The notes: generated by a model not told the origin, from the letters alone. Shown: positions 1-64,000, numbered from the stretch's first letter. The stretch: DNA of 64,000 nt from Spirochaetia bacterium (GCA_965198005.1 CBDAOI010000003.1:512001-576000), one strand, 5' to 3'. Translations and numbers: made by a program.

Positions 1-928
1 CGGCCAACTGCGCGAAGTCGGTGAGCAGCAGATCCGGCGGCCGGCCGGGGGCGGGATCGTCGTCCCGGAGCAGCAGCGAGGACGCGTCGCCGGCGAACAG
101 GGCCGCGTGCAGCCCCGCCTGCTGCGCCGCCCACACGTCGTTGCGCAGGTCGTTGCCGACCATCAACAGTTGCTGCGGTTGCAGCCGGTGGTGCCGCGCC
201 ATGCGCGCCGCGGCGGTGTGGTACAGCCGCGGTGACGGCTTGGCCTCGCCCTCGGCGAACGACCACACCGCCAGACGCGGGTCGAGCGCTACCTGCGGCA
301 GCAGCGCCTGCAGCACCAGCGGCGTGATGAACTGGGCGTTGGAGACGATGCCCACCGCCAGCCGCCGCCGCTTGAGCGCCGCGATCGCGGCCGCGGCGCC
401 GGGCATCGGCCATACCGGGTTGACGCGGCATTCGTAGCCCACCGCAACCCGCTCCACCTGTGCCACCTGTGCCACCTGTACGCCGGAGAGCGCTGCGCTC
501 CACCGGCGGCGCACGTCCACCTCGGGCCACGTGAGGCCGCGTGCGCGGGCGGCGGCGTGCTGCGCCCGAACTCCCGCCTCGAAGCGGCCTACCAGCTCGG
601 CCGCGGCGCCGGGCGCGGCCACGCCGGCGTCGGCCAGCGCCTGCTCCAGCGCCGCCGCCTTGGCGCCGTCGTCCGGCACAATCCTGCCGCTGGTGGCGGC
701 GGACAGCAGCAGCGTGCCGTAGACGTCGAACAGCACCCCGCGGATGCCGCGCAACGGCCCGAGCCGCGGCACAATCGGCCCGCTACCGTCCCGCTCCGGC
801 GTCACCGGCCGCGGGCAAAGCGGCCGTGACAAGCGCCGGATGTCGGCGCGCAGCGTACCCCACCGGTCGCCGGCCGGACCGGCTGCCGCAACCGCGCACC
901 GCCCGGCGCCGGCAGTGGAGTCGCTCAT
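1..928 (-). CDS. HAD-superfamily hydrolase (runs off the window start)
   Basis: Manual minus-strand translation from ATG 928 (or 937) gives GVLFDVYGTLL (motif I), GIVSNAQF (II), EAKPSP (III) and MVGNDLRND (IV). No stop before base 1, so it is absent from the ORF track. Confidence 0.85.
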   Translation of the reverse strand, partial: MSDSTAGAGRCAVAAAGPAGDRWGTLRADIRRLSRPLCPRPVTPERDGSGPIVPRLGPLRGIRGVLFDVYGTLLLSAATSGRIVPDDGAKAAALEQALADAGVAAPGAAAELVGRFEAGVRAQHAAARARGLTWPEVDVRRRWSAALSGVQVAQVAQVERVAVGYECRVNPVWPMPGAAAAIAALKRRRLAVGIVSNAQFITPLVLQALLPQVALDPRLAVWSFAEGEAKPSPRLYHTAAARMARHHRLQPQQLLMVGNDLRNDVWAAQQAGLHAALFAGDASSLLLRDDDPAPGRPPDLLLTDFAQLA

Positions 929-1021
929 GGTCGCCATCGCGCGCCTGCATCGTAGCACATCGTCCGCGCCGGTTGCGCCGCGCTGCGCCGCGCTGCCGGC
1001 GCACCGTATAATCGGCGTGCG

Positions 1022-2122
1022 GTGACAGTGACCCTGCACCAGGGGTTGATCGTGCACGCCGACGGGCGCTTCGTGGCCGATCTCGAACTGGCCGACGGCG
1101 TGGTGCGCGCGTTGCGGCTGCCGGCGGTCACGCCCGCGGCCGACCCGGCGCTCGAGCTCACCGGCCGCATCGTGTTTCCGGGGCCGATCGTAGTACACCG
1201 GCCGGCCGGCGCCGGGTCGGTCACGGGCACGGCGGCCGGTGTGCAGGAGCCCGGCGCCACCGGTGGCGGCGTGGTGCTGCCGCAGCTCGCGCCCGCCGCC
1301 CGGCCGGCCCGGCCGCCGGCCGGCGCCGTGGACGCGGTGGCGGTGCCGGTGCTGCACCGCCCGATGCGCCAGCTCGAGGCACTGCCGGAGGCGGTATTCG
1401 GCAGCGGGCGGGCGGCGTTCGCGGTGGACGATGCGGGCGTGGCGGCCTGCGGCCGGCGCTCCGGCGGCCTGGACCTGCTGTGCCGCCTGCTGGCCGAATG
1501 CGGCGCCACCCTGCTGGTCCTGAGCGACCGGCAGGCAACCATGACCAGGGTCGCGGCGGCCGGCGCCGCGGCGCCTGCCTGCCGGGTCCTGCTCGCGCCC
1601 GCACGCGGGCCGGGCGTCGAGAGCGCGGTCGCCGTGACCGCCAGAGCCACCGGCGCCGGGACCAGCCGCGCGACCGGTGCCGCGGCCGGCGCCGCGGCCG
1701 GCCGCGGCCCGGCGGTGGCGGCGCCGTGGGAAGTGCTCGGCCGCTGGTGGCACGCGGTGCGGAGCGGCTCGATACAGGCGGTGAGCATCGCGGGCGCGGC
1801 CGCGCCGCCGTCGCTCCTGGCGGAGCTGTGGTGGCAGGGGGTGGCCAGCGGCTGCATCACCCTCGAACAGCTTGCCGCTCTGCTCGGCTGGCACCCGGCA
1901 CGCCTGCTCGGCCTTGCCGGCAAGGGCCGGCTCTACCCCGGCTACGACGCCGATCTGGCGGTGCTGGACCCCGAAGCGCGGGTCGGCGAGCGGCGCGGCC
2001 TGGTCACGCGGCTGCTGCGCCGCGGCGCCGACGCCCACCGGCAAGCCGGCCGCTGGATCGACGCCGTCGCCGTTCCCGAGCCGCGGCCAGCGGCCGCCGT
2101 CAGTCCCGCAGCCGGCGCTTGA
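1022..2122 (+). CDS. Amidohydrolase-fold (dihydroorotase/allantoinase-like) protein with degenerate active site
   Basis: N-terminal LIVHADGRFVADLELADG and C-terminal HPARLLGLAGKGRLYPGYDADLAVLDP are typical of the fold. The DxHxH motif is replaced by PIVVHR. Confidence 0.6.
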   Translation: MTVTLHQGLIVHADGRFVADLELADGVVRALRLPAVTPAADPALELTGRIVFPGPIVVHRPAGAGSVTGTAAGVQEPGATGGGVVLPQLAPAARPARPPAGAVDAVAVPVLHRPMRQLEALPEAVFGSGRAAFAVDDAGVAACGRRSGGLDLLCRLLAECGATLLVLSDRQATMTRVAAAGAAAPACRVLLAPARGPGVESAVAVTARATGAGTSRATGAAAGAAAGRGPAVAAPWEVLGRWWHAVRSGSIQAVSIAGAAAPPSLLAELWWQGVASGCITLEQLAALLGWHPARLLGLAGKGRLYPGYDADLAVLDPEARVGERRGLVTRLLRRGADAHRQAGRWIDAVAVPEPRPAAAVSPAAGA

Positions 2123-2549
2123 GCGCCTCCAACTCGGCCGCGGCGCGCTGCTCGCTGTCGGCCCGCTCCAGTTCCTCGGCCAGCTCGTCGCGTTCGCCGG
2201 CCAGGGCCTGCAGCTCGGCCAGGAGCTGGTCCAGGTCTGCCGTCCGCGGCGCCTGCGCGCGCAACGACCGGAGCTGACTGCCGAGCACCTCGACCTGGGC
2301 CGCCAACTCCTGCTCCTCGGCCAGCAGCGTCCCGAGCTGCTCCTGCACCCGCGCCAGTTCCGCGCGGGCGGCGTCCCGCAACTGCGGCCGGCCGGCCGCC
2401 ACGGCCCGCCGGATCCGCTCCTCCCAGGTGCGCCGGACGTTCTCCAACTCGCGCTGCCGCTTGCGGGTCAGGCGCAGCGTGGTGAGGAACCCCAGCACGT
2501 AGCTGCGCGCCGCGGCCGGATCCATCCCGCTGAGGTCGGTCGCTTCCAT
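2100..2549 (-). CDS. Coiled-coil protein, short PspA/IM30-like
   Basis: 149-aa helical protein. WEERIRRAVAAGRPQL resembles WEQNAMAAVRAGKDEL in the PspA at 31726. Confidence 0.6.
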   Translation of the reverse strand: MEATDLSGMDPAAARSYVLGFLTTLRLTRKRQRELENVRRTWEERIRRAVAAGRPQLRDAARAELARVQEQLGTLLAEEQELAAQVEVLGSQLRSLRAQAPRTADLDQLLAELQALAGERDELAEELERADSEQRAAAELEALKRRLRD

Positions 2550-2636
2550 ATCCGCGCTATCCTACACCATCAGCCCTCACCGCCGACAGGTGTTGACTCG
2601 AGGCAACGTCTCTAGTAGCATTTGGAGATCCAGCAT

Positions 2637-3173
2637 ATGTCGGTTTATCAGTTTACGTTGATACTGGAAGGGCCGGACCTGCAGGGCGACGCGGCCATTG
2701 ACGCTCTGTTTGAAGCCGGTTGTGATGATGCTCTGGTCGGCCGCACCGACGGAGTACAGTACGTTGACTTCGACCGCGAGGCGCCGGGTCCGGAAAGTGC
2801 TTTTCTGTCGGCGATCTCCGATGTGGAACGAGTCAAGGGAGTCGAAGTGATCCGGCTTGCCAATGAAGGACTCGTCTCCATGGCGGAAATTGCAGCCCAC
2901 GTGGGACGGACCCGCGAAAGTGTTCGGCTACTGGTCAGGGGTGAGCGGGGACCGGGAGGATTCCCGGCCCCGGTGACCGACCCTCGTACGCGCTACCGGC
3001 TTTGGCGCTGGTCGGAGGTCAGCCGCTGGTTCGAGACCAACTACGACGAACAGCCCATGCGTCGAGATGCGCATATTGCCGCTGCCGTTAACGCAGGTCT
3101 GGAGTTGCGTCGCTACGGCCGCTTGGCAAGGGCGGAGCAGCGCGCAGAACTGAGTCAGCTTATCGGCTTCTGA
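2637..3173 (+). CDS. Putative DNA-binding protein (N-terminal alpha/beta domain plus HTH)
   Basis: GGAG upstream of ATG 2637. HTH-like VSMAEIAAHVGRTRESVRLL followed by GGFPAP..LWRWSEV. Lower GC than neighbours. Confidence 0.7.
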   Translation: MSVYQFTLILEGPDLQGDAAIDALFEAGCDDALVGRTDGVQYVDFDREAPGPESAFLSAISDVERVKGVEVIRLANEGLVSMAEIAAHVGRTRESVRLLVRGERGPGGFPAPVTDPRTRYRLWRWSEVSRWFETNYDEQPMRRDAHIAAAVNAGLELRRYGRLARAEQRAELSQLIGF

Positions 3174-3227
3174 CGCGCTGATTCACCAGGGGTCTGTCAC
3201 AAGCGGTCCGCGAGGAGGGGGTGGAAA

Positions 3228-3962
3228 TTGACCGTACGCGGCGGGGGCCGACGACAGCAGCAACGGAGCGCAGCACCGGCTGCCGTAACCGCCGAAGAGC
3301 TCCTGGACGACGGCCTGCGGCGGTTGCGGCTGGCAGGGGAGCCGCCGCTCGCGCGGCCGCTGTTGCGGTTCATCGATCTGATCGAGGGCGCCAACCCGGT
3401 GTACCGGCTGGTCGATGCCGATCGGACCCGCCTGGTGACCCATCACGTACTCGACAGCCTGGCTGCCGTCCCCGTGCTGCGCACCTTCGAGCCGCGCGCC
3501 ACGCTGCTGGACGTCGGCAGCGGCGCCGGGTTGCCCGGCGTCCCGCTGGCGCTGGCGCTGCCCGAAGTACGGGTGACGCTGCTTGAGCGCAGCACGCGGC
3601 GGGCGGAGTTTCTCCGGCACGTACGCCGCGAGTTGCCGCTGCCGGGTGTCCGCATCGTCGACCGGCCGCTGGCCGCGGCCGGAGCCGAGACCTACGACCT
3701 GATCGTCTGCCGCGCGGTGGCGCCGCTGGCCCGCCTGCTGCCCGACCTGGCGCGGCTGGCGCGCCGCGGGCACGCGCTGCACGCGCGCACGACCGTGGTC
3801 GTCTATCAGGGGACCGCCGCCACCGTGCGCGCCGAGTTGGCCCGCCCCGAGCTCCAGGCTCGAAGGTCGCTGCGCGTCCGCGTGGTCGCGCTGCAGGTTC
3901 CCCAGCTCGCCGCGGAGCGCCACCTGATCATGCTCACCGGGTTCGCCCCGGGCCGGTCGTGA
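3228..3962 (+). CDS. rsmG: 16S rRNA m7G527 methyltransferase
   Basis: HVLDSL, LDVGSGAGLPGVPLA and CRAVA motifs. Exact start uncertain. Confidence 0.9.
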   Translation: MTVRGGGRRQQQRSAAPAAVTAEELLDDGLRRLRLAGEPPLARPLLRFIDLIEGANPVYRLVDADRTRLVTHHVLDSLAAVPVLRTFEPRATLLDVGSGAGLPGVPLALALPEVRVTLLERSTRRAEFLRHVRRELPLPGVRIVDRPLAAAGAETYDLIVCRAVAPLARLLPDLARLARRGHALHARTTVVVYQGTAATVRAELARPELQARRSLRVRVVALQVPQLAAERHLIMLTGFAPGRS

Positions 3963-4783
3963 CGCTTACCTGGTGGCAGTCGCTGGCGCTGGGCGCACTC
4001 CAGGGCGCGACCGAATTCCTGCCGGTCTCCAGTTCCGGCCACCTGATCCTGCTGCGCGCGGTGCTCGGCATGGGCGAGGTGCCGTTGCTGTTCGACGTGT
4101 TGCTGCACGTCGCGACGCTGGCGGCGGTCGGCGTGGTGTTTCGCCGGCGGCTGGGGGAGCTGGCCTGTGCCGCGCTCGATCTCGCCCGCCCGGAGCCGCT
4201 CCGCCGCGGCCGCGCCGCCGACCGCCGGCTGCTGTTGTTGCTGCTGGTGGCCACGGTGGTCACCGCCGGCATCGGCCTGCTGCTGGGCCGGCTGGGCCTG
4301 CCGCGCGAACCGCGCCTGGCGGCGGCGATGCTGCTGGTCACCGCCGCTCTGCTGGTGGGCGCGCGGGTGCTGCGCGGTCAGGCGCTGCCGCGCCGCGGCT
4401 GGCAGCCGGGCTGGCGCTGGGCGCTGGTCGTGGGAATCGCCCAGGGACTGGCCGTGCTGCCCGGCCTATCACGCTCGGGCGTGACCATGGCCACCGCGAT
4501 TCTTGCGGGAGCCGACCGGGAAGCCGCGGCCGAGTTCTCGTTCCTGGCCGCGATCCCGGCAATCGCCGGCGCATTGCTGGTTACGCTGCCCGATCTGCCG
4601 GCGCTGGCGGCGGGCGGCGGCGGTGTCGGGCCCCTGGTGGCGGGCATGGCCGCGGCGTTCGCGGTGGGGTGGGGCGCCCTGGCCCTCCTGCTGCGGATCG
4701 TGCGCCGTGGCCGGCTGCACCTGTTTGCCCTCTACCTGGTACCGGCCGGCGTGCTCGCCCTGGCATTGATCGGCCCCGGCTGA
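3959..4783 (+). CDS. uppP: Undecaprenyl-diphosphate phosphatase
   Basis: QGATEFLPVSSSGHL, PGLSRSG and AAEFSFL motifs. Confidence 0.95.
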   Translation: MTLTWWQSLALGALQGATEFLPVSSSGHLILLRAVLGMGEVPLLFDVLLHVATLAAVGVVFRRRLGELACAALDLARPEPLRRGRAADRRLLLLLLVATVVTAGIGLLLGRLGLPREPRLAAAMLLVTAALLVGARVLRGQALPRRGWQPGWRWALVVGIAQGLAVLPGLSRSGVTMATAILAGADREAAAEFSFLAAIPAIAGALLVTLPDLPALAAGGGGVGPLVAGMAAAFAVGWGALALLLRIVRRGRLHLFALYLVPAGVLALALIGPG

Positions 4784-4877
4784 CGGCTGCTTCGACCGCG
4801 CACTGCAGGGGGCGGTGGCCGCCCTTAGGCCCTTCAGGCCACTCCGCCCGCGCGCCTCGCCTGCCGATACTGAGGGT

Positions 4878-7249
4878 ATGGCAGACGAGCCGCTTGCCGA
4901 CGGCGCCCCGCCGGCGGGGACAGATGCGCCCTGGTACGCTTGGCTCCCGGGCAACGGCCTGCAGCGCTGGCTGGCGGTGGGGCTGGCGGCCGTGGCTACC
5001 CTGCTGCTCGCCTCGCTCGTTCCGTTCCTGGCCGCAGGGCGGCCGCAGGCGGCTCGGTTTCCGCTGACGGTAGTCTACGCTCCGGCGTGGTTCCTGTTCG
5101 ACGCGTTCTTCTGGCTGGCACTGCTGATCCCCGCACTGTGCTATGCCTACGTGTACGTGCTGCTCAGCCGCCAGGTGCGGCGGGAAGTGATGACCGTGCT
5201 GATCCCCGCCGGGTTGATCATCCTCACCGTAAGCACGCTGTTCCACGTTGTGGCCGCCGGCAGCCAGACCCGGGCCGCGCCGGTCGCGAGCGCGCTGGTG
5301 CTGTTCTTCGGCCGCGTGCCGGCCGCGGTCCTGGTGGCGCTCGCCGCCCTGCTCGAGGCGCTCGCGATTGTCGCCCTGTGCGTGCGCTTGGCGCGTGCTC
5401 CGGCTCCGGCGCCGCTCCCCTTCACCCGACCGCAGGCGGGCGCGGCCGAGTCCGGCGTGGCCGATCAATCGGCCGCCGTGCAGAACGGAACCCACGCGCC
5501 TGATCCGGAGCCGAGCGAACCCTGCCCGGACGACCTGAGCGCCATGGCAGCATCGGAGGTCGGTCGGCCGGACCCGGAACCCGCCGCACCCGACGCTGCC
5601 GCAGCCGACGCTGCCGCACCCGACGCTGCCGCACCCGACGCTGCCACACCCGACGCTGCCGCACCCGACGCTGCCGCACCCGACGACGCCGCGCCCGCCG
5701 CACCCGACGCTGCCGCACCCGACGCGACGCCGCCGCCGCCCCCCCCGACGACGACGCCACCGCCGCACCCGCGCCCGTCGCGCGTTCGGCCGCCTCCCGC
5801 ACCGCCCGCAGTCGGCGCCGCGGCTACCACGTCCCGCTGGAGGTTCTCGACGAGTACCGGACGGAAGAGCCGGCGCGGGTTGAGCAGGACACCAGCGCCG
5901 CCGCCGACACCCTCATGGCGACCCTGGCGGAGTTCAAGATCGACGCCGAGGTCACCGGCATCCGGCGCGGTCCGGTCATCACCATGTTCGAGATCCTGCC
6001 GGCGCCGGGAGTCAAGATCTCCCGCATCGTCAACCTGGCGGACAACATCGCGCTCCGGCTGGCGGCATCGCGGGTGCGCATCGTGGCGCCGATCCCGGGC
6101 AAGCACGCGGTCGGGATCGAGGTGCCCAACCGGCACCGGGCCATCGTCTCGTTCCGCGAGATCGTCAGCCTGCCGCAGTTCAAGCCGGCTCCGAGGAAGC
6201 CCTCCGCGGGCATCCCCATAGTCCTCGGCAAGGACATCACCGGCGAGGCGCAGATCGTGGACCTCGCCGCCACTCCGCATCTCCTGATCGCCGGCGCGAC
6301 CGGGTCCGGCAAGTCGGTGCTGGTCAACTCGCTGATCTGCTCGATTCTGTATGCCCGTACCCAGGAACAGGTGCGCCTGCTGCTGATCGATCCCAAGATC
6401 GTCGAGCTCAAGCTCTACAACGACGTGCCGCATCTGCTCACGCCGGTGATCACCGATCCCAAGCGCGCGTTCCAGGCGCTGCAGTACTGCCTGTACGAGA
6501 TGGAGCGCCGTTACGCCTTGCTCGACGGGCTCGGCGTGCGCGACATCACCTCCTTCAACCGCAAGGTTACGGGCGGGGACGTGCAGCTCACCACCGGCCC
6601 CCTGCCCTACCTGGTGATCGTGATCGACGAGTTCGCGGACCTGATGGCCACCACCGGCAAGGAGCTGGAGTCGACCCTGGCGCGGCTGGCGGCGATGGCA
6701 CGGGCGGTGGGAATCCACATCGTGCTCGCCACCCAGCGCCCCTCGATCGACGTGATCACCGGTCTGATCAAGGCCAACATCCCCTCCCGCATCGCCTTCA
6801 TGGTGGCCGGCAAGTTCGACTCGCGCATCATCATCGACGCCGTGGGCGCAGAAAAGCTGCTCGGCCGCGGCGACATGCTGTTCGCGCCCGCCTGGGACGC
6901 CAACCCGGTGCGCATCCAGGGGGCGTTCCTGTCCGAGGATGAGGTCGAGCGGATCGCGGCGTGCGTGCGCGAGCTGGGCGAGCCGGACTACATCGACGAA
7001 GACCTGCTGTTCGACGAGGAAGCCAGTCCGAACCTGGAGCCGGGCGGCAACGATCCGTTGATGGAGGAAGCGCTGGAGGTGGTGATAGCCGCCGGCAAGG
7101 CCTCGGCCTCCTATCTCCAGCGCAAGCTCAAGATCGGCTACAACCGGGCCGCCCGGATGGTGGAGGAGATGGAGCAGCGCGGCATCGTCGGTCCCGCCTA
7201 CGGCAGCAAGCCGCGCGAACTCCTGCACGTACCGAGCCGCGGCGAATGA
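4878..7249 (+). CDS. ftsK: FtsK/SpoIIIE DNA translocase, split by one frameshift in the linker (~5724-5746)
   Basis: Transmembrane N-terminus from ATG 4878 is in one frame. The motor domain (HLLIAGATGSGKS, VIDEFADL, LATQRPS) and gamma domain (YLQRKLKIGYNRAARM) are in another frame ending at 7249. Confidence 0.9.
5583..5725 (+). repeat. 15-bp tandem repeat (GCCGCACCCGACGCT), about 9 imperfect units, encoding AAPDA linker repeats
   Basis: Directly visible in the sequence. Confidence 0.9.
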
Positions 7250-7253
7250 TCGA

Positions 7254-7952
7254 TCATTCCTGGGCTTCCATGGCGCGCACCGCGGCCGCGATCGTCGCGG
7301 CCGCCATCGCCAGGGGCATCACCTCCGAATTGATCACCAGATGGTAGAGGGCGTTGCTGTTCCAGTCGACGTGATAGTTGCGATGAATGAACGCCGCCCG
7401 CCGCCGGTCACTCAGCCGCACCTGCTGCAGGGCATCGCGAAACGACAGGTTCTCCTCGGCCGCGTGGCGCTCGGCCCGCGCCTCCTCCGCGGCGACGATC
7501 CGGACCCGGATGGTGTGCGGATCGTCGCGCAGCAGCATCATGCCGCCGCGGCCGACGATGATCACCCGCCCGCGCTCGGCCAAGCGACGGATCGTCTGCT
7601 GAATCACCCGATGGTAGCCCTGGCGGTCGAGGAAGTGCATCTCCTCGCTTACGTCGGCGTCGGCCGGCGGCACGAAGATCCCACCGGGGCCGTGATAGGA
7701 GAGATCGACCAGCGATGAGGAGGGCATGCTGACGAGGTTCTCCATGCTGAACCAGCGGCCCAGGAAGCCGCGGATGCCGGGCTCCTCCACCTCGTCGATC
7801 TCGGCCACCTCTTCCTCGGCTACGCGGGCACTCCTGGCCACCTCGGTGATCAGCCCCTTGTCGACGACTTCGTAGTTCAACAACTCCGCCGCCCGTACGC
7901 CGATGGCGCGCGCTCCGCTCCCGAGCTGACGGGATATGGTCACTACTGCCAC
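7254..7952 (-). CDS. Cytidylate kinase-like family protein
   Basis: VVTISRQLGSGA, VIIVGRGG and YHLVINS motifs. GTG start at 7952 with GGAGGT RBS. Confidence 0.85.
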   Translation of the reverse strand: MAVVTISRQLGSGARAIGVRAAELLNYEVVDKGLITEVARSARVAEEEVAEIDEVEEPGIRGFLGRWFSMENLVSMPSSSLVDLSYHGPGGIFVPPADADVSEEMHFLDRQGYHRVIQQTIRRLAERGRVIIVGRGGMMLLRDDPHTIRVRIVAAEEARAERHAAEENLSFRDALQQVRLSDRRRAAFIHRNYHVDWNSNALYHLVINSEVMPLAMAAATIAAAVRAMEAQE

Positions 7953-7968
7953 GGTCAACCTCCCGCTC

Positions 7969-8042
<74 letters not shown>

Positions 8043-8074
8043 CCGTTCCAATGAGCAGCATCACCGGCCGGCTG

Positions 8075-9406
8075 TCAATGCCCCCCTGCTCCCCCTGCCT
8101 CGGCCGTCCCGGCCCCGAGCGTCGCCGCGTGCCGGCGAATCGCGCGTACCCGCTCCACCAGCGTGGGATGCGAGTAGTGATAGCCGCTGTACCACGGGTG
8201 GGGGTGCAGATTGCTCAGGTTGTCGGTGCCGAGCTTGACCAGCGCCCCTTCCATCCCGTGCGCGCCGCCGGTGGCGGTCACCGCGTAGCGGTCGGCCTCA
8301 TATTCGTGGCGGCGCGACCAGCCCGTGAGCACCGGACTGAGCAGGAACAGCGCCGGCCCCGAGACCAGGGAGAGGATGATCAGCGCAGCGTGCGAGCTGG
8401 GTGCGCCGGCGCCCGCGGCGTCGACGAATCCGAACGCCGCGAACCACGCCGGTTGCTGCAGCAACACGCTCATCAGCCAGAGGCCGGCCAGCGTCAGCGT
8501 CAGGCTCAGCGCGAGGTGCTTGCCTACGTGGCGCCGTTTCTCGTGGCCGATCTCGTGCGCCAGCACCGCCTCCACCTGCGGCTCGTCCAGCGCGCTGAGC
8601 AGGGTGTCGAACAGCACGATCCGCTTGGCGCGGCCGAACCCGGTGAAGTAGGCGTTGCTGTGGCGCGAGCGGCGGCTGCCGTCCATCACGAGGATGGCGC
8701 GCACCTTGAACTGCAGGCGGAAGGCCAGCCCCACCAGCCGCTCGCGCAGGGAGCCCGCCTCCAGCGGCTGGAAGCGGTTGAACAGCGGCGCGATCAGCGG
8801 CTGGTAGAGGTAGGTCATCACGAGCTGGAAGGCGGCGATGAAGGCGAACGCGTAGATCCACCACAGCGCCCCGGTCGTGGCCATGAACCAGAACAGCCCC
8901 AACAGCAGCGGCACGCCGAGAACCAGGGACAGCAGCGTGCTCTTGACCAGGTCGAGCACGAAGGTGCGTCCGTTCATGCGGTTGAACCCGAACCGCTGCT
9001 CGATCACGAACTGGCCGTAGACGCGGCCGGGCAGCGCCAGCACGATGCCGGCGGCTCCCAGCAGAAACAGCAGCACGACTCCGGCCAACGCCGGTGACGC
9101 GATCCCCCATCCCTGCAGCGTGCCGGTGACCCACCGGTCGAGGATGCCGAGGACACCGCTGGCGATCACGGCCAGGGTAACCGCCACCTTCACCGCGCGC
9201 GTGACCAGAGCCAGCCCGCTGCGGGCGCGCAGGTAGTTGCCCATGCGCGCGGCGGTGGGGGCATCCACCACCCCGGTCAGCTCCGGCGGCGGTTCGGCGT
9301 GGCGGGCGGCGTGGCGCAGGTTGAGCAAAGTCAGGAACGCCTCCCACGCCTGCTGCACGGCGTACAGGACGATCCACGCGGTCAATACAGTAGCGGCCGA
9401 CATCAC
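8075..9406 (-). CDS. M48 (Ste24-like) membrane zinc metalloprotease
   Basis: DGSRRSRHSNAYFTGFG, AHEIGH, EYEADRYA and YSHPTL motifs. Confidence 0.92.
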   Translation of the reverse strand: MMSAATVLTAWIVLYAVQQAWEAFLTLLNLRHAARHAEPPPELTGVVDAPTAARMGNYLRARSGLALVTRAVKVAVTLAVIASGVLGILDRWVTGTLQGWGIASPALAGVVLLFLLGAAGIVLALPGRVYGQFVIEQRFGFNRMNGRTFVLDLVKSTLLSLVLGVPLLLGLFWFMATTGALWWIYAFAFIAAFQLVMTYLYQPLIAPLFNRFQPLEAGSLRERLVGLAFRLQFKVRAILVMDGSRRSRHSNAYFTGFGRAKRIVLFDTLLSALDEPQVEAVLAHEIGHEKRRHVGKHLALSLTLTLAGLWLMSVLLQQPAWFAAFGFVDAAGAGAPSSHAALIILSLVSGPALFLLSPVLTGWSRRHEYEADRYAVTATGGAHGMEGALVKLGTDNLSNLHPHPWYSGYHYSHPTLVERVRAIRRHAATLGAGTAEAGGAGGH

Positions 9407-9598
9407 GCCCAGAGTGTACGCCGCGACCTGCCGCCACGGCTACGCACCTCTGAATCTGAAGCAGCAGCGAAACGCCACCGTCGTAACCAGTACGGTCCCC
9501 CCGGACGACCCCAGGGCGATGGCGGCGCGGCACGGGCGACACCCCAGCCCGCTCCGTGGTAGGCTCGCAACGGGGAAAGGGGCACCGCAGAGGTGTAC

Positions 9599-10285
9599 AT
9601 GAGCGTAGAGTTGATCGGCATCATTGCGGCAGCGGTAGGTCTCGGCACCGTCATGCTCACGTCGATGCGCGGCGTTCGCCGAGAGGTGCACGACCTGCGC
9701 GGCGAGGTGCAGGCGGTTGAGCGCGGACTCCGCGGCGAGATGAAGGCACAGTTCCAGGAACTGCGAGACGAAACCAAGGCGGTCGGCGCCGGGCTCTGGA
9801 AGGACATCAAGGCGGTCGATGGCCGGCTCAGTGACCAAATCAAGGCGGTGGATACCGGCGTCAGGAATGAGTTCAAGGCGCTCGATAGCCGGCTCAGTGA
9901 CCAAATCAAGGCGGTGGATACCGGCCTCAGGAATGAGTTCAAGGCGCTCGATGGCCGGCTCAGTGACCAAGTCAAGGCGGTGGATACCGGCCTCAGGAAT
10001 GAGTTCAAGGCGCTCGATGGCCGGCTCAGTGACCAAATCAAGGCGGTGGATACCGGCGTCAGAGATCAGGGCGCCGAGTTGCGGGACGAAATCAGGGCGG
10101 TCGATACCGGGCTTCGGGGCGAAGTCGGAGGATTGCGCGCCGAAATGCGGGCCGGCTTCAAGGAACTTGCGGCGCGGCTCGTCAACGTCGGAGACCGGCT
10201 ATCGAAGGTCGAGGGGATCATCGAAGGAATGTTCTGGGGCGTGCGCAACGGGCCACCGGAAAAGCCGCGGCAGGGTGTCGCGTAG
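9599..10285 (+). CDS. Membrane-anchored coiled-coil protein with 22-aa tandem repeats
   Basis: N-terminal hydrophobic helix followed by (KAxDGRLSDQIKAVDTGxRNEF) repeats. GAGGT RBS upstream. Confidence 0.75.
   Translation: MSVELIGIIAAAVGLGTVMLTSMRGVRREVHDLRGEVQAVERGLRGEMKAQFQELRDETKAVGAGLWKDIKAVDGRLSDQIKAVDTGVRNEFKALDSRLSDQIKAVDTGLRNEFKALDGRLSDQVKAVDTGLRNEFKALDGRLSDQIKAVDTGVRDQGAELRDEIRAVDTGLRGEVGGLRAEMRAGFKELAARLVNVGDRLSKVEGIIEGMFWGVRNGPPEKPRQGVA
9807..10062 (+). repeat. 66-bp tandem repeat, nearly 4 copies
   Basis: Units start at 9807, 9873, 9939 and 10005. Confidence 0.9.
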
Positions 10286-10298
10286 CTGGTCACGCGGC

Positions 10299-10586
10299 GT
10301 GGCGAACATCATCAATCTGACTTCCACCGAGCTGGCCGACGACTGTTACGTCTACAAGCACTCCACCCAGTGCTCGCTGTGCGCGATGACGGCCGAGGTG
10401 GTCCGTGCGCATCCCTTCGACCGGCCGGTGTACTGGGTCAACGTGATCGAGCAGCGGCCGCTGTCGAACTGGATCGCGGACACCTGCGGCGTGCGCCATC
10501 AGTCGCCGCAACTGATCAAGATCAGCGGCGGACAGGTGGAGCGGCACTGGAGCCACTTGGACATTGATCCGCGCAACCTGAGCTGA
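10299..10586 (+). CDS. YtxJ/BrxC (DUF2847) thioredoxin-fold protein, copy 1
   Basis: GTG start. KHSTQCSLC, VIEQRPLSNWIA, GVRHQSPQ and WSH match the DUF2847 pattern. No clear RBS. Confidence 0.8.
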   Translation: MANIINLTSTELADDCYVYKHSTQCSLCAMTAEVVRAHPFDRPVYWVNVIEQRPLSNWIADTCGVRHQSPQLIKISGGQVERHWSHLDIDPRNLS

Positions 10587-10633
10587 CGGCGAGTCGGAGC
10601 GGCCGCTGGGCACGGCCCTGGCCGGGCGGCGCC

Positions 10634-10851
10634 GCCGTGATAGGAGAGATCGACCAGCGATGAGGAAGGCATGCTGACGAGGTTCTCCATGCTGAACCAG
10701 CGGCTGAGGAAGCCGCGGATGCCGGGCTCCTCCACCTCGTCGATCTCGGCCACCTCTTCCTCGGCTACGCGGGCGCTCCTGGCCACCTCGGTGATCAGCG
10801 CCTTGTCGACGACGTCGTAGTTCAACAACTCCGCCGCCCGTACGCCGATGG
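10634..10851 (-). pseudogene. 218-bp near-identical duplicate of an internal part of the cytidylate kinase-like gene (7689-7906)
   Basis: Base-by-base match with a few substitutions. Lacks the original start and 3' part. Confidence 0.9.
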
Positions 10852-10899
10852 TATCCACGAGTCCAACGCGACCGGAAAGACCGGCTCAGAAGGCCGTCG

Positions 10900-11433
10900 A
10901 TGGAGGATGAAGAGATGTCACTACCAACCTCGGAGCAGGCGAATGCCCTGCTCGCAGCTCGGTGGACGCCGGAGCAATTGTGCGAGAGCAAGAAGGCCGG
11001 CCTTGCAGTCAGCCTGTATCGGGACGGACCGGCGTCGCTCGACGACGCCGCCGAGTTTGCCGCCGTGCCGAAGGCGCGGTTATTGGAGATGATGACGGGC
11101 GACGAGCCCACACCGCTACCGTCCAAGGTAGAGCTGGGAAGAGATGCGGAGCGCTACGTTACGATAGACCCTCGCATCCTCTCGGGGACTCCTTGTCTGA
11201 AGGGGACCCGAGTGCCTGCCCACTACATCGCTGACATGGTAGAAAACGGTGACGCCGTACACCAGATCCTAGCCGCGTATCCTTCCCTTACCGAAGGACG
11301 GATCAGTGCCGCGGTCGCGTACACGCAGGCCTTTCCACGGCGTGCAAGACCGGAGAGGGAACCAGCCTGGCGAGAGCAACAGCCCATTGTCTCACGTGAG
11401 ATTGCGTTCGATGACCTGCCTCCGCCGTCGTGA
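10900..11433 (+). CDS. DUF433-domain antitoxin-like protein
   Basis: IDPRILSGTPCLKGTRVP...ILAAYPSLT..ISAAVAY. Alternative start at 10915 with GGAGG. Confidence 0.85.
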   Translation: MEDEEMSLPTSEQANALLAARWTPEQLCESKKAGLAVSLYRDGPASLDDAAEFAAVPKARLLEMMTGDEPTPLPSKVELGRDAERYVTIDPRILSGTPCLKGTRVPAHYIADMVENGDAVHQILAAYPSLTEGRISAAVAYTQAFPRRARPEREPAWREQQPIVSREIAFDDLPPPS

Positions 11434-11588
11434 AGCTTTTGATCGACGAGTGCCTGAGTCCCGACCTGTCACCGATCGCATGGAAGCGTGGACTGCTTTG
11501 CACGCACGTCACACGACTTGGGCTGAAGTCGGCGCACGACTGGGTTGGCGAGAGCATTCGGAACGCCCGATATCACGGGCGGACCTGA
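11430..11588 (+). pseudogene. Truncated DUF5615 (VapC45-like) PIN toxin
   Basis: GTGA overlap with the DUF433 stop. MKLLIDECLSPDL...HVTRLGLKSAHD, then a stop after 52 aa. Confidence 0.75.
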
Positions 11589-11722
11589 AGGCGATCGGGC
11601 GTGACGCAGTCGACATTACGTTTCGTGTGATTAACGCGGTAACGTCGAACAGGATTCAGTTTCCGGGCTCCGAGAGCCCCGGCGAGTAGTCTTGTCGACG
11701 TGACTATATCGGTGAGACCGGG

Positions 11723-11941
11723 ATGCCAAACACCATGACCCTCGTCTACTACGTCGGCGGGGGAGCGAGCGCAAAGTCGTTGCCGATCGTAAGCAATACT
11801 CCCGAGCGTATGAGTGCGCTCGCTGACCAACTCGGGAACGGTGAGTGCAGTATGCGTCCTTCCGAAGAAGATACTCTCAAACAGCTCATTGAGGAAATGC
11901 AACCTTTTGGCCAAACGGGCGGACTCCAGCCCATCGATTGA
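11723..11941 (+). pseudogene. Possible N-terminal remnant of a SIR2-like domain protein
   Basis: LVYYVGGGASAKSLP resembles the SIR2 hhhGAGAS..LP start. Only 72 aa, lower GC. Confidence 0.4.
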
Positions 11942-12171
11942 TGTGCGGCTGTCCCGCTCGAGCCGAGCTGAACAGGGCGGCAACGCTCGGTGATCGGTCG
12001 CGGAGCTGCCGCTGGCCAGCCACGTGCCCTCCGCCTTCCGCAGCGCCGCTTCGGACGACTTCCCCAACGGCGCGGCGGCAGTCTGATGGAGCCGGAGCCG
12101 GAGCCCCGCACTTCCGCGGCTCTGGATTTATCCGACACGGGGGCGTACCTTCTTACCGCGGGAGAGGTGCC

Positions 12172-12459
12172 GTGGCGAACATCATCAACCTGACTTCCAC
12201 CGAGCTGGCGGACGAGTGCTACGTCTACAAGCACTCCACCCAGTGCTCGCTGTGCGCGATGGCGGCCGAGGTGATCCGCACCTACAGGTTCGACCGGCCG
12301 GTGTACTGGGTCAACGTGATCGAGCAGCGGCCGCTGTCGAACTGGATCGCGGACACCTGCGGCGTGCGCCATCAGTCGCCGCAGCTCATCAAGATCAGCG
12401 GCGGCCGCGTGGAGCAGCACTGGAGCCACTTGGACATCAGCCCCCGTAACCTGAACTGA
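12172..12459 (+). CDS. YtxJ/BrxC (DUF2847) thioredoxin-fold protein, copy 2
   Basis: GGAGAGG RBS and GTG start. Differs from copy 1 at 10 of 95 aa. Confidence 0.85.
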   Translation: MANIINLTSTELADECYVYKHSTQCSLCAMAAEVIRTYRFDRPVYWVNVIEQRPLSNWIADTCGVRHQSPQLIKISGGRVEQHWSHLDISPRNLN

Positions 12460-12468
12460 CCGGCAGCC

Positions 12469-13536
12469 ATGGAGTATCGACGCATGGGGCGTACCGGGCT
12501 GAAGGTGTCCGAGCTGTGCCTCGGCACCATGACCTTCGGGGTCAGCGCCGACGAGGCGGCGGCGGCGCGGATGGTGGACGCCGCCATTGACGCCGGGGTG
12601 AACTTCTTCGACACCGCCAACTCCTACGCCGGCGGCGAGTCGGAGCGGCTGCTGGGCACGGCCCTGGCCGGGCGGCGCCAGGAAGTGGTGGTGGCCACCA
12701 AGTTCTTCAATCCCATGGGCGGCGGCGTCAACGACTCGGGCATGTCGCGGGTGCACGTCATGCGCGCCATCGACGCCAGCTTGCGGCGCCTGGGCACCGA
12801 CTGGGTGGACCTCTACTACGTCCATCACGTGGACGTGGAGACCGAGCTGGAGGAAATGCTGCACGCGGTCGACACCCTGGTGCGGCAGGGCAAGGTGCGC
12901 TACGCCGCGTGCAGCAACTACGAGGCGTGGCGGCTGAGCGAAGCGCTGTGGCTCAGCGACCACGCCGGCCTGGCCCGGTTCGAGTGCTACCAGCCGCAGT
13001 ACAGCCTGGTGGTGCGCGACGTCGAGTTGGAGTTGCTGCCGCTGTGCGCCTACAAGCGGCTCGGGGTGGCGGTATGGGCGCCGCTGGCCGGCGGCTTTCT
13101 GGGCGGCAGGTACCGGCCGGGCGTGCCGGTGCAGGAGGGCACCCGTTCGGCCGAGGGCTGGGCCTTTCCGCGTCCCTTCTTCGCGCCGTCTGCCGACGCC
13201 ACCCTGAAGCTGCTGCTGGAGCGCGCGCCCGACACCGGCCGGACGCCGGCGCAGGTGGCGCTGCGCTGGGTCCTGGAGCGGCCCGGCATCACCTCGGCCA
13301 TAGTGGGCGCGCGCGATGTCGAGCAGTTGAGGGAGAACCTTGGCAGCGTCGGCTGGCGGCTCGACCCCGAGCTGGCGCAGGCCCTTACTGCGGTGAGCGA
13401 ACCGCCGCCCCGCTACCCGCAATCGATGGAACAGAGCATGGCGCAACGGCGGGCCGCGGCGGTCACCGCGCCGCAACCGTACGGGGCGCCGGGCCCGGCT
13501 GAGGAGCCGAGGCGCAAGCCCGCCGGAAGCCCGTAG
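12469..13536 (+). CDS. Aldo/keto reductase
   Basis: GLKVSELCLGTMTFG, FFDTANSY, VATK, DLYYVH and QPQYSL motifs. Confidence 0.95.
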   Translation: MEYRRMGRTGLKVSELCLGTMTFGVSADEAAAARMVDAAIDAGVNFFDTANSYAGGESERLLGTALAGRRQEVVVATKFFNPMGGGVNDSGMSRVHVMRAIDASLRRLGTDWVDLYYVHHVDVETELEEMLHAVDTLVRQGKVRYAACSNYEAWRLSEALWLSDHAGLARFECYQPQYSLVVRDVELELLPLCAYKRLGVAVWAPLAGGFLGGRYRPGVPVQEGTRSAEGWAFPRPFFAPSADATLKLLLERAPDTGRTPAQVALRWVLERPGITSAIVGARDVEQLRENLGSVGWRLDPELAQALTAVSEPPPRYPQSMEQSMAQRRAAAVTAPQPYGAPGPAEEPRRKPAGSP

Positions 13537-13686
13537 CGCCGTCGGCCACGCCACGGGCGGCACCCGGGTGCCGCCGCCGAACTGGTAAACCGCGTTGCGC
13601 GTTTAGGGTTTAGGATGTCGTGATCGACCTTACCGCACACGGCGGCGGCACGGGCTTGGCTGCCGACCACGCCGGAGGCAGCCCGG

Positions 13687-14442
13687 TCAGGTACGGTGGT
13701 CTTCCGCGGCGCCGGTGGGCACGAAGCCGAGCACGGAGCGGCCGTGCTCCAGGTCGCGGTAGCCCCAGCGGTTGTTCGACGTCACGTAGAACACGTCGTA
13801 CTTGAGGTCCGCCGGGGCGTCGAGGCAACGCTCCACCATCTGCGCGATGTCCGCTTGGCTGCAGTAGACCGAGAACTGGCGCGGCAGCGTGGGCTTGTCC
13901 TCTGCCACCACGTTGCCGATGCGCAGGCAGAGAATCGACAGCTCGGTGGTATCGGTGAAGTGCCGGGCCAGCGCCTCGCCGAACACCTTGCTGCAGCCGT
14001 ACAGGCCGCGCGGCCACACCGCCGACTCGTGCGTGAGCCGGTCCCAGGTGGCGGGCGCCGCCTGGTAGCGGCCTTCGACGAGCGCCCGGTAGGGCATCAC
14101 GTTCTCCCACCCGGCGGTCGCCATCCCGCTGCTGGCGTACACGATGCGCCGTACCCCGGCCCGGCGCGCCGCCTCGAACACGTTGTAGGTGCCGACGATG
14201 TTGTCGTTGAGGATCGTCTCCCAGCTTTCTGACGGGCGGGCGAACGCAGCCAGGTGCACGACCGCGTCGATCCCGTCAAACGCGGGCCGAATCGCCTCCA
14301 GGTCGCCGACGTCGGCCGTAACGCACGGCACGCCCGGCAACGCGCGCCGGTTCAGCGCGCGCAACGCGAACCGCCCCTGCAGGTGATCCCGCAGCACGCC
14401 GCCGATCAGGCCGCTCATGCCGGTAATCAGAACGTTCTTCAT
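13687..14442 (-). CDS. NAD-dependent epimerase/dehydratase (uronate dehydrogenase-like)
   Basis: ITGMSGLIG, VHLAA, YGCSK and LRIG motifs. Confidence 0.88.
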   Translation of the reverse strand: MKNVLITGMSGLIGGVLRDHLQGRFALRALNRRALPGVPCVTADVGDLEAIRPAFDGIDAVVHLAAFARPSESWETILNDNIVGTYNVFEAARRAGVRRIVYASSGMATAGWENVMPYRALVEGRYQAAPATWDRLTHESAVWPRGLYGCSKVFGEALARHFTDTTELSILCLRIGNVVAEDKPTLPRQFSVYCSQADIAQMVERCLDAPADLKYDVFYVTSNNRWGYRDLEHGRSVLGFVPTGAAEDHRT

Positions 14443-14500
14443 GTGTGTCGGAGCCGCGCGGCGCCGCACACAACGGCACCGCGCATCTCGGCACCAAGCC

Positions 14501-15204
14501 TCAGAACGCCACGTCGATGCCCAGGTTGACCCGGTGGGTGAGCATCAGCCCCGGGGATACGGTTACGTATTCGTCGCCGACAATTTCCTTGGTCGACTTC
14601 AACTGCGGGTTGACGATCCCGAACAGCCGGTAGCCGAGGTCGAGCCCGATGGCGTCGGTAAGCTGGTAGACCACGCCGGCGCCGCCCTGGAAGGCGAACA
14701 CCCATCCGGAGAAGACCTTCTCGCTAAGGGACAATCAAATCGGAAGGTGTCCGCCCTTAGGTGCCGTCGCGCTGATGAGCCGCCGCCGCCGCCGACCCCG
14801 ATGTAGGGAACGAACGCGGTGCCGGTGTCGACGTCCAGCCAGACGTTGGCGGTGCCGCCGAACAGCGTGAAGCCCCCCTTCGGAGTCCTTGTCCCCGGCG
14901 TCGTCACCGGCCTCAGTGACGGCAAACCCCGCGTTCAGGTAGGAGACCTCGGCGTCGACGCGGAAGTCGCCGAAGTCGTAGCCCACGCCGCCGGCGAAGC
15001 CGAAGCCGAACGAGAACGACCAGTCGGTGTCCTCCTTCCGCCGAGCCCATGCTTCGCCTTGACCTTGCTCGCGTCGCCGACCAGATTGGCGCCGACGTCG
15101 AGCGAACCATAGAGGCCGGTGCCGCCCATTCCCAGCTGCGCGAAGGTGGCCACCGATTGCGCGGCCAGCAAAACCACAGTGCAGAGCACCGCATAGATAC
15201 GCAT
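14501..15204 (-). pseudogene. Opacity/porin-like outer-membrane beta-barrel, broken by three frameshifts
   Basis: Signal peptide, then GGVGYDFGDFRVDAEVSY, FVPYIGVGGG and FAFQGGAGVVYQLTDAIGLDLGYR with a terminal F, spread over four segments in alternating frames. Confidence 0.85.
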
Positions 15205-15331
15205 GTGTCAGATCCCTCCCAGATGGATCGAATAGTATTCTCTACCTTACTACACAAGAAAAAGTTGTGCAACTGCTTATCCGGTAACATCCCGGTAACA
15301 TTTCGCCAGCAGCAGTATATTGTATCCGCGC

Positions 15332-16282
15332 ATGTCTGTCCGCGGCGATTTGCCCCGACTGATTCCCGTCGCCGCGGCGGTGGCGGTGATCGCCGCGGGG
15401 CTGGCCGCCTTCCTCGCCGTGCGTGGTCCCGCGCCGGAACGGGTGGCGGCGGACTTCCTGCGCGCCCGCTACGTCAACGACGCGCGTGCGGTGTACGCGG
15501 TGGCCTCGGCCGCCGACCGCCGCTACCGCTCGCTCGAAGAACACCTGCAGAGCCATCCCCCGTTTCCGGCCGACTACCAGGAACTGATCGACGAGCTGGC
15601 GCGATTCATCGAGATCCGCGCCACCGACGTGGCGCTGCAACCGGACCGCGGCCTGGTGACCGTGCGCGGCTCGGTCCCGAACGCCAACCACCCGGAGTTG
15701 GCGGGCCTGCTGCACGGCACGGGCGCGGAGGCGGCGCCCGCCTCCCTGCCTGAGCGCCGGTCCGCGCTCCGCGCGCGGGGCCGGGACGGCGCGCTGCCCG
15801 TGATCGAGTTCACCGAGCAGGTGGAGCTGGTGCGCGAGCCGGACGGCTGGCGGGTGTTCCTCGACTGGGCGGTGGGCCACACCATCACCTTCGCCGCCGA
15901 GGTGCGCGAGCAGCTCCCGTTCGAGTTCAGCGTGCAGCCGGCCAGCGTCACGCTCAAGCCGGGCGAGGTCGCAGCGGCGCTGTTCCGCGCCCGCAACACG
16001 TCAGACCGCACCGTCAAGGCCAAGGCCGGGCACCTGTTCGACCCGCCCGTGGCGTTCCTGCACACCGAGCTGGTGCAGTGCTTCTGCTTCTTCGAAGACA
16101 CGTTCGCCGCGGGCGAGGAAAAGGAACTGCCGGTGGCGGTCCGGCTCGGCTGGGACATTCCACCCGACCTCACCGAGATCACCATGACCTACGAGTACTA
16201 CCCGCTGGAGCGGTTCCAGGACCGCCGGCCCGCCGTGACCGGTGCCCCGGCCGACCAGGCTGGCCGCGGCGCCGCCGACTGA
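15332..16282 (+). CDS. Cox11/CtaG-like copper chaperone domain fused to an extra N-terminal domain
   Basis: C-terminal VTLKPGE, QCFCF and EEKELPV motifs. N-terminal TM plus about 150-aa insert. Confidence 0.8.
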   Translation: MSVRGDLPRLIPVAAAVAVIAAGLAAFLAVRGPAPERVAADFLRARYVNDARAVYAVASAADRRYRSLEEHLQSHPPFPADYQELIDELARFIEIRATDVALQPDRGLVTVRGSVPNANHPELAGLLHGTGAEAAPASLPERRSALRARGRDGALPVIEFTEQVELVREPDGWRVFLDWAVGHTITFAAEVREQLPFEFSVQPASVTLKPGEVAAALFRARNTSDRTVKAKAGHLFDPPVAFLHTELVQCFCFFEDTFAAGEEKELPVAVRLGWDIPPDLTEITMTYEYYPLERFQDRRPAVTGAPADQAGRGAAD

Positions 16283-16418
16283 AAGCCGGTCAGCGGCTGC
16301 CGGCAAGTGTCTTGAGTCGGCAAGGACACTCCGTGGAAGACCATGAAAATCGATGTTCAGGCATCGCCGGTTGGCCAGCATTTTCGGGTTAGTGATCGGG
16401 GCCTGGACGACCCGTGGG

Positions 16419-16999
16419 TCAGGCGATGTCGTACGGAACGGCGATGATGATGGCGATCAGCATGCCATCCCGCTCGAGCACCAGATCGACCTCCGTGCCG
16501 GAGTGCACGCGCCAGTGATGGGCGCGCGGCGGATGCCGCATCGTCTGAGCCTGCTTGAGCAGATCGAGGACGACGTGAGTTTCGAACAGAGCGCCCTGAA
16601 TCGGATTCGACAGCAGGGCCGTGGGGCTGGAGATTCGCTGGGTCCACGCCGCCAGGCCGGTGTCGGCGCACAGGCCGACGAGACGCGCAAACAGATCCGC
16701 GTCTTCGACCGCGGCAACCCGGCGCACGTCGCGTTCGACGTAGGTCCGCAGGTAAGAGAAGAACAGATCGGGGAGAATCTCGTCGTCGTGGTCCAGGTGA
16801 CCGGGGAACCCGCCCCGCCAGAGGCGGCTTGCCAAGGTGGGCTCGATAGCGCGTTGCGGCAGCCGGTCGCACCCGCGCAACTTGGCGAGCGGGTTGGCGG
16901 CGAACAAGTCTTCAACCCACGTCCCCTGTGTCGTCCCCCGGTGGCAGCGCTCGGCCAACGCGAGAAACGGAAGATCGAGCACAGCCACTCGTCCGGCCA
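16419..16999 (-). pseudogene. Remnant of AAA ATPase + DUF4143 protein (5'-truncated, internally deleted)
   Basis: AGRVAVLDL, RGGFP, YLRTYVERDV, DTGLA, GALFE and EVDLVLE motifs. Walker A region is missing. Confidence 0.8.
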
Positions 17000-17381
17000 T
17001 GGGCGTAGGTCTCAAATTGACCGGTCGAGGCAGCACGGCCGTGTGCCAGCTCGACCATGCGCGGGCGCGGGCGCATCCCGCCGGCAGGTGGCGCGGCCGT
17101 CATGAACCGCCGGCCGGCGGCGGTTCCCAAAGCACGTCGAGCGCCGCCGCCAGGTCGAGCGACTCCCCGTACCACTCCGGCGTCGCCGTATGCGGGCCGA
17201 TCGTGATCCCCGCCTGCCGCAGCCGCGCCTCGGTCGGCTCCAGCGGCGCCCCCTCCCAGCGAGGCGCCACCGGCACCGCCGGCAGCGGCGCACCATCCGG
17301 CCGCCGGAACACAAGCTGCCCATCCGCGCCAGAGACCACCTGCAACCCCTCCTCGTGCACCGCCCGGTGGTGGTAGCGACA
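17000..17381 (-). repeat. Left arm of a 382-bp inverted repeat: 3' end of an HNH (DUF222/13E12-like) gene plus 100-bp tail
   Basis: Reverse complement of 20772-21153 with at least 4 substitutions. Encodes CRYHHRAVHEEG...FRRPDG...WYGESLDL. Confidence 0.9.
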
Positions 17382-17470
17382 CACGAGAACTAATGCGGTG
17401 CCCGGGGTAATGCGGAGTCACATGACCTAATTCCTTTAGGAATGGCTCTTGAGGCCCAGATCGCTGTGCA

Positions 17471-18463
17471 TTATCCCGGGGCCAGAAGCGAGGCGATCAG
17501 CGCGTCGGGCGCCTTGAATCGCCCGCGCCGCAGTTCCGGCGGCAGTACAGCTTCGACGGCCTCCAGCTTTTCGGTGGGGTCCACGCGCAGATAGACTTCG
17601 GTGGTGCGCACATCGGCGTGTCCCAGCCATAGGGCGACCTTGCGGATATCGCCGGTAGCCTGAAGCATGGTGAGAGCGCAGCTATGGCGTAACTGGTGGG
17701 GCGAGATCGGGCGTCCCGCCAGCGAGGGACATGCCGTCGCGGCTGCCCGCACGTGCTTGTCCAGGACGTACTCGAATCCGGCGCGGCTCATGGGCCTGTC
17801 GGTGGCGTTCAGGAACAGCTCCGGCACTGGATTCTCGCCGCGGACGGCGAGCCAGGCACGGAGGTCGGCGGCGGTTTGTTTCCACAGCGGGAGACAGCGC
17901 TCACGGCGGCCCTTGCCAAGCACTCGGAGACTCGCAGTTCCGCGCAGCGACAGATCTGCCACCTGCGCCGTCACCAGTTCGGACACGCGCAGAGCAGCAG
18001 CGAAGCAGAGATGGAGCATGGCGCGGTCGCGGATGCCGAACCGGGTGGTGGTATCGGGAGCGTCCAGGAGCGCGCTGATCTCGTCCATGGTCAGGTGGCG
18101 GACGAGCGGCTGATCATGGCGTTTGGTCGGGATGGCAAGGATCTGTCTGGCTTGGTCGAGCGCAGCCGGGTGGCGGAACTCGACATAGCGCATGAAGGCT
18201 TTCACTGCTGCCAGTCGGATGTTGCGGCTGGCCGGGCTGCCACCACGATCCACCTCGAAGTGGGTGAGGAAAGCCAGGATGAGCGGGGCGTCGAGGTGTT
18301 TGAGGTACAGCTGCGATGGTCTGATGCCGAGGCGATCGGCAGCGAAGATGAACAACAGCCGGAAGGCATAGGCGTAGCTCTCACAGGTATGGGGGCTATA
18401 GCCGCGCTGCACGGGGAGGTAGTCGCGCAGGAAGTCGGTGATCAGGGGAGCGATAGGAGTCAT
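17471..18463 (-). CDS. Tyrosine recombinase RitC
   Basis: LRVSE, GKGRRER, HQLRH, LGH and TTEVY motifs. Confidence 0.93.
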   Translation of the reverse strand: MTPIAPLITDFLRDYLPVQRGYSPHTCESYAYAFRLLFIFAADRLGIRPSQLYLKHLDAPLILAFLTHFEVDRGGSPASRNIRLAAVKAFMRYVEFRHPAALDQARQILAIPTKRHDQPLVRHLTMDEISALLDAPDTTTRFGIRDRAMLHLCFAAALRVSELVTAQVADLSLRGTASLRVLGKGRRERCLPLWKQTAADLRAWLAVRGENPVPELFLNATDRPMSRAGFEYVLDKHVRAAATACPSLAGRPISPHQLRHSCALTMLQATGDIRKVALWLGHADVRTTEVYLRVDPTEKLEAVEAVLPPELRRGRFKAPDALIASLLAPG

Positions 18464-19371
18464 GCCAACCTCCCGGCAACCAGGTTCTCGCCGGCCGTGG
18501 CGATGTCGGCCATCAATTCCGGCGTCGCCTCCAGGTACCAGTAGGTGTAGGCGGGGTTGGCGTGGCCGAGGTAGGTGGAGAGCGCGACCAGGTGGCGCGC
18601 CACTGATTCACGTCGGACCGCACAGCGTTGCAGGGATCTGGTGGCAAAGGTGTGGCGCAGATCCGCCAGGCGCGGGCGGCGCTGGCGGCCAGGAGCGATG
18701 CCTGTGAGCCGGATCACTTTTTGGAAGGTGGTACTGGCCATCGGGGTGGGGATGCGCCGGTGGTTCGCCGACACGAACAGATGGTCGTCGGCGATGGCGA
18801 CCCGCTGGCGCTCCTGCAAGTACGCAGTCAGAGCGTCGACCGAAGTCGCATGCAGCGGCACCAGGCGGCTCTTGGCGAACTTGGTTTGGCGGATGCGCAG
18901 GACAGCGTTGGGGAGCAGGTCGTCGAAGCGCAGGTCGAGTGCCTCCGAGACCCGCAGTCCGGTGGCCGCGATGAGCCCGATCAGGGTCGCATAGACGGGC
19001 CGGCGCAGCGCGTAGGAGCATGGCAGACGGTGCGCCGCCGCCAGCAGTTGGCCGATCTCAGCAGGCGTGTAGATGTAGGGTGGCTGGCGCACCACACGGA
19101 CATGGAAGTAGCGAGCTGGGGGTATCTCGTGGGTGGTGTCCTCGGCGTACAAGAAGCGGGCCAACAGGACAACGTCATGCAGTCGAACATGGCGCATGTG
19201 CGGCGAGGACGCCTGCGCTGCCCACGCCACGGCGGTAGTGGCGCGGACATGGGTGTCGCCCCTGTCGATGGCGAAACGTGCGTACGCCTGGAGATTGCGG
19301 GCTGTGTCCCGTAGCTTGTAGCCGAGGGTTCGCCGCAGTGCGAGATAGCGCTCTACGTGGTCGTTCAGCAT
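18460..19371 (-). CDS. Tyrosine recombinase RitB
   Basis: TGLRVSEA, TKFAKSRLVPLH, DLRHTFA and LSTYLGH..TYWY. ATG overlaps the RitA stop. Confidence 0.92.
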   Translation of the reverse strand: MLNDHVERYLALRRTLGYKLRDTARNLQAYARFAIDRGDTHVRATTAVAWAAQASSPHMRHVRLHDVVLLARFLYAEDTTHEIPPARYFHVRVVRQPPYIYTPAEIGQLLAAAHRLPCSYALRRPVYATLIGLIAATGLRVSEALDLRFDDLLPNAVLRIRQTKFAKSRLVPLHATSVDALTAYLQERQRVAIADDHLFVSANHRRIPTPMASTTFQKVIRLTGIAPGRQRRPRLADLRHTFATRSLQRCAVRRESVARHLVALSTYLGHANPAYTYWYLEATPELMADIATAGENLVAGRLA

Positions 19372-20605
19372 GATGGTGCCTCCGGCCACGGCTGGGCGAC
19401 CTCGCCCAGCAGGTCGAAGTCGATCTTGGCGTAGTGCGCGGTCGTGTTCGGGGAGCGGTGCCTCAGAACACTGCCGATACCGGCCAGGGACACCCCGCTG
19501 CGCAGCATGGCGGTGGCAGCTGAGTGGCGCAGCAGATGTGCGCCGTGGTGGGGCGCGTTGAACCTGCGCGACGTAGAGCTTTGCACACGACACCGGACAC
19601 GGCTTGTCGAGTCATCGGGCGGCGCGGTGCCACAGCCGAGATGAACACCCGTGCCACCGGCAACGGCGGTCGTCCGCGGCGCAGGTAGATCACGATGGCG
19701 TCGCCGACCTGCTGGGGAAGCGGCAGCCAGTATTGGCGCCGACCCTTGCCGCAGACGGCGATGCGCCCGTTCTGCCAGTCGATGGCATCGAACGTCAGCT
19801 CGGCGACCTCGCTGGCGCGCAGACCCAGCCGAGCGAGCAGGAGTACTACCGCCCGATCTCTGGCCCCAACTGCATCCTCATCGCTGCAGGCGTCGATCAG
19901 CTTCTCCAGATCCTCAGGCTCAAGGAACCGAGGCGTGGCGGCGAGTTGGTAGCACGCGAAGCGTGGCACCGCGTGCCGCAGGCCGTCGGAGCACTGCCCG
20001 GTGGCAGCGAGGAACCGCAAGAAGGCGCGCACTGCCGTAGCGATCAACTGAGCCGTTGCGACCTTATGACCGTCACACCGCGTTATCACGAAGCCGCGAA
20101 CAGCCGCGGCGCTGTAGTTCGCCGGAACAACTCCCAGAGCCTCGACGAAATCGGCTACGTAGCATTCGTAGCGGTCCATGGTGCTGTGTGTCACGCCCTG
20201 GTGTTGCAGCGTCCACTTCCGAAACTGCTTCAGCAACGGCCAGCGTTCGCTCGGCGGCAGTGGCTGCTGGGCAACCGCCAGGACGCCTCGCTCCCGCAGG
20301 AACCGGATGAACACCGCAGCGGCCGCCAGTGAGTTTCGGTTGGGACCCCGCTGATAGCGCACACGACCGTGCTCGGATAGCGAGGTCCGGCACGCCTCGT
20401 ATCCCGCCACGAACTCCTTATCAGTGAACGACTCCTCGGTGAGCCAGTCCGTCCATGCGGCCAAACAGCGCAAGATGAAACTGCGCGAGTTAGCCGGATA
20501 GCCGCGTTCCTGCAGCCAGTCTGCAAAGTCGTCGATGTAGGCGATCGCGGGTCCGGAACGGAGTCGCCGGCAAGTGATCGCCAACTTGAGGTGGTCTTCA
20601 AGCAT
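19365..20605 (-). pseudogene. Tyrosine recombinase RitA, frameshifted at about 19561
   Basis: LGLRASEV and GKGRR are in one frame; HLLRHS, LRH and TAHYAK are in another. Confidence 0.85.
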
Positions 20606-20771
20606 GGATGCCTCCTTGCTTGAAGGAGCGCGATAATGCGGAGTCTTGGCTACTGCAACTACCGGCTAGAACCGCCTGAACCCCATCAGATCAGCCATGC
20701 CCGCCATCTACTCCGCATTATCCCCGGCTCCGCATAGAGAACTAATGCGGTGCACCGCATTACTCAGTCTT

Positions 20772-21153
20772 TGTCGCTACCACCACCGGGCGGTGCACGA
20801 GGAGGGGTTTCAGGTGGTCTCTGGCGCGGATGGGCAGCTTGTGTTCCGGCGGCCGGATGGTACGCCGCTGCCGGCGGTGCCGGTGGCGCCTCGCTGGGAG
20901 GGGGCGCCGCTGGCGCCGACCGAGGCGCGGCTGCGGCAGGCGGGGATCACGATCGGCCCGCATACGGCGACGCCGGAGTGGTACGGGGAGTCGCTCGACC
21001 TGGCGGCGGCGCTCGACGTGCTTTGGGAACCGCCGCCGGCCGGCGGTTCATGACGGCCGCGCCACCTGCCGGCGGGACGCGCCCGCGCCCGCGCATGGTC
21101 GAGCTGGCACACGGCCGTGCTGCCTCGACCGGTCAATTTGAGACCTACGCCCA
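20772..21153 (+). repeat. Right arm of the inverted repeat: HNH gene 3' end (stop 21053) plus tail
   Basis: Mirror of 17000-17381. Confidence 0.9.
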
Positions 21154-22017
21154 AGCGAAGCTGAAGCGACGGCAGGAGGGAAGCCGCCGCAGGAGCCGGA
21201 AGCAGGACCGAAAGACAAGGACCAAGTGAACTTCACGGATGAAGAATCACGGATCATGCCGGGCGCGAACGGGGAGTTCATACAGGATTTCAACGCGCAA
21301 GCGGTGGTGGAGCAGGACAGTCACATGGTGGTGGGCAACCACGTCAGCCAAGCGGCCAACGACAAGCAGGAAGTGGCGCCGGCGCTGAACGAGTTGGGAA
21401 AGGTGGCAGACGAGCTGGGCAAGCCGGAGGCGCTGGTGGCGGATGCCGGGTACCACAGCAAAGAGAACGTGGAGCGGTGCGTGGAACAGGACATCGAGCC
21501 GTATATCGCGGGGAGCCGGGAACGCCACAACCGGCCGCTGGAAGATCGTCTCAAGGCACCCCCGGAGTGTCCTGCTGATGCGGATGCGGTGACGGCAATG
21601 CAGCATCGTTTGCAGACGGCTGAGGGGAAGGCGATCTATAGCAAGCGGAAGTCCACGGTGGAGACGGTGTTCGGGGTGATCAAGGAGGTGCTGGGATTCC
21701 GCCGCTTTCATCTGCGCGGGTTACGCGGCGCCGAGGGAGAATGGAGTCTGGTGTGCACGGCGTGGAATCTGAAGCGGATGTATGCTCTGGCAGGAGGATA
21801 AGTGGGATCAGTGGGTCCCGATGGTCGAGTTGTGGCGCCGGAACGGGCGCCGGAGCCACCTTGGAGGGTGTTGCTGGCATCACGACCTCCCGCAGGGCCT
21901 GCTTTGGGCACTCGACTGAGCGCAACCAAGCGCTGGCGAGCTAGGCGGCCGCCTACGGCGTTCCACTGGGCTCGCTCACTTCGTAACCCCGCGACCATGA
22001 CTCCGACAGGCTCCTAG
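21154..22017 (+). mobile_element. 3' remnant of an IS1182-family element (transposase fragment to 21801, end near 22014)
   Basis: DQVNFTDEESRIM, FNAQ, ADAGY, YSKRKSTVETVFGVIK and WNLKR motifs. Terminal CCGACAGGCTC followed by CTAG. Confidence 0.85.
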
Positions 22018-22071
22018 CGCCCCAAGACCGCCGCCGGTCGGCGCCGCGCTTGGCACATCCGGTCGGTTCGC

Positions 22072-22623
22072 CTACGAGTCTGTCGCACTCCGACACACTC
22101 CGAGGCGGGCGCGGATCTCCGCGGTCACCTGCTGCGGGGTGCGGCCGTCGGTGGCGATGGCGGTCCCCACCTGCGCGTACCAGCGGCGCCGTGCCGCCAG
22201 CAGTTCCTCCACTCCCGCCGCGCTGCCGGCCAGCAGCGGCCGCTCGCTGCTCCCGCCGATCCGCCGCACCACTTCCGCCGCGCTGGTCTCCAGATAGAAC
22301 GTGCGGCACTGATGCCGCAGGAAGCTGCGGTTGGCGGCGCGGGTCGGGGCGCCGCCGCCGGTGGCGATAACCAGCCGCCGGCTGCCGGCCAACCCCAGTA
22401 GCAGGCGCGATTCCAGGCGCCGGAACGCCGCTTCGCCGTCACGGAGAAAGATGTCCGCGATCGGGAGGCCGGCCTGCTCGACGGTCAGCTCATCGACGTC
22501 CACGAACCGGTAGCCGAGCGCGGCGCCCAGCAGCATCCCCACGGTGCTCTTGCCCGACCCCATGAACCCCACCAGCGCGACTCGATCCGGCAGCTCCATC
22601 TGCTCGTGCGGAGCCTGCCGCAT
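22072..22623 (-). CDS. aroK: Shikimate kinase
   Basis: GFMGSGKST, GEAAFRRLE, ATGGG and RPLL motifs. Start may be 22599. Confidence 0.93.
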   Translation of the reverse strand: MRQAPHEQMELPDRVALVGFMGSGKSTVGMLLGAALGYRFVDVDELTVEQAGLPIADIFLRDGEAAFRRLESRLLLGLAGSRRLVIATGGGAPTRAANRSFLRHQCRTFYLETSAAEVVRRIGGSSERPLLAGSAAGVEELLAARRRWYAQVGTAIATDGRTPQQVTAEIRARLGVCRSATDS

Positions 22624-22762
22624 TCGACGCGGCTGGACAAGACCGCACCCGCTGCACCTGCACCTGCACCTGCGCGCGCTGTACCGCAGCCCCTGCCGGG
22701 TGCGGCGCTACCGGGTCCGGCGCGCGGTAGCTGCGCGGGCGCCCGCGGGGTAGCATGGCCGG

Positions 22763-23656
22763 GTGTCGCACGCGCCGCTGGTATCGGTGGTGATCCCGAC
22801 CTACAACCGCGCGCACTTGGTGCGCGCGGCGGTGGAGTCGGTGCTGGCCCAGACCTACCGGCCGCTCGAGCTGATCGTGGTCGACGACGGCTCGACCGAC
22901 GCGACCGGCCGCGTGCTGGCCGCCTGCGGCAGCGTCCGGGTGGTGCGCCAGACCCATACCGGGATGCCCGGGCAGGCGCGCAACGCGGGCGCCCGGCTGG
23001 CGCGCGGCGAGTACCTCGCCTTTCTCGATTCCGACGATCTATGGCTGCCGCAGAAGCTGGAGCTGCAGGTGGCGGCTGCCACGGCCGGGGGCGAGGTGCT
23101 GCACCACACCCGCGAGCGGTGGGAACGGTCGGGGCGGGTCGTGTCGCAGCGCGCGCAGCGCCACCGGCGGTGCGGCGACCTGTTTCTCGACTCGCTGCGC
23201 AAGTGCGTGATCGGCCCGTCGACCGTGCTGCTGCGGCGCGCGGTGTTCGCGGCGGCCGGCGGGTTTCGCGAACACCTGCAGATCGCCGAGGACTATGAGC
23301 TGTGGCTGTGGCTGACGGCGCGCTACCCGGTCGGGTACCTGGAGCGCGCGCTGGTGATCAAACGGGCCGGGCACGGCGACCAGCTCTCGGAGCGGTACGG
23401 GCAGATCGAGATCTTCCGGCTGCAGGCGTTGCGCGCGCTGCTGGAGGGCGGCCGGCTGCCCGCGCACCGGCAAGCGGCCGCGGGCGCGGAGCTGGCGCGC
23501 AAGGCGCTGATCTACGCCGCCGGCTGCCGCAAGCGCGGTCGTCCGCAGGAGGCGCGCCGCTACGAGGAGCTGGCGGCGCGCTGGTCGCACCACTCCCGGA
23601 GCGTGCCGCTCAGCTCCGGCAGCGCGGCCGCGAACGCCGGCGCCGCCTGCAGGTAG
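22763..23656 (+). CDS. Glycosyltransferase family 2
   Basis: VSVVIPTYNR, VVDDGSTD, FLDSDD and EDYELW motifs. Confidence 0.92.
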   Translation: MSHAPLVSVVIPTYNRAHLVRAAVESVLAQTYRPLELIVVDDGSTDATGRVLAACGSVRVVRQTHTGMPGQARNAGARLARGEYLAFLDSDDLWLPQKLELQVAAATAGGEVLHHTRERWERSGRVVSQRAQRHRRCGDLFLDSLRKCVIGPSTVLLRRAVFAAAGGFREHLQIAEDYELWLWLTARYPVGYLERALVIKRAGHGDQLSERYGQIEIFRLQALRALLEGGRLPAHRQAAAGAELARKALIYAAGCRKRGRPQEARRYEELAARWSHHSRSVPLSSGSAAANAGAACR

Positions 23657-23742
23657 CCGTCCGGGGCGCCGGTGTCGGAGCAGCCTGTGCGGCCAGCGCC
23701 CTCCCGTTGACCGCATCGCCCCGGCAGGCGACCCTGAGCCCA

Positions 23743-24972
23743 ATGAAGATCTGGCTCAAGACCCTGCTGGCCGCCGGCGCCGGTATCGGGCTCGGAATCG
23801 TCCTCGGTCAGCGCGACACCATCATCACCGGACTGCTCCCGACCGCGGCGGAACTCGCGCTCCGGATCGGCCGGTACGCGGTGTTCCCCAGCGTCTTCTT
23901 CGGTCTGGTGATCGGCACGCACGAGTTGCGCGCGGGCGGCACCGGACTGCGGGTCTACGGCCGCCTGCTGCTCTATCTGGTCTGCAGCAGCGCGCTGCTC
24001 ACCGTGCTCGGCCTGGTGTCGGTGCTGGCCCTGGGCCCGAGCCGCATCCCCATCGGCATCGTCGAGCAGCCGTCGATGGACGTTCCGGGCGTGCTCGACG
24101 CAGTTGCCGCCACCATCCCGACCAACCTGTTCCAGGCGCTGGTGGCTGACGGCTCACTGCTGCTGCCGCTGGTGGTGCTGGCCGTCATCCTGGGTCTGCA
24201 CCTCGACCTCGACGGCGAAGTCACCCGGCCGGTGAGTGACCTTGCCGACGCGCTGTCGCGCATCTTCTTCAATCTCAATGCATTCCTGGTCGAAGTGTTC
24301 TGGATCGCGGCCGTGGTGATCGCCGCCGCCACCGTAGCCGGGCTCGGGGCGGTGGAGCTGGCGCTCTACCGGGAGCTGATCATCATCCTCGTGATCGACG
24401 TGATCGTGCTGTACATGGGCGTGTTCCCGGGGCTGCTGTACCTGCTCGGGGAACGCACCAACCCGTTCCGCTGGATCTACGCCGCGCTCGGGCCGGCGCT
24501 CACCGGCGCCGTCACCGGCGATCAATACGTGGGGCTCGGCTCGCTGGTGGTGCATGGGCACGGCACCTTCGGGCTGCCGCGCAAGCTTTCGTCCGCGGTG
24601 TACCCCTGGTGCGCGCTATTCGGCCGCAGCGGTACCGCCCTGGTGACCGCGGTGAGCTACATCATGATTCTTCGTTCCTACTCCAGCCTGGAGGTAAGCG
24701 CGGCTCAGGTGCTGTGGGTGGCGCTGTTCACCTTCCTGACCTCGTTCGCGCTGGCCGGCGTGCCGGGACTGGGGGTCACCGTCAGCCTGTCGATGCTGTG
24801 GGCGTTCGCCGGTCAGGGCGTACAGGAGGGATATCTGATCCTGCTGCCGATCGCGCCGCTGCTGATCAGCATCGGCGCCCTGCTCGACATTACGACCGCG
24901 GCGCTGATCGGACACGTGGTGGCCCGCGGCGAGCGCGGCGTGCGCCCGATTTCCGTGCGCGACTGGGTGTAG
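23743..24972 (+). CDS. Dicarboxylate/amino acid:cation symporter family protein
   Basis: Polytopic membrane protein with IPTNLFQAL, GRSGTAL and GVPG motifs. Confidence 0.75.
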   Translation: MKIWLKTLLAAGAGIGLGIVLGQRDTIITGLLPTAAELALRIGRYAVFPSVFFGLVIGTHELRAGGTGLRVYGRLLLYLVCSSALLTVLGLVSVLALGPSRIPIGIVEQPSMDVPGVLDAVAATIPTNLFQALVADGSLLLPLVVLAVILGLHLDLDGEVTRPVSDLADALSRIFFNLNAFLVEVFWIAAVVIAAATVAGLGAVELALYRELIIILVIDVIVLYMGVFPGLLYLLGERTNPFRWIYAALGPALTGAVTGDQYVGLGSLVVHGHGTFGLPRKLSSAVYPWCALFGRSGTALVTAVSYIMILRSYSSLEVSAAQVLWVALFTFLTSFALAGVPGLGVTVSLSMLWAFAGQGVQEGYLILLPIAPLLISIGALLDITTAALIGHVVARGERGVRPISVRDWV

Positions 24973-24976
24973 CGGG

Positions 24977-26191
24977 TTACAGGTAGGGGTGGTCGATCGC
25001 GGTCACTTCGCGCAGTCGGGGCGGCGCGGCGACCGGCGCGCGGCCGAAGCACACGCCCAGCGCCTCGTAGAACGACACCGTGTCCAGTGACACCTGGCGC
25101 TGGGCGATGGCCGCGGCGGTGGGCAGGTAGCGGACCTCGCCCGCGTCGCCGCCGGCCACGGTTACGCCGGAGATGCCGGCTGCCAGCAGGCGCACGGCGC
25201 CGGCGCCGATCTGGAGGCCGAAGTTGACGTCGAACGCGGTGGTCGCGCCGGAGCGCACCAGGTGGCTGGGAGCGAGGTCGCGCACCTCGGGGGTCTCGTA
25301 GATGCCGTCGACGTACTGGCCGGTGGCGCGCATGAAGGCGGCGGCCGCCGGATCGTCCCGCAGGCGCTGCTCCAGGGCGCGGCGCACGTACCTCCCGGCG
25401 CCGGCCAGCTTGCCGTGGCCGAACGCGTCCGTTCCGGCGCCGGCGTCGGTGATCAAGCCGCCCCCGGCGTCGCGCAGCCCTTCGGCCACCACGATGGTGC
25501 AGGTGCCGGCGCGCACGTCGCTCGTCCGCACCCGTTCGAACAGCCGCCCGGTGGCGTGCCGGTAGACGACGTCCAGGTCGGCCGCCACTTCCGGAATCAG
25601 GATGCAGTCGGCGTCCGCCGCGAGACCGCCGCGCAACGCGGTATGGCCGGCGTAGCGGCCGAACACCTCGGTAATCATGATCCGGTTGTGGGTCGCCCCG
25701 GTGGTCTTGGCGTCATTCACCAGGGCCGCGATCCGGTTGACCGCGGAGTCCCCGCCCACCGAGTAGGTCTGCAGATCGAGATCCATGGTCTTGGGCGCAT
25801 GCACGCAACGGATGCCGTGCGCGACCAGATCCACCACCACGTTGCCGGTGTCGTCGCCGCCGGAGATCACCAGCCCATCGAGGTCGTGGCGGGCGAGGCC
25901 GCGCGCGATGCGCGCATACTTGTCGGCATCCTCGATCCGGGAGATCTTCACCCGCGAGTGACCCGCCTCGGACCCGGCGCGCGCCGACTCGATCCGGTCG
26001 ACCCGCGGCCGGTCGAGGCGCACCAGACGGGCGAACTGCTCCAGGTTGTAGAGACCGGCGTACCCGTTGGGAATGACGTACGCCCCGATGCCGAGGTGCC
26101 GGCACGTCAGGGCAGCCCCGCGGATCACGCCGTTGAGCCCGCCGGCGTCGCCGCCGCTGGTAATGATGCCGACGTTGCGGAACTCCCGCAT
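24977..26191 (-). CDS. 6-phosphofructokinase, probably PPi-dependent
   Basis: TSGGDAGGLN, GGDDT, PKTMD and EVFGRYAG motifs. Confidence 0.9.
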   Translation of the reverse strand: MREFRNVGIITSGGDAGGLNGVIRGAALTCRHLGIGAYVIPNGYAGLYNLEQFARLVRLDRPRVDRIESARAGSEAGHSRVKISRIEDADKYARIARGLARHDLDGLVISGGDDTGNVVVDLVAHGIRCVHAPKTMDLDLQTYSVGGDSAVNRIAALVNDAKTTGATHNRIMITEVFGRYAGHTALRGGLAADADCILIPEVAADLDVVYRHATGRLFERVRTSDVRAGTCTIVVAEGLRDAGGGLITDAGAGTDAFGHGKLAGAGRYVRRALEQRLRDDPAAAAFMRATGQYVDGIYETPEVRDLAPSHLVRSGATTAFDVNFGLQIGAGAVRLLAAGISGVTVAGGDAGEVRYLPTAAAIAQRQVSLDTVSFYEALGVCFGRAPVAAPPRLREVTAIDHPYL

Positions 26192-26359
26192 GCGATGACC
26201 TTGCCGGCGCTCCCGCCGGCTGTCAACCGTGCGCCTGCGGCGTGCGTGACCTCGGTCCGGTGGCGCGCCGACTTCCACACCTACCGCGTCGACCGGCGGC
26301 GCCGGTTTCGGATCGTGCCCGACCGCTGGTAGATCGGTGGGCACAAGAAACTTTATGCA

Positions 26360-26457
26360 GGACGGCCGCCGCTCTCCTGGAAGCGACCCCCGTGCGCGAC
26401 GGCGACAACCTGATCCTGCCGCTGGGCGTCGGCCTGGTCGCCTCGCTGCTGCTGTAG
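26360..26457 (+). pseudogene. C-terminal fragment resembling a phytol/dolichol kinase (cytidylyltransferase-family) protein
   Basis: TAAALLEATPVRDGDNLILPLGV resembles the E..DNL..P C-terminal motif. No upstream body. Confidence 0.4.
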
Positions 26458-26598
26458 GTGCCCGGCGCCGCGCTGCCGGCGCTCGCGCGCTGCCCTGTGC
26501 GGTCGTTGATCGCCTGTCGCCTGCCGGGCGCCCCGGGCGCCATTGACAGGGCCCGCGGATCCGGTTAGCGTGGACGGTGCCGCGCGGCTGGCCACGGC

Positions 26599-26670
26599 GG
26601 GCGATTAACTCAGCGGTAGAGTGCTACCTTCACACGGTAGAAGTCACTGGTTCGATCCCAGTATCGCCCA
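26599..26670 (+). tRNA. tRNA-Val(CAC)
   Basis: GGGCGAT/ATCGCCC acceptor stem, CTACC-TT-CAC-AC-GGTAG anticodon arm, GGTTCGATCC T-loop. Confidence 0.95.
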
Positions 26671-26671
26671 T

Positions 26672-27721
26672 TCACCGCAGCTTCTTGCGCATCCGCCGCA
26701 GCATCTCCCGCCGCGCGTCGTTGTCGTTCGCCTTCGGTCCGGTCCGGCCGCGCTCCACCGCGGCTGGACCGGCGCCGAGGATGAGCAGCAGCGCCAGCCC
26801 CGCGATCACCATCACCGCACTGAGAATCTGGCCGGTGGTGAAATTCCAGAGGCTGAACTGCGCGGGAGTTCCCATCTGTACCAGCGCAATCGGGTACCCG
26901 AGGCCGACGTCGGGCTCCCGCAGGTACTCCACCGCGAACCGCGCCACGCCGTACCCGATCATGTACGTCACCAGCAGGAACCCGGGGAAGGGACGGTGCC
27001 GGCGCAGCACGAACCAGAGCAGCAGCCAGAGCACCACCCCCTCGAACAGCGCCTCGAACAGTTGCGACGGAAAGCGCGGCAGGTTGACCATCGACGTGTC
27101 CGCGTCGAGCGGCAGGCCGGCCGCGGTCGCCACCTCCCGCACCCACGGCTCGTCCACCGGATAGGAGGGAGCCTGGGGGAACACCACCCCGATCGGGGAG
27201 CTGGTGATGCGGCCGTACAGCTCACCGTTGATGAAGTTGCCCAGTCGCCCGAAGGTGTAGCCGAGCGGTGCGCTCGCCGCCAGCAGGTCTGCCACCTGCA
27301 GCACTTCCAACCGTTGCACGCGGCAGTAGATCAGCACCGCCGCCAGCGCTCCCACCAGGCCGCCGTGATAGGACATGCCCTGCAACCCGGTGAAACGCAA
27401 CGCGCCGTCGACCCGCTCGAACGGGAACACGATCTGCAGCGGGTTGCGCGCGTAGTATCCGGTCGGATCATAGATCAACACCGAAAACAGGCGCCCGCCG
27501 AGCAGCACGCCGATGATGCCCCAGAAGAACAGGTTGAGCACCGTGTCCTTGTTCATCTGAAGGTCACCGCGATCGGCCGCCGTGAGATGGCGGAACAGAC
27601 CGTAGGTGAGCGCGAACGCCACTAGGTACATCACCCCGTACCAGCGAATCGGCAGCCCCGGGATCACCTCCGGCCGCAACCAGGCGGGAAAGTTCACATA
27701 ACTAAGCACTTGTTCTCTCAT
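26672..27721 (-). CDS. lgt: Prolipoprotein diacylglyceryl transferase
   Basis: IRWYG, GMSYHGG, GRLGNFINGELYGR and PSQLFEA motifs. Start 27721 or 27709. Confidence 0.95.
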   Translation of the reverse strand: MREQVLSYVNFPAWLRPEVIPGLPIRWYGVMYLVAFALTYGLFRHLTAADRGDLQMNKDTVLNLFFWGIIGVLLGGRLFSVLIYDPTGYYARNPLQIVFPFERVDGALRFTGLQGMSYHGGLVGALAAVLIYCRVQRLEVLQVADLLAASAPLGYTFGRLGNFINGELYGRITSSPIGVVFPQAPSYPVDEPWVREVATAAGLPLDADTSMVNLPRFPSQLFEALFEGVVLWLLLWFVLRRHRPFPGFLLVTYMIGYGVARFAVEYLREPDVGLGYPIALVQMGTPAQFSLWNFTTGQILSAVMVIAGLALLLILGAGPAAVERGRTGPKANDNDARREMLRRMRKKLR

Positions 27722-27806
27722 TGTATCCCGATGCGGGCTATACTTCCTATACCACGCGTGCACCGGCCGGTGCGGCGGCCGCCGCCGCGAGGTGCAGGAG
27801 TTACCG

Positions 27807-29255
27807 ATGCCACAGCCACGCCCTCAGCCGACCGTCCGGTTGACCCGCCATTTGGTGACCGTTGCCGTGGCCGGCGGACTGCTGCTGCTGCTGACCCTGT
27901 CGCCGGGGGCGCAGGCGACCAACGAGCAGGCCGACGCGGAACAGTTCGTCGACCTGTTCACCGAAGTGTTCGACTTCGTCCGCAACCACTACGTCGACGA
28001 GAGCCGGGTCGACCCCGAGACCCTGATCCAGGGTGCGCTGGACGGCATGTTCGCGACCCTGGACGACCCGCACTCTTCCTACGTCCCGCCGGAAGAGATC
28101 GGCGACCTGCTGGACATGACGCGCGGTGAATTCGGCGGCGTGGGCCTGCAGATATCCGTGGACCCCGGGGTGGGGGTCGAGGTGATTTCCCCGCTGGAGG
28201 GCCAGCCGGCGTACCGCGCGGGCGTCCGCCCCGGGGACGTGATCGTCGCCGTCGACGGTGAATCGGCGCTCGAGTTCGACGCCAACGACGTGGTTACGCG
28301 CTTGCGCGGCGAGCCCGGCACCTCGGTTTCGATCCGGTTTCGCCGCGGCAGCGGCATCAACTTCGAGGTGGTGATCGAACGCACCCTGATCGAGGTGCCG
28401 ACGGTGCGCTACGATACCATCGGCGACGACCTGGGCTACCTGCGCGTCAGGCAGTTCACCATGCTCACGCCCGGCCGGGTGGGAGAGGCGCTCGACGAAC
28501 TGCAGCGGCATGACCTGGCGGGGCTGATTGTGGATCTGCGCAGCAACCCGGGTGGAGTGCTCGGGGCCGCGGTCGAGGTGGCCGACTACTTCCTCTCTTC
28601 CGGCGTGATCGTGTCGACCCGTTCGCGCCACGACACCGACGGGCACGCATACCACGCGTCGCAGCGCACGCGCGTCGACCCGCAGCTCCCGATCGTGGTG
28701 CTGATCGACCGCGGCTCGGCCTCCGCCTCCGAAATCCTGGCCGCCGTGCTCCAGGACAGCGCGCGCGGCTACCTGCTGGGCGAGCAGAGCTACGGCAAGG
28801 GTTCGGTGCAGCAGGTGCGTCACTTCGGCGAGGGGGCGGTGAAGCTCACCACGGCCCGCTACTTCACCCGCCGCAACGTCAACCTGGACGACGGCGGCGT
28901 GCTGCCCGACTGGGACCTGCGCGAGCCGGACCTGAGCGAGGAGGCGGAGGAGGAGTTGTCCGAACTGCTCGACGCGGGACGTGTCCGGGCCTTCGCGCGC
29001 GCCACTCCCAACGCCGGCGACGCCCAGATCGAGGAGTTCGTCACCGAGCTGCAGCGCTCCGTGGTCGCGCTCGATCGCCACTATCTGCTGGAGCTGGTAC
29101 ACGAGGTAGTGGCGCGGCGCCAGCCGTCGCCGCCGGCGTATGACCTGCGCTTCGACGACGTGCTGGTGGAGGCGGTGGGGCTGCTCGACCGCGGCGAGGT
29201 GCCGGCACCGGACACCGGCCCGCTGCGCGAACCAGCCGCCGTGTCGGTGTCGTAG
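27807..29255 (+). CDS. ctpA: S41 carboxyl-terminal processing protease
   Basis: LDDPHS, PDZ domain, DLRSNPGG, SASASEI and YGKGSVQ motifs. Confidence 0.9.
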   Translation: MPQPRPQPTVRLTRHLVTVAVAGGLLLLLTLSPGAQATNEQADAEQFVDLFTEVFDFVRNHYVDESRVDPETLIQGALDGMFATLDDPHSSYVPPEEIGDLLDMTRGEFGGVGLQISVDPGVGVEVISPLEGQPAYRAGVRPGDVIVAVDGESALEFDANDVVTRLRGEPGTSVSIRFRRGSGINFEVVIERTLIEVPTVRYDTIGDDLGYLRVRQFTMLTPGRVGEALDELQRHDLAGLIVDLRSNPGGVLGAAVEVADYFLSSGVIVSTRSRHDTDGHAYHASQRTRVDPQLPIVVLIDRGSASASEILAAVLQDSARGYLLGEQSYGKGSVQQVRHFGEGAVKLTTARYFTRRNVNLDDGGVLPDWDLREPDLSEEAEEELSELLDAGRVRAFARATPNAGDAQIEEFVTELQRSVVALDRHYLLELVHEVVARRQPSPPAYDLRFDDVLVEAVGLLDRGEVPAPDTGPLREPAAVSVS

Positions 29256-29259
29256 GGCC

Positions 29260-30042
29260 GTGCGCCAGTTTCTGCTGGCGGATGCCGCGCCCGGCATGAC
29301 CCGCGACCTGGCCGGCGCCGACTACCACTATCTGGCGCGCGTCCGGCGATTGCGCCCCGGCGCGCGGCTCACGGTGGTGGACAGCGCGGGCATTCGCTAC
29401 GCGGCGCAGGTGACCGAGGTCGGCGGCGACCGCTTGCGGCTGGTGGTGGGCGCGCGCGCGGCGGACGGCGCGGACGGCGCGGCGGGCGGCGTGGCGCGCA
29501 CCCTGACTCTGATTCAGGCTTTGCCCAGGGCTGCCCTGATGGATCGGATCGTGCGCCAGGCCACCGAGCTGGGGGTGCGCACCATCGTGCCGGTGGTCGC
29601 GGAGCGCTGCCAGGGCCGGCACCCCGGCGGGGAGCGTGAGGCGGAACAACGCAGATGGTCGCGCTGGCAGCGCATCGCCCGCCAGGCCGCGCAGCAGAGC
29701 GGGGCCGCGCCGCCGCAGGTCGAGCGACCGCTGCCGCTGGCGGCGTTTCTGGCCCGACCCGCGTGCGCCCACCTGCAACTGGTATTCGAGCCGGGCACGG
29801 AACCGCTGCACCGGTTGCTGCAACGGGATGCGGCCGCGGCCACGGCCGAGAGCGTGCACTGTGCGATCGGCCCGGAGGGGGCGTATTCGCCGGCGGAGCT
29901 GGAGCTGTTCGCCGCGCATGGGTTTCACCTGGTCGGCCTGGACGCACCGGTGCTGCGCGTCGACACCGCCGCCGCGGCGGCACTGGCGGCCACCCGGCAA
30001 CTGCTGGCGGAAGCCGCCGCGCGCAGCGCCCGCGGGAGCTGA
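29260..30042 (+). CDS. rsmE: 16S rRNA m3U1498 methyltransferase
   Basis: ATELGV, AAQQSG, IGPEGAY and LRVDTAA motifs. Confidence 0.88.
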   Translation: MRQFLLADAAPGMTRDLAGADYHYLARVRRLRPGARLTVVDSAGIRYAAQVTEVGGDRLRLVVGARAADGADGAAGGVARTLTLIQALPRAALMDRIVRQATELGVRTIVPVVAERCQGRHPGGEREAEQRRWSRWQRIARQAAQQSGAAPPQVERPLPLAAFLARPACAHLQLVFEPGTEPLHRLLQRDAAAATAESVHCAIGPEGAYSPAELELFAAHGFHLVGLDAPVLRVDTAAAAALAATRQLLAEAAARSARGS

Positions 30043-30046
30043 TCGC

Positions 30047-31264
30047 GTGATCCGCCTGCTGTTCATCGACGACGATCGGCGCGCCCACGACACGCTGGAA
30101 CTGGTGCTGCCGCCCGAGTTCGAGCTGATTTCGGCTACCACGCTGGCGCACGGCGCGCGCCTCGCCGCCGCCGGCGAGGTCGACCTGGTGCTGCTCGACG
30201 TCAACTTTCCGGAGGGCAGCGGCCTGGATCTGCTGCCCCGGATCACCGCGCAGCCGGCGCCCCCGCCGGTGGTCATGCTGACCGCCGTCGACGACGTGCG
30301 TCAGGTGGTGGCGGCGGTGCAGGCCGGGGCCAGCGACTATCTGGTCAAGCCGTACGAATTGCCGACCCTGCTGGCGACGCTGCACGCGGCGCTTGCCAAC
30401 GGCGCCGCCCGCCGCGCCGCGGGCGCCCAGCCCCGCTCCGACGACGGCCTGGTGGGGGAGAGCCCGGGGCTGCGGCAGGTGCGTGAGCTGATCCGGCTCT
30501 ACGCCGACTCGGATGCGCCGGTCATGGTGACCGGCGAGAGCGGTACCGGCAAGGAGCTGGTGGCACACGCCGTGCACCGGCTCTCGCACCGCACCGCGGC
30601 ACCGTTCGTCGCCATCAATTGCGGCGCCATTCCGGACACGCTGGTCGAGAGCGAGCTGTTCGGGGCGGAGGCGGGCGCCTTCACCGGCGCCGTGGCGCGC
30701 GCCGGGTGCTTCGAGCGGGCCGAGGGCGGAACCCTGCTGCTCGACGAGGTGGCCGAGATGCCGCTGCCCGCGCAGGTCACGCTGCTGCGCGTCCTGGAGA
30801 CCCGCGAGGTAACCCGGGTCGGCGGCCGCCAGCCGATCCCGCTCAACGTGCGCGTGGTCAGCGCCACCAATCGCGATCCGGAAGGCCAAGTGGCGGCCGG
30901 CACTCTGCGTCTGGACCTCTGGTACCGGCTGGCCGTGCTGGCGATTCAAGTGCCGCCGCTACGCGATCGCAGCCCGGACATTCCGTTGTTGGCGGACGCC
31001 CTGTTGCGCGAGCGCGCGCCGGGCAGCGCCGGCGCCGCCGCCGGAGTCCGGCTCAGCGGCGCGGCGGCCGAACGGCTGCGTGCCCATCCGTGGCCGGGCA
31101 ACGTGCGTGAGCTGCGCAACGTGCTGGAGCGGGCACGCCTGCTGGCGCGGCGGCGCGCGGCCGGCGGCGGGGCGGTGGTGATCGAACCGTCCGACATCGC
31201 CCTGGGCCCGCCCAAACCGGCGTCCGCGCACGGCGCCGGCCCCGCCGGCGCCGCCGGTTTCTGA
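30047..31264 (+). CDS. Sigma-54-dependent response regulator (receiver + AAA+), no C-terminal HTH
   Basis: Intact receiver (DDD, D, T, KP). GESGTGKE, ESELFG, GAFTGA and WPGNVRELRN present. Ends soon after the AAA+ domain. Confidence 0.9.
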   Translation: MIRLLFIDDDRRAHDTLELVLPPEFELISATTLAHGARLAAAGEVDLVLLDVNFPEGSGLDLLPRITAQPAPPPVVMLTAVDDVRQVVAAVQAGASDYLVKPYELPTLLATLHAALANGAARRAAGAQPRSDDGLVGESPGLRQVRELIRLYADSDAPVMVTGESGTGKELVAHAVHRLSHRTAAPFVAINCGAIPDTLVESELFGAEAGAFTGAVARAGCFERAEGGTLLLDEVAEMPLPAQVTLLRVLETREVTRVGGRQPIPLNVRVVSATNRDPEGQVAAGTLRLDLWYRLAVLAIQVPPLRDRSPDIPLLADALLRERAPGSAGAAAGVRLSGAAAERLRAHPWPGNVRELRNVLERARLLARRRAAGGGAVVIEPSDIALGPPKPASAHGAGPAGAAGF

Positions 31265-31314
31265 GCGCTGGGCGCGGGCGTGCGTTTGGCGTTATATTGC
31301 AGCAGGATTGAAGT

Positions 31315-31695
31315 ATGGCAGACCCAGCGAGAATCGAAGGCCTTCTGCTCTCCCTGTCGCTCACCTACGAGGATGTCGGTGATCAGACCTGGGTGATCAA
31401 CGATAGCGAAAACGGCCTTGAGAACGTCGTCGTGATCCTTGCCGACCCGGTGGTGATCGTGCGCGTCAAGGTAATGAAAGCTCCGGCGGCCGGCCGCGAG
31501 GAGTTCTTCGAGCAGCTCCTGCGGCTCAACCAGTCGGACATGATCCACGGCGCGTACGCGCTGGACGGGAATGACGTCATCCTGCTCAACACCTTGGTGG
31601 GCGACACGCTCGACCTGGAGGAGCTCCAGGCGACCCTTGACGCTATCGGCTTGGCCCTTGCACAGCACTATGAAACGCTCTCCAAGTACCGTTAG
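31315..31695 (+). CDS. CesT/YbjN-like (type III chaperone fold) protein
   Basis: 126-aa acidic protein with LLRLN..MIHGAYAL and LDLEELQA motifs. Confidence 0.75.
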   Translation: MADPARIEGLLLSLSLTYEDVGDQTWVINDSENGLENVVVILADPVVIVRVKVMKAPAAGREEFFEQLLRLNQSDMIHGAYALDGNDVILLNTLVGDTLDLEELQATLDAIGLALAQHYETLSKYR

Positions 31696-31725
31696 AACAA
31701 GGTTTTATGTAACGGAGGTCAGCTA

Positions 31726-32433
31726 ATGGGGTTGTTTGACCGCTTTCGGCGCGTGGTGCGCTCCAACATCAACGAAATGATCAGCAAGGCGGAGAATCCC
31801 GAGAAGATGCTGAACCAGCTGATCGTGGACATGAACGAGCAGTTGATCGAATCCAAACGCAGCGTCGCGGCCTCGATCGCGGACGAGAAGCAGCTCGAAC
31901 GCCAGCTCATCGAGCAGCGCCGCAACGCCGAGAAGTGGGAACAGAACGCCATGGCCGCGGTCCGCGCCGGCAAGGACGAGCTGGCCAAGAAGGCGCTGAT
32001 GCGCAAGCAGGAGCACGACGAGTACGTCACGAGCTATCAGGAACAGTACGACGCCCAGCACGCCTCCGTGGCACAGCTCAAGGACTCCCTGCGCCATCTG
32101 CAGCAGAAGATCGAAGAGGCCAGCCGCAAGAAGAACCTGTTGATCGCCCGCGCCAAGCGGGCGGAAGCGCAGCAGCGGATTCAGTCCACCATCGGCGCGG
32201 CGCGTGACACCTCGGCGTTCGAGGCGTTCGACCGGATGGCCGCCAAGGTGGAGCAGGTGGAGGCAACGGCGGAGGCCACCGAAGACCTGGCCAAGCTGGA
32301 GGGGGGCGATGCCGACCTTGACAAGCAATTCAAGGAGCTCGAATCGGGCGGCTCCGATCAACGGCTCGAGGACTTGAAGGCCAAGATGCGGCAGATCGAG
32401 GACCAGCGCCCCGAGGAAGGTTCCCGCTCGTAG
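31726..32433 (+). CDS. pspA: PspA/IM30 family protein
   Basis: MGLFDRF..NIN..KAENPEKML and AFDRM motifs. GGAGG RBS. Confidence 0.93.
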   Translation: MGLFDRFRRVVRSNINEMISKAENPEKMLNQLIVDMNEQLIESKRSVAASIADEKQLERQLIEQRRNAEKWEQNAMAAVRAGKDELAKKALMRKQEHDEYVTSYQEQYDAQHASVAQLKDSLRHLQQKIEEASRKKNLLIARAKRAEAQQRIQSTIGAARDTSAFEAFDRMAAKVEQVEATAEATEDLAKLEGGDADLDKQFKELESGGSDQRLEDLKAKMRQIEDQRPEEGSRS

Positions 32434-32480
32434 CCGCTCGTAGCCCGGACGCACCCGAAGCACCCCACGCACCGATTCCC

Positions 32481-33158
32481 GTGGCCGCGCCACCCGCCCC
32501 TGCCGCCGTCCAGTTCGTGGTCGGCGACGACCCGGTGGTGGAGGCGCGCGTCCGGCAGGCGGCCCGGCCGGCGGGGCGGGCGCGGCGCGGCAGCAGCGCC
32601 TTCAGCCTGAGGCTCAGCGACCGTCTCGACCCGACCGGCAGCGCCGTGCTGTTCATCGTGCCGGCGGCGCTGGTGAACACCATCCTCGCCCCGGACGGCA
32701 GGCTGGCCCTGCCGGTGATCGCCTACGGCGCCGAATCCGCCTTGCCGGCCGCGTTTCTGCGCGGCTGCGTCGACTATCTGCGCAACCCGTGGACGCTGAC
32801 CGAGCTTGAGCTGCGGGTCAGCCGCTGGCTGGAGCAGCACCTGCCGGCGCGCCGCTCCGGCGGCGGGCTGTGGCTGGAGGGGACCACCCTGCACGGCCCG
32901 ACGGCCGCGGTGGCGCTGTCGGTGGCCGAGGCGCGCCTGCTGGGGATGCTGCTGCAGAACGCCGGCCGGGTGACCAGCCGCGATGCCCTGTTCTACCGGC
33001 TGTGGGGCCGGCTGCCGGCGACACCCAGCCGCGTCGTGGACGTGCACGTGGCCGCCCTGCGCCGCAAGTGCCGCCGCGCCGCCGCCACCGCCGGCCTGAC
33101 CATCACCGCCGTGCGCGGCGAAGGCTACCTGCTGGCGACTGAACGTGAACGTGACTGA
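32481..33158 (+). CDS. OmpR-type winged-helix protein with degenerate receiver
   Basis: LSVAEARLL, SRVVDVHVAALRRK and AVRGEGY present. Receiver lacks the phospho-Asp and has NP in place of KP. Confidence 0.75.
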   Translation: MAAPPAPAAVQFVVGDDPVVEARVRQAARPAGRARRGSSAFSLRLSDRLDPTGSAVLFIVPAALVNTILAPDGRLALPVIAYGAESALPAAFLRGCVDYLRNPWTLTELELRVSRWLEQHLPARRSGGGLWLEGTTLHGPTAAVALSVAEARLLGMLLQNAGRVTSRDALFYRLWGRLPATPSRVVDVHVAALRRKCRRAAATAGLTITAVRGEGYLLATERERD

Positions 33159-33170
33159 ACGGCGACTGAA

Positions 33171-35453
33171 CTAAACGAATACCGAGACCAGCAGGTTGTT
33201 GAGCGCCAGGAAGCTGGTCACGAACACGATGGAGACCATCGACATCAGCTTGAGCAGGATGTTGATCGACGGGCCGGAGGTGTCCTTGTAGGGATCGCCG
33301 ACGGTATCGCCGATCACTCCCGCCTTGTGCGCTTCCGAGCCCTTGCCGCCGTAGTTGCCCGCCTCGACGTACTTCTTGGCGTTGTCCCAAGCGCCGCCGG
33401 CGTTGGCCATCATGATCGCCAGCACGAAGCCGGTGGCCAGCGCCCCGGCCAGCAACGCGATCACCGTGAACGGTCCGAACACGATCCCCACCACGATCGG
33501 GGCCGCTACCGCCAGCAGCGACGGCACCACCATCTCCCGTTGCGCGCCCTTGGTGGAGATCGCCACGCAGGAGGCGTAGTCGGGCCGCACCTCGCCTTTG
33601 AGGATGCCGGGGTCGGCCTGGAACTGGCGCCGCACCTCCTTGACCATGTCGCCGGCGGCGCGGCCCACCGCCTTCATCGACAGCGAGGCGAACACGAACG
33701 GCAGCACGGCGCCGATGAACAGCCCCATCAGGATCTTGGGATCCATCAGGTCGATGCTCATCTCCGCGTGCACCGCGCCGGCCGCGTCGCGCGTGATGGT
33801 GATGATGTCGGCGTAGAACCGCTCGAACGCCTGCGACACCGCCACGGTGTCCAGCGCCTCGACGATCTTGTTGCGGTACTCGGCCAGCAACGCCAGGGCG
33901 GTGAGCGCCGCGGAGCCGATGGCGAACCCCTTGCCGGTGGCGGCGGTGGTGTTGCCGAGCGAGTCGAGGGCGTCGGTGCGCTCGCGCACCTGCGGGTCCA
34001 GCTTCGCCATCTCGGCAATGCCGCCGGCGTTGTCGGCCACCGGTCCGTAGGCGTCGGTGGCGAGCGTGATGCCGAGCGTGCTGAGCATCCCCACCGCCGC
34101 CAGCCCGATGCCGTACAGGCCGATGCCCGGGAACTGGGCGCCGCCGGAGAGGAAGAACGCCAGCAGCGTGGCCGCCACCACCGTGAGCACCGGGATCAGG
34201 GTGGACAGCATCCCCAGGGCGTGGCCCTGGATGATCAGGGTGGCGGGTCCGGTCTGCGCCTCGGCCGCCAGCGCCTTGGTCGGCGCGTAGTTGTCGGAGG
34301 TGTAGTACTCGGTGAAAAAGCCGATCACGTTGCCGGCCACCAGGCCGACGATCATCGCCCCCCACAGGCCGACGAAGCTCGGGCCGGCGGTGAGCAGCAC
34401 CAGCACCAGCGACAGCACCGCGATCAGCCCGGTGGAAAGCAGCGTGCCGTTGCGCAGCGCGCGCAGCAGCACCTGCTGCGACGGATCCCCCTTGGTGCGC
34501 ACCACCGCGGTGCCGAGGATCGAGCACAGCACGCCGATGGTGGCCACCGACACCGGCACCTGGATCATCTGCAGCGCGGACACCTCCGGCAGGTTGAGCG
34601 AGGCGATGGCGCCGAGCGCCATGGTGGCGATGATCGAGCCGACGAAGGACTCGTACAGGTCGGCGCCCATGCCGGCCACGTCGCCCACGTTGTCGCCCAC
34701 GTTGTCGGCGATGGTGGCCGGGTTGCGGGCGTCATCCTCCGGGATGTTGGCCTCCACCTTGCCCACCAGGTCGGCGCCCACGTCCGCCGCCTTGGTGAAG
34801 ATGCCGCCGCCGAGGCGCGCGAACAGCGCCTGCAGCGACGCCCCCATGCCGAAGGTGATCATGATCGGCGGAATCTCCACCACCGGGACGTCGAACGCGA
34901 AGCGCAGCAGGAACCACCAGATCGAGATGTCCAGCAGGCCGAGTCCGACCACGGTCATCCCCATCACCGTGCCCGACGAAAACGCTACCCGCAGCCCGGC
35001 GTTGAGCGACTCGCTGGCGCCCTGGGCGGTGCGGGAGTTGGCCCGCGTCGCAATCGACATACCGATGTATCCGGCGAGCGCAGAGAAAAACCCGCCGGTG
35101 ATGAAGGCGAAAGGCACGAACGGCGACAGCAGCTTCAGGCCGTAGGAGATGATCGCCAGCACCACGAACAGCAGCGCGAAGAACAGGCCCACGACCTTGT
35201 ACTGCTGCTTCAGGTAAGCGGTCGCCCCCTCCAGCACCGCGCGGCTGAGCTCCTGCATGGTGGCATTGCCCGGGTTCTTGCGCAGCACCGACAGCGCCAG
35301 GATCAGCGCGAACAGCAACGCCGCCACGGAGCCGATCCAGGTCACCCACATCAGATCGCGGCCGCCGGGTGCGGCTTCTGCCTGGGCCAGGGCCGGGAAC
35401 GCCGGTAGCAGGAGCAGGCCCACCGCTCCCGCGAGCGTGCACACTCGCTTCAT
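33171..35453 (-). CDS. hppA: Membrane-bound Na+/H+-translocating pyrophosphatase
   Basis: DVGADLVGKVE, DNVGDNVGD and GNTTAA motifs (GNTTAA marks the K+-dependent type). Confidence 0.95.
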   Translation of the reverse strand: MKRVCTLAGAVGLLLLPAFPALAQAEAAPGGRDLMWVTWIGSVAALLFALILALSVLRKNPGNATMQELSRAVLEGATAYLKQQYKVVGLFFALLFVVLAIISYGLKLLSPFVPFAFITGGFFSALAGYIGMSIATRANSRTAQGASESLNAGLRVAFSSGTVMGMTVVGLGLLDISIWWFLLRFAFDVPVVEIPPIMITFGMGASLQALFARLGGGIFTKAADVGADLVGKVEANIPEDDARNPATIADNVGDNVGDVAGMGADLYESFVGSIIATMALGAIASLNLPEVSALQMIQVPVSVATIGVLCSILGTAVVRTKGDPSQQVLLRALRNGTLLSTGLIAVLSLVLVLLTAGPSFVGLWGAMIVGLVAGNVIGFFTEYYTSDNYAPTKALAAEAQTGPATLIIQGHALGMLSTLIPVLTVVAATLLAFFLSGGAQFPGIGLYGIGLAAVGMLSTLGITLATDAYGPVADNAGGIAEMAKLDPQVRERTDALDSLGNTTAATGKGFAIGSAALTALALLAEYRNKIVEALDTVAVSQAFERFYADIITITRDAAGAVHAEMSIDLMDPKILMGLFIGAVLPFVFASLSMKAVGRAAGDMVKEVRRQFQADPGILKGEVRPDYASCVAISTKGAQREMVVPSLLAVAAPIVVGIVFGPFTVIALLAGALATGFVLAIMMANAGGAWDNAKKYVEAGNYGGKGSEAHKAGVIGDTVGDPYKDTSGPSINILLKLMSMVSIVFVTSFLALNNLLVSVFV

Positions 35454-35607
35454 TCGTGCCTCGCAGTGATTCGTCATCCCCCGGCTCCGGCACGCGCAAC
35501 GAGAGCGCTGTAGCGGGGAGCCTGGCAGCGGGGGCTGGGATTGGGCCTTAAGGTATTGCCGCCACGCAGTTAACGTCAAACCAATGAACGTGTAGGCTAT
35601 AGGTCCG

Positions 35608-37818
35608 ATGGCGGGATTGGCGACCAGCAGACCCCGGCGGCCGGTCACCGAGCAGTCCCTGCTCGACCGTGAGTTGAGCTGGGTGGAATTCAACCGCCGC
35701 GTGATCGACCAGGCGCGCGCCGCCGCCGAACCGCTGCTCGGGCGGCTCAGGTTCCTCACCATCGTCAGCTCCAACTTCGACGAGTTCTTCATGATCCGGG
35801 TGGCGGCGCTCAGACGCGAGCTGGTGCCGGGGTCGCAGCGGCATCGGCGGTTCACCCGGCTGGCGGCGGAGATCCACGATGCCGTAGGGCAGCAGTACCG
35901 GATCCTGCATGCCGATCTGCTGCCGGAGCTGGCGGCCGCCGGGGTGCGCATCCTGACCGCGGCCGAGCTGACCCCCGCGCAGCGGCGCGCCGCGGCCGAC
36001 GATTTCCAGTACCAGATCTTTCCGGCGCTCGCCGCGGTGCGCCTGGCCGCGGGCGCGCCCGACAGCATCGCCACGGCGGTGGCCAACCTGCGCCTCCATC
36101 TCGCCTTTCGGCTACAACCGGAGGCGCCGGACACGCTCGCGGCGGACGGCCTGCACGGCGCGCCTGGGCCGGATGAACCGCTGGTGGCGCTGGTAACGGT
36201 GCCGCTGGGCCTCGACCGGTTGCGGCCGCTGCCCGGCGCGGGGACGCCGGCGGGATTCCTGCTGCTGGAAGACACGATCGTGCTGCACGCCGCGCACCTG
36301 TTTCCCGGCTATCGGGTGGTGGAGCACGCCCTGTTCCGGGTCACGCGCGCCGCCGACCTGGAGGTGGACGAGGCGACCGACGAGGACTTCATCGAGGCGA
36401 TGGCCGACATCCTGGTGGAACGCCGCTCCAGCCGGGTGGTGCGCCTGGAGATCGACGACGCCGAGGGGCGCCTCGGACGGTTGCTCACGGGCGCGCTGGG
36501 GCTTACCGGGCACGACGTCTACTCCGGCGTGCCGGTCGACCTCACCGGCCTGCGCGGACTGCTCGACGCCGGGCCGCAGGAGCTGGACTACCCGCGCTGG
36601 GTGCCGGTGCCGGTGCCGGAGCTGGCCGACGGCACGCCTCCCTGGGAGGTGCTGCACCGGCGCGACGTGCTGTTGCACCATCCGTACGAGTCGTTCGACC
36701 ATGTCGTCGGTCTGCTGCAGGCGGCGGCCGGTGACCCGGCGGTCCTGGCGATCAAGATGACGCTGTACCGGACTTCGGGCGACTCGCCGTTGGTGCAGGC
36801 CCTGGAGCGTGCGGCCGGAAACGGCAAGCAGGTCACGGTGCTGGTCGAGTTGAAGGCGCGGTTCGACGAGCAGCAGAACATCGACTGGGCCACGCGGCTG
36901 GAGCGTGCCGGCGCGATCGTGGTGTACGGCATCGCCCGGCTCAAGGTGCACGCCAAGGCACTCCTGATCGTGCGGCGTGAGGCCGCCGGGGTGCGCACCT
37001 ACACCCACCTCGGCACCGGCAACTACAACGACACGACGGCCCGCCTCTACGGCGACGTCGGGCTGCTGACCGGACGCGAGGAGATCGGCCACGAGGCGAC
37101 CCTGTTCTTCAACGCGATCACCGGGTACTCCTCCACCTCCCGGCTCGAGCGTCTGGTGATGGCGCCGAATCTGCTCAAGCGGCGCCTCCTGTCCCTGATC
37201 GAGCGCGAGGCGGGACACGCCCACGGCACCGCGGACCGCGCCGGCGGCCGCGCCCGCGGATTGATCATGGCGAAGGTGAATTCGCTCACCGATCCCGAGC
37301 TGATCGCGGCGCTCTACGCCGCCGCCCAGGCCGGCGTGCGCATCCGGCTGAACGTGCGCGGCGTGTGCATGCTGCGCCCCGGCGTCCCCGGACTGAGCGA
37401 GGGCATCGAGGTGGTGAGCATCCTCGACCGCTTCCTGGAGCACAGCCGCATCACCTACTTCCACAACCGCGGGGCGTACGAGGTGTACCTGTCGAGCGCC
37501 GACTGGATGCCGCGCAACCTGCAGCGCCGGGTGGAGCTGATGTTTCCGGTGGAGCACCCGGACCTGCGCGAGCGCTTGGTGGAGGTCATGGAGCTGTATC
37601 TCAGTGACAACTGCCAGGCCTACGAGCTGTTGCCGGACGGCCGCTACCGGCGGCGCGCGCCGCTCCCCGGGCAGGCCGCAGTGCGGGCGCAGCAGGTGCT
37701 CCAGCAGGCGGCGCTGGCCGCGGAACAGGCGCGCACCGGCGCGGAAGCGCGGGAGTTCACCGTCCGCCGGCGCCCGCCGGGGGTTCGGACTCCGGCCGGC
37801 CGGCGGGCGCGGCAATGA
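35608..37818 (+). CDS. ppk1: Polyphosphate kinase 1
   Basis: RELSW, HHPYESF, KMTLYR, ELKARFDE and FLEHSR motifs. Confidence 0.95.
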   Translation: MAGLATSRPRRPVTEQSLLDRELSWVEFNRRVIDQARAAAEPLLGRLRFLTIVSSNFDEFFMIRVAALRRELVPGSQRHRRFTRLAAEIHDAVGQQYRILHADLLPELAAAGVRILTAAELTPAQRRAAADDFQYQIFPALAAVRLAAGAPDSIATAVANLRLHLAFRLQPEAPDTLAADGLHGAPGPDEPLVALVTVPLGLDRLRPLPGAGTPAGFLLLEDTIVLHAAHLFPGYRVVEHALFRVTRAADLEVDEATDEDFIEAMADILVERRSSRVVRLEIDDAEGRLGRLLTGALGLTGHDVYSGVPVDLTGLRGLLDAGPQELDYPRWVPVPVPELADGTPPWEVLHRRDVLLHHPYESFDHVVGLLQAAAGDPAVLAIKMTLYRTSGDSPLVQALERAAGNGKQVTVLVELKARFDEQQNIDWATRLERAGAIVVYGIARLKVHAKALLIVRREAAGVRTYTHLGTGNYNDTTARLYGDVGLLTGREEIGHEATLFFNAITGYSSTSRLERLVMAPNLLKRRLLSLIEREAGHAHGTADRAGGRARGLIMAKVNSLTDPELIAALYAAAQAGVRIRLNVRGVCMLRPGVPGLSEGIEVVSILDRFLEHSRITYFHNRGAYEVYLSSADWMPRNLQRRVELMFPVEHPDLRERLVEVMELYLSDNCQAYELLPDGRYRRRAPLPGQAAVRAQQVLQQAALAAEQARTGAEAREFTVRRRPPGVRTPAGRRARQ

Positions 37819-38096
37819 CCGGCCGGCGCGACCCCCGGACCCCCCACCCGCTGGTCAACCTGATCACGTGGGTGTGCGCGCTCGGGATTCTGGTGGCGGT
37901 GGCGGTCGCCGGCGGGGGCAGGCTGTGGCGCCTGGTCGGCACGCTGCTGACCGCGCCCACGCCGCTGGCTGGACGGGTCGCCGTCGCAGTTGGGCTCGGC
38001 GTGGTGGCCCTGGTGCTGGCGCTGTTCTTCGGCTGGCTGCTGGTGGTGCTGGTGCAGGCCGTGGTCGCTGCGCCTGACCGGCGCAAGAAACCGTAA
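37815..38096 (+). CDS. Small membrane protein
   Basis: ATGA overlap with ppk1 and two hydrophobic segments. Confidence 0.55.
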   Translation: MTGRRDPRTPHPLVNLITWVCALGILVAVAVAGGGRLWRLVGTLLTAPTPLAGRVAVAVGLGVVALVLALFFGWLLVVLVQAVVAAPDRRKKP

Positions 38097-38110
38097 CCGT
38101 AACGGCGCGC

Positions 38111-38518
38111 TCAGCTCCCGAATCCGATACCGCGCTGGCGCGCCATGATGCGCTCCTCGCGCTCGGGCCACAGCGGTGCGTGGCTTTCGACGCAGTGGGC
38201 GACGTCGGTCAGCCGCAACCGGACCGCGGCCCACGCCAACCGGGGATGCAGCGCGCCCGGCTGCTGCAACGGCGCGGGATCCTCGAGGGACATGATCTGC
38301 TCCCGCAGCCCATCCAATTCCTCGTCGGACAGGCCGCGAAAGTCCCAGATCCGCACCACCGCGGCCCCGGACCGCGCGTCGTGGGCGGTTATCGAGTGCA
38401 GCGAATAGCGGCTGCCGTCGGTGAGCACGATTTCCACACAGAACGGCGGCACCACGTCGTCGATGCCCACCACCCAGTTGATCAGCGGGTCTTCGTCGAA
38501 GGCCGAGAGCGTTTCCAC
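38111..38518 (-). CDS. Hypothetical protein
   Basis: 135-aa ORF with globular-protein composition and high GC3. Confidence 0.6.
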   Translation of the reverse strand: METLSAFDEDPLINWVVGIDDVVPPFCVEIVLTDGSRYSLHSITAHDARSGAAVVRIWDFRGLSDEELDGLREQIMSLEDPAPLQQPGALHPRLAWAAVRLRLTDVAHCVESHAPLWPEREERIMARQRGIGFGS

Positions 38519-39033
38519 TGGGGGCCATCATAGCGTGTAGGGGCGCACTGGCCCAATGCGGCCACCTCGGCGCCGGCATACGCGGCCACGACCCGGATCG
38601 GGACGCCCGGCGTCAGCTCACCGCCGCGCAGCACGCGGCAGGTCACGCCGCCGCGCCACCCGCCGGCCAGCGCCGCACGCAGCCCCGGGCACGCCTCCTC
38701 CATCCGCTCGCAGGGTGCGGTCTCGCCGGTCACCTCCAGCTCCACCTCCCCGATGCGCAGGATGCTGCCGCTGCTCGCGAACAGCGCGACCCCGGTTACC
38801 AGCAGGTTGGCGCGGCGCGTCGACCACGGCAGATCCGGCCGGCCGGCCATGGCTGCCGCGGCCTGCCAGTCCTCCAGACCGAGGACCGTGACCTGGCGCC
38901 TTCCGGGCCGCCCGCGAAAGTCGCCGGCGATCCCGGCCGCGGTCGAAACCGCGGCCCGCGCCAACTCCAGCAGCGCGCCGCGCGACCGGCGGCGAATCGC
39001 AATGGCCAGCAGCCGTGCCTGATTTTCACGCAT
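38482..39033 (-). CDS. MOSC domain protein
   Basis: RQVTVL, RRANLLV, ETAPCERME and WRGGVTCRV motifs. Confidence 0.85.
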   Translation of the reverse strand: MRENQARLLAIAIRRRSRGALLELARAAVSTAAGIAGDFRGRPGRRQVTVLGLEDWQAAAAMAGRPDLPWSTRRANLLVTGVALFASSGSILRIGEVELEVTGETAPCERMEEACPGLRAALAGGWRGGVTCRVLRGGELTPGVPIRVVAAYAGAEVAALGQCAPTRYDGPQWKRSRPSTKTR

Positions 39034-39124
39034 GCGCGCAGCATAGCACGGCGGGTGCGGGGCAGGGGGCAGGATGGACCGGACCTCCCCTCTGTGAGTA
39101 AGGTGAACCCGAGGAAGCCACCGA

Positions 39125-39556
39125 GTGCTGGTGCGGCAACTACCGTTAGGTGGGCGGGTGATCGGGGCCGCGGGGCTGGCCGGAGCGGGCGCGGCCACCG
39201 CCGGCGCCCAGACCACCGCCGATCCCGGTTCGGATCTGCTCGGCGAGACCTTGATTCCGGTCGCGTCGCAGTTGGCGCTGGGGGCGATCATCGGGTTCTG
39301 CGTCGGGTTCCTGGTCAAGAAGGTGGGCAAGGTGTTGGCGATCGTCGTCGGGCTGGCCTTCATTCTCCTGCAGGTGCTGGCCTACTTCGACGTGATCACC
39401 ATCAACTGGCGCCCGATCGCCGCCTGGTGGCAGTACGCGCGCCAGCCGGGGGAGCTGCAGCGCCATTGGAGCACCGTGACCGGCATCCTGTTCGCCAACG
39501 TTCCGGCGCTGGTGGGCGCGGTTCCCGGCCTCGTGCTGGGGTTGAAGAAAGGATGA
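39125..39556 (+). CDS. FUN14-like membrane protein
   Basis: GFCVGFLVKKVGK...LQVLAYFDVITINW. Start uncertain. Confidence 0.75.
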   Translation: MLVRQLPLGGRVIGAAGLAGAGAATAGAQTTADPGSDLLGETLIPVASQLALGAIIGFCVGFLVKKVGKVLAIVVGLAFILLQVLAYFDVITINWRPIAAWWQYARQPGELQRHWSTVTGILFANVPALVGAVPGLVLGLKKG

Positions 39557-39599
39557 GAGATGACACCGACAAACGAACCGAGAAGGAGCGAGCGCTGAC

Positions 39600-40637
39600 A
39601 TGCCACTAATACCAATGCGGGTCCTGCTCGACCACGCCGCGGAAAACGATTACGGCTTGGCGGCATTCAACGTGAACAACATGGAGCAGATCCAGGCGAT
39701 CATGACGGCTGCCGAACGCACCGAGTCGCCGGTGATCATCCAGGCCTCGCGCGGGGCGCGCAGCTACGCCCAGGACGCCTATCTGCGCCATCTGATGCTG
39801 GCCGCGGCGGAGCTCTATCCCCACCTCCCGATCGCGATTCATCAGGACCACGGCAACAGCCCGGACACCTGCCGCAGCGCCATCGGGCAGGGATTCACCT
39901 CCGTGATGATGGACGGCTCGCTGGCCGCGGACGCCAAGTCGCCCACCGACTACGCCTACAACGTGCGCGTGACCCGCGCCGTGGTGGAGCTGGCGCATCC
40001 GCGCGGGGTCACCGTGGAGGGCGAGCTCGGCTGCCTCGGGTCACTGGAGACCGGGACCGGCGACCAGGAGGATGGACACGGCGCCGACGGCTCGCTGTCT
40101 CGGGAGCAGTTGCTGACCGATCCGGACGAGGCGGAGCAGTTCGTGGCGGACACCGGAGTGGACGCGCTGGCGGTGGCGATCGGTACCAGCCACGGCGCCT
40201 ACAAGTTCTCGCGCCAGCCGGACGGCGAGGTGCTGGCCATGACCCGCATCGAGGAGATCCACCGGCGGCTGCCCAACACCCATCTGGTGATGCACGGCTC
40301 GTCGTCGGTGCCGCAGGAACTGCAGGATCTGGTCAACGCCCACGGCGGCGCGATCCGTCAGACCTGGGGGGTGCCGGTCGCGGAGATCCAGCGCGGCGTC
40401 CGCCACGGGGTGCGCAAGATCAACGTCGATACCGACAACCGCTTGGCGATGACCGGGGCGGTGCGCCAGGTGCTGCAGGAGGATCCGGCCGGGTTCGATC
40501 CGCGCGCCTACCTGAAGGCCGCGCGCGCGGCGATGCAGGAGGTGTGCGAGGCGCGCATGACCGCCTTCGGCCAGGCCGGCCAGGCCGCGCGCGTGCCGCC
40601 GGTCACCCTGGAGGCGATGGCGCAGCGCTACCGGTAG
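39600..40637 (+). CDS. fba: Class II fructose-bisphosphate aldolase
   Basis: [27 protein letters not shown] and KINVDTD motifs. Confidence 0.95.
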
Positions 40638-41742
40638 CCCCCCGGTCGGCGTAGCGGCGGAGCTGGCCGCAGGCGGCGGCCACCTCCTGCCCCTTCTCCT
40701 TGCGCACCGTCACCGGCACGCCGCGCCGGCGCAGGGTCTGCACGAAGGCGCGCACGCGTGCCGCGGTGGGGCGGCGCAGGGTGTCCAGCTCGGGCACCGG
40801 GTTGTAGGGGATGAGGTTGACCTTGGCGCGCATGCTGGCTCCGGTGCCGCCGGCGAGCAGCGCCGCCAGCCGCTCGGCGTGGTCGGCGGCGTCGTTGATC
40901 CCGGCCAGCAGGACGTACTCGAAGGTGACGGTGCGGCCGGTGGCCTGCGCGTAGGCGTGGGCCGCGGCCACGATCGCCGCTACCGGCCAGCGGCCGGCGG
41001 TCGGGACCAGCCGCTTCCGGAGTGCGTCGTCCGGGGCGTGCAGACTCACCGCCAGCCCTACCGGCAGCCCGGCGGCGGCCAGCCGCTCGATGCCGCTCAC
41101 CAGCCCGACGGTGCTGACCGTCACCCGCCGCGGACTGAAACCGAACCCGCCGGCGGAGCAGAGCGACTCCAGCGCGCGGCTCAGGGCCGCGAAGTTGGCC
41201 AGCGGCTCGCCCATGCCCATGAACACCAGGTTCGACAGCGGACCGAAGGCGCGCTGCACCAGCGCCACCTGGTCCAGAATCTCGCCGCGGCCGAGGTTGC
41301 GCGCCAGCCCCTGCAGACCGGAGGCGCAGAAGATGCACCCCATGGCGCAGCCGACCTGGCTGCTCACGCACACCGTGTGGCGCGCCCGCCGCACTCGCCG
41401 CGCGCCGGCCGGCACCGGCTCCCGGATCGAGACGGTCTCCACCAGTTGGCCGTCGGCCGCCTCCAGCAGCAGCTTGGTGGTCAACCCGTCGGCCGAAGTG
41501 GTGCGGCTGCGCTCGCTGAGGCCGTAGGGCGCCAGGTCCCGTGCCAGCCGGGCGCGCAGCTCCGCCGGCAGGTCGCTCATGTGGGCGAACGCGGGCGTGT
41601 GGGTGCGGAACAGGTGGCGCCGGATCTGCCGCAGGCGGTAGGCGGGCGCGCCGGCCGCCTCCAGGTAGGCGGCCCAGTCGGCGCCGTCCAGGTCGCTGGC
41701 GGCGCGCGCGGGCGGCGGCACGGCCACTGTGGTCCCCCGCAC
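40603..41742 (-). CDS. rlmN: Dual-specificity RNA methyltransferase RlmN
   Basis: [21 protein letters not shown] and AACGQL motifs. Confidence 0.93.
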
Positions 41743-41750
41743 CCGGCGCC

Positions 41751-43169
41751 TCAGCGGCCGGTCTTGGGGCGGTAGAGGTGGGTGCTCTGGCCGAAGAACA
41801 GGTCGGCGGCTTCCATGACCGTTTCGCTCAGGGTGGGATGGGGATGAATCGAGAGCCGCAGGTCGGTGGCCAGCGCCCCCATCTCCACCGCCAGCACCCC
41901 CTCCGCGATCAGCTCGCCGGCGCCGGCGCCGACCACGCCCATGCCCAGGATCCGCTCAGTGCCGGGTTCGACCAGCAGCTTGGTCATGCCGTCGGGGCGG
42001 GCCATGGTGGCGGCGCGGCCGGAGGCGGCCCAGGGGAAGCGCTGCACGCTCACCTCCAGTCCCTGGTCCCGGGCCGCCCCTTCCGTGAGCCCGCACCAGG
42101 CCACCTCAGGGTCGGTGAACACTACCGCCGGCAGCGCCTGGGGCTCGAACGCCACCCGCTCGCCCGCGGCCGCCTCCGCCGCGGTGCGTCCCTCGTGCGC
42201 GGCCTTGTGGGCGAGGCCCGGTTCGCCGGCTACGTCACCGATCGCGTACACTCCCGGCTGGCTGGTCTCACGCTGTTCGTTGACCGGAATGAAGCCGCGC
42301 CCGTCCGGGGTGACGCCGATCCGCTCCAGCCCGAGGTCGCCGCTGTTGGGGGTGCGCCCGACGCTCATCAGCACCTTGTCGAAGGTCTCGGTAACCTCCC
42401 CCTCCGGGGTGTTCAGGATCGCCTCGAGGCCGGCGCCGGTGTCCTCCAGCGCCGCCACCCGGGTGTCGACGTGCACCTTGGCGAAGCGCCGGGAGAGCTG
42501 CCGCGCCAGCAGGTTGGCGAGGTCGCGATCGGCGCCGGGGAGCAAGCCCGCCAGCATTTCGACCACGGTCACGCGCGTACCCAGAGCCGCGTACACCGAG
42601 CCCAGCTCGAGGCCGATGTAGCCGCCGCCGATCACCAGCAGCGAACCGGGGACGTCGGGCAGCTCGAGCGCGGTCGTGGAATCGAGCATGCGGTCGCTGT
42701 CGATCCACAGTGACCCGATGCGGGCCGGCCGCGATCCGGTGGCGACGATCGCCTGGTCGAACTCGAGGCTGCGGGAGGAGGCGGCGGCGCCGTCGACCTG
42801 CAACGTGCGCGCGGAGGTGAAGCGGGCGCGCCCCTGGACGTACTTGACCTTGCGCTGCGTGGTCAGGGTGCCGAGACCGGCGGTCAGCTTGGCGACCACG
42901 CCCTGCTTCCACGCCCGCAACCGGTCCAGGTCGACCTCGGGCGGCGCGAACCGCACCCCCCACTCCGCCGCCGCCGCCGCCTCGTGCACCAGCTTGGCGA
43001 CGTGCAGCAGCGCCTTGGACGGGATGCAGCCGCGGTACAGGCACACGCCGCCGGGGTTGGGGGCGTCGTCGATCATCGTTACCTGCAGACCCAGGTCGGC
43101 CGCCAGGAACGCCGCGGCGTAGCCGCCGGGACCGGCGCCCACCACTACCAGGTGCTTGGAATCTGCCAC
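41751..43169 (-). CDS. lpdA: Dihydrolipoyl dehydrogenase
   Basis: GGVCLYRGCIPSK and HPHPTLSE motifs. Confidence 0.95.
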   Translation of the reverse strand: MADSKHLVVVGAGPGGYAAAFLAADLGLQVTMIDDAPNPGGVCLYRGCIPSKALLHVAKLVHEAAAAAEWGVRFAPPEVDLDRLRAWKQGVVAKLTAGLGTLTTQRKVKYVQGRARFTSARTLQVDGAAASSRSLEFDQAIVATGSRPARIGSLWIDSDRMLDSTTALELPDVPGSLLVIGGGYIGLELGSVYAALGTRVTVVEMLAGLLPGADRDLANLLARQLSRRFAKVHVDTRVAALEDTGAGLEAILNTPEGEVTETFDKVLMSVGRTPNSGDLGLERIGVTPDGRGFIPVNEQRETSQPGVYAIGDVAGEPGLAHKAAHEGRTAAEAAAGERVAFEPQALPAVVFTDPEVAWCGLTEGAARDQGLEVSVQRFPWAASGRAATMARPDGMTKLLVEPGTERILGMGVVGAGAGELIAEGVLAVEMGALATDLRLSIHPHPTLSETVMEAADLFFGQSTHLYRPKTGR

Positions 43170-43173
43170 GCGG

Positions 43174-44460
43174 TCAACCCTCCAATGCCAGCAGCAACGG
43201 CTGCTCCAACGCCTCGATTACCCAGCGCAGGAAGCGAATGCCGTCGACGCCGTCGATCAGTCTGTGGTCATAGGTCAGGGACAGCGGCAGCCGCAGCCGC
43301 GGCACGAACCGGTCGTCCTGCCACACCGGCTCCAGCGCGGCCCGCGACACGCCGAGAATGGCCACCTCGGGCACGTTCACGATCGGCGTGAAGTGGGAGC
43401 CGCCGACGCCGCCCAGATTGGAGATGGTGAAGCTCCCGCCCTGCATCTCCGGAGCGGTGAGCGTGCGCCCGCGCGCCCGCGCCGACAGCTCACTCAAGTC
43501 GGCGGCGATCCGCACGATGTTCTTGCGATCCACGTCGCGGATCACCGGCACCAGCAGCCCGCGCTCCGTATCGACCGCCACGCCGACGTGGCGGTAGCCC
43601 TTGTACACCACCTCGTTGCGCTCGAGGTCGACGCTCGCATTGAACTGCGGGAACACCTTGAGGGCGCTGGCCACGACCCTGACCAGGATGGCGGTGATGG
43701 TCAGCTTGGCGCCGGCCGCCTCGGCGCGCGCGGCGTAGGACGTGCGCAGCCGCTCCAGCTCCGTGATGTCCGCCTTGTCCTGCTGGGTCACGGCCGGCAC
43801 TGCGTCCCAGGCCGCGCCCAGATGGGCGGCGGTAGCCCGCCGCACGGCGTTCATCGGCAGCCGCTCGATCGGTCCCCAGCGGGCGAAGTCGGGCAGCGGC
43901 AGGCGCGCGCCGCCACCGGCCGCGGTGCCGCCTGCGCCCCGGTCGCGCGCCTGCAGCAGGCGCTTGGCGGTGGCCTTGACGTCGTCCGCCAGGATGCGGC
44001 CGCCCGGGCCGCTGCCCTGCACGGTGGCCAGGTCGACGCCGATCTCGCGCGCCAGTCGCCGCACCGCCGGGGTCGCCGGGGTCGGCGGCAGGTCAGCGTA
44101 TCGGGCAGCCGCGGCGGCCGGCGCGGCGTGCGCCGGTGGAGGACCAGCGGCAGCCGCCGGGGCCGCTGCCTCCCGGGCCGGCCCCGGCGTAGCGGCCGGA
44201 GCCTCGTCCGCGGCCCCCGCCGGCGCGGGCTCCAGGCTGACAATCGGGTCGCCCACACTGATGCTGGTACCCGCCGTGACGTGAATGGCAGTCACCACGC
44301 CGGCGGCGGGGGCGGGCACCTCGACCACCGCCTTGTCGGTCTCCAGCTCCAGCAGCGGGGCGTCCTGCTCGACATGCTCGCCCGGACGCACCAGAATCGC
44401 CGTGACGTCGCCGGTCGCGACATTCTCACCCAGTTCCGGCAGCTTGACTTCGATCGCCAT
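43174..44460 (-). CDS. aceF: Dihydrolipoamide acetyltransferase (PDH E2)
   Basis: One lipoyl domain (ETDKA), E3-binding ATPAVRRLARE and DHRLIDG. Confidence 0.9.
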   Translation of the reverse strand: MAIEVKLPELGENVATGDVTAILVRPGEHVEQDAPLLELETDKAVVEVPAPAAGVVTAIHVTAGTSISVGDPIVSLEPAPAGAADEAPAATPGPAREAAAPAAAAGPPPAHAAPAAAAARYADLPPTPATPAVRRLAREIGVDLATVQGSGPGGRILADDVKATAKRLLQARDRGAGGTAAGGGARLPLPDFARWGPIERLPMNAVRRATAAHLGAAWDAVPAVTQQDKADITELERLRTSYAARAEAAGAKLTITAILVRVVASALKVFPQFNASVDLERNEVVYKGYRHVGVAVDTERGLLVPVIRDVDRKNIVRIAADLSELSARARGRTLTAPEMQGGSFTISNLGGVGGSHFTPIVNVPEVAILGVSRAALEPVWQDDRFVPRLRLPLSLTYDHRLIDGVDGIRFLRWVIEALEQPLLLALEG

Positions 44461-44528
44461 CGCTCTTGCCCCCAAGGGTAGCACCGAAGCACCGCCGCCG
44501 GCCAATGGCTGCGGGTTGACGGTCCGCG

Positions 44529-45527
44529 ATGAGTGGGTTATCAACGAACTACGTGAACGATTCATTGTCGCCATCGCGCACGGGTGACGTGGCTCGAGTT
44601 GCGGTGCGGATGCACCATGCGTACCGTGAGATGCTCAGCTTGGGCATGTTCTGGATCACGCTCGCCACGGTGGGGGTTATCGTCGTGATATTCGTCGTCA
44701 TCGGCCCGATAGGCTCGTACGACTCCCTCACTCCGCTGCAGCGCTTGACAAATTGCCTGCTGTGCGCCTGCTTCAGTTGGTCCACCTGCTACTCGATGCA
44801 CGTGGTGACGCTCTATCTCACGCGCTTCCGGTCGTCACTCGAGGCCACGGCGGCTGTGGCCGTCGCGATGCTGGTTGCGGCCGTGCCCTGCACCGCAGTC
44901 GCGTACACGGTGCAGGCCATGTTCTATCCGGACTACGCCGCCACGGTGACCTGGGGGACGTTGTACTCGATGGTGGCACCGGTGGCGCTGGCGTGCAGCG
45001 GTCTATTCCAATTCGCAGTCTGCCAACGCCTCAGACTGGTCACCGCGGACCACGAGCCGGAGCACGAGCCGGACCAACCTCCGGGTCAATCCGCCGCCAC
45101 ACCGGCCGTTGCCGCCGCGGAGACAGACCTGCCACCTCTTCCGGAGACGCCGCCCACCGAGGCGGCAGCGCCGGCCAGTCACGGTGCACCCGCGACGGAG
45201 AGCGCCGACGAGCCGCGGTCCACGATCTTCGACCGGCCGCCTCTTGGTCCGGGCAGTGATGTCATTTACCTCAAGTCGGAGGGACGCCACGTACACGTGC
45301 ACACCACTTCCGGTTCCAGCCGCGTACTCGTGCGATTCACCGACGCCATTGCTACGCTCGGCGCCCGCGGCATGCAGGTGCACCGCTCGTACTGGGTCGC
45401 TCATCGCCAGGTAGCGGAACTGGTGCGACGCGACAACCACACCCTGCTGCGCCTCAAGGGCGACCACGAGGTGCCGGTAAGCCGAACCTACCTCCAGGCC
45501 GTGCGCGCCGCGGTGGCCAACCGCTAG
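44529..45527 (+). CDS. Four-TM membrane protein with C-terminal LytTR DNA-binding domain
   Basis: YLKSEGRHV, QVHRSYWV and VPVSRTY. Four hydrophobic helices and a Pro-rich linker. Start uncertain. Confidence 0.85.
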   Translation: MSGLSTNYVNDSLSPSRTGDVARVAVRMHHAYREMLSLGMFWITLATVGVIVVIFVVIGPIGSYDSLTPLQRLTNCLLCACFSWSTCYSMHVVTLYLTRFRSSLEATAAVAVAMLVAAVPCTAVAYTVQAMFYPDYAATVTWGTLYSMVAPVALACSGLFQFAVCQRLRLVTADHEPEHEPDQPPGQSAATPAVAAAETDLPPLPETPPTEAAAPASHGAPATESADEPRSTIFDRPPLGPGSDVIYLKSEGRHVHVHTTSGSSRVLVRFTDAIATLGARGMQVHRSYWVAHRQVAELVRRDNHTLLRLKGDHEVPVSRTYLQAVRAAVANR

Positions 45528-45548
45528 TAGCGCCACGCCGAGGCGGGG

Positions 45549-46100
45549 CTAAGCGCGATCCTCCGAGCGCTGCCGCAGGTTGTCTCCGGCAGCGGCAACG
45601 GCGTCGGCGCCGGAGGCAAGTGAGCGCCCGATACGCCGGCGCAGCACGTAGTTCCAGAGCATGAACACACCTATCAACTGGACTGCGCATGCCCGGTAGA
45701 TTCCCACCAATTCCTCCTGGGGAGGGTAGGCGCTATGGAACAGCCGGTACGTGACGAACGTGATGGAAGCGCAGGGCACGGCCAGGAACAGCGCCGTTGC
45801 CGCCAGTGCCAGGGTGGTTTCGGATGGCGATCGATGGCGCGCAAGATAAAGCGTTACGATTCCCTGGGAGTAGCAGACGAAGGTGCACAGAACTCCACAC
45901 AGCGCCCAGTAGGCAACGCGCCGGAAAAGGCCCAGCGTGGCGTTGGTCCCGAGCGGACCGACGATCGTGTGCATCGCTACGATGCCGCACAACACCGCGC
46001 CGGTAAGGAGCAGCGTTGCTGGAGTGAGCGACTCGCGATATGCCAAGGGCATGTGACCGCGATCGAGATCTGCGCCTCCACCATTCATGTCAACTATCAC
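45549..46100 (-). CDS. Paralog of the LytTR protein membrane domain, lacking LytTR
   Basis: Aligns by eye with 44529..45527: GPLG/GPIG, CYS..VTLYL.R.RS and AVPC. Confidence 0.65.
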   Translation of the reverse strand: MIVDMNGGGADLDRGHMPLAYRESLTPATLLLTGAVLCGIVAMHTIVGPLGTNATLGLFRRVAYWALCGVLCTFVCYSQGIVTLYLARHRSPSETTLALAATALFLAVPCASITFVTYRLFHSAYPPQEELVGIYRACAVQLIGVFMLWNYVLRRRIGRSLASGADAVAAAGDNLRQRSEDRA

Positions 46101-46303
46101 TCATGCCATCGTTCGTCATTTTGGCATATCCGCGGGGCCGATTCGAAGATCATTCGTGTCGACTGTAGTCCAGTGGGGATGCCGGTGCAAGCTCTGCGAT
46201 CCCTGAGTGCCACAGGTGCGCACGGGAACGTTCGAGCTTGCGCTCGAGTTCGGCGGTGACGAGACAATTCGAGAGATAAAGAAAATATCGTTGTGACAAA
46301 TTA

Positions 46304-46322
46304 GAGCCTCGAAACGAGGCTC
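46304..46322. terminator. 8-bp stem hairpin GAGCCTCG-AAA-CGAGGCTC, possible pstS terminator
   Basis: Perfect stem in the AT-rich spacer, about 100 bp downstream of pstS. U-tract is weak. Confidence 0.4.
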
Positions 46323-46426
46323 CTATTCAGCAGTTTCGTTAGGTTTTGTTCTCTGATTATCAGCACAAGATAAAATAAATATGGCTGTGACTAAGTTATA
46401 GTATCCAGCCGACCGCACGGCCCGAT

Positions 46427-47449
46427 CTAATTGGCGGCAGCCGCGCTTGCGACGGCGTCCAGCCAGGCCTGCTTGGCGCTGTCGAGCGCCATCGGATTGG
46501 CCGGGAAGTAGCCGACGTCGACCACCTCTTCATTGACGTAGGTCAGGTAGAAGGCGATGAAGGCGGCGACCTGCGGCTTCTCCAGCATGATGTCGGCCGT
46601 AGTGTAGATGGACAGCGGCCGCGCCAGCGGATAGGACGCGTCGTCGACGCTCTCTTCACTCGCCTCGACCCCGTCGACGTGGAGCACCCGCAGCTTGTCG
46701 GCGTTCTCGGAGTAGTACGCGTAGCCGAAGAATCCGACCGAGTAGGGTCCGCCGAGCACGCCCCGCACCAGGATGTTGTCATCCTCGCTCATCTGCAGGT
46801 TGTCGGCGCTCAGAATCGGCTCCTCGTCCTCGTCGAACACCTGTTCCACGAAGTAGTCGAAGGTGCCGCTGTCGGTGCCGGGAATGAAGCGCTGAATCGG
46901 CTCGGCCGGCCAGGCCGGATTGACGTCGCTCCAGTTGGTCGCGGTGCTGAACAGCGCCGAGAGCTGCTCCATGGAGACGTTGTCGGCGAACGTGTTGTCC
47001 TTGCTGACCACCACCGCCAGCGCGTCGGTGCCGACGCGAATCTCGATCGGGTCGCGGCCGATGGCATTGCAGGAGTCCACTTCCTTCGACTTGATCGCAC
47101 GGCTGGCGGTGGAGACGTCGGTCTCGCCGGCGGTGCAGAACCGCTCGAAGCCGGCGCCGCTGCCGATGCTGTCCACGGTGATGTTGCCCGGGAATCCCTC
47201 ATCCTTGAACCGCTCGACCATGCGCTCGGAGAGCGGGAACACGGTGGAGCTGCCGGCCGCGACGATGTTGCCGGGGACCTCCAGCGGGTTGATGCCCGGC
47301 AGCATGGGGTCGTCCGACTCGTCGGTGATGAACGCCCAGCCGCCGCCATCCTCTCCGGCCGAACCGGCGGCGGCGAGAGTGCCCGCGAACAGAAGCGCCA
47401 GCACCGGCAGACCGGTGGTCCGGCGCAAGAAGATACGTGAGTGAGACAA
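46427..47449 (-). CDS. pstS: Phosphate-binding protein PstS
   Basis: GSSTVFP, GSGAGFERFC, SGTFDYF and YPLARPL motifs. TTG start with AAGGAGG RBS. Confidence 0.92.
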   Translation of the reverse strand: MSHSRIFLRRTTGLPVLALLFAGTLAAAGSAGEDGGGWAFITDESDDPMLPGINPLEVPGNIVAAGSSTVFPLSERMVERFKDEGFPGNITVDSIGSGAGFERFCTAGETDVSTASRAIKSKEVDSCNAIGRDPIEIRVGTDALAVVVSKDNTFADNVSMEQLSALFSTATNWSDVNPAWPAEPIQRFIPGTDSGTFDYFVEQVFDEDEEPILSADNLQMSEDDNILVRGVLGGPYSVGFFGYAYYSENADKLRVLHVDGVEASEESVDDASYPLARPLSIYTTADIMLEKPQVAAFIAFYLTYVNEEVVDVGYFPANPMALDSAKQAWLDAVASAAAAN

Positions 47450-47513
47450 GGTTCTTGTCCCTCCTTGATCGATAGGATTTTCGGGGTATTCGGGGTAAAG
47501 GTGGGCTGCGGCG

Positions 47514-47551
47514 TTTAGTGGTCTGCTAGGGAACCGTTAGACTTGTGTGAG
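47514..47551 (-). promoter_or_regulatory. Pho-box-like array: four direct repeats at 11-bp period
   Basis: Minus strand reads CTCAC-N6-CTAAC-N6-CTAGC-N6-CTAAA upstream of pstS. Confidence 0.5.
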
Positions 47552-47559
47552 TGCCCGGG

Positions 47560-50325
<2,766 letters not shown>

Positions 50326-50491
50326 CGTCTCGGACCACTGCTTACCATTGAGTCGCGTACCATACAGTATAACGCAACAGTATAACGCAGCTTGGCGCGT
50401 GACCGAACCGGGCGCAACGTGGAAAAACGTGGAATCCGCGTCAGCGTCGCGTCAGCGCGTGCGCGGGTCGGTATACTCTCGGCAACGACAG

Positions 50492-50962
50492 ATGTACAGC
50501 TTCGCTCTCGTGGTCCACTCCTACCTGCGCTATCCGGTGCTGCTGCTGCTGGCGGTCGTGTTGCTGCGCGCGCTCGCCGCGCTGGTGCGCGGCAGCGATT
50601 GGCTACCCGCCGATACGAGCCTGGGGCGCTGGATGATCCGCGCCTGGGACGTGCAGCTCCTGCTTGGGCTGGTGCTCTACTACCTCAGTCCCATTACCCA
50701 GTTCGGTCTGGCCAACTTCGCTCAGGCAATGGCTGACGGGCAACTCCGGATGTTCACGGTCGAGCATCCGGTGCTGCTGCTGCTGGCCACCGCGGTGCTG
50801 CACGTCGGCTGGGTGCGCCTGCGCCGGGTGCCGAGCGCGCGCGGCCAGCACTGGCGCTGGCTGATCTTCAGCGCGGTGGCGGCGGCGCTGGCGGTGGCCG
50901 CGATACCGTGGCAGGGCCGGCCCCTGCTGCGCACGATCGTGGAGGCACCTGCAATCCTGTGA
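50492..50962 (+). CDS. Four-TM membrane protein
   Basis: HSYLRY, QLLLGLVLY, VEHP and IPW. Fully hydrophobic profile. Confidence 0.7.
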   Translation: MYSFALVVHSYLRYPVLLLLAVVLLRALAALVRGSDWLPADTSLGRWMIRAWDVQLLLGLVLYYLSPITQFGLANFAQAMADGQLRMFTVEHPVLLLLATAVLHVGWVRLRRVPSARGQHWRWLIFSAVAAALAVAAIPWQGRPLLRTIVEAPAIL

Positions 50963-50984
50963 CCGGAAGCCGGGCGCGCCGGCG

Positions 50985-52202
50985 TCACGTGCCGGAGCCG
51001 GCCAGCGACGGCACCGCCACCTCGGAATCGACGTCGGCGGCGTAGTCCACCCCCGGCTGACCGAAGCCGAACATGCCGAGGAAAGCGCTGCGATACCCGT
51101 CGAGGTCGGCCAGCTCACGCAGCGTCTCCTCGGTGGCGGCTGCGCCGCGGTCGGCAAGCAGCCTGAACCGCCGCTCCACTTCGCGCTGCACCGCGGCCTC
51201 CATCTCCCAGTCGTCCATCCGCACCCGCCGCTCCGCATCGGTAGGGATCGTCGGCCCGCGGTACAGGCGATCCGCGAACAGCCGGCGCATCTGCGCGACC
51301 GCGTCTTCATGGGTGCCGCGCTCCGCCATCACCCGGAACAGCACCATCAGATAGAGCGGCACCACCGGAAGGGCGGCGCTGGACTGGGTGACCAGCGCCT
51401 TGTTGACCGAGATCAAGGTGCGCGCCGGCAGCTCGCGGTCGAGCGCGTGTGCCGTCCGCTCCAGATGCTCCTTGGCGCGGCCGATGGTGCCGCCGCGGTA
51501 GATCGCGTGCGTCAGCGTCGGCCCGACGTAGGTATAGGCGACGTTGAGGCACCCCGGCGCCAGCAGGCCGGCGGCCTGCAACGCGGTCAGCCAGCGCCGC
51601 CAGTCGTCGCCGCCCATCACCGCCACCGTGGCCCGGACCTCGTCGTCGGCGGCGGGTTCGACGCTGACCGACCGCACCGCGCCGCTGGCCGGGTCGATGG
51701 TGGCGCCCGTGTAGGCGGCGCCGATCGGTTTGAGCACGCTGTCGTAGGTCTCCCCGGAATCGGGGTCGATCCGGCGCGGAGCCGCCAGACTGTAGACCAC
51801 CAGGTCGACCCGGCCCAGACGCTCCGCCACCACCTGCAGAGTCTGCGCGCGCACCTCGTTGGAGAAGGCGTCGCCGTTGATGCTCCAGGCGCCGCGTCCG
51901 GCCGCCGCGGCCTGACGCTCGAACGCGGCGGTGTTGTACCAGCCGGCGGATGCGGTGCGGCGCCCGCTGGCCGGGCGTTCCAGAAACACGCCGACAGTAT
52001 CGGCGCCGCAGCCGAAGGCCGCCACGATGCGCGAAGCCAGCCCGTAGCCGGTGGAGGCGCCGATCACCAGCACCCGTCCGGGCCCCCCGTCAATGGCGGG
52101 CCGCGCACGGACGTAGTCGATCTGGCGCGCCACCTCCGCCGCGCAGCCGGCCGGGTGGGCGGTCAGGCAGATGAAGCCCCGAACCCTGGGTTCGATGATC
52201 AT
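50985..52202 (-). CDS. fabV: Trans-2-enoyl-CoA/enoyl-ACP reductase FabV
   Basis: RGFICLTAHP, GASTGYGLASRI, YSLAAP and FGF motifs. Confidence 0.93.
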   Translation of the reverse strand: MIIEPRVRGFICLTAHPAGCAAEVARQIDYVRARPAIDGGPGRVLVIGASTGYGLASRIVAAFGCGADTVGVFLERPASGRRTASAGWYNTAAFERQAAAAGRGAWSINGDAFSNEVRAQTLQVVAERLGRVDLVVYSLAAPRRIDPDSGETYDSVLKPIGAAYTGATIDPASGAVRSVSVEPAADDEVRATVAVMGGDDWRRWLTALQAAGLLAPGCLNVAYTYVGPTLTHAIYRGGTIGRAKEHLERTAHALDRELPARTLISVNKALVTQSSAALPVVPLYLMVLFRVMAERGTHEDAVAQMRRLFADRLYRGPTIPTDAERRVRMDDWEMEAAVQREVERRFRLLADRGAAATEETLRELADLDGYRSAFLGMFGFGQPGVDYAADVDSEVAVPSLAGSGT

Positions 52203-52221
52203 GACACGTGCCGCGACTGTA

Positions 52222-52953
52222 CTACCCGGAATGGGCCTGCCGCAACAACGCCGCGGCGTGGGGCTGAGAGCGCACGTAGTAGTCGGCGGTCAGCAGGCGG
52301 CGCTCGGCCGCGGTGAGCTGCCAGCCGGCCATTTCGGCCGGCAGCCGGGCGCGCACGTGCGCCAGCACCAGGGCCGCCGCCACGCTGACGTTGAAGCTGC
52401 GGGTAAAGCCGCACATGGGTATGGCAATCAACTGGTCGGCCGCGGCCGCGAGGGCGGGGCTGACGCCGCGGTGTTCGTTGCCGAACGCGATGGCCACGGG
52501 CGTGCTCAGATCGAGCTCCGCCAGCGGCACGCTGCCGGCACTGAGGGAGGTGGCCACCACCCTCAGGCCGGCGGCCCGCAGGTGCGCCACGCACGCGGCG
52601 CTGTCCGGCCAGGGTCTGATGAACAGCCACTTGTCGGCGCCCTGGGTGACGCGGGTGGGCGTGAGGCGGTTGGCCGCGGCCGCCCGCGCCGCCGACCCGG
52701 GCGGCTCGACGACGTGCGCCGCACCGTACCCCAGCCCTTCCGCGCTGCGCAGCACCGCGGCCACGTTGCCGGCGTCGGTCAGGTGCTCCAGGACAGGCAC
52801 CACCGCGAACGTGCGCGCGGTGACCACCTGCGCGATCGCCGCACGCCGGGCCGGGGTCAGGTACGATCCGAGCACGGCCATGATACGGTCCGCCGCGACC
52901 CGCTCGGTTTCGACCTGCAGCGGTTCGCGCAACGGCAGCAGAGAGTCACGCAC
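52222..52953 (-). CDS. TrmH/SpoU family RNA methyltransferase
   Basis: NVAAVLRSAE, FGNEHRG and IPMCGFTRSFNVSVA motifs. Confidence 0.88.
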   Translation of the reverse strand: MRDSLLPLREPLQVETERVAADRIMAVLGSYLTPARRAAIAQVVTARTFAVVPVLEHLTDAGNVAAVLRSAEGLGYGAAHVVEPPGSAARAAAANRLTPTRVTQGADKWLFIRPWPDSAACVAHLRAAGLRVVATSLSAGSVPLAELDLSTPVAIAFGNEHRGVSPALAAAADQLIAIPMCGFTRSFNVSVAAALVLAHVRARLPAEMAGWQLTAAERRLLTADYYVRSQPHAAALLRQAHSG

Positions 52954-53034
52954 CGAAGCGCACCGGGGCGGAGTGAAGCGCAGCGGGGGCGGAACGCGCG
53001 CCCCGCTGCAGGCCGGCCTTGCCTGGGCCTTGCC

Positions 53035-55284
53035 TCAGCCCTTTCCGTTCGACCCGTTCTGCTCCAGGATCGCCTCCAGCACCCGCGGCGGCGACATCGG
53101 CGCCTCCCGCAGACGCACTCCGGTGGCGTCGTGGATGGCGTTGGCGACGGTGGCGATCGGGGCCACGATCGCGTTCTCGCCCACCCCGCGCACGCCGTAG
53201 GGGTGCTTGGGATTGGGCACTTCGACGATCACCGGGTCGATCATCGGCAGGTCGAGCGCGACCGGCATGCGGTAGTCCAGAAAGCCGGCGTTCTCCATCA
53301 CGCCCTGCTCGTTGTAGACGTAGCCTTCGTTCAGCGCCCAGCCGATGCCCTGCGCGGCACCGCCCTGATACTGCCCCTCCACGTAGTCCTTGTGCAGCGC
53401 GCAACCGGCGTCCTGGCACACGGTGTAGCGCACCACGTCCACCTTGCCGGTGTCGGGGTCCACTTCCACGTCGCAGATATGGGTCCCGAACGACGGCGCC
53501 GCGAAGCGGGCGTTGATCGCCGCCTCGGCGCCGAGCGGTCCGCCGGTCTGGGACGCGGACCGGGCCAGCTCCTTGAGCGACAGCGGCGCGTGCGAGCCAT
53601 TGCCGTCCGGGTCGAGATGCGCGGCGCCGTCCTTCCAGGTGACCTTCTCCTGGTCCACCTCCCACACCCGAGCCGCGCGCTCGCGCAGCAGGTCGACCAG
53701 CTTCACGGCAGCCTCGTGGATCGCCATGCTGCTGGCGTAGGCGGTGCTGCTCCCCTCGGAGATGCCGTTCATGCCGACGGTATCGGTGTCGCCGATCGAA
53801 GGATTCACCTGGTCCACGTCGATCCCCAGCTCTTCGGCCAGCACCATCGCCTGCGCGGCGCGCGCGCCGCCGACGTCGGGGCGGCCGGTGACCAGCGACG
53901 CCCGGCCGTCCGGCAGGATGGTGATGTTGGCGGTGGCGTCGCCGCCGATGTTGATCCAGAAGCCGGAGGCCACGCCGCGTCCCTGATTGGGTCCGAGCGG
54001 CGCGGTGTAGTGCGGATGGTCGCGCGCCGCTTCCAGCGTTGCCACCATGCCGATCTCGGGAAAGATGGGACCGTAGGCGGCCTTGGTGCCCTTCCTGGCG
54101 GCATTCTTGAGGCGGAACTCGATCGGGTCCATCCCGATCTCCTCGCACACCTCGTCGATGACGGTCTCGATCGCGTGCGCCGCGTTGGGTGCCAGCGGTG
54201 CTCGGTAGGGGCGCATGTACGGCTTGTTGACCAGCACGTTGTAGCCCTCGATGTGATAGTTCTCCAGGTCGTACGGGGAGGTCAGGCTGAACATCCCGCA
54301 GGCCATCAGGCCACCCGGAAAACTGCCCGACTCGTAGTACAGATCGGCGTCGACCGCGGTAATGCGGCCGTCGCGGGTGGCGCCCAGCTTGAGGCGGATG
54401 TGGCTGCCCGGCGCCGGCCCGGTGGAGGTGAACACTTCGGAGCGGTTCATCACCATCTTGACCGGCCGGCCCGACTGCTTGGACAGCAGAATCGAAACCG
54501 GCTCCAGGAACACGCCGGTCTTGCCGCCGAAGCCGCCGCCGATCTCGGCCGGAATCGACTTGATCTGCGACGGCCTGATCCCCAGCACCGCCGCGCTCTG
54601 GTCACGCATGGCGAAGTGGCCCTGGCTGGACACCCAGAGCATCGCCTGCCCGTCCTCGGAATGGCGCGCGACGCACGCGTGCGGCTCGATGTAGCCCTGA
54701 TGAATGGTGGCGCAGTCGAACTCGTGCTCGATTACGACGTCGGCGGCCGCAAAGCCCGCCTCCAGGTCGCCGGCCTCGAATACGTCCGTGGTGCAGATGT
54801 TCGACGGCGGCGCCGACGCATCGCCGTTGGTGCGCAGGTCGGGATCGATGATCACCGTGCCCTTGGCCGCCTCCACGACGTCGGTGACGTGGGGCAGCAC
54901 CTCGTAGTCGACCTTGATCAGGTCCAGGGCCTGGTCCGCGATCGTGGGGGTCGCCGCCGCCACCGCCGCCACCGCATGGCCGGCGTAGCGCACGTGGCCG
55001 CGGCACATCACGACCTGCGCCTGATGATTGCCGTTGTCCACCGGCGCGCGCGGAAAGTCGTCACCGGTGACCACCGCGAACACCCCGTCCAGGGCCTCCG
55101 CGGCGCTGGTGTCGATCGATCTGATGCGCGCGTGGGCGTGGGGGCTGCGCAGCACCTTGCCGTGCAGCATGCCCGGAAGATGAAGGTCGGCGCCGTACGC
55201 GGCGCGTCCCGTTACTTTGTCGACCCCGTCGTGCCGCACGGGGCGGGTGCCTACCACCCGATATTTGGTTGCTGTGTCACTCAT
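53035..55284 (-). CDS. Xanthine dehydrogenase-family molybdopterin-binding subunit
   Basis: KVTGRAAY, HQGYIEP, IGGGFGGK and RGVGE motifs. GGAGG RBS. Confidence 0.92.
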   Translation of the reverse strand: MSDTATKYRVVGTRPVRHDGVDKVTGRAAYGADLHLPGMLHGKVLRSPHAHARIRSIDTSAAEALDGVFAVVTGDDFPRAPVDNGNHQAQVVMCRGHVRYAGHAVAAVAAATPTIADQALDLIKVDYEVLPHVTDVVEAAKGTVIIDPDLRTNGDASAPPSNICTTDVFEAGDLEAGFAAADVVIEHEFDCATIHQGYIEPHACVARHSEDGQAMLWVSSQGHFAMRDQSAAVLGIRPSQIKSIPAEIGGGFGGKTGVFLEPVSILLSKQSGRPVKMVMNRSEVFTSTGPAPGSHIRLKLGATRDGRITAVDADLYYESGSFPGGLMACGMFSLTSPYDLENYHIEGYNVLVNKPYMRPYRAPLAPNAAHAIETVIDEVCEEIGMDPIEFRLKNAARKGTKAAYGPIFPEIGMVATLEAARDHPHYTAPLGPNQGRGVASGFWINIGGDATANITILPDGRASLVTGRPDVGGARAAQAMVLAEELGIDVDQVNPSIGDTDTVGMNGISEGSSTAYASSMAIHEAAVKLVDLLRERAARVWEVDQEKVTWKDGAAHLDPDGNGSHAPLSLKELARSASQTGGPLGAEAAINARFAAPSFGTHICDVEVDPDTGKVDVVRYTVCQDAGCALHKDYVEGQYQGGAAQGIGWALNEGYVYNEQGVMENAGFLDYRMPVALDLPMIDPVIVEVPNPKHPYGVRGVGENAIVAPIATVANAIHDATGVRLREAPMSPPRVLEAILEQNGSNGKG

Positions 55285-55419
55285 GTAGCCTGCCTCCGGC
55301 ATGATTGGTCGGGGTCAAGGTAGCGGGCCGGTGCCACTCTGTCAACGGCAACGTACGGCAACGACGCCGGCTGCCCCGGCTGCCTCGGCTTGCCCGGTCC
55401 CGTCGGCCCACGGTAGACT

Positions 55420-55437
55420 TTGGAACGAGCGGTCAAA
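55420..55437. promoter_or_regulatory. Imperfect palindrome TTGGAACGAGCGGTCAAA, candidate TetR operator
   Basis: 12 of 18 positions self-complementary, between the divergent tetR and molybdoenzyme genes. Confidence 0.4.
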
Positions 55438-55518
55438 TACCCAGGGGGTCCGAGCTCTCGGGCCAAGCCCGCGAACGGACCATTCAACAGGCAATTCAAC
55501 AGGAAGGTCAGTGGGTCA

Positions 55519-56103
55519 GTGGGAAGGAAAAAACAGTTCAAGGTCGAGGACACCCTGGCGAAGGCGATGGAAGTATTCTCGGCGCGCGGCTATCACGCGA
55601 CGTCGATACTGGACCTCGCGGCGGGCACCGGCATGAGCCGCAGCAACGTGTACGCTTCCCTCGGCGACAAGCACACCGTGTTTCTCCGGGTGCTGCGCCA
55701 CTACGCCGCACGGTGGCAGGCCCACGTCCGGACGGCGCTGGCCGAACCCCTCTCGCCGCGTCAGGCGATCTCGAGTCTGTTGGCGTCCGCAATCGCGGAG
55801 ACCGACGGCGATGACTCCTGGAGCGGTTGCGGCATGCTGATGAACACCGCGCTGGAGTTGACGCCGTACGACGCGGAGGTCAAGGCGATTGTGGAGCGCG
55901 CGTTCGCAGACCTCGAGCAGTGCTTCCGCGCCGCGATCGTTGCCGGCCAGACGCTGGCCGAGATTCCGCGGCGGGTGGCTCCCGACCTGACCGCGCGTTC
56001 CCTGCTGACGCTGCTGATCGGGTGGTGGGTGCTGGTACGGAGCCGCGGTCCGGGGCCGCTCCGGCGCTCCATCGTCCAGCAGGTGGACGACCTGCTGGGT
56101 TAG
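55519..56103 (+). CDS. TetR/AcrR family regulator
   Basis: GRKKQF, FSARGYHATS, SNVY..GDK and GCGMLMN motifs. Confidence 0.9.
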   Translation: MGRKKQFKVEDTLAKAMEVFSARGYHATSILDLAAGTGMSRSNVYASLGDKHTVFLRVLRHYAARWQAHVRTALAEPLSPRQAISSLLASAIAETDGDDSWSGCGMLMNTALELTPYDAEVKAIVERAFADLEQCFRAAIVAGQTLAEIPRRVAPDLTARSLLTLLIGWWVLVRSRGPGPLRRSIVQQVDDLLG

Positions 56104-56783
56104 CGCGCTGGCGTTGGCTGTTGGCGCAGGTAGCGCGTGACCGAGCGCGGGTGGGTGATCAGTTCCGCGGCGCCCGCGGCGAGCAGCTCGCGCGGTGGCC
56201 GATAGCCCCAGGTGGCACCGACCGGATAGGCGCCGCAGCGCCGGCCGGCCAGCATGTCGGCGTCGCCGTCCCCGATCAGGAGCAATTGGCGAGGATGCAG
56301 CCGCAACGTGCGTGCCAGAGCGAGCAGGCCGGCCGGGTCCGGTTTCGGTGCGGAGTGCGGTCCGAGGCCCCGCACCGCCCGAAACGGCACACCGGGAAAC
56401 AGGCCGCGTACTACCTGCACCGTCTCCTGATGCAGTTTGTTGGAGAGCACCGCCATCGGTACGCGGCGGCGGTTCAGTTCAGCCAGCAGCCAGCGCACGC
56501 CCGGGTAGGGCCGGGTGGTGCGCAGCGCGTGCCGGCGGTAGTGAACGCGCATCAGGGCGCGGGCCGCTTCGGCGTGCGCCGGCCGGCGGTGCGCGGGCGG
56601 CAGGGCCCGGGCCACCAGCGCGTTGGCGCCGGCGCCGATGAGTTGCCGGTAGCAGGCGGTGGGATGGGGTGGATGGCCCAGCTCCCGCAGCGTGGCGTTC
56701 ATCGCGGCTGCAAGGTCCTGGACCGAATCGACGAGGGTGCCGTCCAGATCGAACACCACCGCTCTGGGCGCCGGCCGGATCAC
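56100..56783 (-). CDS. HAD phosphatase (phosphoglycolate phosphatase-like)
   Basis: FDLDGTLVDS, LSNK, KPDP and IGDGDAD motifs. Confidence 0.9.
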   Translation of the reverse strand: MIRPAPRAVVFDLDGTLVDSVQDLAAAMNATLRELGHPPHPTACYRQLIGAGANALVARALPPAHRRPAHAEAARALMRVHYRRHALRTTRPYPGVRWLLAELNRRRVPMAVLSNKLHQETVQVVRGLFPGVPFRAVRGLGPHSAPKPDPAGLLALARTLRLHPRQLLLIGDGDADMLAGRRCGAYPVGATWGYRPPRELLAAGAAELITHPRSVTRYLRQQPTPAR

Positions 56784-56870
56784 GTCTCAATCGTACTCCG
56801 CCCCGTGCGCGGGCGCCACCGGGGCGCCCGCAGACCCGCCAGACCGTCACGCTCGGGCTGGACGCGGCCG

Positions 56871-57674
56871 TCAGTTGGACGGCGCGGGTGACACCACCAC
56901 GCCGCCGGTGGCATCCACCTGCAGCGCCCGGCCGGTGCCGTCGCCGGCGAGCAACAGGTGGTAGCCGGTGCGGGCCGACACCGTCAGCGGGGTGGTGCCG
57001 TCACTCTCGAGCGGCGGCGCGAACGGGTCCCACCACACCCAGCGGCCGGCCGGGAGCCGCAGCGTGACTTCGTGCGCCGGCCGCGGCCGGATCAGCGTCA
57101 CGCGCATGGCGTTGGTCTGCAGGGCGGCGAGAATGGCAGTGCGGTCCAGTGACCAGGGATCGCGCGGCACGCGCGCGCCAATCTCCCGGTCCAGCCGCGC
57201 GAGGTTGAGGAACCGCGGATTGGTGCCGCCGCGCCACAGGTTCAGCACCAGGTCGGCCAGGAAGCCCCGTTCCCACGACGCGTTCAGCACGCCCTGCGCC
57301 GGGCCTGGGGCTGTCACCACCGCCCCCGCCGGGCGCAGTGGCACGGTGCCGCCGACCAGCGGCTGGACGTGGACCACGGTTCCGGCCTGCCGCCCGACCG
57401 GCAGCGCCAGCCGGCTGCCGGGACGTGCGTCCGGCAGCCGGTGCTCGCTGCCGTCGCCGCCGTCGACCGCGGTAACGCGCAAGGTAACGTCCAGGTGCCG
57501 CCACGCCGCCGGCAGCGCCGGAAGCTGCACCGCCCACCGCTCCGCCGACAGGTCGCACCCGGCCAGCGCCGCCGGCCCGATCCCCAGCGCCCCGATCCCC
57601 AGCACACCCAGTGCCGCTCTCCGTATCGTCCCGTTCATACCAGGGGCAACGGGCGGGATTCGGTGGCGCTTCAA
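56871..57674 (-). CDS. Hypothetical lipoprotein
   Basis: Signal peptide with lipobox LAGC. Confidence 0.6.
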   Translation of the reverse strand: MKRHRIPPVAPGMNGTIRRAALGVLGIGALGIGPAALAGCDLSAERWAVQLPALPAAWRHLDVTLRVTAVDGGDGSEHRLPDARPGSRLALPVGRQAGTVVHVQPLVGGTVPLRPAGAVVTAPGPAQGVLNASWERGFLADLVLNLWRGGTNPRFLNLARLDREIGARVPRDPWSLDRTAILAALQTNAMRVTLIRPRPAHEVTLRLPAGRWVWWDPFAPPLESDGTTPLTVSARTGYHLLLAGDGTGRALQVDATGGVVVSPAPSN

Positions 57675-57705
57675 TCGGGGCAGCCGGGGGACTCAGCCGG
57701 CGGAC

Positions 57706-59613
57706 TCAGCGGACCGCGGCAACCCCGGAGCGGTACATGCCCAGCAGGCGATAGCTGGCGGCCGCCGCCCGCACCTGCTCCATCGCCTGCTCGAACGACG
57801 CGCGCGCGGCCGGCACGTCGAGGTCGACGTAGAACATGTACTCCCACGGCCGGCCGGGAATCGGTCGCGATTCCAGCTTCTTCATGTTGAGCCGGCTGTC
57901 GGCCAGCACCTGCAGCACCCGAAACAGGCTGCCCGGCTCGTCGCGCGCCGAGAACACGATCGAGGCGCGGGTCGGATCGGTCACCGCGGCGTGCTCGTCG
58001 CGCGCCAGCAGCACGAAGCGGGTGTAGTTGCGGACGTTGGTCTCGATCCCCTCCGCCAGCACCGTCATCTTGTGCTCGCGCGCCGCCGCGGCCCCGGCCA
58101 GCGCCGCCTGGGTCGGGTCCCCCGCCTGCGCCACGTGCGCCACCGCCCCGGCGGTGTCGTAGAACGGCACCTCCTCCCACTCGGGAAAGCCGGCCAGGAA
58201 CTGCGCGCACTGGGCCAGTCCCTGCGGATGGGAGAGCACGCGCCGGATGCCGCCGGTGGCCGCCCCCGGCACCCCGATCAGGCACCAGACGATGCGGGTG
58301 GTGATCTCGCCCACGATCTTGATGTCCGGGAACTGCAGCAGCAGGTCGTAGTTCTGGTGAATCGACCCGGTCAGGGAGTTCTCGATCGGCAGCAGTCCGT
58401 AGCCCACCGATCCGTCCAGCACCTGGCGAAACACGTCGGCGAACTCACGGGCGGGCACCGGCCGCGGGTGCGGGAAGTAGCGGAAGATGGCGTTCTCGCT
58501 GTGGGCGCCGCGTTCACCCTGAAACGCGACCGTCACCGGCGCGGGCGCCGCGGATGAGGCGCCGGCCGGCGGCGGTGGCCGGCGGGCGGGACGCGGCAGG
58601 CGCGCCACTTCCTTGCCGAGCACCGGGGCCAGCCGCTCGACGTCGCGCATCAGCTTCTCGAACTGAGCGGGAAACAGCGACTGCGGCCCGTCCGACAGCG
58701 CTGCCTCGGGGTCGGGATGCACCTCGACCAGGATGCCGTCGGCGCCCGCCGCCACCGCGGCCAGCGCCATCGGCGCCACCTTGTCGCGCATGCCGGTGCC
58801 GTGGCTGGGATCGACGAAGATCGGCAGGTGGCTGAGCTCCTTGACCACCGGAATGGCCGACAGATCGAGCGTGTTGCGGGTGTAGGTCTCGAAGGTGCGG
58901 ATGCCGCGTTCGCACAGGATCACCGCGTCGGTGCCGTGGGCCAGCAGGTATTCGGCGGACAGCAGCAGATCCTCGATGGTGGCGGCCAGCCCGCGCTTGA
59001 GCAGCACCGGCTTGCCCATCTCGCCCACCCGCTTGAGCAGCTCGTAGTTCTGCATGTTGCGCGCCCCGATCTGCAGCACGTCCACGTGGTCGGCCAGCAG
59101 CGGCAGGTATTCGGCCGCCACGACCTCGGAGACCACCGGCAGCCCGTAGCGCTCGCCGGCCTCCTTCAACAGCTCGACGCCCGGCTGCCCGAGCCCCTGA
59201 AACGAGTAGGGCGAGGTGCGCGGCTTGAACGCCCCGCCGCGCAGACCGACCGCGCCCGACTCCTTGAGCAGCGCCGCCACCTCGAAGATCTGGGCGCGCG
59301 ACTCCACCGCGCACGGTCCGGCGAACACCGCCAGGCGGCCGCCCCCCACCTTGAGCGGGCCGAGGCCGATGACCGTTTCGTCGCGCTTGAACTCGCGCGA
59401 GGCGAGCTTGTAGGGCTGGTTGAGCGGGATCACCTGGGCGACGCCCGGCAGGAGCTCGATCTGGCGTTGATCGAGCGGGTCGCCGCCGACCGCACCGAGC
59501 ACGGTCTCGCCGTCCTGCTCCAGCTCGCGGATCCGGTAGCGGTGCTCCTGGAGATGCGCCCGCACCGCGCTCTTCTGCCCCTGGGTGATGCCACGATCGA
59601 GAACGACGACCAT
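57706..59613 (-). CDS. Fused type I-beta DAHP synthase / prephenate dehydratase
   Basis: [19 protein letters not shown] and DPSH, then [28 protein letters not shown] and LESRP in a single ORF. Confidence 0.92.
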
Positions 59614-59683
59614 GGGAGACCCTACGGAGGTCGGTTTTTGCGTGTCAAGATGCCGTTCGGCTGCTACACTGGGCGCGGTGCGA

Positions 59684-60235
59684 ATGATGCGCAAACTGAT
59701 CGTCCAGTACGTCAAGGATCTGACCGCCGGCCGACTGGCCTCCGGGTTCGAACACTCCTACCGCGTGTACCACTTGGCGCGCGAGATCGGCGAGGGCGAG
59801 CGGTACGACGATGACGTTCTGCACGCCGCCTGCTTTCTGCACAACGTCGAAATCCCGGCGCGCCGGCTGAACGAGGCGGTGGAGAAGGCGGAGCTGATTC
59901 TAGCCGAGACCGGCTTCCCGCCGGACCGGTCCCAACGGGTGACCCAGGCGATCCGCGAGCACCGTCCCGGCAGCCGTCCGTCGACGATAGAGGGACAGCT
60001 CCTCCACGACGCCAATCTGCTCGACACGATCGGGGCGATCGGGTTTGCGCGGCTGGCCATCGGCGCCTTTTTCTGGCACCACTACAAGACCATGCAGGAG
60101 GTGCTGGAGATGATCCGCGAGCGGCTGAGCTACGCCGACACGTTCCACTTCGAGCGCGCCCGGGCCATGGCGCAACCCAAGGTGGCCTTCATGCGCGCCG
60201 CGGTCGAGCAACTGGCGGCGGAGCTGGAGCAGTAG
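59684..60235 (+). CDS. HD-domain-like protein (HD changed to HN)
   Basis: HSYRV, AACFLHNV and DANLLDTIGAIG motifs. Confidence 0.75.
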   Translation: MMRKLIVQYVKDLTAGRLASGFEHSYRVYHLAREIGEGERYDDDVLHAACFLHNVEIPARRLNEAVEKAELILAETGFPPDRSQRVTQAIREHRPGSRPSTIEGQLLHDANLLDTIGAIGFARLAIGAFFWHHYKTMQEVLEMIRERLSYADTFHFERARAMAQPKVAFMRAAVEQLAAELEQ

Positions 60236-60239
60236 CCTT

Positions 60240-61211
60240 ATGCATGCGATCGTGGTAGGTGACGGGCCGGAGGCGCCGCTGGAGTGGCGCGAGGTGCCCG
60301 ACCCGCGGCCGCTGCCGCACGAGGTGCTGGTGCGGATTCACGCCACCGCGGTCAATCGCGCCGACCTGTACCAGCGCCGCGGCGGCTACGATCCTCCGCC
60401 CGGCGCGCCGCCCTACCTGGGGCTGGAGATGGCGGGCGTGGTCGAAGCGTGCGGGGCAGAGACCTCGGGGGTCGCGGTGGGCGATCGCGTGTGCTCGATT
60501 CTGGGCGGCGGCGGCTACGCCGAGGCGGTGGCGGTGGACGCGCGCCATCTGCTGCCGGTGCCGGAGGCGCTGAGCCTGGTGGAAGGCGGCGGGCTGCCGG
60601 AGGTGTTCCTCACCGCGTACGTGAACCTGTTCCTCGAGGCGGGCCTGAGCGCGGGTGAGACGGTGTTGATTCACGGCGGCGCCAGCGGCGTCGGCACCGC
60701 GGCGATTCAGCTCGCGCGGCACGCCGGGGCGACGGTATGCGTCACCGCCCGCTCCGAGGAGAAGCTGGCGGCCTGCCGCACGCTGGGGGCGCAGGTGGCG
60801 GTCAACCACGTGACCGAGGACTGGGCCGCCGCCATTGGCGCCGCCGCTGGCGGGGTGGACGTGATTCTCGACTGTGTCGGCGGCGCCTACCTGGAACGCC
60901 ACCTCAAGCTGCTGCGGGTGCGCGGGCGGCTGGTGTTCATCGCCACCCTGGGCGGCGCCACGGCCGAGTTCCCCATCGGCCAGCTCATGGGCAAGCGGCT
61001 GCGGCTCATCGGCTCGGTGCTGCGGCCGCGCACCGCCGACGAAAAGGCCGCCATCAGCGCCGGCTTCCAGCGCGACTTCGGCGCCGCGGTGGCCGCCCGC
61101 GAGCTCCTGCCGATCATCCACACCGCCATGCCGATCCAACAGGCCGCCGCCGCGCACGCCCTGCTGGAACGCTACGACAACATCGGCAAGGTAGTCCTCA
61201 CCGTCCGCTGA
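60240..61211 (+). CDS. NAD(P)H-quinone oxidoreductase (PIG3/MDR family)
   Basis: VNRADL, GLEMAG, HGGASGVGT and GKVVL motifs. Confidence 0.93.
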   Translation: MHAIVVGDGPEAPLEWREVPDPRPLPHEVLVRIHATAVNRADLYQRRGGYDPPPGAPPYLGLEMAGVVEACGAETSGVAVGDRVCSILGGGGYAEAVAVDARHLLPVPEALSLVEGGGLPEVFLTAYVNLFLEAGLSAGETVLIHGGASGVGTAAIQLARHAGATVCVTARSEEKLAACRTLGAQVAVNHVTEDWAAAIGAAAGGVDVILDCVGGAYLERHLKLLRVRGRLVFIATLGGATAEFPIGQLMGKRLRLIGSVLRPRTADEKAAISAGFQRDFGAAVAARELLPIIHTAMPIQQAAAAHALLERYDNIGKVVLTVR

Positions 61212-61408
61212 CCTGGTGTGAGACGGCCCTGGTACGTGGTGTCGGCAACATCTGCAGCAGAACGACGAACAGCCCGCGGGCCTCGTCCTTGTCGGCTGTC
61301 CCAGTACCTCGGCGCTCGGCGGTGTAGTCGTAGCCGTGGCCGTGCACCGGTGCGTTCCCCCGCGCTGAAGCCGGCGGTTGACGGCCGGCGCCGCCATCGG
61401 CACTGGCG

Positions 61409-61747
61409 GTGACGCCGGTCTGGGTCACCTTCGTGGTGGATGCCGCCGGCCCGGGGGTGCTGCCGCTCGCCTCCCTGACCTCCACTTCGGTGATGGCGGC
61501 ACCGGCCCAGCAGGCAGCACCGGGGCTGCGGGCGCTGGCCTCCAGCCTGCCGCTGGGGCTGAGTTGGGGCTTGGCCAGCCTGACCCTGCCACTGCTCGGC
61601 TGGATCGGCGACCAGGTCGGGGGCACCGCCATGCTGCCCGGCCTGGCCTGGTTGCCGCTGGTCGCTGCGGCGATCATGGTTCTGCTGATGCCTACGCGCC
61701 GGCCGGCGCCGCTGGTCGAACCAGCCCCTGCTGCAGCAAGCGGGTAA
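61409..61747 (+). pseudogene. C-terminal fragment of an MFS transporter
   Basis: AQQAAP...ASSL.LGLSWG...LGWIGD..G resembles the last TMs of MFS proteins. Confidence 0.5.
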
Positions 61748-61923
61748 TGGCGCCGGTGAGCGCCGGCACTGTGTCCGGCGCCTGAATCGCCGCGGCCAGC
61801 TCGTGCTGCTCCGCTTGCGGGTACTGCACGTCGACGACCTGATGCGCAAGCGCCAGCGCCCCCATCCACTCCGTCCTGCCGATACCGCATTGAGCCTGAA
61901 ACCCCGGGGGCACTTACCAATAC

Positions 61924-61952
61924 ATATTTTGCCAAAATATATTTTGCCAAAA
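61924..61952. promoter_or_regulatory. Tandem palindromic AT-rich site (ATATTTTGCCAAAA twice, 15-bp period)
   Basis: ATATTTTG-C-CAAAATAT has perfect 8-bp arms and overlaps a second copy. Confidence 0.5.
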
Positions 61953-62004
61953 ATCCATTGCCCGATGATCTTGTCTCGTACGTCCTTGCGGGGAGTAGTC
62001 GTAT

Positions 62005-62533
62005 ATGCGGAATATCATCGGCCAAGCGGTAGTAGGCGACGATCTCTACGGACGAGATTACGAACTGGCCCGTCTGTGGGAGTATCAACACGTCTTGGAA
62101 GCAGCATATGCAAGCGTTGAAGGAGCTGGGCGAAGAAGAAGACGTGGACTTCTTCAAGAACTGGCTCCGAGCTCGTCACGCCGAGACGATCCGTCCAGGG
62201 CTGAAGGGCGCTGAGAACAAGGACTTTGAGCGCATCGGAACGGAATTCCATCGGTGGGTGAGGGATCAGAAGGAGCATCTTGGGCTCGTAGACTCCGATT
62301 CCTTCGTGCGCTTCGTCTCACGCGATTTGGACTTCTACGCGTGCAGGGCTCTGGAAATCGGGAGGGCGGCGCGAACGCTCATCAAGGGTTGGGAGTCAGT
62401 CCGCTATAACGAAGACCGCGGCTTCACCTTGCAGACGCAGGCGCTCTTCGCGACGCCCCGCAGCTTCCCGCACGTGCTGATCGTGATGCTCGACCAGCTG
62501 CGGGCGGACTCGGTCGGCTGCGCCGGCCAGCCT
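62005..62533 (+). pseudogene. Chimera of gene fragments: ATPase N-terminus, DUF262/GmrSD-like internal part, sulfatase N-terminus
   Basis: GQAVVGDDLYGRDYEL; DFERIGTEFHRWVRD; PHVLIVMLDQLRADSVGCAG. Confidence 0.55.
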
Positions 62534-62598
62534 CGCAGCGCCCATGTTGTGGGGTTACGAAATCACCAGCGGATTGCGCCGGGCGCAGTGGCACAAGC

Positions 62599-63540
62599 TC
62601 ACCCCTGCTCCGGGTCGATGCCCGATCGGCGCAGCAAGGCCGCCAAGCGTTCGGCGCGCTGCCGTTCCTGCTCGGCGCGCTGGCGTTCCTGCTCGGCGCG
62701 CTGCCGTTCCCGCTCGGCACGCTGCCGTTCCTGCTCGGCACGCTGCCGTTCCTCCACCATCAGGTGCTCCGCGCGCTCGGCACGCTCCTTGCCCATCGGT
62801 ATCAACACGTCATGCTCGTCCATCCAGCGCAACCACCCGCTCCACCACACGCCCTCGAACTCCCCCTCCCACAGCCTCAGTCCCAGCCGTAGCTCCGGGA
62901 ACCGCGGCGACTCCTGCCTTGCGTAGCCCCGGTCGCTCAGCCGATACACGCGCAGATCCTCCCGCATCACCCGATGAAACGGATCGTAGATCACGTAGTA
63001 GCCAACACCCATGCGCGCGTACCTGAGCCGCTTGCGCCCCAGCTCCTCGCCTTCCCGGTTCGACACGATCTCCACCACCAGGTCCGGCGGCTTGCCGAAC
63101 TCCCACACGAAATAGGAGCGGTGCCGCTTGTCCCACCAGTCGGCGGCCACCTGCACGTCCAGGCTCAGAAACACGTCCGGCACGATCGCCGGGTTGCGCG
63201 CCTCCGCGAACACGCCGACGTTGGCAGCCGCCAGAAACCTGCGCCCGGCGCCCGGTCCGGCCCACGAGCTGTACAGCGGTTCGGTGAGCAGGCGTTGCTG
63301 CTTCTCGGAAGGCATGTTGTCCACCGGCGTATCATCCTCGGTCACCAGAGCTTCGACGTCGACGCTCAGCTGCGGCGCCGCCGGCGCCGCAGCAACCCCT
63401 GCTGCCTGGACCGCGGCGGCACGCGGCACGCTCGAGGCCGGCCTCGTGAGCACTCTGCCCGGCGGGGCAGGCTCCGCTCCGGGGGCGCTGGATTGCGGAT
63501 CAAGCGCGGAATGCCCGCGGTCGGGGGTGGTCGGCTCCAT
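62599..63540 (-). CDS. Uma2 (DUF820) family endonuclease with coiled-coil tail
   Basis: TEDDTPVDN, VPDVFLS, KPPDLVVEIVS and YYVIYDP motifs, followed by (AEQERQR)n. Confidence 0.9.
   Translation of the reverse strand: MEPTTPDRGHSALDPQSSAPGAEPAPPGRVLTRPASSVPRAAAVQAAGVAAAPAAPQLSVDVEALVTEDDTPVDNMPSEKQQRLLTEPLYSSWAGPGAGRRFLAAANVGVFAEARNPAIVPDVFLSLDVQVAADWWDKRHRSYFVWEFGKPPDLVVEIVSNREGEELGRKRLRYARMGVGYYVIYDPFHRVMREDLRVYRLSDRGYARQESPRFPELRLGLRLWEGEFEGVWWSGWLRWMDEHDVLIPMGKERAERAEHLMVEERQRAEQERQRAERERQRAEQERQRAEQERQRAERLAALLRRSGIDPEQG
62651..62753 (-). repeat. 21-bp tandem repeat, about 5 copies (AEQERQR heptads)
   Basis: Units start at 62651, 62672, 62693, 62714 and 62735. Confidence 0.85.
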
Positions 63541-63618
63541 GCGTTCGCCAGTATACGCCGAGCAAGCAGGACCTGCCACTTCGCAGCACGTGGCTGGCGC
63601 TGCTGCCGGTGGCCCGGA

Positions 63619-63780
63619 TCACGAACACCCCTGTCGTTCCGCGTACGCGTCGGCCGCTTCGTCCGCCTTCAGGTAGGCGACCGCACCGTATGCGGCGTGG
63701 GCCGCATACTCCGGCAGCAGCACGGCGACGTTGCGCAGGGTCTCCAGGAAGTGTTCGACGTCACGCACCTTCACCCGCGG
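63619..63780 (-). pseudogene. C-terminal fragment of a PD-(D/E)XK-like (DUF3782-type) protein
   Basis: DVEHFLETL...PEY...YGAVAYLKADEAADAYAERQG, then a premature stop. Confidence 0.45.
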
Positions 63781-64000
63781 GTTGTTGCTCAGGTCGAATT
63801 GCCACGGTCGCTGCTCTCCGCTCCGGGTCAACGGGCGGAGAGTCGGCGCTGCTTCAAGGACGGCTGCCGGCCCAGCAGCTCGTCGACGGCCGGCTGGCCG
63901 GTGGGGTACAGCCCCTCGGGTACGGTGGCTCCCGCCGGCAGCAACCGGCGCACCACCGCGGCGTAGTCGCCGCCGGGGTTCCACTGCCGGCGCACCGCGG

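Follow-up and report, generated by a model that had tools for sequence, protein, structure and literature searches.

A recombinase-in-trio (RIT) element lies between two oppositely oriented tails of a DUF222/HNH nuclease gene in the window, the whole 64,000-nucleotide stretch of the Spirochaetia genome that was analyzed. Our overall reading, to which we assign a probability of roughly 75%, is that this RIT is specific for a site in HNH genes, that it would move by exchange within short spacers as a circle with two core sites, and that its two tails were joined by an inversion of ~397 kb.

A repeat search of the window identifies one inverted repeat at the locus, 17000-17401 and 20752-21153 (402 nt, 97% complementary, 3,350 nt apart). 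The first-pass annotation had described its 382-bp arms (17000-17381 and 20772-21153) as inverted copies with at least four substitutions, and this was borne out, with exactly 4 of 382 bases differing (17075 A/G, 17239 T/G, 17291 C/T, and 17343 C/A). Both arms consist of the final 94 codons and the 3' tail of a ~2.2-kb DUF222/HNH element bounded by inverted repeats, and both are cut at the identical codon. Arm L (17000-17384, minus strand) is the tail of HNH element copy 1; it runs from the V-C-R-Y-H-H codons to a stop at 17100 and on through the 3' tail, in which positions 17001-17020 are the 3' terminal inverted repeat of the element. Arm R (20769-21153, plus strand) is the sense-oriented tail of copy 2 and likewise ends at the 3' terminal inverted repeat. 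Arm L is 99.0% identical to arm R and 98.7% identical to the copy at C4:1899065-1899446, such that the arms are mutual nearest copies, with four differences versus five to the next copy. The order of the block is copy 1 tail (antisense), GAGAAC, the 3,346-bp RIT, GAGAAC, a 20-bp palindrome, CTCAGT, and copy 2 tail (sense). Outside arm L is the 3' fragment of an AAA-ATPase/DUF4143 gene (16419-16999, minus strand; Pfam DUF4143), which is truncated by the end of HNH copy 1 and corresponds to residues 126 to 368 of a relative's 423-aa ortholog. Adjoining copy 2 on the other side is an unrelated insertion sequence with a DDE_Tnp_1 transposase (21175-22018), of which there are four other copies with 93 to 95% identity. 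Short contigs of public runs contain no joints at the locus, and neither a circle nor an excision product nor a flipped form turned up in any of the data.

The RIT element itself (17391-20736) contains three adjacent open reading frames on the minus strand between the arms, all matching the Pfam tyrosine recombinase family PF00589. The 330-aa product of ritC (17471-18463; PF00589, E 8e-30, together with PF02899) is 85% identical to a relative's RitC, and that of ritB (18460-19593; PF00589, E 6.5e-21) is 82% identical to a relative's RitB; the two genes overlap by 4 bp. The PF00589 match of ritA (19365-20605) is limited to profile positions 2 to 130 of 172, and Pfam leaves 226 residues of RitA N-terminal of the catalytic domain. 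In this assembly ritA has a frameshift near 19561 (frame +3 to +2), upstream of the region aligned with the RHS...HY stretch of a relative's RitA, which we take to hold the catalytic residues; contigs of four public runs have one extra base after 19561, restoring the frame. At the ritC side, the RIT end (17391-17418, plus strand) has a 10-bp tip, TAATGCGGTG, then a 7-bp gap and a second 10-bp site; at the ritA side (20710-20736, plus strand) the second site is followed by a 7-bp gap and a 9-bp tip, CTCCGCATA. These ends form a 26-nt inverted repeat (88%), and their layout is common to 15 of the 15 RIT copies we compared. The window's genome has this one full copy and a 1,040-bp partial copy that is 99.7% identical, the far side of which (C4:817248) is truncated by another repeat.

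The junctions between the RIT and the two tails are not alike. On the left, a 6-bp spacer, GAGAAC (17385-17390), which reads antisense to the V-L codons in the HNH target, is the probable crossover segment. On the right, a second GAGAAC (20737-20742), a direct repeat of the first, separates the RIT from a perfect 20-bp palindrome (20743-20762) composed of two back-to-back half-sites of the RIT tip (TAATGCGGTG followed by CACCGCATTA), and a third 6-bp spacer, CTCAGT (20763-20768), provides the L-S codons of HNH copy 2. Read inward, either arm gives GGTAGCGAC, 10 nt, and TAATGCGGTGC, as originally noted, and the 10 nt are indeed unlike (ACACGAGAAC and AAAGACTGAG), differing at 7 of 10 positions. 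The first-pass annotation had taken TAATGCGGTGC to be the RIT end in both arms; this holds for the left arm but not for the right, where TAATGCGGTGC is the outer half of the palindrome and the true ritA-side end, CTCCGCATA, is 26 bp further inward at 20728-20736. The two sides are thus not equivalent, one of them having the additional 20-bp palindrome and 6-bp spacer. The palindrome is present at only three places in the window's genome, with an HNH tail adjoining each. At the two places lacking a RIT (C4:1899481 and C4:1168179) an unrelated insertion sequence begins on the far side, there is no target duplication, and the original neighbor is lost; one of these is a twin of the window's site, reading arm, GAGAAC, palindrome, and GTTCTC (C4:1899446-1899481).

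The target gene is evidently part of a mobile element, as had been proposed: it is bounded by ~20-bp terminal inverted repeats, its 3' end, represented by the arm, recurs in at least nine long copies of the DUF222+HNH gene in the window's genome, and one copy interrupts an ATPase gene for which two relatives, G005 and G006, retain an unbroken open frame. Five of the nine long copies continue into HNH coding sequence, and the other four, both arms included, are cut at the same register just upstream of CRYHH, in agreement with the initial description. An intact copy matches DUF222 (PF02720, E 3.5e-16) and HNH (PF01844, 22.3 bits with a cut-off of 21.4). Among four close intact HNH copies, the target patch is not the top window for diversity, and three of the four have the same patch.

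A search of 61 genomes (G000 included) gave matches in 12, and 15 full RIT copies were parsed, the window's and 14 from five relatives (G001, G003, G007, G018, and G020). The relatives' copies are 85 to 89% identical to that of the window. Within each of the five genomes the copies are 99.3 to 100% identical, yet they are in different HNH paralogs, and on this comparison the lineage is active now, or was recently, in these relatives. When the junctions are tabulated, 10 of the 14 copies are found to split a single HNH gene into a front half and a tail, between N-L-x-L and x-C-x-x-H-H, and the HNH front half directly abuts the RIT in 11 of the 14. All of the N-side peptides at the junctions end in ...GG(x)5-6NLxL. 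In five of ten relatives' N-flank frames there are matches to Pfam HNH positions 3 to 35 of 47 (E 0.002 to 0.006, below the Pfam cut-off because the domain is truncated), and one more has DUF222. The insertion point is thereby located after the Asn and before the final His of H-N-H, near position 35 of the 47 in Pfam's HNH profile. The proposal that the RIT recognizes a conserved HNH site and splits the H-N-H motif therefore holds for this lineage, with an HNH front half abutting the RIT in 11 of the relatives' 14 copies and an HNH tail abutting 12 of the 13 palindromes in all 15 copies. By the evidence of these insertion sites, the RIT lineage is site-specific for DNA encoding N-L-x-L/x-C-x-x-H-H of HNH nucleases, and two HNH subfamilies are targeted.

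The distribution of palindromes and spacers is informative as to how the element may move. Thirteen palindromes are present in 12 of the 15 copies (11 of the relatives' 14 and the window's), eight adjoining the ritC end of the element and five the ritA end, but whichever RIT end faces there, 12 of the 13 are located downstream in the target, on its tail side, with L029 being ambiguous. Each of ten additional palindromes in the relatives adjoins an HNH tail, and the opposite side is a RIT-type end in eight and another element in two; a control search with the reversed pattern gave no matches in any of the five relatives. A solo palindrome between an HNH front half and tail, as an excision footprint, was not found among these ten extra palindromes, examined from 23 places in the five relatives (G001:2017329 left out). 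In all 15 copies the 6 bp beside a tip correspond to x-L codons from a target. L046 lacks a palindrome and is a plain insertion between 6-bp direct repeats, and in L040 and L047 the 6-bp repeat encloses the palindrome, a spacer, and the RIT. An identical palindrome-GCCTTA-RIT unit recurs in three G007 copies, each in a different gene, and in the fourth, L052, GCCTTA is the host gene's own codons. In L030, L041, and L051, the element-adjacent spacer is unlike the present target and appears to match an earlier one.

We considered a crossover at the palindrome center (13-6-13, lox-like) as the main site, but this would need a pre-existing palindrome in every target and would also demand two palindromes wherever one adjoins the RIT; it was rejected because the patterns of L046, L040, and L047 fit spacer exchange. 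We propose instead that strand exchange would occur in the 6-bp spacers, by analogy with Tn916, Tn554, and the SE-type tyrosine-recombinase transposons. The moving form would be a circle with the junction tip-spacer-tip.tip-spacer-tip, offering two mirror-image core sites, and entry via either core would place the palindrome beside the tail. Any palindrome that stays behind in a target would retain two half-perfect sites, and the direct GAGAAC repeat around the window's RIT could have arisen when a RIT circle lacking the palindrome entered a tail-palindrome-tail site at its left spacer. One detail is not predicted by exchange purely within the spacer, in that the ritC-side tip reads ...GGTG like the palindrome, whereas that of the partial copy at C4:818 reads ...GGAG.

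A single insertion leaves a front half and a tail, and the two tails therefore require a rearrangement between two HNH copies. The ATPase fragment beside arm L provides a means of locating the missing partner. The best two matches of the 423-aa ortholog in the window's genome are residues 8 to 50 at C3:130395-130523, adjoining an HNH 5' end, and residues 126 to 368 at C3:529000-528449, adjoining arm L; the halves were located via the relative's ortholog, comparison with the paralogs in the window's genome (no more than 37% identity) being uninformative. The front half of HNH at C3:130534-132165 ends in ...TCT AAC TT, no more than a few bases from the RIT site. The front half of copy 1 and the other half of the ATPase gene are thus 397 kb away on the same contig and in the opposite orientation, which fits an inversion, and from these positions the tail-to-tail arrangement is best explained as a rearrangement between two HNH copies. 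Two tails from HNH copies in the same orientation on C3 would have recombined at the RIT site, inverting ~397 kb, whether by the action of a RIT or palindrome core on a second target or by homologous exchange between two oppositely oriented RITs. A tail/tail arrangement is also seen in L028, where the two tails are clearly different genes, and there is no front/front RIT among the 15 copies. The reciprocal front-to-front junction was not found, and at C3:132168 the front half enters other repeats. Between the two ATPase fragments 76 codons are missing, indicating that the original HNH insertion was not clean, and by dc-megablast comparison the gene order around the ortholog in G005 is so scrambled that it does not confirm the inversion.

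The close similarity of the arms, with only 4 differences in 382 bp and each being the other's nearest copy, also fits a local inverted duplication, in which, after a single RIT insertion, the tail side was copied in inverted form by fold-back or hairpin replication, so that both arms derive from one copy. The palindrome is the type of sequence that a replicated hairpin leaves, and long inverted repeats flank distant RIT relatives at ten loci (L090, L091, L110, L134, L140, L143, L145, L146, L147, and L151). Nonetheless, we regard this as unlikely. A local duplication would be expected to extend past the end of the HNH element, but the arms stop exactly at its terminal repeat, beyond which the ATPase fragment and the insertion sequence are unrelated; the 10 nt adjacent to the junctions differ at 7 positions, the corresponding front half is 397 kb away, as is the other ATPase fragment, and the tails of the L028 case come from different genes. 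We give very little weight to the idea that the 4.15-kb block moves as a composite, the RIT having captured 382-bp terminal repeats from HNH: the long inverted arms do resemble terminal repeats, and some distant RIT relatives have long inverted flanks, but the window's genome has a single full RIT, the arm is present seven more times without a RIT inside, and 10 of the relatives' 14 copies have ordinary front/tail flanks. An assembly artifact fusing two unlinked RIT/HNH junctions through a repeat is scarcely credible, for although the arm is repeated nine times in an assembly of four contigs and 90% completeness, the arms enclose a 3.35-kb RIT that is unique genome-wide, such that reads longer than ~400 bp place both junctions unambiguously, and contigs of two runs from two studies, though possibly from the source sample, bridge the outer boundary at 17000.

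At this locus one mobile element inactivates the nuclease of another and probably rearranges ~400 kb of the chromosome as well. The locus and its relatives together offer a defined target of ~30 bp, near-identical and active-looking copies, and a set of junctions (plain, palindrome-bearing at one end or the other, and tail-to-tail), which predict both the place of strand crossing and the circle junction and make the mechanism directly testable. More speculatively, and with considerable doubt on our part, RIT lineages might be parasites of other mobile elements, homing to DNA encoding catalytic motifs (H-N-H here and the serine-recombinase core in sister lineages), moving as two-core circles, and leaving a live, tail-joining palindrome. 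If this were true, RITs would drive large chromosomal inversions and deletions, and the short, heavily recoded patch at the target in HNH copies that are otherwise 96 to 99% identical would be marks left by RIT visits or by escape from RITs.

RIT elements are common in bacterial genomes. They were first described in Cupriavidus metallidurans CH34 (ref. 18 in PMC3414803; Van Houdt 2009 per PMC10214605) and, in the accessible text of these papers, have ritA-ritB-ritC with short overlaps, a size of ~3.3 to 3.5 kb, terminal inverted repeats of ~28 to 34 bp (PMC3414803, PMC10214605), and an "overlapping palindromic sequence" at one end (PMC3414803); RitA is reported to have two core-binding domains and RitC an extra C-terminal helix (PMC8138268, in part). 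The locus is therefore a known kind of element, sharing with the RITs of those accounts the gene trio, short overlap, size, end repeats, palindrome at one end, and, as a lineage, near-identical copies. It differs in its host, a Spirochaetia lineage, and in its target, a single codon position of HNH nuclease genes. Target-gene preference of RITs had been called established in the first-pass annotation, but a table in the 2023 review lists RIT target specificity as not tested (PMC10214605); in the portions at hand, printed targets are anecdotal, a Tn6049-type transposase gene and radC (PMC3414803, PMC10214605), and movement is described as never shown in the laboratory (PMC10214605). Our literature search yielded no paper joining "RIT element" with "HNH" and no match in print for the HNH target preference, although Ricker et al. 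2013 may already describe targets or the palindrome. Sister RIT lineages, with RitC 73 to 74% identical to the window's, have the same end layout and a palindrome downstream of the target, and split serine-recombinase genes at Resolvase profile position ~118 to 121 of 145, an assignment confirmed by Pfam for L103, L108, and L125 and made by eye only for L111 and L128.

The coupling sequences of Tn916 are 6 bp beside the element that are carried along to a new site. Six base pairs beside Tn554 and the SEs similarly move from the donor to the new site, according to the accessible part of PMC10214605. The RIT-adjacent spacers fit such a pattern, as they often appear to match an earlier target (L030, L041, and L051, as against L046, L040, and L047), but Tn554, the SEs, and Tn916 have neither a recombinase trio nor a palindrome of back-to-back half-sites, and Tn554 uses one chromosomal site, whereas the RIT uses a protein-motif-coding site in other mobile elements. 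The REP13E12 (DUF222/HNH) repeats of Mycobacterium tuberculosis are the attachment site of phiRv1, a prophage with a serine integrase. There, as here, a multicopy DUF222/HNH gene serves as the docking site for another mobile element, but the guest in our case is a 3.3-kb RIT, which is also present in non-DUF222 HNH genes at the same motif.

The window carries one long inverted repeat, found in an inverted-repeat search (17000-17401 against 20752-21153, 402 nt, 97% complementary), and an alignment of the 382-bp arms within it (arm L, 17000-17381; arm R, 20772-21153) shows exactly four substitutions. Read from the outside inward, both arms give ...GGTAGCGAC, then 10 nt that are unlike between the arms, then TAATGCGGTGC; the variable 10 nt are ordinary HNH codons, reading ...V-L-V-C in arm L and ...L-S-L-C in arm R. 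Between the arms are three tyrosine-recombinase ORFs, all on the minus strand and all matching Pfam PF00589: ritA (20605-19463), ritB (19593-18460), and ritC (18463-17471). The RIT element proper spans 17391-20736 (3,346 bp), and each end consists of two copies of a 10-bp tip separated by a 7-bp gap. The 6-bp spacer GAGAAC adjoins it on the left (17385-17390) and on the right (20737-20742), followed on the right by a perfect 20-bp palindrome of two tips back to back (20743-20762), then CTCAGT and arm R. The inverted-arm structure described in the first-pass annotation is thus borne out by the inverted repeat, the four substitutions, and the differing 10 nt, but on the right side the motif that it read as the RIT left end belongs to the palindrome, of which it forms the outer half. 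We conclude that the block structure in the window is real. In the assembly, ritA is frameshifted near 19561 (window 19555-19565), and contigs from four public runs have one extra base after 19561, in all of the covering depth in two (X19 and X24) and in about half of it in the others (X20 and X22). Either an assembly error or a difference between strains may account for the frameshift, and because the extra base restores the ritA frame, the RIT element in the window may be intact.

Each arm comprises the final 94 codons of an HNH gene, from C-R-Y-H-H onward, plus about 100 bp, and a genome search found it at near-full length nine times in the window's own genome (G000; contigs C1-C4, with the window in C3). 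The protein of an intact copy has DUF222 and HNH domains (Pfam), and its gene lies in a unit of ~2.2 kb with terminal inverted repeats of ~20 bp (5' end, GGGTGTAGGTCTCGTATTGA; 3' end, complement of GGGCGTAGGTCTCAAATTGA; 17001-17020 and 21133-21153 are the 3' repeats in the window). At least nine copies are present at 96-99% identity, including C4:75266-77473, C4:1537163-1539318, C3:421774-423856, and C1:255117-256923; one copy directly follows a tRNA gene, and another splits an ATPase gene whose reading frame is unbroken in two relatives. The terminal repeats, the split gene, and the tRNA-side copy show that the HNH gene is carried on a mobile element, and the insertions in G000 have no clear target duplication. 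Both window arms end exactly at the unit's 3' end, with unrelated sequences beyond. Five of the nine arm copies run on into HNH coding sequence; the other four (both window arms, C4:1899446, and C4:1168143) are cut at the same register, and the complementary position is where three front-half fragments start (C3:132165, C4:818301, and C4:115842). Next to the front half at C4:818 is a partial RIT of 1,040 bp, with its ritC-side end at the junction and 99.7% identity to the RIT in the window. The RIT-site codons upstream of C-R-Y-H-H (window 17372-17390 and 20763-20781; ~20 nt) exist in at least five versions, with many synonymous changes, among copies otherwise 96-99% identical, and a copy that looks intact (C1:255497 onward) has 4 nt fewer at this point. 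RIT visits could have left this patch as scars, or it could reflect gene conversion or escape from RIT; it is not the most variable stretch among four close intact HNH copies.

A DNA search for RIT in 61 genomes, including G000, gave matches in 12, with 14 full copies (85-89% identical to the window's) in five relatives (record title, 'MAG: Spirochaetia bacterium'). Copies within a genome are 99.3-100% identical despite sitting in different genes and, judged from sequence, this indicates that RIT moved recently. Fifteen RIT copies were parsed, the window's included. Ten have the front half and tail of the same HNH gene (L027, L030, L038-L041, L045-L047, and L051), two have tails on both sides (the window, L013, and L028), and one each has a front half and another element (L026), inverted copies of another element on both sides (L037), and unclear flanks (L029); a sixteenth with an interrupted ritA end (L052) reads front half-GCCTTA-RIT...AAGTCT-palindrome-GCCTTA-tail. 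Every front half ends ...GG(x)5-6-N-L-x-L, tails start x-C-x-x-H-H, and the 6 bp beside the RIT tip are always x-L codons, with two HNH subfamilies struck at the identical register; the DNA features common to targets are AAY-YTR + 6 bp + NNN-TGY. Among ten frames scanned in the relatives, five match Pfam HNH positions 3-35 of 47, scoring below the Pfam cut-off because the domain is cut, and one matches DUF222; four gave no Pfam match at E <= 0.01, one of them (L038) probably in the wrong frame. The relatives' junctions support the earlier proposal that RIT recognizes a conserved site in a multicopy HNH element, although its right-hand junction and the origin of the two tails need amending. A RitC 91% identical to the window's lies on a 3-kb contig in a bin titled Chloroflexota (L080), which could be a misbinned contig or a transfer.

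Twelve of the 15 copies have palindromes, 13 in all, of which 12 lie between RIT and the HNH tail, one is unclear, and none is beside a front half; the ritC end carries eight of the 13 and the ritA end five. Pattern matching across the five relatives gave 23 such palindromes, with zero hits for a reversed-pattern control in all five genomes. Ten further palindromes were inspected (G001:2017329 was left out), and all have an HNH tail on one side; on the other, eight have a RIT-type end and two have another element. The eight include two miniature RITs (L068, G001:1714499; L070, G020:C4:1070347), which retain both ends with most of the interior deleted and sit beside a palindrome and HNH tail. 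G000 also has a 34-bp palindrome of a different RIT lineage, with center GCCGAATTCGGC, at C2:911224-911257, adjoining a fragment of the HNH element 5' region, and at C3:787238-787278. G000 contains a ~1.1-kb insertion sequence whose inverted ends read TCTGGGGTATCC... (C4:1899482-1900328, C2:910104-911223, and C4:1377160-1378279). Target duplications of 8 bp are present at two places; the copy at C4:1899482 lies against a RIT palindrome and has no duplication, and a remnant of the insertion sequence's end comes after the palindrome at C4:1168180. In the related genome G003, RIT ends and palindromes are likewise abutted by another element.

The spacers suggest how RIT moves. At L046 the insertion is plain, flanked by a 6-bp direct repeat and lacking a palindrome, and at L040 and L047 the 6-bp repeat encloses palindrome, spacer, and RIT. 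In G007, an identical palindrome-GCCTTA-RIT unit occurs in three copies in three genes, and GCCTTA is a native A-L codon pair in the target gene of the fourth copy; at L030, L041, and L051 the tail-side spacer is foreign to the gene. Spacer pairs of which both members are known are often reverse complements (for example, CAATCT/AGATTG in G018, CAACTC/GAGTTG in G001, and GAGAAC/GTTCTC at C4:1899). Strand exchange most likely occurs in the 6-bp spacers, each between two inverted 10-bp arms. A circular form including the palindrome would contain two mirror-image core sites (tip-spacer-tip.tip-spacer-tip), and entry via either core would place the palindrome beside the tail with RIT in either orientation, both of which are observed. 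On exit via the inner core, the palindrome would stay behind and the released circle would lack it; such a circle would give plain insertions such as L046. None of these intermediates was seen in the short contigs of the public runs.

A single insertion cannot yield two tails, and a further rearrangement is therefore needed. It is improbable that a local inverted duplication made both arms; they are each other's closest copies, but both end at precisely the terminus of the HNH element, and seven of their last 10 nt are different. We favor an inversion in which two HNH copies of the same orientation were broken at the RIT site, which would join two tails at one breakpoint, in the window, and two front halves at the other. 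A relative's 423-aa ATPase ortholog falls at two places on C3 in G000: residues 8-50 at C3:130395-130523, adjoining the 5' end of an HNH front half (C3:130534-132165, sense on the plus strand), and residues 126-368 at C3:529000-528449, adjoining arm L (sense on the minus strand). ATPase paralogs in G000 have at most 37% identity, and the front half breaks at the RIT site (...TCT AAC TT). Because the two ortholog parts adjoin the front half and arm L, HNH copy 1 was formerly inside that ATPase gene, with its halves now 397 kb apart and inverted. The inversion could have arisen if a RIT or palindrome core recombined with a second HNH target, or by homologous exchange between two oppositely oriented RITs; L028 (G018), with a palindrome on both sides, looks like the latter. 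The GAGAAC repeat around the window RIT is as expected if a RIT circle had entered a tail-palindrome-tail site through its left spacer, and the left half of such a site is present unoccupied at C4:1899446-1899481, its arm 98.7% identical to arm L. Several observations count against this proposal: the reciprocal front/front junction is absent, the front half at C3 running into other repeats; the two fragments leave a gap of 76 ATPase codons; and the ritC-side tip in the window reads GGTG, like the palindrome, whereas the partial copy reads GGAG. The ritA frameshift in the assembly and the failure to see intermediates also count against it. The ATPase fragment at window 16419-16999 also lacks about 50 internal codons relative to the ortholog (the match splits into residues 1-113 and 105-184), and the gene was decaying. 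Gene-order comparison with G005 gave no signal on the inversion.

The spacer behavior here matches that of the coupling sequences of Tn916. It is also like that of Tn554 and SE elements, which carry along 6-bp segments, as described in PMC10214605; that paper reports that RIT movement has so far not been reproduced and that target specificity is untested. The window element resembles known RIT elements in gene content, size, end repeats, and adjoining palindrome, as described in PMC3414803, which also mentions single insertions in a Tn6049-type transposase gene and radC. Palindromic RIT ends and exonuclease-protected forms, not demonstrable as circles, are described in PMC5737581. A literature search, with Ricker 2013 outside its scope, did not find 'RIT element' and 'HNH' together, and the HNH gene is a new target for a known, mechanistically unstudied element family. 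Ten distant RIT relatives, mostly from Alphaproteobacteria (L090, L091, L110, L134, L140, L143, L145-L147, and L151), have long near-perfect inverted repeats of flanking DNA, with the start of the same small gene on both flanks, facing outward, at L151. Small and large serine-recombinase genes are split at an A-E-F/Y-E-R motif at L103, L108, and L125 (and, by eye, L111 and L128), in Paraburkholderia, Stellaceae, and Terriglobia records. In these sister lineages (RitC 73-74% identity) the split falls at about positions 118-121 of the Resolvase profile, and their palindrome is again on the downstream half of the target.
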